From Octopus vulgaris (Eukaryota), in assembly GCA_951406725.2 (NCBI GenBank), contig OX597839.1, positions 2,232,001-2,296,000 on the forward strand: a stretch of 64,000 bases of DNA, given 5' to 3'. The notes beneath the pieces are model-generated. The model saw only the letters and a program-made list of their open reading frames with translations. It ran no database searches and was not told the DNA's origin. A program made the position numbers and the translations under genes. The stretch's first letter is position 1, and each line of letters starts with the position of its first letter. Of this stretch, positions 1 to 64,000 are shown in pieces.

Positions 1-236
1 CTGCGCCTTCTACTCCTTCTACTCCTCCTTTCCTCCTACTCCTATTACTCTGCCTTGTCATCGTCGTCGTTGTCACTGTTGTTGGTGTCGGAGGTGGTGG
101 TGGTGGTGGTGGTGGTGGTGCTGTTCACGTGTTACCTGTTGTGCAGTTGTTGGTGTGTGTCTCACCTTGATAAGAAAAGGACAAGAGACACAGGTAAACA
201 AACAAAGCAAAGGAATAAAGGAATAACTTAGTACTG

Positions 237-800
237 AGGTGCAGGAGTGGCCGTGTGGTAAAGAAGCTTGCGCTTCCCAACCACATGGTTCCGGGTTTAG
301 TCCCACTTCATGACACCGAGGGCAAGTATCTTCTGCTATAGCCTCGGACCGACCAAAGCCTTGTGGGTGGATTTGGTAGACGGAAACTGAAGGAAGCCCG
401 TCATATACACACACAGATATATTTATTTATTTACTACCCACAAGGGGCTAAACACAGAGGGGACAAACAAGGACAGACAAAGGGATTAAGTCGATTACAT
501 CGACCCCAGTGCGTAACTGGTACTTAATTTATCGACCCCGAGAAGATGAAAGGCAAAGTCGACCTCGGCGGAATTTGAACTCAGAACGTAACACACATAT
601 ATATATAGCTATATAGATATCTATATATTGTGTGTCTGTGCTTGACAACTGTAACTTAGCGGTTCAACCAAAGTTGTTCAACCAAAGTGATTAATAGAAT
701 AAGTACTAGGCTTACAAAGAATAAGTCCTGGGATCGATTTGTTTGACTGAAAGGTGGTGCTCCAGCATGGCCGGAGTCAAATGACTGAAACAAATAAAAG
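237..800 (+). mobile_element. tRNA-derived SINE family A (bipartite, internal microsatellite) with a SINE B nested inside
   Basis: Head 237-403 has A-box-like TGGCCGTGTGG, B-box-like GGTTTAGTCC and ...GGGCAAG (CCTTGGGCAAG in other copies, CORE-like). Tail 630-800 (cttagcggttc...ccagcatggcc...gactgaaacaa) recurs many times in the window. Confidence 0.85.
430..591 (-). mobile_element. SINE family B, 5'-truncated
   Basis: Near-identical to copies at 15197, 26040, 36414, 60388 and 61401 (ttactacccacaaggggctaaacacagagg...gacctcggcggaatttgaactcagaacg). Confidence 0.9.
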
Positions 801-1096
801 AAAAAAAGAAAAGACAACTGAATTAAAGAAACTGTGTTTTTTTTTTTTATTTTGCACAATCAATGACAAAGTGATTTTATACAGGTGAGAGTAGGTTCAT
901 GCGCGCTCACATACACACACACACACACACATACACACACACACACACACACATACACACACACACACACACATACACACACACACACACGCATACACGC
1001 AAGCATATACACGCACATATATGTACTTATATATGTATACGGAAACTTCGAAAACAATTTCTTTAAGTTCACTTGCACACACGTGTTTGTGTGTAT

Positions 1097-1340
1097 GCGT
1101 GGCTTAGTGGTTAGGGTGTCAGCACCATGATCGTGAGATTGTGGTTTCGATTCCTGAACCGGGCGACGCATTGTGTTCTTGAGCAAAATACTTTCATTTC
1201 ACGTTGCTCCAGTCCACTCAGCTGGCAAAAATGAGTAACGCTGCGATGGACTGGCATCCCGTCCAGCTTGGGAACACATACGCCATAGAAACTGGGAAAC
1301 CGGGCCCATGAGCCTGGCTAGGCTTTAAAAGGGCGCATTT
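1097..1340 (+). mobile_element. tRNA-derived SINE family C
   Basis: A box TGGCTTAGTGG and B box GTTTCGATTCC. Reverse-complement copy at 63591-63840. Confidence 0.85.
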
Positions 1341-1827
1341 ATATATATTTATTTAGTATACATGTATGTGTATGTTTCTATATATAATATACATATTTAT
1401 AACTACATTTATATACGCACATGCATACACTCACACGCGCACACACACACACACACATACATGTATATTTGTAAATACATACACACGGACACAATATAGA
1501 CACGCACACACATACACGTACATATGCATATATATACTCGCACACTTTTATTTGTTTTATATGTGTGTGTGTGTGTATATATAATATATGTGTGATTGTA
1601 TTTGTATATATATATATATATGTATATATGTATATAAATGTACTTGCATGTGTGTATATACATGTGTGTGTGAGTGTGTGCGTGTGAGTGTGTGCGTGTG
1701 TGTGTGCGTGTGTGTGTGCGTGTGTGTGTGTGTGTTGTGGTCGTCGCCGTAGTGTCAGAGACGTGATATTGCTGGTATTGGTTGATCGTGATGGTTATAG
1801 TGGTGGTGGTGGTGGTGGTAGTGGTAG

Positions 1828-1877
<50 letters not shown>

Positions 1878-2409
1878 TATGGTGGTTATGGTGCTGGCTA
1901 TAGTGTTCGTCTGCGATAATTGGAATGTCGAGTGCGTGACAGTCAAGCCTCACATTAACATTTCATGTTTTCACTCTGAGGAACAAATGAAAGGTAAACA
2001 CACACATACACACACACACACACACACACAACAGAGAGAGAGAAGGAGGAGGGGGTAACGAGAAATTTACATGTATTATATCTTACTGTACTTTTTAAGA
2101 TGTATGAAGGAACATTTATGTATATAGAAATGTATGTGCATATATTTATATGTGTGTATATATGTGTGTATATATGTGTGTGTCTCTGTGTGTGTGTATG
2201 TATTGATGTATATATATATATGTACACACACACACACACATATAACGGCAGTGCACCAGCATGGCCACAGCTCTGAGCTGAAACTGGAAAGAAAAAAATG
2301 TACGCACACATATATGTATAATTATGTATATACACATACAACTAGATATATACATAGATAGAGTGAGAGGGAGAAAGAGAGAGAAATCCAGGTAGACAAT
2401 CAAACAGAC

Positions 2410-2488
<79 letters not shown>

Positions 2489-2489
2489 C

Positions 2490-2528
<39 letters not shown>

Positions 2529-2569
2529 TGTAGTGAGAAAGAAAGATGTGTATATATATTATACAGATT

Positions 2570-3418
2570 CGTATTAAAGTATGCATAAGGGAATAGACGC
2601 GTGTACAGGTATTGAGGTACAAATGTTATAATGTATTGCAGAGTAAGGTGAACAGAAATATTTAAAGAGGGTTCCAAAAGAGTGTGGATTCGTACACACG
2701 TGTGTACAATTGTGTACAGGTGTATACAAGCGTGGTACTGTAGCGTAAGATGTGCGTTGACGTGTGTAAAGATATGGAAGTACATGTAGAAGTGTGTACA
2801 GGTAAAGGTGGTTGTAAAGAAGTTTAGAATCGAACGCTGGTGTGTACAGGTGTGTAGAAGTGCGTGCAGGTGTAATAATATACTGTAGCGTACAATATGT
2901 GTAAAAGTATTAATTATTTCAAATTTTTGCCACAAGGGCAGCTTGGGGGAGGTGGAGTTGAGTCCATTACATCGACCCCAGTGTTCAACTGGTACTTATT
3001 TTATCGACCCCCGAAAAGATTAAAGGCATAGTCGACCTCGGCGGAACTTGAACTCAGAACATAGCGATAGGCGAAATACCGCTAAGCGTTTCGTCCAGCG
3101 TGCTAACCATTCTGCCAATTCGCCGCCTTATTTACAGGTATATTAATGTACTGTTGTGAACGATGTGCGCTGCTGTGTGTAGAAGTATAAATAGATATAG
3201 TACAGAGGGCTGTAAAGGAGTGTGGAATCGTAAGCACGTGTGCTCAACTATATACAGGTGTATACAGGTGTCATAATGTTTCTTTAGTGTAAGATGTGTT
3301 GCTGTGTATAACGGTATATATATATATATATATAATTTATATATGCATGTATATATACATGTAGATGTCGGTACGTACATATATGTTTGTATGTATGCAT
3401 ATATTTTATTTATTACAC

Positions 3419-3505
<87 letters not shown>

Positions 3506-4500
3506 GTGTAGAAGTGTATATAGGTAGTAGAGAGGTTGTAAAGGTATGAAGAATCGTATGCAGGTTTATGCTGGTGTATACAGGAGTAAAAGTGTATTGT
3601 AGCGTACGATGTGTTTAAAGGTATATAAATATGCGTAGAGGTATGTACAAGTATAGAGGATTGTGAAGGAGCGTTGAATCGTGTTCAGGTGTGAACAGGT
3701 GTATACAAGTGCATACAGGTGTAATATTGTACTGTAGCGTACGATGTGCGTTGATGTGTGTAAAAGTATGTAAACACGCATGGAATTATATACAGGTATA
3801 CAGGGTAGTAAAGGAGTGTAGATCGTATGCACGTGTGCACAGGTGTATAAAGGTGTCATAATGTGTCTTCTGTGTAAGATGCATGCTGATATGTATAAAG
3901 GTATGTGTATGCGTGTAGAAGTATGCACAGGTATAGAGGTGTTGTGAAGGAGTGTTGAATCGTATGCAGGTGTGTTCAGATGTATACAAGTATATACAGG
4001 TATAAAGAGCTGTAAAGGAGTGTAGAATCGCATGCACGTATGCAGAGGTACATACAGGTGTCGTAATGTCTGTCGTGTAAGATTACGCTGATGTGTATAA
4101 AGGTATGTGTATACGTGGAGAAGTGTATACAGGTGTATACAGGTACAGAGGATTGTAAAGGAGTGTAGAGTGGAATGCCGGTGTGCACAGGTGTATTGTA
4201 GTATAATATATATACTAATGTTTGTGGAAATGAGAACAGGTGAGTATCTAATGCATACAGGTCTTATATTACTGCAATAGAGTAGTTTGTGTAAAGGTGT
4301 GTTCAGGTGTGCTAGATATTATATGTTTCGCATAGTATGTACAGTTGAATGCACAGGTATTTACTGGTCTGTGCGGTTCAAACAGGTGTGTACTGATATG
4401 TATGTGGAACTATAGTTTTAGGTAACCACTGATAGGTACTGAGTATTTAATACAGGTGAAAATAGTCGACGCAAACAAGTGATAATGGAATTAGGTGAAA
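2570..4500. repeat. Degenerate CAGGT-rich tandem repeat interrupted by a SINE B and microsatellites
   Basis: Recurring motifs aaggagtgtagaatcgtatgcaggtgtg, caggtgtcataatg and gtagcgtacgatgtg at roughly 60-180 bp spacing. Confidence 0.7.
2925..3129 (-). mobile_element. SINE family B (alternative 3' tail)
   Basis: Shares head and core (atcgaccccagtg...gacctcggcggaacttgaactcag...cgccgcc) with other B copies, but the tail differs. Confidence 0.8.
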
Positions 4501-4509
4501 TTATGCATT

Positions 4510-5630
4510 CAGTGGTGATGGTAGTGGTGGTGGTGACGCGGCGGTGATAGAAGGGATGGTGGTGATAGAGGGGATGGCGGTGATAGAGGGGGTGGTAGTG
4601 GTTGAGGGGGTGGCAGTGATAGAAGGGGTGGCGGTGGTAGTGGTTGAGGGGGTGGCAGTGATAGAAGGGGTGGCGGTGATAGAAGCGGTGGCGGTGTAGG
4701 GGGTGAGGATAATGACGTTGTTCGTGATTGCAGCGATGGTGGTGAGTGTGTTGGTAGTGGTGGAGTTTTTGGTGCTTCTGGTAGCGTTAGTGGTGAAGGC
4801 ACCTGGTGACGGTGGCGGCGTTGGTAGTGATGGTGGCGTTGGTAGTGATGGTGGCGATGGTGGTGTTGCTACAGGTGTTAGCGATGGTGGTGATAATAAT
4901 GGTTGAAATGGTGGTATTCTTGATGGAGGAGTTAGTGTTTGCGGTTGTGGTGCTGGTATGGTGGCGGCGTCGGCGATGGTGGTGGTGATGGTGGTGGTGG
5001 TGGTGGTGGTGGTGGAAGTAGTTTGGTGGAGGTTGTGGTGCTGGTATGGTGGCGGCGGCGGTGGTGGTGGCGGTGGAGTTGGTGGTGGTGGATGTTGTGG
5101 TGCTGGTATGGTTAGGCGGCGGTTGTGGTGGCGGTGGAGTTGGTGGTGGTGGTGGTGGTGGAAGTAGTGTGGTGGAGGTTGTGGTGCTGGTATGGTGGCG
5201 GCGGCGGTGGTGGTGGTGGTGGTGGAGGTAGTGTGGTGGAGGTTGTGGTGCTGGTATGGTGGCGGCGGCGGTGGTGGTGGCGGTGGAGATGGTAGTGGTG
5301 GTGGTGGAGGTAGTGTGGTGGAGGTTGTGGAGCTGGTATGGTGGTGGAGGTAGTGTGGTGCTGGTATTGTGGCGGCGGCGGTAGTAGTGGCGGTGGAGAT
5401 GGTGGTGGTGGAGGTAGTGTGGTGGAGGTTGTGGTGCTGGTATGCTGGCGGCGGTGGAGTTTGTGGTGGTGGTGGTGGAGGTTGTGGTGCTGATATGGTG
5501 GCGGCGACGGCGGCGGTGGGGGTGGGGGGTGTTCATAATGGTGGGAATAGAACCGTTGGTCGTGTTGTTGATAGTGGCACCTGCCTTTGTGGTGATAATG
5601 ATGATGTTGATGACGATAATTATGCCTGTG
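4510..5630. repeat. GGT/GGC-rich compound microsatellite/minisatellite
   Basis: Repeated unit ggtggaggttgtggtgctggtatggtggcggcggcgg within (GGT)n. Confidence 0.85.
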
Positions 5631-5734
5631 CGCATGTTTGTGAGAGAGTGAAAGAAGTAGAAGGGAAAGGAAGAGAGAGAGGGTAAGAGAGAGAGAGAGA
5701 CAGAGAGAGAGAGAGAGAAAGGAGGGAGAAAATG

Positions 5735-5878
5735 TGTAAGTAGCTTGCTTACCAACCACATGGTTCCGGGTTCAGTCCCATTGCGTGGCACCTTGGGCAA
5801 GTGTCTTCTACTATAGCCTCGGGCCGACCAAAGCCTTGTGTGTGGATTTGGTAGAAGGGAACTGAAAGAAGCCCGTCG

Positions 5879-5929
<51 letters not shown>

Positions 5930-6325
5930 TGTGTGTGTGAGGTCGACTTTGCCTTTCATCCTCTCGAAGTCGATAAATAAAGTACCAGTTTTGCAGTGGG
6001 GTCGATGTAATCGACTTAATCCCTTTATCTGTCCTTGTTTGTCCCCTCTATGTTTAGCCCCTTGTGGGCAGTAAAGATATATATATATATATATGTGTGT
6101 GTGTGTTTGTGTGTCTGTATTTGTTACCCACCCCCACCAACATCGCTTGACAACCGATGCTGGTGTGTTTACGTCCCCGTAACTTAGCGTTTCGGCAAAT
6201 GAGAACGATAGCAAAAGTACTAGGCTTACAAAGAATAAGTCCTGGGGTCGATTTGCTCGACTGAAGTTGGTGCTCCAGCATGGCCGCAGTCAAATGCCTG
6301 AAACAAGTAAAAGAGTAAAAGAGTA
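5735..6325 (+). mobile_element. SINE A with a SINE B fragment (5938-6076, +) nested in its internal microsatellite
   Basis: Order is A head 5735-5880, (TA)n(TG)n, B fragment, (TA)n(TG)n, A tail ending gtaaaagagtaaaagagta. Confidence 0.85.
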
Positions 6326-6392
6326 TAAGTTATTTACATTTTCCATAAAAGTTGCTCACACACACACACATATGTGTGTATGTGCGTGTATG

Positions 6393-6430
<38 letters not shown>

Positions 6431-6636
6431 TAAATGTATGTGCTTGACTGATATATTATTTCGTCGACTTTCAGGAAGGTGGGAAGCAAAGCTGACCTCG
6501 GCAGGATTCGAACTCACAACGTAAAGAAGCAGAGAGAATGGCGTTAAACATTTTGTCCGACGCACTAACAATTCTGATAGCTCGCTGCCTTGAAAATAAA
6601 GAATACTGGCCGTCTATTCCAAAAAAGAAAAAAAAA

Positions 6637-6760
6637 CCGGCACTCCGTCGGTTACGACGACGAGTATTTCAGTTGGTCCGATCCACAGAACAACTTGCTC
6701 GTTAAATTAACGTGCAAATGGCTGAGTACTCCACAGACACGCCTACCCTTAACGTAGTTC
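6637..6760 (-). mobile_element. SINE family D 3' fragment
   Basis: Reverse complement of the 3' part of the full copy at 25273-25645 (cactccgtcggttacgacgacgag). Confidence 0.8.
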
Positions 6761-6764
6761 ACAG

Positions 6765-8157
<1,393 letters not shown>

Positions 8158-8398
8158 CTCATATACATATGTGTGTGTGTGTGTGTATGTATACATGTGT
8201 ATACATAAATACATACATAAAACATAAATACATACATACTCAGATATTTACGTATGCATGCATGCAGAAAATAGACATACATACAAGCATATATACAAGC
8301 ATACATACATAATGCTTACATACTTACATGCATACATACATACATACATACATACATACACACATAAACACATACATGCATACATACATACATAATGC

Positions 8399-8429
<31 letters not shown>

Positions 8430-8704
8430 CATACATACATACATAGATACACATGCTTCCAAACATTCCACTGTTAACTAATAGCGGTGTCTGACACGTG
8501 AGTTGGACACGGAACGGCTATTGTAATAGGACAGGTGTTTTCATTGTATGTCAGTAAGTTACAGCAGCAGAAACAGCATTAGCAGCAGCAGCAGCAATAG
8601 CCGCAGTTGTAGTAGCAGCAGTAGCCGCGGTAGTAGTAGCAACAGCAGAGAAGCATATGTCTGCTTCATTCTTACCATTTGTGTGTGCCCGCGTATGTAT
8701 GTGC

Positions 8705-8779
<75 letters not shown>

Positions 8780-8819
8780 GCAAACATAGACAGACATATG
8801 CGCGTAGACAAATTAACAG

Positions 8820-9290
8820 GATATTGGGTCATCCCATAAATAATGCAGTTTTTTCAATTGCATAAACTCAGTCGGAGGAGGACGACACAAACTACCTGCA
8901 TCCACTTGCTATAAAAGCAGGCAGTTATTTTACCTTGTGCTTATTCTTAGTGCAAGTTCTGAAGAGTGCAGTTCGATTTTAACATTTATTTTTTCAACGC
9001 TGTAATGGAAGTGAAAAAGGAGCATATTCGGCATATTTTACTTTTTTGAGTTCAATAAAGGCAACAACGCGACGGAAATTTTATGCAGTATACGCGGGTG
9101 GGACAATAAGCGTAAGTCAACGGTGATTCCAGAAATTCCGAGCCGGAAACTACAGCCTCGTCCCGGAAGATATGCAGAGCTCGACGAGGACGTCCTGCAA
9201 ATCCTGGTGGAACAAAATTTCATCGTAACTGTTGAGGAACTTGCAAGAAAGCTCGGATTTGGTCATTCGAACATTCATCGACACCTGTAG
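8820..9290 (+). mobile_element. mariner transposon 5' fragment
   Basis: TIR-like tattgggtcatcccataaataatgc. ATG at 9005 reads MEVKKEHIRHILLF..FNKGNNATE, then RPGR..LDEDVL..LVEQN...TVEELARKLGFGHSNIHRHL (mariner HTH), frameshifted. Confidence 0.8.
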
Positions 9291-9505
9291 GTTCTTCACA
9301 AACTTTCTAATACTATTTCACTGAAGCATTTGTATATCGAGTTCTAACACCTGGTTATTTGTATCGCTACGCCACTACAGATCACTACAGTGCACTGAAA
9401 AGATGGAAATAGCATGTGGGGTACTGTGACCTCTTGGCAGAAACAGTTGTAAGAAACTGCTCTTGTTTCTCTATTCTAGAAATTACTGGTGCTTTACACA
9501 TGTAT

Positions 9506-9749
9506 ATCACTTTGATCACTTTGACCGACCAGTCCGTCAGGCGTCCATTTGACACCGCTGGTCACAGCACGCTGTCCACTCCTCTCTGGATCGCGCCTTT
9601 CTCATCCACGTGATCCCAATCGTCTACTTGAAATCGTCACTCCACCGTCGTGGAGGTCTTCCGGGTGGTCTTTTCCGCTCACGCGGGTACCATTCGACAA
9701 CTGCGTGCGTCCACCGATTATCGGTGAGCCGGGCGACGTGTCCAGCCCA
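9506..9749 (-). mobile_element. RTE-clade LINE 3' end
   Basis: Minus strand reads WAGHVARLTDNRWTHAVVEWYPRERKRPPGRPPRRWSDDF, typical of the RTE C-terminus, followed by a short tandem tail (caaagtgat)2. Confidence 0.85.
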
Positions 9750-9964
9750 TCTATACTCTCAGAACTGTTTTAAATAAATAGACTTAATATAATATCTAAC
9801 AGCTGATGCATACTACCTCTGGATTCCATCCATATTCTTCTTGCCATATAAATTAAGGGTAAAACCACTTGTTACCCTCGCCCATTTATTATGCTCAGTA
9901 GTGTAATTGCCACGCAATAACCTACACTTGTGTATTAATTGGGTATTCTACAAGCAAAAAAGGT

Positions 9965-11015
9965 AATTAAAGAGGTCAAATTGTTAGTGTTCGTATAGCA
10001 GACACTAGCGCGTAACGAAAACACCGAAATGTTTGATGTATCAAGAAATACTGTCTCGAAAGTAATGACAGACTTTGAGAAAGAGGGAAAAACCTCCTCG
10101 TCGAAACAACTCCGGAAGAAAACCAAATCTTTCAGGTAAGGGATCGTCGGACTCTTCCGCGAATTGTTGGAAAGGATCACAAAAGTACAGCTCCCAAAAT
10201 TACTGCAGAGCTTAATGACCACCTCGAGAACCCATTTTCCACAGAAACTCTTCGCCGGGAGATGCACAAAGCAAGATATCACGGGAGGTTTGCAATCATA
10301 AAACCACTAATTTCAAAAGCAAACGTTGCAAAGCGTTTAGAGTGGCGTAAAAACCGACACATTTGGTCCCTAGAGCAGTGGAAGAATGTTATTTTCTCGG
10401 ACGAGTGATCTTTAACTTATTTCCTACTCCGGCCGAATATACGTGATGAGACAGCCAAAAGAAGCATTTGACCCAGATTGCCTTCTTCCAACTGTTAAAC
10501 ATGGAGGAAGATCTGTAATGATCAGAGGGGCTATATCTTGGAAATCCGCCGACCCAATGATTTCCCTTCATGGCAGAATTAATAGTCAAGACTATTTAAG
10601 CATTTTATCTGATCAAATTCATCCTAAGGTTGCGGAACTGTTTCCGGAGGGAAACGCAATCTTTCAGGATGATAATGCATTAAAGCTGTTACTGAATGGC
10701 ACGAGCAACATTCTAGTGAAGTTGAACATCTTATCTGGCCACCACAGTCCCCAGATCTCAATATTATTGAAAATTTATGGTGCATTTCAGAAAAACAAAT
10801 AAGGAGTCGATATCCTCTCACATCATCACTACAAGAACTGGAGACTGTTTTAGTTGAAGAATGGACAAAAATTCCTTTGGGAACAATTCAAACTTTGTAC
10901 GAGTACATACCTCGTAGAATTCAAGTTATAATTACTGCCAAAGGCGGTCCTACTCCATATTAAAATAAATTCGTTTGAAATTTTAAGGTGTTTCCATTAT
11001 TTTGTCCAACCCCAG
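9965..11015 (+). mobile_element. Tc1-like (DD34E-type) transposon, defective, left end missing
   Basis: Motifs WKNVIFSDE, PTVKHGGRSVM, IFQDDNA and WPPQSPDLNIIENLW lie across frameshifts. Right TIR ggtgtttccattattttgtccaaccccag followed by TA. Confidence 0.9.
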
Positions 11016-11022
11016 TATATAT

Positions 11023-11237
11023 ACTCTTTACTCTTTTACTTGTTTCAGTCATTTGACTGCGGCCATGCTGGAGCACCGCCTTTAGTCGAGCAAATCGACC
11101 CCGAGACTTATTCTTTGTAAGCCCAGTACTTATTCTTTCGGTCTCTTTTGCCGAACCGCTAAGTTACGGGGACGTAAGTACACCAGCATCGGTTGTCAAG
11201 CAATGCTAGGGGGACAAACACAGACACACAAACACAA

Positions 11238-11268
<31 letters not shown>

Positions 11269-11439
11269 CATATATACGACTGGCTTCTTTCAGTTTCCGT
11301 CTACCAAATCCACTCACAAGGCATTGGTCGGGCCGGGGCTATAGCAGAAGACTCTTGCCCAAGATGCCACGCAGTGGGACTGAACCCGGAACCATGTGGT
11401 TGGTAAGCAAGCTACTTACCACACAGACACTCCTGCGCC
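11023..11439 (-). mobile_element. Full-length SINE A
   Basis: Tail, (CA)n(TA)n spacer and tRNA-like head are contiguous, flanked by TA runs. Confidence 0.9.
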
Positions 11440-11472
<33 letters not shown>

Positions 11473-11565
11473 GGGTAGAAATTGATATTTATCAATTAAA
11501 ACCAGTGGTCTAGCATATTAAAAAAGAATCCATCCGAAGATTAAAATATTTATATATACCAATTA

Positions 11566-11740
11566 AGGACTGAACACGAAAAGTGGACAGTCAACATGCT
11601 AGATATAGACGTCAAATCGCCATTCTCCACAAAGATTATGTTCTCAAATCAAATCAATTTGAGAACATAATCTTTGTGGAGAATGCCAATTTGACGTCTA
11701 TATCTAGCATGTTGACTGTCCACTTTTCGTGTTCAGTCCT
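11566..11740. repeat. Near-perfect 84-bp-arm inverted repeat (7-nt loop)
   Basis: aggactgaacacg...gttctcaaat / atttgagaac...cgtgttcagtcct, with 2 mismatches. Confidence 0.95.
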
Positions 11741-12082
11741 ATATATATATATATATATATATAATATTGCGCGAGGACTCTGATTCGATGCCCATACGCG
11801 CATTTTGCCAACCAGATTGGGTTAAACTCCAAGCCGTGGTGAATGCAACAAATCCAGGAAAGCGCAAAGTATGCTGATTGTTGAGTTTATGGCAAACATT
11901 AGCACCAACTTTCTGTTATCGGTATTTTCAGAAAGTGTACCTGACGCAACACGTTTCTGCACCGAGGAAGAGAAATTTTTTCTGTCTGGGTTGTCTAACA
12001 GCAATAAAGTTGTCGGCTGTTAAACCCTCATATATATATGTGTGTGTATGCGCCTGCGCACAGCCGTGTGTGTATATATCTA

Positions 12083-12151
<69 letters not shown>

Positions 12152-12500
12152 CTATCTATCTATCTATCTACCTATCTATCTACCTATCTAGCTATCTACC
12201 TATCTATATATCTATCTACCTACCTACCTACCTATCTATCTACCTATCTATCTATCTATCTATCTACATGTGTGTGTGTGTGTGTGTGTATGTATCTAAG
12301 TATGCATATGTGAGTGTGTGTGTATATATACACTCAAAGAAAGATATGCATATATATATATACACATATACATATATGTATGTATATTGTATACATCAAT
12401 CTGTCTGTCTATCTGTCTATCTATCTTTCAATCTATCTATCTATCTATCTTCACTCTGTGTGTGTGTATACACACACACACACACACATATATATATACA

Positions 12501-12590
<90 letters not shown>

Positions 12591-12694
12591 CGTGTGTGTG
12601 AAAGATTTGTGCTAAAACCTTTTTCGCACCTGACTTTTCTTAATGCATTCTACTTTCATTCTCGGTTCAATCTTTCACTATCTCTGTCTATCTC

Positions 12695-12736
<42 letters not shown>

Positions 12737-12764
12737 GTGGAAACTCAACACACACACACAACAT

Positions 12765-12816
<52 letters not shown>

Positions 12817-12939
12817 TCATCCGAAAGCTAGTTAGTAGCAGCCATACTATTACACTACAGCTCGCCACTGTGGTTAGTAATTAGAAGGCTGGCAGTGGAA
12901 ACACCTTAGCGTTGCAGCAGCAACAACTTCTCTCGTTAA

Positions 12940-12949
12940 CTTGGTACTG

Positions 12950-12982
<33 letters not shown>

Positions 12983-13141
12983 ATAGTTGTGGCAGTAGCA
13001 GCCGCAGCAGCAGTACTAACAGCCGCCGCGGTAGCAGCAGCAATCGTCGGTAATAATAACAGCAGTAGCAGTACTAACAGGGGCAGCGGTAGCGGCAGCA
13101 GTAGTGGCAGCAGCATAGCAGTTATTGTCGCCGTTGTCGTT

Positions 13142-13195
<54 letters not shown>

Positions 13196-13327
13196 AGAGG
13201 AGGAGGAGGAGGAGGAGGAGCAGGAGCAGGAGCAGGAGCAGGAGGAGGGGGAGGGGAGGAGCAGGAGGAGCAGGAGATGTTTTTGTCATAACAGCTGCAG
13301 CAGCAGCAGCAGCAGTAGTAGTAGTAA

Positions 13328-13359
<32 letters not shown>

Positions 13360-13413
13360 ATAGTAGTAGTAGTAGTAGTAGTAGTAGCAGCAGCAGCAGC
13401 AGCAGCAGTAGTT

Positions 13414-13445
<32 letters not shown>

Positions 13446-13542
13446 TGTTGTTGTAGTGGTAGTAGTAGTAGTAGTAGTAGTAGCAGCAGCAGCACCAGTA
13501 GTTGTAGTAGTAGTAGTTGTTGTTGTTGTAGTGGTAGTAGTG

Positions 13543-13586
<44 letters not shown>

Positions 13587-13590
13587 TTGA
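12940..13590. repeat. Compound triplet microsatellite (TAG/CAG/GGA)
   Basis: Direct reading of the sequence. Confidence 0.95.
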
Positions 13591-14221
13591 GAAAGCAGAA
13601 ATCAAACAAGAGACAAAGGAACAGCATCGTACGCGTCCATGTTTTTGCAGTGCAACGGATGAAACGTTAAAACGCTCAAGTGAAACGCCTTGTATTTGTT
13701 TTGTCAAAAGAGTTCGCTTTCAGCTTAGACCAATACAAAATTCATACAGCATTCGTGAAACTAATAGAAATTGTGATAGCATAGAGTGATTAGAGGTTGT
13801 TGGTTCTAGCAAGTCGAACGACCTCATTGACTGGTGTGCTTCAGTAGAGAGATTTGTTGGTTTAACTTAGCAAGAACGTGACGCTTCGGAATGAAGGCCC
13901 TCGTCAAACTATAAAATAGTCTAGCCTGACAGGATCGTTTTAATCTCCCTACTTTTCTCTCTTACACGCTAACACACACATACGTATATATTCATACACA
14001 AACACATATACAAATAACGCTCACACATACACATACATACATACATGTGTATACGTTCTTTTTTCCATAAACAGCATATTACAAAGTAACTCAAAGACTG
14101 AGTTTTTCGTGCGTTGGTGCTTTTCAAACACACAACTCTCGCATCTTGAGTTACTCTGTAACTTCTATCGGTCAATAATAAATAAACGTATATATGCTCA
14201 TGTTTTTTTTGTACCACACAT

Positions 14222-14700
14222 ACGACAAGCCTCTTTCAGTTTCCTTCTACCAAATCCACTCACAAGGCTTTGATCGGCCCGACGCTATAGTAGAAGACAC
14301 TCGCCCAGAGTGTCATGCAGTGGGACCGAAACCAGAATCATGTGGTTGGGGACAAACAAGGATAGACAAAGGGTTTAAGTCAATTACATCGATCCCAGTG
14401 CGTAACTGGTACTTTCATCCTTTCGGGGTCGTTAAATTAAGTATCAGTTGCGTACTGGGGTCGATCTAATCGAGTGGCGCCCTCCCCCAAAATTTCGGAC
14501 CTTGTGCCTAGAGTAGAAAAGAACCGTTAGCACGCCGGCTGAAATTCTTAGCGGTATTTCATCTGAGTTCAATTCCATTGAGGTCGACTTTCATCCTTTG
14601 GTGATCGATAAATTAAGTACCAGTGAAACACTGGGGTCGACGTAGTCGACTAGTCCCCTCCCCGAAAGTTTCCAGGCCTTGTGCCTTCAGTAGACAGAAT
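14222..14700. mobile_element. Cluster of SINE A head (-) and SINE B fragments in both orientations
   Basis: Matches the family sequences. An inverted B junction lies at about 14380-14473. Confidence 0.75.
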
Positions 14701-14885
14701 TATTATTATTCACTCTGTGAGGATTATTAACATACCTATTTGATGTACATGCCTTGTATTGGTGAAGTGTTCCTTTAATATGGTGGGTGAAAAAAAAAAA
14801 CCAAAGATCATTTGGTTAATGCGATCAAAATTTATGCATCAAGGACTACTGGGGTGATCACCAAGATATTCCTGATTCCCTCAAT

Positions 14886-14950
<65 letters not shown>

Positions 14951-15151
14951 ATATACATGCATGCACACACACACACATATATACCTGTATGTATGTATGT
15001 ATGTATGTATATATATATGTGTGTGTGTGCGTATATATATATATGTATATATGTACGGATGTAGGTATACAGAAATACTCCTCACACATATGTATATACC
15101 TGTATGTATGTATATATCTATATGTTTGTATATATGTATGTGTATATGATA

Positions 15152-15196
<45 letters not shown>

Positions 15197-15200
<4 letters not shown>

Positions 15201-15423
15201 CTTTACTACCCACAAGGGGCTAAACACAGAGGGGACAAACAAGGACAGACAAAGGGACTAAGTCGACTACATCGACCCCAGTGCGTAACTGGTACTTAAT
15301 TTATCGACCCCGAAAGGATGAAAGGCAAAGTCGACCTCGGCGGAATTTGAACTCGGAACGTAACGACAGACGAAATACGGCTACGAATTTCGCCCGGCGT
15401 GCTAACGTTTCTACCAGCTCGCC
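15197..15423 (-). mobile_element. Full-length SINE B
   Basis: Tail through tRNA-like head (gctaacgtttctaccagctcgcc). Confidence 0.9.
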
Positions 15424-15851
15424 GTATGTTTGTATGTATGTACACCCGCGCACACACGACATACATACTCATACACACATACACACGCACACGCATAAAT
15501 AGTTGAAAAGAAAAACGGAAACGGCATGAAAGCGTTTAAACATTATTTTATATTTGTTACGTTGAGTGGCTTTTATCAAAATACTACCGCTTTCGAAGCG
15601 GTAATGTCCGTCTTATCAAATATTAAAAATTCAATAATTTTTTATTTTCTTATTCCCTAATTTTTGACTTTCAGTTTTTGATCGGACAGACGTTAGCATC
15701 GAAACCGTTAATATCTTATAAAAGTCACTTAATGCAAGAATTTTAAAACAATCTTTAGACATAGTTTCATGCTGAAACCATTTTTTTCTTTTTAACTGTA
15801 ACTTTTGATTTGTATGGATTCTTCACCCCTTTTCTACTATGTATAATTATG

Positions 15852-15908
<57 letters not shown>

Positions 15909-16184
15909 TATATATATATATATATATAACATTTACATAATATTGAGAGGTTGTATTCGTATCTTAGTAATTAGAGTAAATATTGTCAGGCCGCCAACAC
16001 TGTACCATTATTTAAATTAGTTGTCTTGGAACGTTCCTGTTTGCATATTAATAAGCATTTTATTTTTGCTACTATGCCAGAAGATGTGGAAGGAGATGTG
16101 AGGGAATCCTAAAAACGAAATCTATCACTCCTTTTTTTTTACCTCCCACTCTAGCAAAATTTCACCCCACTCCCTCATGGCGAG

Positions 16185-16223
<39 letters not shown>

Positions 16224-16224
<1 letters not shown>

Positions 16225-17090
16225 TAGCAGAAATACCCGGCGTTACCTGTGTTAAAGAAAATAATGAAATTTACAAATGCCGTCTAGATTACGCAGGTCT
16301 CAACTACTAATAGCTGATATACCAACTTTCTAGATTAATAACTCTCCAACCCATGCCAGCATGGAATTTAGACGTTAAGTGAAATGTTAAAAGAAAATTT
16401 TCAACTCATATATGTATAGAAAGTAAATACATGTAATTCAAAAACACGTTTTGTGTAACTTATTTCGTAACCGAAAAATAGGAAGAGATTATAAACAATG
16501 AAAGGCCGAGTTTGGTGATTCATTTGACAGAGAGCCAATCCGATGATTAATCTGATCGTGGATCTTGAAAGTTTGCAAGAATCCCGGTTCAGTTAAATCT
16601 CTTGTGACTCCAAATGTGGTCATCTGTAGTGCAGCGTTGTATTGTCTGATTTTGTTTTGGAAGCGCTTGGAATCTTGGTCAGTTGATGACAACAGTTTCT
16701 TCAATGGCTCTGGAGGTTAGTGGATTGCAGGAAGTTTAACCTTTCCACCACTGTAGCACAGTGCAGGTGTCTCTCAAGGCCACTTCCTTGCTTTACAATG
16801 TATGCACTCAGTTGTCATTTGCACCAATGGAAACTCTAGTGTCATCTGCATAATGAACTGCTGGATCATAACTGAAAGCTGTTTCATAGAAGTCGCTTCT
16901 CCGAGCTGTTGCAACTGCTCTTCGTTCTGCAGTGGAGATCCTATTCCCTGTCAGTCGTGGATACCTCTGTTCATCACTTTGAGATGCTCTTGCTTTTGTA
17001 GTGCACAGTATGTTCGTTTTTTTTTTTTTTTTGTATGCTTCCCTTTCTGCAGCAATCTCTCTTTCCCTGGTCAGAGACATTCTTTTGTGG
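16224..17090 (-). mobile_element. Helitron, internally deleted
   Basis: The 3' end CTAG|T is preceded by a GC-rich hairpin remnant (aacgccggg). Minus-strand peptides C..CKARKWP.ETPALC.SGGKVKLP and FQNKIRQYNAALQMTTFG...TFKIHDQINHRIGSL match the N-terminal part of Helitron Rep/helicase. Confidence 0.88.
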
Positions 17091-17096
17091 AAAACT

Positions 17097-17178
<82 letters not shown>

Positions 17179-18189
17179 GTTGTGTAGAGTAGGCAAATTG
17201 CTTGAAAACACAGAAATCAATGTTGTCTGTTCTGTCCCTGTTCTGCTGCGTTCTACGCTTGTAATTTCGATTCAAGATCAATAACAGAAGTACGACACTT
17301 GGGTAAATAAATAATTGAAAACAGAAATAAATGAATACAACAAAACCAAAAACATAAAACAATGAAATAAGTAATAAGCATAAAACGTCTGGACATATTC
17401 TTGACGTTTCGAGTTTGTAGGTCGTCTGCAGCATTTTGATTGGCTGCCACATATAGGTATGCTCCTCCATTAATAATAACTGGCAGACGTTCATTATTTA
17501 TTTATTGGCTTCTTTATTTTTTCCGTTTTTTTATTTTTTTTTATTTTTTAGAAAAGTGGACATCTTTATTTCAAACGTATCAAATGTCAAGTCCACGTTA
17601 AAGCCTCTACTCCGTTAGTCGGCCAGCTAGAAGTATCAGCCAAATTTTCCTTAAATCTTATATCAAATTAATTTTTATTCTTTTTTTTTTTTGTGTGTAT
17701 TTTCATTTTGTATGCTTCAGTCATTGGACAGCGGCCATGCTTGAGCACTGCCTTGAAATGTTTGTTGAGTCGAACATATTGACTCCAGCCCGGTCCTTAT
17801 CGTATCTGCAATAAGCCTAGTGCTTATTGTGTCTGTTATTTTCTTTTTTGGCGAACCGCTAAGTTTCAGAGGACCTAAAGAAAACAAAACCGGTTTTCAA
17901 TCGATGTACTGTGGACAAACACAAAGATGACGCCAAACATTGTTACTTGATACTAACACACGGACGTAGCAGAGAATCTACAAAAATTTCTAAGACCAGT
18001 CATGTGACAATCCTCTACCAATCAAACCCTATTCAAAACATGTATTAATTTGAGCTATGAACTCCCTCTAAAAATAGGGCAAGCTACAAACACTTGTCAG
18101 AAGCAAGACAGCTGTGACATAAGCCACGTTTTTTCTATTTAAACTTTTTGAAAATCAGTGTAAATTGTGAAACCGGTTAAATCTTTCAA

Positions 18190-18249
<60 letters not shown>

Positions 18250-18269
18250 TATATATGTATATATATATA

Positions 18270-18474
18270 GTTAATCCAAACATGAACAAAGAGAAAACAC
18301 AACAACGCGAGGACATGGAATAAGTATAGTGTTATTGGACGCTCAGGAAAGGAAAGAAAGAAGGAGGATTTAACGTTTCGAGTGGAGCTCTCCGTCAGAA
18401 GTATAGAAAAAAAGAAAAAATCCAAAGAAGGGAAGACGGAGAAAGAAAATCGCCAACAACGATACACACGCGGT

Positions 18475-18478
<4 letters not shown>
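18270..18478 (-). mobile_element. PLE-type terminal repeat with degenerate hammerhead motif
   Basis: The island lies between (TA)n arrays. Minus strand reads CTGACGG-A-GAG-ctcca-CTC-GAAA-CGTT. A related remnant is at 20745-20830 (+). Confidence 0.65.
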
Positions 18479-18539
<61 letters not shown>

Positions 18540-18541
<2 letters not shown>

Positions 18542-19050
18542 CAAATATTGCATAAAAAACAGTAGACGACAAGACAAAAACCTAAAGAAACATCTAACAA
18601 GAGCGAAATTCTCTTCGGAAACTAAAACAGAATTCTTTGCAAAAGAGTGCGGAGATGGTAGATGTGGGATCTGCAGCAACTCCACCTACAAATATATAGA
18701 GGGAGACAAAAGACAAAGAGATGGAATTTTAAAATGGTTACGTATTTAAAGTAAATGCAGATATGAACTGCAAGACGCAAAACGTTATATACTGCATAAC
18801 CTGCCCCACGTTCAAGGAGGATTACATAGGTGAAACTGGTAATTCTTTGTGCCAGCGAGTCAGGATTCACCGACAACATGTTCGGCAGGAAGAACTACGC
18901 AAGATACCACTAAGTACACACCTAGCTACGTGTGGAGAAGGAAAATGTTAGATCTTTCCCTTCTACAAATGTCCGAAGAACGACACCTCTTTCAGGAGGA
19001 ATATGGAAAAATATTTCATAGCTAAGTTCTCCCCAAAATTAAATGGCTGA
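18540..19050 (+). mobile_element. Penelope-like element 3' coding fragment (GIY-YIG endonuclease)
   Basis: Reads RRQDKNLKKHLTRAK...KECGDGRCGIC, then NCKTQNVIYCITCPTFKEDYIGETG..L.QRVRIHR...RRNMEKYFI.KF.PKLN*. Confidence 0.9.
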
Positions 19051-19102
19051 AAATATCTCTATAATAAGCTGTACTAGATGAAGGACCAAACTTGCTAAGT
19101 AA

Positions 19103-19110
19103 ACTGTATT

Positions 19111-19145
<35 letters not shown>

Positions 19146-19669
19146 TCTACACATGTTTTGGTTTTTGAAAATACAACATTGAACTATCCTAATAATTGAA
19201 TGAAACTATTTCACTTTAATTTGTGGAACCAGTTATTCCTGTATGATAAAACTTAATATTTATTTAACTGTCAATCAGTGAGAAATTAGACTAAATCAAT
19301 TGAAGATCAGACAACAGACTCAGTAGTTGTCAATTTGTATTCTATCATTTGTAAATTCAACACAAGAAAGCCTCTTTTTCAAGTATGGACTGTATTAAAC
19401 ACACACACACACACACAGAGTTCTACACATGCTTTGATTTTTGGAAAATACAACATTGAACAAAGGATATTCCAACATTTGAATGAAACCATTTCACTTT
19501 GATTTGTGGAACCAGTTGTTCCTGTATGATAACACTTAATATCTATTTAATCAGTGAGATATTAGACTTAATCAGTTGAAGGTCAGACAACAGAATCAGT
19601 AGTTGTCGGTTTGTATTCTGTCATTTGTAACCTCAACACAGGAGAGTCTCTCTTTTTCAAGTATGGACT
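19103..19669. repeat. ~285-bp tandem direct duplication
   Basis: Copy 1 is 19103-19388 and copy 2 is 19389-19669. Both begin actgtattaaac(ac)n and end tctttttcaagtatgg, with scattered substitutions. Confidence 0.9.
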
Positions 19670-19953
19670 TTATGAAATTTTATTCATCATACATTGAAGA
19701 ACAAATCTTTCAATTTACAATTTAATATAGTAGAACATTTAGTATATGTGTGTATATGTATATATATACATATATATATATATATTACCTGTTATATACA
19801 TTATATTATTTTTGCAATTTACTTAATCTTTACTTTTTAATTGTCATTTTAATTTTAACTTTTCTATGATAAGCAATTTTCTAGATGGTGTAATTTAATT
19901 GTTCATTTTGAATCGATAAAAGGTGTTTTTTTTCTAATATTTTATGTATAAGC

Positions 19954-19989
<36 letters not shown>

Positions 19990-20055
19990 GTATAAATATC
20001 AACACAATTTTTCTCCTTTTTTTCCTCTCTTCCCTTCTCCAAACTCACAGACACC

Positions 20056-20108
<53 letters not shown>

Positions 20109-20669
20109 CCACAAAACAATCATAAAAAGAATTCTTCTTCTCTAAACCCAAAAAAACATTTGACCATCCCTCATTAAACACACACACACACACTCTCACA
20201 ATGATAAAAAGAAATATAATTTGTGGTCTACCTACCCGCCACCACACACTCGGGGACACTGTGAAATGGTCAAAACTGAAATTCTTTTTTCCCAAGATCT
20301 TAGACCCACCTTGGAGTCAATATCCTGTCCAGCAGACCAAAAAAATTCTTTTCTTCTTCTTCCCTCTCCCTTCCCCTCTTTTTCTTTAACACTCATCTCA
20401 AATACAAAAACACACACACACGCACACACACATACACACATGTTCTCTCTCTCACTTTCTCCTCATCCATCACCCTCTTGTACTGTCTTATATTCCTCCC
20501 CACCACTACAAACTCAATACCACTATAGAATGGTCAAAACTTCACAAAACCCCACTAGAATGGGAAAAAGCGCCAATACATGATCTAAGTTATATGATAT
20601 ATAAAAAATGTAATATACAAATAAATATCTGTAAATATAAACCATCCGATTTTCTGAGTACCTCATTTC

Positions 20670-20713
<44 letters not shown>

Positions 20714-21064
20714 CATACATACGCGTATGTGTGTATGTATAAATAAGCGTAGGCTCGAAATGTCGAAGACTTCTATTTTTTCTGAGCGTCAAAATAATAC
20801 TTGTTTGGTATTCATTCACTTGTCCCTGTCTTTTACTATTTTTTTTGTGCGGGGGGGGGGCTTTTTTGTATAGTTTTGAACAATATGTATTGTCTTCATT
20901 GTGGATTAACAATGCTAAGATTGCTTTCATGCAAGAAAAGTTGCAATTTTCGAGCGTTCTACTTAAAAATGTTGATAATCCGTCTCCATGCTGGATAAGG
21001 CTACCTTTATTCTATTTGCTACTATGGTGTATATATATATACATATACATATATATGTGTGTGA

Positions 21065-21136
<72 letters not shown>

Positions 21137-21170
21137 GTATGTATATATATATGCATGTATATGTATATAT

Positions 21171-21226
<56 letters not shown>

Positions 21227-21235
21227 GTATGTGTA

Positions 21236-21294
<59 letters not shown>

Positions 21295-21729
21295 ATGTGT
21301 ATATATATGTATGTATGTATATATGTATATGTATGTATGTGTGTGTATGTGTATTGTCTCTCTACATTTGCGCGTGAGTGAATGATAATTCAATTTTCTC
21401 TTCGTCTTCCATCAATTATGTCTTCCCGCAGCGTCTCGTGTAAAGAAATATATATCAACAACAATAACAGTAGCTACAACAACAACAACAAGAACAACAG
21501 AAGCAACAACGACAACGGCAACAGCAACAACAGCAGCAGCACCACCAACAAGAACAACAAGAACAACAACAAATTTCTTTTTGTGATGCGAAGTGAAAGA
21601 ATTGTTCCTTGATTCCAAAATAATCTTTCCTACTTTTATAGCAAAGAAAAGTGCGGATAAAGAGAAGGGATGTGTGGGGGGTGAGAGAAAGAGAATGAGA
21701 AAGAGAGGGAGGGACAGAGAGAAAGCAAC

Positions 21730-21764
<35 letters not shown>

Positions 21765-21825
21765 AGCAGACTGTGTATTGTCGGCTCTGTATTCTACTGT
21801 TAAAGTTTCCAATGAAACAAGAGAT

Positions 21826-21865
<40 letters not shown>

Positions 21866-21909
21866 GTAAAATCCCTTTTAGTTCCTAATACATCCGTTTC
21901 TGTGAGGAA

Positions 21910-21973
<64 letters not shown>

Positions 21974-22038
21974 TAATAATAATAATGATAATAATAAATA
22001 ATAATAAATAATAATAATAAATAATAATAATGATGATG

Positions 22039-22129
<91 letters not shown>

Positions 22130-22395
22130 CAATGATGATGATGATGATGATAGTAATTGTTACTACTAAACCTACTACTACTACCATTACTACTAACAAC
22201 ACAGACAACCATTAATGGAATATGGAACCAGAAGAAAAAAGGCAAAAACAGCAAAAAATACACAGCTCGTACCCAGGGCGCTAAGCTTTGCGCTACGCTC
22301 TATAGTGCAGTAAAAAGCACGCAATTAAATGAAAAAAAAGACAACCAAATAATAATAATGATAATGATGGTGGTGGTGGTGGTGGTTGCAGTATA

Positions 22396-22494
<99 letters not shown>

Positions 22495-22855
22495 AAGAAT
22501 TCATCATCATCAGCAGCAGCAGCTTTGTTATATTATTATTGTTGTGATTATTATTATTACTATTATTATTGTTATTGTTATTAAGCAGTCCTTTTTTTTA
22601 ATTTCGTGCTTTCACTCCAAAAAATATTGTAATAATGACAATGATAATAATAACAATAATAATAACAATAATAATATTAATAAAAATAATAACGATAATA
22701 AAAATAATAATATCCATAATAATAATAATAATAATGATGATAAAAATAATAATAACAATAATAATAACAATAATAATAACAATAATAATAACAACAACAA
22801 TAATAATAATAACAATAATAATATTATTAATAATAATAACAACAATAATAATAAC

Positions 22856-22911
<56 letters not shown>

Positions 22912-23128
22912 TAATAATAATAATGATTAAAATAATAATAATAATAATGATAAAAATAATAATAATAATGATAATAATAATAATAATAATAATAATGATA
23001 ATAATAAAAATAATAATAATAATGATTAAAATAATAATAATAATAATGATAAAAATAATAATAATAATGATAATAATAATAATAATGATAATAATAATAA
23101 TAATATTAATAATAATAATAATGATAAA

Positions 23129-23189
<61 letters not shown>

Positions 23190-23190
23190 T
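21910..23190. repeat. Long (AAT)n/(ATT)n microsatellite field
   Basis: Direct reading of the sequence. Confidence 0.95.
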
Positions 23191-23389
23191 GACAAAACTA
23201 ATAACTGTAATGGAAGATTTTTATGCAATTTCCTTTTGTAATTGTGTTGTGTAAACACTTAGGTAAGAGAATGCATAAATGAATGGTTGCTTCGTTGGTT
23301 GCGTGATAGGTGCGCGTTGCGTGCCTGACTACATGTGTGTGTGGTGTGTGTGTGCGCGCGTATGCGTGTGTGCGTGTGTGTGTGTGTGT

Positions 23390-23446
<57 letters not shown>

Positions 23447-24194
23447 CGTATTCGTATGGGAATCGTATTGGGTTTTCTGTTAGATGATATTTCAATCGGC
23501 TTTAACATATCTCCATATATAATAAACACGGTACGATAGATATGTAAATGCGGGCGCATGTACGTGTGTGCACGTTGCGTGTATGCGTGATGACGTTTAT
23601 CAGTGGATATCTATCTATCTATCTGGTTATCTACACACACATCAATTTATATACATTATTTTGAAGGCATAATTACCCTATTTCTACTCAACCCACACAA
23701 ACACACACAAACACACACACACTCATACACACACACACACACACACACACAAAGGAGTATGCAAATTGGAGCAAAACAAGGTGGAGAAAATAGTACTCGA
23801 ATACCAAAAGCAGAGTAAAATATTATTTTATTAAAACTGGAAAAATCACGGGTTTCTCGTGACCGTTCATCAGACAATTGCAATAACACCGAACAATTAA
23901 ATGAGGTGAGTTTATATATAATATCATATAATGTAATATGATATACTATATTATAATGTAATATAATGTATGGGAGCGCAGTCGTAGCTGTGTGGAGGCG
24001 AGGATGTGGCCGTGTATGTTTACGGTGTGTTTATGTCGTTTAGCAGTTCGACAAAAGTGACCGATAGAATAAGTACTAGGCTTACAAAACATAGGCCCTG
24101 GGGTCAATTTCTTCGACTAACGCCCTTTAAGGTGATGCTCCAGCATGGCCGAAGCCAAATGACTGAAACAAGTAAAGGAATAAAAGAATATATG

Positions 24195-25120
24195 CATGGC
24201 TGTGTGTTAAGTAGATTGCTTACGAATCACATGGTTCCGGGTTCAGTTCCACTGCGTGGCACCTTGGGCAAGTGTCTTCTACTATAGTTTCAGGCCGACC
24301 AAAGCCTTGTGAGTTGATTTGGTTAATGGAAACTGAAAGAATCCCGTATGTTTATGTGTCTGTGCTTGTCCCACCGCCATCGCTTGACAACTGCTCGTCC
24401 ATTATTTCAACAGATTTCAACAGCTCCTTCTCATAAGACGTAAGCTCCGAGGAAGTGAGGTTTTCATATTCCATCATTAATTAGAACACCGCTCTCTGGT
24501 TTTGCAAAGCAAGACGAAAAATAATTCTTTGTGGTAATGTGATTGTTTAAAGCGTAGGCGGTATGATTCTTCGAAGGGAGAAAGCGTCAATTGACCGCTG
24601 TAAGGCAGCCAAACAAGTGTAACAAAGTGGTAAAAAAACACGAAACAATTTTAAAGATAAACGATAACACTCACGTACGTTAATGCTGTGCAAGCAAACC
24701 AATCCTGTAACGATAGAATCGTGACTTCCAGCACGAACTAACTCGCCACGTGGGCAACAGTAGTCTTCATAGTTTGCCCACACCGTAAAAAGCGCGCCAG
24801 AAAAATTATACCGCCTTTCAACAATCACATGACCACAAAGAATTATTTTTTCGTCTTCTTTTGTAAAACCAGAGAGCGGTGTTCTAATTCGCGTCGCACG
24901 AACAAGAAATTATCCGAATATGACTTTTCGTTCGTAACAGTTGACAGCCAAAGTTGTTTACTGCGTCCCCTTAACTTTGCGGTTCGGCGAGCGAGACTGA
25001 TAGAATAGTACCAGACTTTAAAATAAATACTAGGATCGATTTGTTTGACTAAACCCGCCATGGCGTTGCCCCATCATGGCTGCTGTCCAATGATTGAAAC
25101 AAGTATCAGATAAAAGAATA
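24195..25120 (+). mobile_element. SINE A interrupted by a ~550-bp insertion
   Basis: Head 24195-24345; the tail is split at ttgacaac (24384) / ttgacagc (24941). Confidence 0.7.
24479..24889. mobile_element. MITE-like element with ~88-bp inverted repeats
   Basis: aattagaacaccgctctctggtttt... (24479-24571) pairs with ...aaaaccagagagcggtgttctaatt (24802-24889). Confidence 0.8.
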
Positions 25121-25176
25121 TAGTTTTATTTTCATTGTCTAAATATTTCACATGACATCTCGTTCTTCGCCCAACT

Positions 25177-25900
25177 CAGTTTTCTCAACCAGGGTCCATA
25201 TAAGATTGTTTGGGGTTCGCGCAAGCAAAATAGTATATTGGGGGATCCACGGTAGTTGTATATGAATGGTGTGGAGGTGCAATGGCCCAGTGGTTAGGGC
25301 AGCGGACTCGCGGTCGTAGGATCGCGGTTTCGATTCCCAGACCGGGCGTTGTGAGTGTTTATTGAGCGAAAACACCTAAAGCTCCACGAGGCTCCGGCAG
25401 GGATGGTGGTAATCCCTGCTGTACTCTTTCACCACAACTTTCACTCTTACTTCCTGTTTCTGTTGTATCTGTATTTCAAAGGGCCGGCCTTGTCACTCTC
25501 CGTGTCACGCTGAATATCCCCGAGAACTACGTTAAGGGTACACGTGTCTGTGGAGTGCTCAGCCACTTACACGTTAATTTCACGAGCAGGCTGTTCCGCT
25601 GATCGGATCAACCGGAACCCTCGTCGTCGTAACCGACGGAGTGCTTCCATCCATATGAATGGCTCATGAAAGACTTTCGATTTAGATGTATTTATTGCAA
25701 GAAACAGCCATTTTTTTCTCAAATGTTTTACATAGTGCAACTTACACAAGTTGATATTAAAAAAAAAAAATATGAATTTTGAGAGAAGTATCTATAAAAC
25801 CAGTTTTTAAATATTGAATGGTTATGTAGAGAAGTCCACCTGAATAAAATAGTAACGAAAAGCGTTCATAAGTAAAAAAAAAAATGGTTGAGAACCATTG
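25177..25900. mobile_element. hAT (Charlie-like) MITE containing a SINE D insertion
   Basis: Termini cagttttctcaacc / ggttgagaaccattg. The 8-bp flanks gcccaact / gtctaact match at 6 of 8 positions. Confidence 0.7.
25273..25645 (+). mobile_element. Full-length tRNA-derived SINE D with target-site duplication
   Basis: A box TGGCCCAGTGG, B box GTTTCGATTCC. TSD atatgaatgg at 25260-25269 and 25653-25662. Confidence 0.92.
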
Positions 25901-26039
25901 GTCTAACTCCAGGTCTCCTGCCATTTGGTTCGGCTTGATGAATCCGTCTTTCAATTCTTTTTACATGTCTGTAGTGCCAAGAACTGTTACCTTTCAATAC
26001 GGGAAAGTAGCTCCTCGGCCTACAAAACTCCCATAATCT

Positions 26040-26217
26040 ATTTCTTTACTACCCACAAGGGGCTAAACACAGAGGGCACAAACAAGGACAGACAAACGGA
26101 TTAAGTCGATTATATCGACCCCAGTGCGTAACTGGTACTTATTTAATCGACCCCGAAAGGATGAAAGGCAAAGTCGACCTCGGCGGAATTTGAACTCAGA
26201 ACGTAGCGACGGGCGAA
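26040..26217 (-). mobile_element. 5'-truncated SINE B with 18-bp TSD
   Basis: acaaaactcccataatct at 26022-26039 and 26218-26235. Confidence 0.92.
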
Positions 26218-26653
26218 ACAAAACTCCCATAATCTCCGAACTACGCATCCTGTCGAGTAACGCTTGTATTCGCTTGTCTTTGTCGAAGTGAATGTCAAGA
26301 ACAAAACAATATTCCTAAATAGGAATTTTAAAAAGAAGAATTTTTATAGGTGATAACGAGGGAATGTAATTTTAACATACTAAGCGACGTGGCTGTAATC
26401 GGTAACGATAGAGCTCTGTCAAAAATTGAAAAATGACACAGCTTAAATAATATTAGGCAGGCATCGGTGAACATCGACGTTCCAGAGGGGAAAAAGCGAT
26501 TTGCACGAAATGTCGTCGACTATTTTTTTTGTCAGGCGACCTGTAAAATAAAATAGCTAAATTTTTGGATTTTGTTTTCACTTTTAGCCATTATTTTAAC
26601 ATATAAAAGAATACACTACATATATATATCTGTGTGTGTGCATATGTGTGGTT

Positions 26654-26822
<169 letters not shown>

Positions 26823-27110
26823 ATATGCGTGTGTGCATATTTATATATATATACACACATGTGCATGTGTATGAATGACAGGAAAATAACTGCAAAAATG
26901 TACAAATGTGTGTATGTGTGTGTGTGTGTGTGTATGCTGAAATTTTACCATTTAAAAATGCTATATATAAAACCTAAAAATATACATATAGATATGACAT
27001 GCACAAACATGTAAGTATATGCGTAGATGCTCGTCTGTGCATACATATATGTGTGTATACCTATGTGTATGAGCATATGTGTGTGTGAGCGTGTCTATGT
27101 GTATGCGTGC

Positions 27111-27154
<44 letters not shown>

Positions 27155-27409
27155 AACACTAAAGGTTATGTATTGCCAGAACATTCTTATCACATCGCCT
27201 TAGCAATATGAAATACGATTACATATTTTTGTTTATAAAAGTTTAAAATCCCTCGTGAATGGCATCAGGAAGCTGTTGCTTGCTTTTTTTCTCATTAGAA
27301 ATTCTATTTCCATTTATGAAAACAAAGAACGTCACGTCAGATCAGTCAAGTGACCTTTGACATACCATCTGATCTGAATAACTGATTCAGACACACGTAC
27401 ACACAACAC

Positions 27410-27490
<81 letters not shown>

Positions 27491-27664
27491 CATACACACA
27501 AACGCGCGCACGCACGTACGCAAATAAGTAAACACATTCCTACGTACTTTCTTTTTCTCTTTCCTTTTAAAATAGCCGGAATCAAGAAAATCTCTCAGTG
27601 GTTGTTCGATTTGCTAGAAATATCAGCAAAATCTCCATCGAATGCCATTCTATCACCTTCACAA

Positions 27665-27716
<52 letters not shown>

Positions 27717-27729
27717 GTATGTATGTATG

Positions 27730-27764
<35 letters not shown>

Positions 27765-28147
27765 AACCTTTACATAAATAAATAACATGAAATACACGAA
27801 GGGACGAACAAAAAGACAAACGGGTCATTCAAAGCCTTCATTCTTCAGTCAGAAACTGATCCCTCATCGCAGATTTCGGCTGTTTAATTCTGAGATCCGC
27901 TCTTAATCAGCCAGCCACAGAAGGAAAGAATGCAACGCAACAAAGACGAACATGAAACGAAAAATCTTTTTTTGGAGACAGTAACGGTTAAAAACATGGA
28001 TGACACAGGCGCCCAACGGCTTTGAGACAAAAAGAGAGACGCAAAAACAATATCAGCAAGCGTGGAAAAATAATTACCTTTTCGGTGATAAGACATATGT
28101 ATATATGTATATATATATATATGTATATATGTATATATATATGTATT

Positions 28148-28227
<80 letters not shown>

Positions 28228-28252
28228 CATACATACATACATACATACATTC

Positions 28253-28321
<69 letters not shown>

Positions 28322-28892
28322 CATATATATCAAGCACTTTTACTAGGATGGGTGACAATGACAACGACGTTTCGAGCAGTCTGGCGAAGGATAGCAAGCC
28401 GAAACTTCGAAGTCACTATCACCTCGCCTTTTGAAAAAGTATAATAAATATGTTCTCTGCAAAGAAAGAAGCATTGAGTTGTTCTTCGGCTTAATGTTAA
28501 ACTGTATATAATTCGGCATAAAAAAACAAACATTGATGTATATGTATTTACATATGCACATGCGCACGCACACAGTACTTACACACACACATACACACAC
28601 GCACACGCTTACACACTTACACACATACAAATGTGTTGTTACATGTAGAAGCAGACTTTAATTGAAGGATCGCTAAATACAATTACTTAGAGAATGCCAT
28701 TTATTTTCATAAAGAATATATTAATAGTGCCTTTCAATAAGTTACATACATATACATACACACACACATACACATATATATATATATATATATGCACATA
28801 CATATAAAGATACATACATATATATATGCGGACATACGATGGCGCGCGCGCACACACAAGGTCGAGAGGAGGGGTTTTCGAGGATACTTAAT

Positions 28893-29104
28893 GTTCTTTT
28901 ACTTGTTTCAGTCATGTGACTGTGGCCATGCTGGAGCACCACCGTTAGTCGAGCAAATCGACCCCAGGACTTATTATTTATAAGCCTAGTACTTATTCTA
29001 TCGGCCTCTTTTGCCGAACCGCTAAGTTACGGAACGTAAGCACACCAGCTTCTGTTGTCAAGCGATGTTGGGGGAGACAAACACAGAAACACAAACATAT
29101 ACAC

Positions 29105-29141
<37 letters not shown>

Positions 29142-29380
29142 GTCAAGCAATGCTAGGGGGACAAACACAGACACACAAACACATACGCACACATACATAT
29201 ATATATACATATATGCGACGGGCTTCTTTCAGTTTCCGTCTACCAAATCCACTCACAAGGCTTTGGTCGGCCCGAGGCTATAGTAGAAGACACTTGCCCA
29301 AGGTGCCACACAGTGGGGCTGAACCCAGAACCATGTGGTTGGTAAGCAAGCAACTTACCACACAGCTACTCCTACGCCTA
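28893..29380 (-). mobile_element. SINE A with duplicated internal module
   Basis: tgtcaagc..ggg.acaaacacag plus microsatellite occurs twice (about 29056 and 29142). Confidence 0.85.
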
Positions 29381-30472
29381 TTTTAAATTTAAGAATACAC
29401 GAAATTAGAAACTGATTACTATGACAGAATAAAAACTTCAAAAGGTCACTCTGCCCTGATTCAGTGAGTTGTATAGTATATACGCGTAATGTCTATATAC
29501 TTGCCTGTCTTTATGTATGTTTGCTTTATGACAATTTTTTAAAAATTAATAAAAAAATATTGATATTCTGCACGTGTTCGTGTTGATCTAGTAATAAGTA
29601 GAACGATCGATCGCAGAATCTTAAAGCGTCGTCAAAAAATATGTTACAGCATTTTTTCCAGCTCTTTATGTTCTGCATTGAGATTCCTTCTTAGATTAAA
29701 TTTGCTTTTCATTCTTCTAGTGTCAATTAGATACTTCTGAGATGAGGAATTTATTATAGTGTAAATTCGTCAGAGTGGTTGTCCTCGCCTTGAATGTTGC
29801 TTTCACTACGTTTCAGCTGTGTACATTCCTCTCTTCTTCAGGTGTCTTGTGATTCACGAGTGAAACGGACAGCAAAAGGATTAATAAAGAAATAATTATC
29901 TTATATTGATTTAGTGTGGACAGAAAGTACTCGACCAAACTTTTCCACATAATGCGTTACGCTTTGTTCAAAGATTGTTGAATGAAACAGTCAGACATTT
30001 AAGAGCAAGTAGTTCACTTAATAGGATAACCAAATTCTCATCGTCGAAACTGACGGAGATCCATATTTCATGTGTTTATAAGGGTGTGTCTCTGTGTGTT
30101 TCAGAGATCGATTCTCCTAATACTCTTCCCGAAAGAGTTTTGATCAAAGTTCAGATACCTCAAATTTCTTGAAATCGATCTTCTTAGGCAGTCTAACCTG
30201 AGTATTTTTTCATTAAAGCTAGAATAGCTTAAGATTTGAGAATTAAATTCCAAATTATTCGAACTGGGATCAAATTTCATTTCGAAACGAATATATATAA
30301 TATATATGTATATATATATATATTTAAATTAAAATATAGTAATTTTTACCTTTTTTCTTGAAATTATATATTTCTTTCAGTATTGATATTTTTCGGTTCA
30401 TTTCTCCCGATATTTTGATCACACACACACACACACTTGTGTGTCTGAATGTACGTATGTCAATATATAGCA

Positions 30473-30540
<68 letters not shown>

Positions 30541-31683
30541 TACTGAGTTAGAGTTGGTCTACTAAATCCTTCAAGGCAGTGCTCCAGCATGGCCGCATTC
30601 TAATGACTGAAACAAGTAAAATGTAAAAGTGCAATGATAAAAGATATATAATACAATATAATATGATAAAATATACGATATGATATGTAATGTATGTATG
30701 TATGTATGTATGTATAAAATATTACGTCAAAGGAATTACAAAATGAAAACGAGACTAAAATCTAGAATGTCACGATTGATTTTTTTAAAAATTATTTTCT
30801 CGATTAATTAAAAAAAAAATGTAAAGATGTTTTTTTTAAATTTAAATGTTAAAAGCAATTTTATATTTCGTTGTTTGTTTTTTCGGTAAACAATATCTTA
30901 ATTTTTTTACACTTTTTATTTCTTTCTTTATCTTTAATTTTTTTAAATAATTTTAAAAATAAAACAGAAAAAAATGTTAAAAAATTTTTTTAAATCTAAA
31001 AGTTTTATAAGTTGTCTTTTTTTTGTATTTTGCTATTAATTTTTTTATATTAATTTTTATTATTTTTTTCATTTCATTTATATTTCCATTTTTTGAATTT
31101 AATTTAAAATATGAAATAAATAAATAAATAAATAAATAAATAACGAAAAACTCTCAAATATAAAACGTTTTCTCTCTATTTTGTTTCTTTTTACAAAATT
31201 GATTTTTTAGATTATTTTTTGTAAATTACTTTAATTTTAAAAAATAATGCAAGACTTCACAACGGAACGAAAACCGTATGTTTTGAAGTGTTGATTATTA
31301 TTTTTTATATATTTATTGCTTAAATAGTTATTTTCCGCCTTTCTCGTCTTTGCAAACTTTTTTCTTCGCAATGTATTTTCTTAGTTTTATATTCTTTTGT
31401 GTTTTAGCTTCTGTGTTCTACTTGTTTCAGTCATTAGACTAACGGCCATACTGGAGCACCGCCTTGAAGACTTGTAGTCAAACTTATCAACCCCAGTGTG
31501 CACCATTTCTTTTTTTTTTTTGTACAGCCCTGAATTTATGCTATCGGGTTTCTTTTGCCGAGCCGCAAAGTTACGGGGACGTGAACAAACCAACACTGGA
31601 TGTCAAGTGGTGGTGGTGGTTGTTGATGGTGGACAAATACATACATGAAAACAGACACACACACACCCTCACCTCACCCACAA

Positions 31684-31724
<41 letters not shown>

Positions 31725-31730
<6 letters not shown>

Positions 31731-32180
31731 CCTTCTCGAGCCACGCCTGGCTCATAAGGGCCGGTTTCCCACCTGGACGGGACGCCGGTCCGTCGCAGGT
31801 GAGCTGCTAGATGCAGGAGGAAAGAGTGAGAGAAAGTTGTGGCGAAAAAGTCAGCAAAAGTGCGTCACTCTGTAAATTCTAAAAACCCTGTCATTTTGTC
31901 CATCACTCTATTAATTCCACGCATCCACCGCCATTTTGTCCATTACATTTATTCAACAAATTCGCCGCCATTTTGTAATTTTGTATATCACTCTATTTTT
32001 TATATTACTAATCCACTGCTATGTCGTCCATCATTCTATTAATTCGACTAATCCGCCACCTTCTGCCGGAGCCGCGTGGAGCATAAATGTTTCGCTCATA
32101 AACACACACATCGCCGGGTTTGAGATTCAAACTCGCGATCCCTCGACCGCGAGTCCACCGTTCTAACCACCACTAGGGCC
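31725..32180 (-). mobile_element. SINE E (D-type head + C-type tail) with a 200-bp templated insertion
   Basis: Aligns to the uninterrupted copy at 42215-42488. Confidence 0.85.
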
Positions 32181-32245
32181 ATACACACATACACACACAC
32201 ACACATATCTATATCTATATCTATATCTATGTATCTATCTATATA

Positions 32246-32285
<40 letters not shown>

Positions 32286-32301
32286 CAGTGTATATACATA
32301 T

Positions 32302-32344
<43 letters not shown>

Positions 32345-32346
<2 letters not shown>

Positions 32347-32715
32347 AAGCTTGAGAGGAGGTTGGATGGAACCTACACTCGCCTCCTTATGAGAACTCAA
32401 AATCTCTCGTGGAAGCGCCATCCAACCAAAATGCAAATATATGGGAAACTACCACCTGCATCATCTCTTGTGAAAGGTAGGAGAGTCCAGTTTGCTGGAC
32501 ATTGTTGTAGAGCTGAAAAAGAAGTCATTTCTACTCTTCTCCTCTGGAAGCCATCTACTCGCAATACCAGAGGGCGCACACTCTCCTACCCTGATGTAAT
32601 CTCCAGGGATACAGGCATCCACCAACAGGACCTCCGTAATGCCATGATGGACCGTGAAGCCTGGCGTAGCATGGTAAATTCCATTGTCTCGACCACGGTC
32701 GAACAATGATGATGA
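32345..32715 (+). mobile_element. RTE-group LINE 3' end
   Basis: Reads [10 protein letters not shown]...NLSWKRH...[11 protein letters not shown]...LLLWKP...RGR...DREAWR, followed by a (TGA)n tail. Confidence 0.85.
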
Positions 32716-33774
32716 TATATATATATACACGACGGACTTCTTTCAGTTTCCATCTTACCAAATCCACTCACAAGGCTTTGGTCAGCCCGAGGACTAGGCA
32801 TTTGCTCAAGGTACCACACAGAAGGACTGAACGCGCAACATGTAGTTGGGGAGCAAACTTTTAACCCCACAACCACACCTGCGCCTATCCCACTGAATTT
32901 TTCTCTAATGTACATGTATATAGGTATGTGCCAGTGGCTTTGTGTTCGTGTTTGTCCCCCACCACCACTTGACAATAGGTATTAGTTTCATGTTAGTCTC
33001 CGTAACTTAGCAGTTCAGCAAAGGAGTTCCGATAGAACAAGTACCGTACTTAGAGATAAACCCAGCTACTGTTTGTCGATTTCTTCGGCCAAAAGTTTCC
33101 AGGCAGCGTCCAAGCTTGATTACAGTTCAATGACCGAAACAAGCGAAACAGATAAAAATAGCAAGAGTACTTTTCACCACGCCGCCGGCACCACCACCAC
33201 CACCACCACCACCACCAAAAAACCTCATGAATGCTTTTAACTGTACCGTCGCCACCACAACCATCATGCTATTACCACCACCTCCCCTACAGTCACCATC
33301 ACCGCCACCACCACCATCGCTACCGCCGCCACCACAAATATGAATGCTTTTAGCAGAACCGCCGCCACCACCAAAGTACTACCACCACCGCCACCACCAA
33401 AGTACTACCACCACCGCCACCACCACGACCACCCCACCGCCACTACCGCCACTACCGCAACCGCCACCAGCGTCACCAGCATCTCTTATCTATGTGATAT
33501 TCCAATATCTGATCAATGTGTGTACGACTGTTACAATGACCATTGTTTAAAAATAGAATCAATAACTGGTCGATACTTTCAGTAATAAAATCAAGTGAGA
33601 TATCACACAGCCAGTGGTGGTAGTGGTGATGATGATGATGGTGGAGGTAGTGGCGACAGTGGTGGTGCTGGTAATAGTGTTGTTATTGGTGGTGGTGAGG
33701 TCCGTGGCAGTGGTGTCTTTGGTGCTAGTGGTGATGATTGTGATGTTGGTGGTGATGATCATAACGGGGAAATG

Positions 33775-33837
<63 letters not shown>

Positions 33838-34143
33838 ATTGTAGTGGTGGTAGTGATAGTCGCAGTGGTTGTTATGGTGGCGGTGGTAGTGGTAATGATG
33901 GTGATGATGTTGCGGTGATAGCAATGATGGTTGTGGTAGAAGTATTTGTGGTGGTAGTGGTGGCAATACTAATAGTGGAGATGTTGGTGAGGGTGGGGAT
34001 GAGAGTAAAGCAACCAATGGATGTAGTTGTGTTAATGGTGTTAGAGGTGATGATGATGATGGTGACGATGTTGTTGCTATTGTGGTGGTAGTGAAGATGG
34101 TAGAGGTGGTGGTGATGGTGATAGTTGTTCTGGTGATAGAGGT

Positions 34144-34346
34144 CGTATCAGGACAATTACCACCCATAGAACAATTCCCCCCCGGCGACAACTACCCCCA
34201 GGACAATTACCCCCCTTGGTTAATTACCCCATCTCCAGGATAGTAAGAAGTTTTAAATCATCATCTGTTGTCGTCGAGGGCAAGTGTCCTTGGATGGAGG
34301 TGGGGGGGGGGGTTATTGTCCATGGGAGGTAAATGTCCTAGATTCG
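34144..34346. mobile_element. Small MITE-like element with subterminal GGACAATTACCCCC repeats
   Basis: Several direct copies on the left and inverted copies (ttattgtcc, ggtaaatgtcc) on the right. Termini cgtatcaggacaatt / aaatgtcctagattcg. Confidence 0.65.
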
Positions 34347-34549
34347 GTACAGTTATCAGTATAGCCAGATATGGTCATACCATCAGTTCTGTTTCTTTAA
34401 TTTTCTTTTGCATATAACTTAGATAACTTTGATAGGTTTCAGCCATTATAGTCCCAGGCCATGTCTAACTCAATACCACCACCTAGAAGACTATATTATT
34501 CAACATATTCTTCCTTAAACCAGGATATAACACAATACGACGTGACATA

Positions 34550-35290
34550 TATTTCATCCATCAATTAACTAGTTTTACCAATTCACCACCATTTCGTCCA
34601 CCAGTCTATTTGATTTGACTGTCTGCCGCCACTTTTGCTTCTCACATCACCACTTCCATTAATCCACAGCCATTTTGCATATCACTCGGCTAATTCAAAA
34701 ATCACCACCATTTTGTTTATCACTTACCACTTCTACAAATCCACCGCCATTTTGTCCATTAATTTATTAATTTTGACAATCTTCTACCATTGTTGTTAGT
34801 CACTCCACCACTGATACTAATCCGCCACAGTTTTGTCCATCAAGTGATTAATTCTAACAACCCAGCCCCATTTTGTCCATCACTCAATTAATTCTACGAA
34901 TCCACCGCATTTTGCCCATTATACTTATTCAACAAAACCATCGCCATTTTGTCCTTTTGTCTATCACTATTATATTATCAATCCACCGCTATTTTTTCAA
35001 TCATTCTATAAATTCGACTAACCCACTGCTATTTTGCGTCACTGTAAATTCTAAAAACCCTGTCATTCTGTCCATCACTCTATTAATTCTACGCATCCAC
35101 CGCCATTTTGTCCATTACATTTATTCAACAAATTCACCGCCATTTTGTAATTTTGTATATCACTCTATTTTTTATATTACTAATCCACTGCTATGTCGTC
35201 CATCATTCTATTAATTCGACTAATCCGCCACCATTTTTTCCGACGCATTCCTTTTCCTTTCTCTACCAATTACAACAATCACCGCACTTT
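34550..35290. repeat. Degenerate ~38-40-bp minisatellite (aatccaccgccattttgtccatcactctattaattc)
   Basis: The unit recurs more than a dozen times with variation. Confidence 0.85.
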
Positions 35291-35849
35291 TCCCGCCTTA
35301 CATAGACAAATATTCAATTTACCGCTTTATATATTTATTGATTTTGTTTTATTTTTAAAATTGTATTCTATTTTCTTTTATCTTCAGAATATATCTCATG
35401 CTGCTCGAAAAATACAAAAAGAAAAATCAGGAAAAGCAAGGGAAACGAAATATGGAAACGAACAAAAGTTGTTTTAAAAATATTATACGCAACCAAAATG
35501 GCGGCTACGCAAACAAAACATGGCCACTGTTATTATTTCTAACAAAATAATAAATAGATGAATATAAAATAAATAAATAAAGATTATAATCTCCATAGGG
35601 TATAATTGCAAAATAGTACTTTTTTCTCATTTTCTTTTTGATTTTGCTTTTATAAGTTTTTTCTACGATGAGGGATGTATATGTGTGTGCGTGTGTGTGT
35701 GTGCGTGTATGTGTGTGCGTGTGTGTTTGTGTATGTATGTGCGTGCATTCTGTGTGTGCGTGAGTGTCTTTGTTCTGTAGTTACCGACCATTAGAGAAAA
35801 TAAAAGGGGGAAAATGGTTATCTATCAGTTAGGTGTAATAAAGCACACG

Positions 35850-35909
<60 letters not shown>

Positions 35910-36413
35910 CATATATATATGCGTATCATCACTGCTTGATAACTAGTACCAAAAAATACATAGCATTCGATATCAAAATGTTGAGTAATGTATATAATGT
36001 AGAGAGCGATAAACTAATAGGAACTACAAATTATTTATTGTGCTTACAGATAACTTTTTTTGTTGTAATATTATTTCCTAATGCCGCATCTTTGTACATT
36101 CGGCCATGGTTTGATCTTCTGAGCGGACATGCTCTCACAGCAAGAAACTAATAGTAACAACTGTGAATGGTCTACCACCACCACTTCCGCAACCACAACC
36201 ACCACCATTACTAACACCACTACCACCACAACGAATATCACTACCATCACAATCACCATCACCACCTCCGCCACTACCACTACCACCGCCGCTACCACCA
36301 CCACCACCGCCGCCACCACCGCCACTACCACTGCCACTACCACCACCACCACTGCTACTACCACCACCACCACTTCCACAACCACAACCACCACCATTAC
36401 CAACACCACTACC

Positions 36414-36645
36414 TATTTCTTTACTACCCACAAGGGGCTAAACACAGAGGGGACAAACAAGGGCAGACAGACGGATTAAGTCGATTATATCGACCCCAGT
36501 GAGTAACTGGTACTTAATTTATCGACCCCGAAAGGATGAAAGGCAAAGTCGACCTCAGTGGAATTTGAACTCAGAACGTAGTGGCAGACGAAATACGGTT
36601 AGGCATTTCGCCCGGCGTGCTAAGGATTCTGCCAGCTTGCCGCCT
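36414..36645 (-). mobile_element. Full-length SINE B with 14-bp TSD in an (ACC)n array
   Basis: ccaacaccactacc at 36400-36413 and 36649-36662. Confidence 0.9.
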
Positions 36646-37628
36646 TTTCCAACACCACTACCACCACCATGAATACCACTACCATCACAATCACCATCAC
36701 CACCACCGCCACTACCACCTTGCTAAAGTTATTTGTTGGTGGCCTCTTCATTAGCTGATTCAGTAGTTATTCTGCATCTGCATGTCGATTACGTCATTCA
36801 TATCCTGTTTGGTTAAAGTTGTTATGCTATGTACTCCATAAATTGTTATTTTATATTTGAAGTACGTAAAAACGTTTTTGTTAGACTCTCTAGACGTTTT
36901 GCAGTTCATATTAGCTGACTCGCTTCGCGTTGGCATTGTTGTACGATACCTCACTTTTGCAAATATATTTGAACGAATCCCTGTGCTGTGTACATCTATT
37001 TTTGAACGTTTCGGAAGTTATTCCGATATAGATATTGCGAGTTTGTTTCATTTGCAGTGCTGTTTCCACATAGATTACAAATTCCTATTCAGGAAAATAC
37101 TTTCTCTTAACGGGTATAAACATAATCTATTGGAATTGTATCTATTTTCAGCTGTGAGCTGTGGCTTTCCAGATATATGGTTATTTATAGCATGGCTGGC
37201 ATGATTTTGGTTTCATTACTATTATAGAAATATTCAGGGTATATTATACACGCCTACAACATATACATATATGTGTATATAGTTGAAGCAAATCAATAGA
37301 TTATATTCAATAACATACAATGCACAGAAGATATTCCAAGAGAAACAAAAATACCTTTATTCGGCGAAAAAAATTTTTCATTTCCCGTTTTATAGTATTC
37401 TAATCGTGTTACGCCTGACCAAATTCGTTTCCGATTCTTGTTTTCCATTAATGTGTAAGAAGTGAAAGAGAGAGACATGTACCGATGTTAGCGCTGGAGA
37501 GGGAATAATAAAATGTATTAAATGTTATAGTCTCACCGTTTCGATTTAGTGTGTGTAAGCATTTTTCACTCCTCTGTACATATACGTGTGTGTGTCTGTG
37601 TGCGCATGTGTATGATTGTGCGTGTATA

Positions 37629-37666
<38 letters not shown>

Positions 37667-37910
37667 TGTGTGTATGCTTATACACAATGGAGATAACTGT
37701 TCTGGCTGTTATAGACGTTGCAGATGACATTTAATACTTCTCACTCGTTATGTCTTGATATTTTCAGAATTTATAGATGCATACATACACATATAAATAT
37801 ATAATATACATACATACACATACACACACACACACACACAAATATATATATACACATACATGCATACATATACACATACATACATATATATGTATGCGTA
37901 TATATGTATA

Positions 37911-38007
<97 letters not shown>

Positions 38008-38157
38008 GCAACACGGATATCTGCATTACCTCTGGATATCCTTGTTGCTTATTTTGACTGTAATCACTCTATTATGAATTATATGGATAATACCATACCA
38101 AATTCTGGTGCTTTTAACTTAAGTTCCATATTCAACTGAATCTAAATTTTACTGAAC

Positions 38158-38281
<124 letters not shown>

Positions 38282-38407
38282 AGGTGAGATAAATAGGCAG
38301 ATTCATAGACAGATAGATAATTAGATAAGTGCATATATAAATACACATATAAAATTAGAAAGATAGATAGATAAAACAATATATAAATACATATATATGT
38401 TTATATA

Positions 38408-38487
<80 letters not shown>

Positions 38488-38582
38488 AATTATTATATAT
38501 ATATTCAAAAATTCTATAATTATGAGTATAATTATAATTAGGGTTCAGCAAAATTTGCTTCACCACATTTGCTTCTTGAAAT

Positions 38583-38665
38583 ACTGTACAGATGAGGAGA
38601 ATGACTGAGTAGAAATAAGATTTTATATTTTTCACATCTCTCTAACTCCGAAACGTGTATACAGT
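38583..38665 (+). ncRNA. Putative type I hammerhead ribozyme (core variant) in a PLE-like island
   Basis: ACTGTA-CAGATGA-GGAG[46 nt]CTCC-GAAA-CGTG-TA-TACAGT, giving a 6-bp stem I, a 4-bp stem II and a GUA site. The core has U4>A. Confidence 0.6.
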
Positions 38666-38944
38666 TTATCAGAGCCGGGTGGATTGGGTTTTTTTTTTCT
38701 CCTTACCTGCGTGAGTTGCAGAGATATCTTATGGTAGTTAGGATAGTAGTTTTAACTGCTATTTCTAAATTTAGGTATGTGGTAAAGCAAATTTTGCTGA
38801 ACCCTAATTATAATTATATTCATAATTATAGAATTTGTATATAAGTTTACTGCTAATGGTTCTTTTAACATACCGAACTACTTGGTAAAATTATTAATTA
38901 CTAATTGATTTTACCATTTATTATATATATATGTATGTTGTATA

Positions 38945-39006
<62 letters not shown>

Positions 39007-39539
39007 TGCATACATACATGCATGCTTTTATACATGTCCGTATGTATGTATATTACATACACACATACACTATATTTACATTAAGATGCCGTTTTCTACA
39101 GCTTAAAAAAATTTTAATGCTTAAATGAAATGGCATTATCGTTTGTCATAATATCAAAGAAAGTCTATGGTCTTAGTAAGGATGTAGTATGTACAATAGG
39201 AAAAAATCTGTATGAAGATTTATCGTCAATGGACAATACCGAGCAGATGTTTACGATTTCCTTTTCTATGGCTATGATTCTAGACGTCAGCAAATTCATG
39301 TAATGAATTTATGAGAGAAAATATGTAACTCAGTATCGCCATCGGCATGAAAAACAGCAGTTAAGTTAATGTGGATCTTGCTAAATTTCTTTCAATTACG
39401 AAAGTTTTACGAAATTTTTACCTGATGATTTTTTTTTTTAATGTAGTTCTGATTCCGTTTCACGTGCTGGTGACGAAAATCGCATTTTTTTTTTTGTTTC
39501 TTAGAAATTAGTAATCAAGAAGTTAATGAAAACTTCCTG

Positions 39540-39810
39540 CTACTTCGTCGGTTGCGATGGCGAATGTTTCAATTGATCCGATCAATGGAATAACCTGCTC
39601 GTTAAGTTAACACGCAAGTGGCTGAACGTTCCACAGACACGCGTACCTTTAACATAGTTCTCAGGGAGATTCAGCGTGACACAGAATGTGACAAGGCTTG
39701 GCCCTTTGAATTACAGGTATTACTCATTCTTGCCAGACACTGAAAAGGATGAAAGGCAAAGACGACTTCGGCAGAATTAGAACTCAGAACGTAAAGATGG
39801 ACGAATAACA
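39540..39810 (-). mobile_element. SINE D tail joined to a SINE B fragment
   Basis: Similarity to 25273-25645 and to B copies. Confidence 0.7.
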
Positions 39811-39829
39811 CTAATAGCATTTACACTAT

Positions 39830-40550
39830 CACCACAACCACCACCTGAACCACCACCACCACCACCACCAAAACGACGACAACACCGATACCTACACTAT
39901 TGCCAGTAACACCACTATCACCGCCACAACTACCATCATCAGAACTAGCACCAATATCAACAACAACAGTACCAACACCACCACCAACACTGCCACTACC
40001 ACCACCAACAACAACAACAACAACACCGTCACCACCACCAGCACTATCAACACCACCAACACCGCTACTACCAACACGTCCACCACCACCAACAACAACA
40101 ACACCGCCACCACCATCACCACTACCACCACGACTAACACCACCACCACCACGACCAACACCACCACCACCACGACCAACACGTCCACCACCACCAACAA
40201 CAACAACACCGCCACCACCAGCACTACCACCACCACCACCACTACCACCACGACCAACACCACCACCACCACGACCAACACCACCACCATGACCAACACC
40301 ATCACCACCACCACCACGACCAACACCACCACCACCACGACCAACACCAACACCACCACCACCACCACCACCACCACCACGACCAACACGTCCACCACCA
40401 CCAACAACAACAACTACACCGCCACCACCAGCATTACCACCACGACTAACACCACCACCACCACCACCACCACGTCCACCACCACTAACAACAACAACAC
40501 CGCCACCACCACCATTACCACCACGACCAACACCACGGTTATTACCACCA
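39830..40550. repeat. (ACC/AAC)-rich compound repeat
   Basis: Direct reading; a higher-order unit with ccacgaccaacacc recurs. Confidence 0.9.
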
Positions 40551-40854
40551 ACAGGAATAACATCATTAACTCTAGCCACGAAATATGTGTTACAAAAACA
40601 GCAATCCGGTGTGTCCTCCTTCCCGTCTCCTGTGTTGTGTTACTCTGTTATACTCCTGCAACACTCTAAACTGTCTCTCTTATCTTTGGCTGTGTTTCAG
40701 GTTCGTTGCTGTAGCCATTGTTCTGTGCGCCTTCCATAAAAATCTATATATCTGATTTCATACAAGCGCCATCTTTTGTATATACACTGGCAGTGATAGA
40801 TTCGCAGATAAAGACTGATCTTATATTTCAGCATGTAACGATTTGTGTCTATCT

Positions 40855-41736
40855 TTATGTATGTATGTACGTATGTATGTATGTATGTATGTATGTATGT
40901 TTGTATGTATGTATGTATGTATGTTTGTATGTATGTATGTATGTATGTATGTATGTATGTATGCATGTATGTATGTATGTATGTATGTATGTATGTATGT
41001 ATGTATGTATGCATGTATGTATGTATGGATAGATGGATAGATGGATGTATGTATGGATGGATGGATGTATATATGTGTTTGTGTGTGTGTTGCTTATATT
41101 GTGGTAAACGAATATACGGTACACATTTTTTGTTCGTATATACACTTATAGTTTGTGGAGTATGTTTACATGTAGGTACACACACACACAGAGAGAAACA
41201 CACACACCGACACACATACGCACGCACTCACTAACTCAAATAAAATACACATCTCTTCTACGTGTCTCACAATATACATACATGCATATATATATATATA
41301 TATACATATATACATACACAGACACACACATACACACGCACATACATACATACATACATACATACATACATACATACATACGCACATACATACATACATA
41401 CATACATACATACATACATACATCATACATACGCACATACATACATACATACATACGCACATACATGCATACATACATACATACGCACATACATACATAC
41501 ATACATACATACGCACATACATACATACATACATACATACGCACATACGCACATACATACATACATACGCACATACATACATACATACGCACATACATAC
41601 ATACACACATACATACATACATACATACATACATACATACATACATACATACATACATACATACATACATACATACATACATACATACGACATACATACA
41701 TGCATACATACATACATACATACGCACATACATACA

Positions 41737-41770
<34 letters not shown>

Positions 41771-41800
41771 CATACATACATACATACATACATACATACA

Positions 41801-41830
<30 letters not shown>
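40855..41830. repeat. (TATG)n and (CATA)n tetranucleotide arrays in opposite orientation
   Basis: Direct reading of the sequence. Confidence 0.95.
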
Positions 41831-41831
<1 letters not shown>

Positions 41832-42100
41832 TATCTTTTATTTATTTCAGTCATTAGATTGAGGCTATGATATCTACTTGAACAACATTTAGTTGGACGG
41901 ATTGACCCCAGTATTGTATTTTTTTACGTCTGGTATTTATCAGCGCCTGCGCAATCGATCGAGTATGAAACTCCGAAGTAAGACAATCAGCCGTGTAGGT
42001 ACAATTTAACACCGAGCTTTGTGTTGAGCACTGTTTCCTGCACCTTACAAGTAGTGTCTCCGTGTGTAAGCATGAGTGTTTTTATGTGTCTGTGTGGCTA

Positions 42101-42152
<52 letters not shown>

Positions 42153-42214
42153 TGTGTGTGTGTAGCTATGCGTTGAAAACTTACAAATTTTTCGGCGGGA
42201 ACCTTATTTCTCTA

Positions 42215-42488
42215 GCTATACCTGGTTCATAAGAGCCGGTTCCCTGGTTCCCTTGGCGTATAGGTTCCCCACCTTGACGGGACAGGTGAGTTGGAAGATG
42301 CAGGAGGAAAGAGTGAGAGAAAGTTGTGGCGAAAGAGTCAGCAGAAGTTCGTCATTACCTTCTGCCGGAGCCGCGTAGAGCTTAGGTGTTTCGCTCATAA
42401 ACACACACATCGCCCGGTCTGGGATTCGAACCCACGATCTTTCGACTGCGAGTCCGCTGCTCTAACCACAAGGCCATGTGCCTCCACT
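42215..42488 (-). mobile_element. SINE E
   Basis: The head matches SINE D (gagtccgctgc.ctaaccac..ggccat..gcctccac) and the tail resembles SINE C. Confidence 0.85.
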
Positions 42489-42756
42489 GGCGGCAAACTT
42501 AAAGTAATAAGAAAACTAGTCAACTATAATCAATCAGAATTTATAGTCCGCCAAGTAAATGGTAAGATATGCAGTCTCACCTCTCCATTTTCTCCGGTTA
42601 AGCAACGTAGTCGCTTCAATGACACGACAGGACTATCAAGCACCAGTTTTTCAGCATAGCTGTTCGTCGTCAGTGATAGATGCTACTCGGTCACACATAC
42701 ACACATATATATAATATATATGTATGTGTATGTATAATTATATATATATATATATA

Positions 42757-43300
42757 TTCCAGTTCAGGTTGTATAAATTCCTTATCTTTGAGCTCTTGAA
42801 TATATGCATAAAGTGAAGTACTTCTACATTAAAAATTACATCTGAATGAATAAGTGAGTTGATCATATCTGATTTTAAAATGATTGGCAGTGGTGCTGAC
42901 ATATGCTTAGTAGAATTTATGTTAATTTAGACTAATGATATAGTATGTCGTTAATCCATCTGTAGAGTTCAAGGGGCACAAAGTAGGGTTAGTATTTATA
43001 CAATTATAATTGTCAATAGCAGCAATGTCGAACTTTTTTTTTTTTAATTTGGTAAAAAAAAGTGATGATTTAATTGAAGTGAGAGCTATAGAGTTTGAGA
43101 TATGTAACTATACTCTTACTGAATACTTTATAACACTATGCAGTTGGAACATTTTGAACATTTTTGAAGAAAAAGAAAATTTTAGCAAGGAGTGTGACTA
43201 CTTCTAAATTTAATGGTGGTTTATGCCAGCTTATGTTTCTGTGCCTATTTCTATTGTGAGTTATTCTGAGACGGTTAAATATAATTTTTCCATCAAACTG
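42757..43300 (-). mobile_element. Highly degenerate Penelope-like (Neptune-type) coding fragment
   Basis: Minus-strand pieces read RNISWHKPP...T..AKIF, NC...CPL and YVSTTANHFKIRY...SFR...STSL..YI.ELKDK (GIY-YIG-like), with stops and frameshifts. Confidence 0.65.
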
Positions 43301-43863
43301 CCATTTTTCAATGCTACATTGCAATATGTGAAACGGTCTTTAGATATTTATTCGTGAGTAAACATACACTCATATAAATAATATACATAAATAAATGAGA
43401 TACACACGACAAAGACACGACAAACATACACAGCAAACGGACGTACACTGACGCACACCAAACGCATAAACACACACACACGATGCACAACATATAACTA
43501 ACACAAACACATACAGTAAACGCACGCACACAAATACATATACACACACATAAATATCGACTCACATACACAGCAAATATACACACACAACTAATACAGT
43601 GAAAGCTCACATACGCACACACGACAAATACTCACACGTACACAGATATTGCCCCCAATAACTGGAACACAATGCTCTTCAAAATTGTTGCCAGGAACTG
43701 CAGCAGACTGAAACAGTTCTGGAAGGAAGCTGGAGAAAAATTATCGATTTTTTTACAACAGAATATCTGAAACATGATCGAAGCAGTAGCTGCCATACAC
43801 TTTAGTGGTTGGATAAAGATATTACCTTTTGAAATGGTATGACATGACACAGAACTTGTTTGT

Positions 43864-44265
<402 letters not shown>

Positions 44266-45119
44266 GGAGGGAGTGAGGGAGGGAGGGAGGGAGGGAGATA
44301 GGGAGAGAAAGAGAGAGAGAATGAATGGTTGATTGACTGATAGAAAGAAAGTGAGGTATAAAAAAGAAAGAAGTGGAAAAGAAATATAGAAAGTGAGTGA
44401 GAGAGAGAGAGAGAAAGAGAGAGAGAGGGGGAGAGAGAGAGAAAAGAGAGTTAGAGAAGGAGAAAGTGAGATAATGAAAGCCATTAGAATGTTTGAGTAA
44501 TCTCTGAATACCTGTTAGGAGGTGTATAGATTAGCGTATTAGGATGATAAGTGGTTGATGGGTTATCTATAGAAACATCGATGTTTGCTCGTATGGACTC
44601 TCTCACAGATAATATTCAACGTATAACCTTATAAGATGATAATTTAATTCCTGGTGTAGATGACAATCAAATTTGCTTTAGTGAGCACAAATTCATGAAT
44701 GGTTCCTCATCTTCTTCCAGTTTTAAACGGCAATTTTTACATCGATTCAAGATTTTTTTTTAAACTAATTTGATAATAATTTAAAAGTTTATTACAAGCT
44801 CGTTTAAAGTACGGGTTTTTTGGGGGTTTTTTTTTACCAAAAGCTCAAGACTAATCATTGATTGGTTCATCGTGTCGTCGTCAAATGAGAAAAAGAATGG
44901 ACGAAAAATATGGAAAATCTTCTGATTAGAAAAATTCAGTGAAACAAACCAATCAATCTTTTTTTCCTTCCCTGTTTTATATCTGTAAGAATGTTTATCA
45001 GTGTGTCATCGAAACAAAATCATTGCAGGTAATGTTCTTATTCGAGAGAGTCTGTTCAGCAACTTTGGTCAACCATTATCGTTTCGTATCTTCCATCTTT
45101 TCTTTATATTTTACATGTC

Positions 45120-45595
45120 TCAATCATTGAACTGAGGCCATGCTAGGGCGCCGCCTTCAAGGGTTTAGTCGAACAAATCACCCTCAGTACGTATTCTTTT
45201 AAACAGTTTGGTGGCTATTCTATCGGACTCTTTTGGTGAACTACTAAGTCACTGGGAGAGTAAACAAGCCAACACCGGTTTTCACGTGGCTGGGAGATGA
45301 CACACACACACTCACACACACTCACGCACACACATATATATGTTTACGACGGGCTTCTGCACAGTTTCCGTCTTTTCTTTTTTTTTTTACTTGTTCCAGT
45401 TATTAGACTGCGACCGTGCTGGGGCATTATCTCGAAGAATTTTAGTCGAATGACTCGATCCCAGTACTTATTTGTTTTTAAGCGCGGTACTTATTCTGTC
45501 GAGCCTTTTTGCCGAAGCGCTAAGTTACGAAGACGTAAACACATCAGGACTGGTTGTCAATCGGTGGTAGGGGAGAAACAGACACAAAGACGCAC
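45120..45595 (-). mobile_element. Two degenerate SINE A tails plus a head fragment
   Basis: Similarity to the 11023-11439 copy. Confidence 0.7.
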
Positions 45596-45626
45596 AGAGA
45601 TATATACATATACATACATGCCTATA

Positions 45627-45736
<110 letters not shown>

Positions 45737-45953
45737 ATTCAAAAAGAACGAACCGATTCCATTACGCAATAATCTAATAAGGAAAAGCTAGAGAAAACTC
45801 CAGCTAAGGCACAAGTATTTACTCACAATCAACTTTTATTTCCTGTCTAACAAGTGCTCAATGTGGCTACCTACTAACCTCGATGACCTTAAGCATCGAA
45901 TAACAACAGCGATCAACTCGTGATATGCGATATGGCTGGGAGGAATCAGTTGT

Positions 45954-46012
45954 GGGAAGGATAAGTCGAATATATCGATACAAGGTATCGATATATTCGA
46001 CCTATCCTTCCC
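45954..46012. repeat. 28-bp-arm hairpin (3-nt loop)
   Basis: gggaaggataagtcgaatatatcgatac-aag-gtatcgatatattcgacctatccttccc, with 1 mismatch. Confidence 0.92.
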
Positions 46013-46419
46013 TCCAAAATTTCAGCCTTGGGACGGGTGATATTTAAGTTGTTGTTTAGCGCAAGTTAGACCTAATAGAAAACGCCTATGTTCCAGCTGT
46101 GACCATCCCGTTTTCTTTGACAGACATAATTTGTATCGAGAAGATTATATTATTCAATCCCCTGTTGTATTTAACATCGAAAAACACGCACGAGGTGGTC
46201 ACAGCTTTAGCAAGTTTCTTTCAGGTGAAACTACAACAACAGCAACAACAAATACTACTACTACTACTACTACAATCACCACCACCACCACCACTACTAT
46301 CACCACCACCACCACCATTACTACTACTACTATTACTACTAGTACTACAACAAGTTGTATCAGTTGTAGTAGTGGTACTGCTGCTGCTGTTATGACATAC
46401 TATAAGAAGAAGTAGTATC

Positions 46420-46466
<47 letters not shown>

Positions 46467-46554
46467 TGGTGGTGGTGGTGGTGGTAGGAGTATTAGTAGT
46501 AGTGCTGCCGCTATTACTACTACTGCTGCTACTAATACTGTTGCTTATTCTACA

Positions 46555-46604
<50 letters not shown>

Positions 46605-47299
46605 AGCTGCTGCTGCTACTGCTACTGCTACTGCTGCTGCTGCTACTACTACTACTACTACTACATAAATAAAACCCTTGCCTCAGTTAAATTAGTCCTG
46701 GATAAACACGTTGTCTGAAAAAGAAAAAGACAGGATGGTCACAGTTGGAGCAAGAATGACCAGCTGGTAACAATACCTTTCACCAATTTTCCTATTTGAA
46801 AAGGAAATCTTTCCCGAAATATTATAGGATTATTAAAGAACGCATGTAAAATAATGCACCATCTTTAACTCTTTATTTTCATGTATTGACATCATCATTC
46901 ATATTTGCCTAATTTTTCATCGGTATTGCAGTTTTAGGAACCTAAATTTTCATTCCAAGCACTTTTCAAATTATGATTTAAAAATTTCGTGAGTTACATT
47001 TTTAACTTTGTCGTACGTCAACAGAATATTCAAAATAATATAATTTCACGTGCTTACAGTACATTCACTTGAAGACTCACTGATATAATAGGTTGTGAAA
47101 TTGACAGGTACATACATGTATATGTGTATATGAGTGTATACATACCTTCAACTAATTAACCATTTGCATCTGTATGTACTCGTATGCTTCAGCAGTTTGC
47201 ATGTCTATGTATGTATGTATGTATGTATGTATGTATGTATGTATGTATGTATGTATGTATGCATGTATATATATATATATATGTATGTATGTATGTATG

Positions 47300-47347
<48 letters not shown>

Positions 47348-47382
47348 CATACATATATATATATATGTATATATATACATAC

Positions 47383-47434
<52 letters not shown>

Positions 47435-48483
47435 GTATGTCTGTCTCCATTCTAATTGTACAAACGTATATATATATACTTCATATTTATACTCATATAA
47501 TATTTTTGTATAGTAATCATGTAACAAAAACGATAAATTATTCTAGAAATTTTCATGACAAAAACATCAAAAGATCTCTGTTTATATTTCCTGAGGTGCA
47601 TAATCTGGTGATATACGGAAACATTTGCAACATGAAGAACCCGAATACGCTTAGTTTCCTTGGTAAAAATCCTTCCAGATCTACATGAACCACCAAAATT
47701 AACATTTAAAATAGAATTTGAAGATAACTTTTAGAAATGAGTTGTTCAAGTAATTATAGTCATATATAATGCGCAATTACAACAATACTTCTTTTGTGTA
47801 AAGCAATTAGCAGGAAAACGAGCGTCATTAGGGTGGAGTGTGAAAACTAACAACCACTTGTAAGATATTGATAAATGTAATTGGCCAAGAAGAAAAAGAG
47901 AAATGAAAGTATCAGAGGAAAGTGAAAGGAGCATGAAAGAAGTGTTATGGAAAGAAGTTGATATATTTATTACTGAGGAATAATAGATTAGTATTTATGG
48001 TTATGTGAATAATTAGTTTAATGAAGACAAAGACACAAAGAGGAGATAAATGTGAGGTCAGAATTTTCGAAGTACTGAAGAAGAATGTAAGTATAAATTA
48101 GGAAGTAAGCTACAGAAATATAAAGAAGATGAAGGGAAATTAAGAATTATAAGGTGGATAAGTATGCAAGGATGTATGTATATTAACACATATACATCTA
48201 CATATATATAGAGTCAACGGCTATTGAAAAGGCTGTAAGAAGCAACGAAAATTTTAGAAAAAAATAAGTAAGTAAATGAGTGGAAATCGAACCGATGAGT
48301 GTGTTAATTAATAAGACATTAAAATAGAATGACTTTCCCCAGACATAATAAAAGGTGCTTCAATACACGAATTCATACAAAGAAATACATACATACACAC
48401 ACATACATATATATATATACATATATATATGTATATACATGTGTGTGTATATATATATATATTTATATATGCATACATATTTA

Positions 48484-48576
<93 letters not shown>

Positions 48577-48622
48577 TGTATGTATGTATGTATGTATGTA
48601 TGTATGTATGTATGTATGTATA

Positions 48623-49099
48623 TAGAACACACTTACACAATGTATGTGTTTTGTTACATTGCCGGGGTCGGTTGCGATTTGAGTCGTTGGAGGTGACTCT
48701 TTCAAAGTCCCGAGTGTTAAAACACCTGAAAGTCAGTCATAAGCAAACAAGGCAACTCACGCCAAATTCCGTTCAGGAGCGATGGGCATCGGTGTTTCGT
48801 CATTTTTGTGCCTTATCAATATCACGTACCCGAATCGAACCCGATGCAAATTGAATAGCCTGTCCATGACTATATATATATAAAATGGGGTAAAAACGAT
48901 CTGTTGGTATGCTCGCCATGAAATAGCAGTTTGGCAGCAACGAAATTTGGCGGAGTTTGGCGTGAGTTTCCTTGTTTGCTTATGACTGACTTTCAGGTGT
49001 TTTAACACTCGGCACTTTGAGAGAGTCACCTCCAACGACTCAAATCGCAACCGACCTCGGCAATGTAACAAAACACATACATTGTGTATGTATGTTCTA
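48623..49099. mobile_element. MITE/foldback-like element with ~149-bp inverted arms
   Basis: Arms 48623-48771 and 48951-49099. The ORF track shows the same peptide ([23 protein letters not shown]) on both strands. Confidence 0.9.
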
Positions 49100-49693
49100 C
49101 ATACATACATACATACATACATACATACATACATAAACCCCAAACTTCTAATAAGTTCTGCGGTCGATTTGATCAATGAAAACCTTTCAAGAATGCGGCC
49201 CGATATGGCCGCAGTCCAATGAAAGAAAACAAATTTAAAAAAATGTAAAAACATATACTCAACAACGTCAGGTCTCTTCTTTGTGAAGCGTATTTCAAAC
49301 ATAGCGATATACTTACAGACTAGAAATTTAATAATGATGAACGTGACGATCGTTATAACGATGATGATGGTGATGTGGGTGATCATGTATGATGACCGAC
49401 ATCATCAACATCATCATCATCATCATCATTTTCATTATTATCATCAAGAACAACAATAACAACATTAACAACAACAAAAAAACCAAAACAAGCAAAATAA
49501 ACTGATGATAATGCAAAAAAGAAACAGAATGAGAGGAAACCAACAAACAAAACCGACACAAAACAGGTTCTGCTAATAAATCGATACCTCAACAAAAAAA
49601 CTTTATAGACGAAGTGTACAACAACGTCATTCAATAACCGACTGATCAAAATAATAATCAATGATTGAACCTTTACTTTTTACCTATTAATAC

Positions 49694-49777
<84 letters not shown>

Positions 49778-49799
49778 ATATATATATACATACATATAC

Positions 49800-49861
<62 letters not shown>

Positions 49862-49992
49862 GTAGACATATATACATATATGTATGTATATACATATATG
49901 TGTATACATATATATATATGTACATATATACATTTATATATATAATATATATATATACATATATATATATATACATATATATACACATATAC

Positions 49993-50056
<64 letters not shown>

Positions 50057-50172
50057 ACTATTCTTACTGTTTTTCCTCATTCGATTTTTGTGTAAACTCT
50101 TTATGTAACCTGCCCTTGTAATGCTCTCTTCATTCAACGCCTTGTGGCAAATAAAACTAATCATCATCATCA

Positions 50173-50263
<91 letters not shown>

Positions 50264-50269
50264 CATTGC

Positions 50270-50445
50270 TAAGGCCAGCAATTTCCGGGGAGAAGGTAAG
50301 TCGATTATACCGGTCACAGTGCTCAACTGCCGAGAGAACGAAAGGCAAAGTCGACCTCGGCGCAATTTGAACTCAGAATGTAAAGACGGGCGAAATGGCG
50401 CTAAGCATTTTACCCAGTGTGCTAACGATTCTGCCAACTCACCGC

Positions 50446-50447
<2 letters not shown>
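50270..50447 (-). mobile_element. SINE B variant after (ATT)n
   Basis: gaaaggcaaagtcgacctcggcg...ctgccaactcaccgc. Confidence 0.8.
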
Positions 50448-50477
<30 letters not shown>

Positions 50478-50479
50478 CA

Positions 50480-50510
<31 letters not shown>

Positions 50511-51254
50511 TCATATATATATATATGAATAAATGAAAGAATGGAGTCGAACGAAGATGTTAACAAAATTCCTTTACTCTCGACACATGTTTCTCTTCTG
50601 ACGTGAATTTGCTACCCAGGTTTCGGTTAAACGAATTTTCCATGCTGACGATAAACATAGGATAATTCATTCACCTACACATATATATATATATGACGGG
50701 CTTCTTTCAGCTTCCATCTACCAAATCCACCCACAAGGTTTTGGTCGAGCCTAGGTTATGCTAGAAGATACTTAGACAACGTGTCATGTAGACAGACTGA
50801 ACCAGAAACCATGCGGTCAGGAAACTAACTTCTTACCACACTGCCTGCGTCCATATATACTTTCAAACATATAAGGGATGGCTATAATAGGACATCCGAC
50901 TCACTAGAAAGAGCAGCTAAACTCCAAACCACTAATAGTTGTAATTTTGAAATGGAAAGAGAAATAAAAACGTTTACTCTTTCCTTTCTGGACTATGCAT
51001 AGTTTCGGCAATCTTTTGTAAATAAATAAAATTAAATTAAATTTATTTACCACTGGCGTTGCACTCATCAGCAGAAAAGCCAAGGACTACCATATATTCA
51101 CGAGGCGATAACGAGCATGCCTCGAGTCTTTATGCTATAAATTTTCAAAATCCACCGCATTCGCGCGGTTTACTCAGCAGTAAATATAAACTGCCGATTT
51201 AATTTCAAAATTAGCCAAAAAATCATTAATTAATAGATTTATTAATTAATGCGT

Positions 51255-51327
<73 letters not shown>

Positions 51328-51710
51328 TATACATATACTATGTGGAGTGTTAATCGAAATTTAGCCGTCGGCTAAATTTCACTCACAAGGATATTATTAC
51401 ACAACGCCCGTCTAAAGCTGAGGTCTTTTGCCCAAAGTCCCTCACTTTTGCCCAAAGTCCCTCAAGCATCACATGATTACGAAGTGAACACCTTAATCAA
51501 ACTGGCATGCCTGCTTTTATGGTGTTAAGCAATAAACAAGATCAGCAACAACGATGCTTTAAACAAAAGTGCGTCATACCAGACACTTCCAGGTGTTATG
51601 GTTAGAGAGACACCAACAAAAGGCGTTTGCACAACAAACGTGTTAAAAGCCATTAACTACTTGATGTAAACACTTTGTGAAAACACTTACACAGACTTTA
51701 TATGGTAACT

Positions 51711-51759
<49 letters not shown>

Positions 51760-51912
51760 GATCTTTCTGTCTCTATCTCTTATGTCCTTCTTTCTCTCTC
51801 TTTCTCTCTCACTCGCGCTCTCTTCCTCTTTGAGTGTTTGTGTGTGCGTGAGTGTGCATATCTTCTCTGGGTGTATTTTGTATGTCTGTGTATATGTATG
51901 AGTGCATGTATG

Positions 51913-51944
<32 letters not shown>

Positions 51945-52407
51945 CAACACTCAAACACACACATATATATACATAAATATCAATATACATATATAAAATT
52001 ATATGTGCATATGTATGTATGTATGTGTATGTATATATGTATGACTGTATATACATGTATACATTCATACGCATATGTATATATATATATATATATACAA
52101 TGTATATATATATATATAAACAAATCTATATATATTCATATATATACATATATATGTACATACATATATGTGTGTGTATGTGAGTGTGTATGTGCGTATA
52201 TGTACGTTCATAAGTATGTATGGATGTACGTACGCACGTACGTGCATATGTTCGTATGTACGTAGGTAAGTATGTATGTGTGTATATAGTTGTGGTTTAT
52301 ACACAGGTGTGAAATGCAATTAAGCGGAAAAAGTCCTATTAGAGTGGGAAATGATTATTTATTCAAAGCTGGGCCTGCGTGAGATGCAACTCGGAGTTAA
52401 TAATGTT

Positions 52408-52507
52408 ACACACACACACACACATCCATAGATATACATTTACACGTGTAGACAAACACATGCATTTAAGCACATACACACACACATGCACACATATATA
52501 TGTTTGT

Positions 52508-52583
<76 letters not shown>

Positions 52584-52775
52584 CATATATGTATACATAT
52601 ATGCATATATATATATATATATATATACAAATATATACATATATATATGTATGCATGTGTGTGCATGTATATGCGTTTCACGTGCACATATACACACACA
52701 CACATCCATAGATACACATTTACACATGTAGACAAACACATGCATTTAAGCACATACACACATATATATGTTTGT

Positions 52776-52862
<87 letters not shown>

Positions 52863-52935
52863 TACAAATATATACATATATATATATATGTATGCATGTG
52901 TGTGCATGTATATGCGTATCACGTGCACACATACA
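52408..52935. repeat. Tandem duplication of a compound-microsatellite block
   Basis: catccatagata..catttacac.tgtagacaaacacatgcatttaagc occurs at about 52423 and 52703. Confidence 0.85.
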
Positions 52936-53791
52936 CACACACACATGTACATACGTACACCTATACATGCATGAAATTTCACTATCATACGATCACACAC
53001 GATGCAGACACGTAGATACACAGACATACACAAATATACACATCTATGCATATAGACAAACGTTACACTTATGCACGCAAGCACACATATATGTATTAAT
53101 GCACATGCGTATGTATGTGTACATGTTCATATGCACTTATGTATGTAGATGTCTATATATTATACACGTATTCAAGTAAGCACTTATACATATACACATT
53201 TAGGTAACACGCACCTATTAGTCAACTGCACGTACTTCAGAAAATGTACTTTTCTCGACTAACAGCAACATTTTACGCTACAAGGATCTCGAAGGAAACC
53301 TCTATCCTAAACACCCGACGCGTTGGAAATAACGACGAAATTACCCTTAAATCACATCTTACAATCCTCAACAAAAGAGGTTACATTGGATGATGTGCTC
53401 TTTTACAAACACTAACTTCAAAAAGCATTCCAGTTTTGACCATTACATCTACAAGGTTTTTGATGAAAGGTCTCTTCGATCAAAGATGTTGTCGGATTAA
53501 TCGAAAGTTTAACCCTAAAGTTTTTTGAAAGGAGAGCGTTGTATCGTGCCTGAAGCATCGTGATAAACAAGTAAAATGACAAAATAACGAAGGCGGAGAA
53601 ATTGTTCTAATACGAAAGGGAGAAAGCTGAATAACCTTTACAATAGAATTAAACAATCAAGAAAAAGCCAAGTTGATCGTTGTCCATATAGGTCCATATT
53701 GTATAGACTCTCATTTCTTTCTATACTATTTATATTAGTCGAACTGGTGTCCTCACCTTGATTTATCTGCTATTAGATTTATCTATTACGC

Positions 53792-54023
53792 TACGAGCGG
53801 GTGCTGAAAATTTCTTGGCTTTAAGGTTAGTGCGAAGGGCCTAGTTGGAGGTCAAACTTTCCGAGTTCTTTAATAGGACTTCGAAAAACTCAAGGACTGT
53901 TACAATGTGTGTATGAATCTGAGAGGGGAATATGGTGAATAAAATCATAATTAACTAATCCTTCTGTATTTTCTCTTACCCAAAGCCAGTAACTTTCTAG
54001 CACCCCTTGTGTGTGCGTGTGTG

Positions 54024-54054
<31 letters not shown>

Positions 54055-54083
54055 GTGTATGTGTGGTGTATATATATGTGTGT

Positions 54084-54141
<58 letters not shown>

Positions 54142-54345
54142 GGTGCAGAAAAGTTCCTGGCTTTAAAGTTATTGCGAACGTTGGAGGCCCAACGCACGAA
54201 GTTCTTTTACAGGTCTTAGAAAAACTGAAGGACCGCTGCAATAAATGTGTGAATCTGAAAAGGGAATATGTTGAATAAAACCATAGTTAAACGATCCTCC
54301 TGTATTTTCTTTTACCCAAAGCCAAAAACTTTCGGGTACCCCTTG
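53792..54345 (+). mobile_element. Two tandem mariner-derived MITEs (53792-54009, 54137-54345)
   Basis: TIRs gggtgc.gaaaa.ttc.tggcttt / aaagcca..aactt...gcaccc. They retain the transposase C-terminus [20 protein letters not shown]. Confidence 0.8.
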
Positions 54346-54360
54346 TATACAGATATATGC

Positions 54361-54393
<33 letters not shown>

Positions 54394-54441
54394 TGTATGT
54401 ATGTATGTATGTATGTATGTATGTATGTATGTATATGTATG

Positions 54442-54523
<82 letters not shown>

Positions 54524-54545
54524 TATATACTTTATTTTAAGCAGC

Positions 54546-54599
54546 AGCAAAAACTGTCTGATGAACGGCAACGAGAAACTCAGAGTAACAGATTTTGTT
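54546..54599 (+). ncRNA. Putative minimal type I hammerhead ribozyme
   Basis: CTGT-CTGATGA-ACGGCAACGA-GAAA-CTC-A-GAG-TA-ACAG has an intact core, a GUA cleavage triplet and an extendable stem I. The stem II closing pair is mismatched. Confidence 0.75.
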
Positions 54600-54694
54600 G
54601 AATTTTTCTGCTGCTTAAAATAAAGCATATTACTCTACCACTGGTATTTGAGTACTCTTTTTTCCACCTTGTTTCACATTTATGTGTTTACTCC

Positions 54695-54754
<60 letters not shown>

Positions 54755-55412
54755 ACTTATAAACAAGGGCAAAAGAAAAAATTCTAATGCTAAATATGCC
54801 GAAAATAGACAAATCGTCAATAACCCATAATTTATCACTATAAGCACGCGTCTCGAAGCACGCTCAGTACTTAAAGAGTACTTAAAGCCAATATTCTTTA
54901 AGAAAGTATTAGATGGAACACCACCACCCTCGGATCATTGGTCGGACTGGTAAAGCCAGACGTAAGATTAAACAACAACAACAACAACAACAACAACATG
55001 ACATTTTACCTTTTATTTTTTTTCCCTATTTCAGTCATTAGACTGCGGCCATGCTGGCGCAAAACCCTCATGAGTTTTGTCGAACAAACGAACCCTACTG
55101 CTTATTTTTTAAAGTTTGATACTTATTCTGTCGGTTGTACTTTTACCGAACCATTAACCAAAACGATTCCTGACTATAATTACCGTCAGCGCACTCAGAC
55201 GGCTCGACTCCCGTAGCCGGCAACTTTTCCTCTCTTATAAGTGTAAATTCCCAGTCGTTCTCTACTGTTCTTACAACCATAATGCGTTCGAAATTTACTC
55301 CCTTATCTGTAAATTACCAAACACATTCGACGCTTCCAAAGTTTGTTTATAAAATGTTGTCACATTCGAAAAAGCTATTATTTAACATTAAAATTGACGG
55401 TGTTTGTTGTCA

Positions 55413-55486
55413 GGGGCCGTTTAGCTTAATGGTAGAATAGCCCGCCGAATTCTAAGGGGTACACGTTCGATTCCCATGGTCGCCTA
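55413..55486 (+). pseudogene. tRNA-like sequence (pseudogene or SINE head)
   Basis: A box TAGCTTAATGG and B box GTTCGATTCC at tRNA spacing, but the stems pair poorly. Confidence 0.5.
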
Positions 55487-55674
55487 CTGGCAACTTTTTC
55501 CGTCTTTCTTTGTTGCTCATACAACTTTACTGCATTTGGTAAAATACCAAACACCCTTTCTACTTCAAAGGTTTGTTTATAATTATATATAATATATATA
55601 AGACAGTCTTCCATGCAGTTTCCGTCTACCACATTCACTCACAAGCCATCAACCATGTCTGCACCTAAACTGCT

Positions 55675-55890
55675 AGAGAGAAACATAATAATATAATTTG
55701 GTCCTCCTCTACAACCATATACGCTTAGCCACAAAAACTCGTATGACGAAAAGATCTTCGTTTCCCTTGTCAAAAATCACCTCCCTAACGGTTATAAAAT
55801 TCATCGTTAGTTCAACAAAAATAACATGAAAGTAACATTTGGCCTGCTAACCGGATATAATTTAATATCAAATATTATTGAGGAACACAC
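55675..55890 (+). mobile_element. Degenerate Penelope-like (Neptune-type) coding fragment
   Basis: Reads NIIW..., IFVSLVKNHLPNGYKIHR*FNKNNMKVTF...NII..H, resembling the PLE RT-EN linker. Confidence 0.6.
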
Positions 55891-56617
55891 ATTGCAGAAA
55901 ATATTTCAAACAGAACGACAAACCGAAATTTAAAAAAAAAAAAGTGAAATTAATTAGAATAAAATAAAAACATTGAAATTCAGTTGCCAAAATATACAAA
56001 ATGAAATGTTCTGCTTTTGACGTCATGGGTCATATGATCGGTAACTAACTTAAATGTTGATGATGATGAGGAGGAGGAGGAGGAGAAGCAGGAGATGGAT
56101 GATGGTGATGGCGGTGGTACTGATGATAGTGGAGGTTGGCTTGGTGGAGGTAGGTATGATGATGATGATGATGATGATGATTGTGATGGTGATGATGAGA
56201 ATAAAAATGATGGTTACGACAACGATGATGAGGATGAGTATGATGATGAGGATGATGATGATGATGAGGATGATGATGATGGCGATGGTCGTGACAGTTA
56301 GTGAAAGTGGCGGTGGTGAAGCTGGTATCGATCATGATTATGGAGGCGGCGATCAGAACCGGTAGTAATAACGATAAAAGAAAAACTGTGCAAAGGAATA
56401 TTTAATTAGAAATAAAGAAAAATGTGACACGAATTAAGATATATACCACACACATATGTACACATACACATACAGGCATACATATATATATATACATACT
56501 TATATAGAAACATACGCACACATATACACAAACGCACGTGCGCGCACCCATACATATACACACATACATATATATATATATATATTATATTCACATATAC
56601 ATAAACACATGTATGTA

Positions 56618-56655
<38 letters not shown>

Positions 56656-56660
56656 GGTAG

Positions 56661-56697
<37 letters not shown>

Positions 56698-56704
56698 AGA
56701 GAGA

Positions 56705-56740
<36 letters not shown>

Positions 56741-56741
56741 C

Positions 56742-56795
<54 letters not shown>

Positions 56796-56854
56796 CTATG
56801 TGTATTTTCCTTTGTTAACAGTTAACACGGAAAAATTATGCGTGTGTGTGTGGT

Positions 56855-56973
<119 letters not shown>

Positions 56974-57359
56974 TAGACAGGCGAGGAGAGAGCGTTTAAA
57001 TATACGCCTGAATTTTCTTGCACGTGTGGAAAGACAACAAATGGAATTTGTGAAATTTAATTACGAAAGTGAAATTGCTTTTAACGCCATATTTCTGCTT
57101 TAATTTCAAATACGATTACATACGCAAACGCACACAAACGGATATCATGTTTGTCTGTGCATGTACACTACACACACACACACAACCACACGCACAAACA
57201 CACACACACTCACACACACACATACACATACACACATGTATACATATATATCTATCTATTCATCTACGTTTCTCCCTCTCTCTCTCTCTCTCTCCCTCTT
57301 TCTTTCTCTCTTTCTTAATCTGTCTATATATAGATATATATATATGTATATACACATTC

Positions 57360-57398
<39 letters not shown>

Positions 57399-57453
57399 CG
57401 ACACATGAACGTACATGTATACATACATACATATATTCATACACACACACATA

Positions 57454-57492
<39 letters not shown>

Positions 57493-57505
57493 AATAAATA
57501 AATAA

Positions 57506-57565
<60 letters not shown>

Positions 57566-57738
57566 ACACACACATATATATATATATATTTATATATATA
57601 TATACATACATACATATATATATATATGTGGCTGTGTGTTTGAGTGTTTGCATGTGAATGTATGAAACGAGTGAAAGGAATATAGTTAATAGAATAAATA
57701 CTAAATGTACAGTTTATACTTTGCATATGTGAATATAA

Positions 57739-57784
<46 letters not shown>

Positions 57785-58144
57785 AGTATATATGCATACT
57801 TATATATTTACCTATGTAAATATATACACACACAAACACACACACACACACACACACATGCACACAGTTCTGTTAATAACCCCGAAAGTAGAGTAAGGAG
57901 AGAGTGAAAAACATAAGTACATCGTACAATATTTGGTGACTAATGATCGAAAGACAGAAACGTAGTGAATTGCCTCGAACTGTAATTATTTTTCTCATGC
58001 TACACAGTAACAGAAATAAATTATCGATGCGCGGTGAATACAGGTATGCGTGTATGTGTATATGTATGTATGCATGTATGTATGTATGTATGTATGTATG
58101 TATGTATGTATGTATGTGTGTGTGTATGTGTGTATGTGTATATG

Positions 58145-58178
<34 letters not shown>

Positions 58179-58473
58179 TGTATGTATGTTTGTATGTGTG
58201 TATGTGTGTATGATTGTTTGCATGCATGTATGTACTTTTGTGTGTAAGTATGTATGCATGTATATATACATATATATATATATTATATATATCTTTTTTA
58301 TGTATGTCATACACACACATATATGTATATATATATATATATATACATATATATACATATATATATATTTATACATACATACATATAGAGAGAGAGACGG
58401 AAAGGGAGAGAGAGTGATATAAACACACATAAACATGTATATGTACATATTTACATCGTAAATATCTTGAATG

Positions 58474-58524
<51 letters not shown>

Positions 58525-59379
58525 CTATGTATGTAATTGTTGATTTGTGTGTGTGTGTGAGTATATATGTACATTTGTATGTATAAACACACACATATAT
58601 GCTTGCATATATACTTATAGTTATACTCTGCCTCACATCCACCAGAGCTTCTAACTCGTTTTTGTAGTGCATCTGGCAACTGTTTCTCTTATTTCTAAAA
58701 CAGAAGCAGGTCTCTTTATTATTTTTTTTCCATTTATTCTACAAAATACTCTCAAAGCAGCTGTTTTTCTTGGCCTCTCATCATGTCCACGACCTCTCGC
58801 TTTCTTGAAAGTGGCTCATATCCAGTGTTTCCCCTTGGCTAGCGACGCTGACAAAATATATGCTCTTCTCTTCGTAATGTATTCATTGCTTCTCTCGATG
58901 TTTCCGGTATTATTGTCGCTTTTACATTTATAATAATACTTAGCGATTACTTTAGAGTTTTCAGCAATGTATTAGTATTATATTAGTATTACTAGCTGCC
59001 TGTCTGTAACCGCTGTTCATGTTGTTCATGTTGTTTAACATCATCAGCTCTAAATTTTATTTCTTTCATTTTACTGTGCAAATTGTTCATGTTGTATCTT
59101 TGACCGTTTTGTCATTTGTCACGACATGTGATCTTTTTATTTTTATTTTTATTTTTATAACAAAATTACAACTCGTGTTCATTGTGGCTGTATTTTTTTT
59201 CAAACTTTTCTTTGTCGAAAATCCATCCACTTTGGCTGTCATCGAAACAATTTTGAGAAAAGAAAAAACACAAGAAGAAAATGCTAATTGCTGTTTGTCA
59301 GAAGAAAACAGTTAAAAGTGCAACTCATACTCTACATAAATGATAAAAAAAAACAAATCTACACCAGATATTCTTTTTA

Positions 59380-59603
59380 TTCTCTTACTAGTTTCAGTCA
59401 TTAGACTGCGGCCATGCTACGGTACCACCTTGAAGAATTTTAGCCAAATGAATTGACCTCAATGCTTATTTTTTTATGCCTATCGTCCACTTATGCTGAA
59501 CGGCTAAGTTGCGAGCACGTAAACACACCAAAAGCGTTTGTCAAGCGGTGGTGAGGGGACAAACACAGACACTAACACACACACACACATGCACACACAC
59601 ACA

Positions 59604-59654
<51 letters not shown>

Positions 59655-59853
59655 GCACACTCACACAATCATATCAGAGGATATTCAAGTGAAGACCCTG
59701 AAGAAACTGCACCAATATCATAGTAAGATTGCAATTAGAACGGTTACTAATTGATGCAGTAGAAGCGTGTCTAGGTCTATTTGATGGTGTGCATATATAT
59801 ATATATATGTGACGGAATTAAAGATAATGCTAATGTTACTTCGTAATAATCTT

Positions 59854-59904
<51 letters not shown>

Positions 59905-60067
59905 GTGACAGGCTTCTTTCAGTTTCCATCTACCAAATCCACTCACAAGGTTTGGTCGGCCCGGGCTATAGAAGAAGGCACTTGCCCAAGATGCCACGCA
60001 GTGAAACCGAACACGGAACCATATGGCTGGGAAGCAAACGACTTACTACACAGCCACGCCTGCGCCT
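59380..60067 (-). mobile_element. SINE A tail (59380-59570) and head (59905-60067) separated by expanded spacer
   Basis: Similarity to family A. Confidence 0.65.
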
Positions 60068-60079
60068 GTATATATATGT

Positions 60080-60150
<71 letters not shown>

Positions 60151-60387
60151 TGTGCGTGTGCGGAGACTGCTTGTTGGGAGAGAGTGTGCGAGCTCAGCGC
60201 CGACTAGCGGCCACTTGTATGAAACTCACTCGTACTCGCACTTCAAGGCAAAAATTCGCACGAGTCACGGTTCGTACAGCAAATTACTAGTACAACGGTG
60301 CACTCGTACTGCGAGGTTCTGCTGTATATGTATATATACAGACAGTCAGTGATAGATAAATGTAGATACATTTACATATATATATAT

Positions 60388-60799
60388 ATTTCTTTACTAC
60401 CCACAAGGGGCTAAACATAGAGAGGACAAACAAGGACAGACAAAGGGATTAAGTCGATTACATCGACCCCAGTGCGAAACTGGTACTTTATTTATCGACC
60501 CCGAAAGGATAAAAGGTAAAGTCGGCCTCGGCGGAATTTGAACTCAGAACGTAACGACAGACGAAATACCTATTTCTTTACTACCCAGAAAGGGCTAACA
60601 CAGAGAGGACAAACAAGGACAGACAAACGGATTAAGTCGATTATACCGACCCCAGTGCGTAACTGGTACTTATTTAATCGACCCCGAAAGGATGAAAGGC
60701 AAAGTCGACCTCGGCGGAATTTGAACTCAGAACGTAGCGCCAGACGAAATACCGCTAAGCATTTCGCCCGGCGCGCTAACGTTTCTGCTAGCTCGCCGA
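60388..60799 (-). mobile_element. Tandem pair of SINE B copies
   Basis: Two head-to-tail copies with the junction at about 60570. Confidence 0.9.
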
Positions 60800-61400
60800 C
60801 ATTTACATATATGTACTGACATGCATGTATATGTACGTGCGCCTTTCCTTTGTGTTTGTCCCTCCCCAACGACACAACCCAAAGACTAAAACAAACAAAA
60901 TATACATGATAAAAGATACCAAAGCCTTCATGATAGAAAGATGTGTTTTATGTCCCACTGCTTTTTGCATAATGGAAATAAATGCAAATTTGTATTTGAT
61001 GATTCGTGAATTTATCTGTCATGAATTTTGTGAAAGCTGCTCCAATAAAATGTTATGCAACGTTTATCTATGCAATCACTCCCTGTAAAACAACGGAACA
61101 CATATTCTTACGTAATAAACACCTGACATTATTGCATCAACAACGCACATTCTACAAAATTGCACAGATCATGCTCCACAGAACCATAACTCCCACAGTA
61201 AAACTACTCCTTTTAAGAGTTTGTATCACCCCCTGTATAATAATACACCAGGTACACTTCAATACCCCACCCTTCCCCCGCACTTTCGTGCCAACAACAT
61301 AAATTCTACAAAATTACGCACTTCATACGTGACATAACCACTGCCTTTGCACTAAAACTACCTTCTGTAAAATCTTGTACAATGATGGTCTACAGATCTA

Positions 61401-61627
61401 CGAGCTGGCAGAAACGTTAGCACGCCGGGCGAAATGCATTAGCCGTATTTCGTCTGCCGTTACGTTCTGAGTTCAAATTCCGCCGAGGTCGACTTTGCCT
61501 TTCATCCTTTCGGGGTCGATAAATTAAGTACCAGTTACGCACTGGGGTCGATGTGATCGACTTAATCCGTTTGTCTGTCCTTGTTTGTCACCTCTGTGTT
61601 TAGCCCCTTGTGGGTAGTAAAGAAATA
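61401..61627 (+). mobile_element. SINE B with TSD ggtctaca, inserted in a degenerate tandem repeat (61020-61900)
   Basis: TSD at 61387-61394 and 61628-61635. Confidence 0.88.
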
Positions 61628-62475
61628 GGTCTACACAATCACCCCTCGTAAAACAACACTATAATCTCCAATATCCGATATATAATACCAACAATTTCCA
61701 TTCTACAAAATTATACAGCTCGTACAATGCACACCAAATGCCCCACCATCCATACACTAAAACGTCTTTCCCTAAAACGTTGTGTGACGCTGTTCTACAA
61801 AAATCACCCCTTGTAAAATATTACGACACAGTTATATAGCTCGTGCGTTGCGTAACCTTTTCAGCCATTGACCGCACACTAAAAGACTCATGACAAATCA
61901 TGCAACAAATATAACTGGCACTCCGTCGGTTACGACGACGAGAGTTCCAGTTGATCCGATCAACGGAACAGCCTACTGATTGGATGTGTTATCATGTACA
62001 TGTTTTTTTTTGTCTTGGTGGCCTACAGCAAATATTCTGCTGAATACCACAGATTTTCTTGTCAGTTGTTTGACCATAACCAGTTGAACGATATGAACAT
62101 TTCTGATCACGAGTAGGAGTAGTGGAAAACATCAGGACAATTTGTTGATAGGGATTCTCTGGAATTTGAATACTTCAGCCATGGAATCAAGGGTGTTTCG
62201 TTCATCAACCTCAATAAAATCCTTATTCAGGGACCTTTTGAGTAGGATGGGTTACTCGATCTATACAAAAGTCTAACTCCTTGACCCCCCCACCAGACAC
62301 TCCTGCAAGGTCGTATGCAGTTTATCTTGGTATAAGTTCACCATGTCGTGCACGCATGGTTGTGATGCATGTACCCAGTGTACCCTTATCAGACGGGTAG
62401 TCGTGATGGGTATATTGAGCTTCATATATTTGCTATCCAGCGTCACTTTGATAGCATGCGCTAGTCTCTTACTCA

Positions 62476-62511
<36 letters not shown>

Positions 62512-62559
62512 ACGACGACGATGACGACGATAACAATCGACCACATACAGGGCAACTCA

Positions 62560-62875
62560 GGAGACACAGTGGTCAATATGCTGCACATATAGCCTCCCAC
62601 ATAATGAAAATTGGTGTGAACATAAACCATGACAGGTTGTACAAAATGCTGGATGAAGTTACTATTCTTTGGAATTTCAGTGTTCAGACTGATCGGGGGG
62701 AATACAGGCCAACCTATTGGATATCGAGAAAATTCATGCTGAAAAAACGTCTCTTGATGGATGTTGCAGCCCTAGCTGACAAAACCAATCTTTGAAAACA
62801 GCTGAAAAATTGAGTGAATATAAAAACTTGGAGATAGGAATGAGATGAATGTGGCATCAGAAAGCAACAGAAACA
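62560..62875 (+). mobile_element. R4/Dong-like LINE restriction-like endonuclease remnant
   Basis: Reads TILWNFSVQTDR..IQAN..DI...LLMDVA..AD...EKLSEYKNLEI....MW across frameshifts, matching the RLE domain pattern. Confidence 0.75.
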
Positions 62876-63254
62876 AAAAAAGAAAGAGCGAACAAAATAA
62901 ACCTTTCACTGATCTCGTGTTTAACAATAAACAGTATAAAAACATGTCACTACAGATTAGCCAAAAATGTGGAGAACATTAGAGAGAAAAATGAAGAAAA
63001 TAGAAGAGACTTTGGCAGAATCAATGAATAAAGGTTGACGGAAATGTTTTTCCAAGCTGCACGCGCTCACGAAGTTCTGCGAAAAAATATCTACGTCTAT
63101 GAAAGGTGTACAAGAAATTTATGTTAATGGTAACGGAACACGAACATCAACAGGTGGAATGATTAACTCTATTCAGTCAGTAACCAGGTGAGTAGACTCG
63201 TATCCTTCTCAGCCGAACCTAACGACAAATAAAAGAAGAGAGGCACGTCGCTAG

Positions 63255-63567
63255 TGTGGCTGTGTGGTAAGAAGCTGGCTGCCCAACCACATGGTTTCGA
63301 GTTCAGTGCCAATGCGTGGCACCTTGGGAAAATGTCTTCTCCTATAACCTCAGGCCGACCAAAGTCTTCGGGGTGTATTTGGTGGACTGAAACTGAGAGA
63401 AACCTGTCGTATACGTCCCCGTCACTTAGCGGTTCGGCAAAAGAGACCGATAGAATAAGTACTGGACTTACAAAGAATAAGTCCCGGGGTCGATTTCTTC
63501 GACTAAAGGCGGTGCTCCAGCATGGCCGCAGTCAAATGACTGAAACAAGTAAAAGAGTAAAAGAGTA
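63255..63567 (+). mobile_element. SINE A lacking its internal microsatellite
   Basis: The head is fused directly to the tail at gtcgtatacgtccccgt. Confidence 0.85.
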
Positions 63568-63590
63568 TATATGTATATATATATATATAT

Positions 63591-63840
63591 AAATGCGCCC
63601 TTTTAAAGCCTAGCCAGGCTCATGGACCCGGTTTCCCGGTTTCTATGACGTATGTGTTCCCCAGCTGGACGGGACGCCAGTCCATCGCAGCGTTACTCAT
63701 TTTTGCCAGCTGAGTGGACTGGAGCAACGTGAAATGAAGTGTATTGCTCAAGAACACAACGCGTCGCCCGGTCCAGGAATCGAGACCACAATCTTACGAT
63801 CATGGTGCTGACACCCTAACCACTAAGCTACACGCCTCCA
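63591..63840 (-). mobile_element. Full-length SINE C
   Basis: Reverse complement of 1097-1340. Confidence 0.9.
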
Positions 63841-63841
63841 C

Positions 63842-63932
<91 letters not shown>

Positions 63933-64000
63933 TTGTGTGTGTATGTGTGTGTATGTGTGTGTGTGTGTGTGTGTAATCAAAGAACAGGGAAAAGACACCA

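Follow-up and report, generated by a model that had tools for sequence, protein, structure and literature searches.

A minimal hammerhead motif between (TA)n arrays of an octopus genome marks the probable truncated, two-armed 3' end of a Penelope-like retrotransposon

Background

Penelope-like elements (PLEs) that bear an endonuclease (EN+) typically begin, at the 5' end, with an inverted copy that is 5'-truncated, and have a tail of 30-40 bp at one end (Craig et al. 2021, PMC8557442), and the same layout of inverted copy plus tail has been described in rotifers (PMC3846280). Frangieh et al. (2024, PMC11167929) report for PAc, an element of the anole, that both strands of the target are cut and extended, that the tail equals the spacing of two internal start sites of the reverse transcriptase (RT), and that the hammerhead ribozyme cuts only in the presence of protein, uncut RNA being the main template. 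According to Cervera and de la Pena (2014, PMC4209133), the hammerheads of PLEs occur for the most part singly and scattered, with no activity as monomers and weak activity as dimers. A retrozyme is by definition a tandem array (PMC7229834; bioRxiv 10.64898/2026.07.22.740005), and the second of these sources derives retrozymes from pLTRs.

The Hydra clade of PLEs is marked in its ORF by RWK, DKT, a CxCX5C linker and the lack of CCHH, and (TA)n is the listed target in 26 of its 27 families (PMC8557442). The hammerhead table of the same work (File S2) covers 25 Hydra families; counted by eye, it gives 16 with a 1-nt loop III, 15 in which stem II rests on a mismatch and five with a helix of the form 'actc N gagt'. 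Among the literature matches listed for hammerhead together with octopus or cephalopod, the ribozyme term occurs only in Craig et al., and ribozymes go unmentioned in the accessible part of a 2026 octopus repeat annotation (PMC13282606).

Here we analyse a window of 64,000 nucleotides from Octopus vulgaris (contig OX597839.1, positions 2,232,001 to 2,296,000), within which a short non-coding island stands between two (TA)n arrays. A previous sequence-only reading had seen in it a 170-bp hammerhead cassette with a self-inverted flank, either a solo pLTR or a retrozyme-like mini-retroelement that targets TA microsatellites. Our results suggest that the island is a piece of a larger element, that it belongs to a dispersed family with two alternative 3' ends and that its closest described relatives are the hammerheads of the Hydra clade.

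Results

Anatomy of the island

The features of the island are collected in Table 1. An inverted and a direct piece are joined head to head, sharing 2 nt (54546-54547). The inverted arm stops exactly at what we call the short end, 38 nt past the predicted cut (+38), and the direct copy at the long end, +109/110 from the same site, where 54696 is the last base that is not TA. Two Penelope-like traits are present: the 5' end holds an inverted copy that is 5'-truncated, and one end only has an optional tail. The layout is, by analogy, the published PLE arrangement of an inverted copy plus an optional tail. Other copies of the family continue upstream of 54546 with different sequence (see below), and the direct copy is thus 5'-truncated at that position.

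Table 1. Coordinates of the island's features and of a second family copy in the window
Feature	Positions	Strand	Basis
Left (TA)n target array, preceded by (TATG)n	54448-54529		Sequence
Inverted piece of 18 bp, 5'-truncated, copied from 54608-54625; stops at the short 3' end, no tail	54530-54547	-	18/18 complementary
Direct piece of 151 bp, 5'-truncated, copied from the 3' end of the element (ribozyme, linker, tail)	54546-54696	+	Family contigs, second copy
Extended stem I: 54546-54552 with 54593-54599, past a 1x1 internal loop (54553/54592)	54546-54599	+	Folds
Type I hammerhead motif, whole	54554-54591	+	Core, stems, match to published Hydra-2_aMil
Stem I (4 bp), CTGT / ACAG	54554-54557 / 54588-54591	+	Sequence
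Core, CTGATGA	54558-54564	+	Sequence
Core, GAA-A	54575-54578	+	Sequence
Helix III, ACTC-A-GAGT, palindromic, 1-nt loop	54578-54586	+	Sequence
GTA site	54585-54587	+	Predicted cut 3' of 54587
Optional 71-nt tail between short and long 3' ends	54626-54696	+	Loose ends into TA; retained in second copy
Bulged tail hairpin (5 bp + 4 bp, 3-nt loop, 3-nt bulge)	54631-54654	+	Fold, family variants, Hydra likeness
Right (TA)n target array	54697-54752		Sequence
Second family copy, diverged	23752-23913	-	BLAST E 6e-11, 72% over 123 columns

The inverted repeat of about 26 bp that had been noticed before does exist, since BLAST aligns it with 24 of 26 positions identical, but it is perfect over 18 bp only (54530-54547 / 54608-54625), the remainder being TA flank and a look-alike at the junction. 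Nor does it bracket the cassette, as had been thought: 71 nt of family sequence lie beyond the right arm, to 54696, and the repeat is therefore not terminal. The locus holds a single ribozyme-bearing unit, and no tandem units were found there. Just to the left of the island, two similar stretches of about 180 bp (53810-53990 and 54160-54345) were seen by eye, with a (TG)n array between them.

A hammerhead motif with a weak stem II

The island contains the constant parts of a type I hammerhead (CUGANGA, GAAA, NUH, the type I order and stem I), and the motifs named by the sequence-only reading, like the (TA)n on both sides, all stand where it had placed them. Its description of the core as intact needs qualifying: CTGATGA, GAAA, GTA and stem I are in place, but the motif is not fully canonical, as stem II has just two pairs (C-G and G-C) under a GCAA loop and sits on an A54565·A54574 mismatch. 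The G10.1-C11.1 pair at the base of stem II is missing both here and in the second copy, and no variant is listed at A54565 or A54574 in four sequencing runs at a threshold of 3%. Stem II of this hammerhead is unusually weak.

A generic type I descriptor, composed only after the motif had been seen, matched once in the window, both strands included, and in one of 150 block-wise shuffled windows. The segment 54545-54605 folds with a z-score of -2.88, equalled by none of 200 shuffles, while the stretch 54546-54625 of the direct copy (z +0.40) folds no better than its shuffles. In Rfam, no hammerhead family reached its gathering score in the window or was among 30 matches with E up to 10; those obtained were driven by microsatellites or were weak and unrelated.

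In the predicted monomer, the core mispairs with helix III. The active monomer fold, with a helix III of 3 bp and a CAG loop, is predicted to lie 4.7 kcal/mol above the minimum with a pair probability of at most 0.02, and this penalty is the same with or without the inverted arm. Formation of helix III is predicted to be possible in a double hammerhead, which is the cofold minimum at -24.0 kcal/mol, against -21.8 kcal/mol for two monomers, a small predicted margin of 2.2 kcal/mol. The 1-nt loop III and the preference for a dimer thus hold as previously described; the view that helix III could form in a dimer only is slightly too strong, given the 3-bp alternative in the monomer at +4.7 kcal/mol. 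These models predict that, in tandem parent transcripts, the ribozyme works as a double hammerhead, perhaps with the help of protein. The lone island copy is likely to be inert in cis, because there is a single ribozyme at the locus and the second copy in the window lacks the cut site.

A dispersed repeat family with two 3' ends

Judged by similarity, the island belongs to a dispersed repeat family of many copies. The second copy in the window retains the core and the tail hairpin; about 17 nt around the cut site are missing, as are the 3' strands of the hammerhead stems and the inverted arm. It has about 35 nt more of upstream sequence, and lies between repeats that are TA-rich or (TG)n.

At least half of 15 words sampled from the island were present in 20 of 24 listed sequencing runs (seven studies, five organism codes), the best of which may be the source of the window itself; the 24 include no RNA run and are uninformative on expression. 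In four of the 20 runs, 468, 3485, 10819 and 465 contigs matched the island, numbers that reflect many variant copies rather than copy number, and 421, 2028, 6148 and 280 of them, respectively, were at least 95% identical to it. At the 3% threshold, six substitutions and four indel rows are listed, all within 54592-54665. None of the six substitutions falls on a paired or core position: the common change of A to G at 54592 affects the unpaired base of the internal loop of stem I, which remains unpaired, and those at 54640 and 54649 lie in the loop and the bulge of the tail hairpin. No variant of at least 3% is listed for 54546-54591, a conservation that comes without compensatory pairs and in which a missing row does not prove identity.

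The ends of the family copies were followed through the loose ends of contigs, of which 24 of 289 rows are listed, with upstream sequence traced for 30 letters. Among the rows listed, 25 contigs of one run (X4) and 36 of another (X5) extend past 54546 on the upstream side into AT-rich sequence different from the arm, at an agreement of about 0.5. Behind 54606, again among the rows listed, the consensus passes 54625 into TA in runs X4 (43 contigs) and X17 (7) and begins to do so in X1 (4), and in X5 (89 contigs) it continues into the tail instead; the median length of these loose ends is 9-17 letters, so that fewer than half of them reach the short end. Behind 54693/54697, the listed contigs enter TA (36 in X5, 6 and 4 in X17). 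The family has two 3' ends, at +38 and at +109/110 from the predicted cut.

Joints of other kinds were also met, in contigs that are few and could be assembly artefacts: a fold-back at 54546 (two contigs, X1), a strand switch from 54550 to 54622 (one contig, X5) and a local tandem duplication of the ribozyme (one contig). The arm itself (54527-54544) has next to no cover in the four runs. Scans with exact patterns for the core or the tail gave no metagenome contig, no genome contig, and zero and one viral contigs; the viral match (L001) was set aside as chance, having no stems and lying in GC-rich DNA unlike the island.

Comparison with the Hydra consensuses

The likeness to Hydra elements begins with the ribozyme, as the stem I, the arms of helix III and the base at the cut site of Hydra-2_aMil are identical to those of the island (PMC8557442). 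It extends to the spacing of the 3' end. Without Penelope-18_HMa, whose listed motif is at its 5' end, 10 of the 24 published Hydra consensuses end 30-48 nt past the cut and 11 end 88-153 nt past it, the others ending at 63, 70 and 355 nt; the two ends of the island fall one in each mode. The tail offers a further parallel. Among six printed Hydra consensuses, compared by eye, three extend beyond the cut by enough for the comparison. Hydra-2_Amil and Hydra-2_Ajap, the described elements nearest to the island, have a bulged hairpin like the island's, at +44 and +39 against +45 in the island, with stems that differ yet pair, and Hydra-1_Crog has an imperfect hairpin at +48. The tail hairpin of the island folds with z -1.52, and 18 of 200 shuffles do as well. 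Its pattern matches the window three times against 0.25 expected, two of the matches being the family copies, but it was built from the compared sequences and is therefore not an independent test. The third match, at 50318-50336, was rejected because it sits in an unrelated repeat. We propose the hairpin as a candidate recognition element of the reverse transcriptase.

In other respects the island stands apart. A stem II of 2 bp or an A·A base is found in none of the 25 Hydra hammerheads of the table, which shows stems of 3-7 bp and, where the base is mismatched, U·U or U·C. The octopus family Hydra-1_Obim has a ribozyme different from that of the island (PMC8557442), and the core motif of the island was not found in the searched text of that paper's supplement. 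For Penelope-13_HM, a Hydra element, an inverted 5'-truncated copy is noted, as in the island (PMC8557442).

The island thus combines a hammerhead near the 3' end, with a helix III of the Hydra type, and insertion into (TA)n. Membership of its family in the Hydra clade is likely on this resemblance, as judged against the Hydra table alone. An origin from Naiads was rejected, as these are reported to lack canonical hammerheads.

Coding sequences and other mobile-element remains

Pfam was run on 150 frames of the window (147 of the 540 non-repetitive frames of at least 35 aa, and three picked by eye), and gave no RT hit among them; the sole GIY-YIG hit lies 35 kb from the island and does not align with it. 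This hit belongs to a decayed 3' part of a Penelope-like ORF (18538-19050, plus strand) that starts at an (AT)n array and has a stop near 19047. The remnant has a linker finger of the form CX4CXXC, a GIY-YIG domain at 18733-18948 (Pfam E 5e-4), a Neptune-type layout and 66-76% identity to RT + GIY-YIG polyproteins; downstream, near 19072 and ahead of a 276-bp tandem repeat, there may be half a hammerhead. Pattern searches for DNA loci of the remnant's relatives gave 57 and 167 matches, none of which was confirmed. Six Penelope-like RT + GIY-YIG polyproteins (P0003, P0009, P0031, P0056, P0087, P0101) are filed under bacterial gill symbionts of bivalves and are likely to be host DNA in symbiont assemblies. 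In another protein (P0002), a translated (TA)n run leads straight into a Penelope-like RT, which points to the insertion of a 5'-truncated copy into a TA microsatellite.

Other sites in the window recall the island. On the minus strand, two (TA)n arrays also enclose an island at 18270-18477. It has at 18398 a minimal hammerhead in degenerate form, whose core, CTGACGG, is one base off, and is likely to be the pLTR of a different Penelope-like family. A relaxed scan found a core (CTGAAGA...GAAACGTA) at 29841, minus strand, without a clear stem I, which may be a decayed pLTR hammerhead or a chance occurrence. The window also holds remnants of Tc1/mariner-type transposases on the plus strand, at 10079-10960 (Pfam HTH_Tnp_Tc3_2 E 7e-12, DDE_3 E 3e-7) and, with a weak HTH hit only, at 6900-7870. 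Two plus-strand frames (32400-32710 and 62277-62795) gave no Pfam hit and resemble what we take to be the C-terminal ends of an RTE-type element and of a LINE with a restriction-like endonuclease, respectively.

Discussion

Origin of the island

We consider it probable, with reasonable though by no means full confidence, that the island stems from the 3' end (pLTR) of a Penelope-like retrotransposon with an endonuclease, likely a member of the Hydra clade, and that it was inserted into (TA)n heavily 5'-truncated and as two head-to-head pieces. The pLTR option of the sequence-only reading finds support in the anatomy of the family and in the published Hydra hammerheads and layout, and the targeting of TA microsatellites in the flanks of the island, in the loose ends of other copies that run into TA and in the (TA)n targets of published Hydra families. 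The insertion could have come about as follows. By analogy with the anole PAc, a Hydra-type protein with RT and GIY-YIG domains would attach to the RNA close to the tail hairpin, nick both strands of the TA array and begin reverse transcription at two internal sites of the RNA's 3' module. From the long start (+109/110), 151 nt would be copied through the uncut ribozyme, the copy stopping at the base of the extended stem I; from the short start (+38, 5' of the hairpin), 18 nt would be copied; and the two cDNAs would be joined head to head over their 2-nt overlap.

As no reading frame is tied to the family, the main alternative is a non-coding, retrozyme-like parent that is a few hundred bases long, descends from a Hydra pLTR and is copied in trans by a Penelope-like enzyme; the island would be a truncated two-armed insertion of this parent. 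We regard this as possible, if on the whole unlikely. The very large numbers of matching contigs, most of them at least 95% identical, speak for such a parent, as do the descent of retrozymes from pLTRs and the one contig with a local tandem duplication of the ribozyme; abundant solo ribozymes are, on the other hand, also expected from truncated PLEs (PMC4209133). The 30 letters of upstream sequence are AT-rich and without coding signal, but this does not discriminate, since Hydra 3' regions are also non-coding for 100-300 nt upstream of the ribozyme (PMC8557442). The locus has no tandem unit, and among the rows listed the loose ends at both 3' ends enter TA and not a next unit. The earlier suggestion of a retrozyme-like element accordingly fails for the locus, which is not a tandem array, and stands in so far as a longer non-coding parent RNA is possible, the upstream sequence having been followed for 30 letters.

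A truncated pLTR insertion from another clade (Neptune, Nematis or Penelope/Poseidon) appears improbable. The window does contain the decayed end of a Neptune-type endonuclease next to a TA array (18538-19050), and small palindromic helices III also occur in PLEs of fly, rotifer and shrimp (PMC4209133), but neither this remnant nor the DNA downstream of it aligns with the island (best local score 28), and it is the Hydra consensuses that stem I, helix III, end spacing and tail hairpin match in combination. We find it very hard to maintain that the mobile unit is the 170-bp cassette, inverted flank included, whether as a mini-retroelement or as a MITE-like foldback. The cassette is compact and TA-flanked and folds well as a whole (z -3.11), but its repeat is not terminal, with 71 nt outside, and the arm is absent from the second copy; other copies, moreover, continue upstream with other sequence, inversion joints occur elsewhere (at 54546, and from 54550 to 54622), and the 3' end of the arm is used in other copies too, so that the self-contained element of the sequence-only reading finds no support. 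That a degenerate repeat should resemble a hammerhead by chance is scarcely credible, despite the lack of an Rfam hammerhead match and the non-canonical stem II, in view of the rarity of the descriptor in shuffled windows, the core retained in a second copy of 72% identity, the absence of listed variants of at least 3% from 54546-54591, and the close match to published Hydra hammerheads (PMC8557442).

A shared 3' module?

With the Penelope-like pLTR as the preferred origin, the locus is ordinary debris of a known class of retroelement and a new family member. Only the tail hairpin and the stripped stem II merit further attention. We tentatively suggest, as an idea that may well fail, that Hydra-type elements of coral, sea cucumber and the octopus genome share an undescribed 3' module made of a dimer-dependent hammerhead and, about 45 nt further on, a conserved bulged hairpin. 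This hairpin would recruit the reverse transcriptase and set two starts, one at its own foot and one at the end of the tail. The present high-copy family would keep the module with a stripped hammerhead (a 2-bp stem II on A·A) that either depends on protein for cutting or has turned into a structural signal, perhaps as part of a non-coding RNA mobilised by Hydra enzymes. A thin search of the open-access literature found no description of the tail hairpin, and the terms 'hairpin', 'stem-loop' and 'stem loop' are absent from the main text of PMC8557442. The hairpin common to coral and sea-cucumber Hydra consensuses offers a concrete and mutable candidate for an RNA signal that sets RT starts, and the weak stem II a test case for how far a hammerhead can be stripped. 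The island is also a compact record of a Penelope-like insertion, in which each arm ends at a different start site.

Comparison with known systems

The island differs from MITEs and foldback elements, whose inverted repeats stand at both termini and are common to the copies, in having 71 nt outside the repeat and a second copy without the arm. With the non-LTR retrozymes of animals (PMC7229834; bioRxiv 10.64898/2026.07.22.740005) it shares a non-coding sequence of low GC content, a type I hammerhead and a relation to PLEs. Unlike them (PMC7229834), it has no tandem array of 150-450 bp units, of which two or more would carry a hammerhead, and instead shows a single ribozyme, an inverted arm and two 3' ends. 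The minimal PLE hammerheads (PMC4209133) have in common with the island the type I core, the extra base after A9, the palindromic helix III, a predicted dependence on the dimer and an occurrence mostly as solo dispersed copies; the island differs from them by the lack of the highly conserved G10.1-C11.1 pair and of a long helix II.

Set beside the inverted-pLTR insertions of EN+ PLEs (PMC3846280, PMC11167929), the island is extremely short (18 + 151 bp), its tail has 71 nt against the published 30-40 bp, and a target-site duplication is unreadable within (TA)n. In both, a short and a long arm stand head to head, the tail is on one arm only and the target is AT-rich. The island copy extends through the cut site, as would be expected from an uncut template (PMC11167929).
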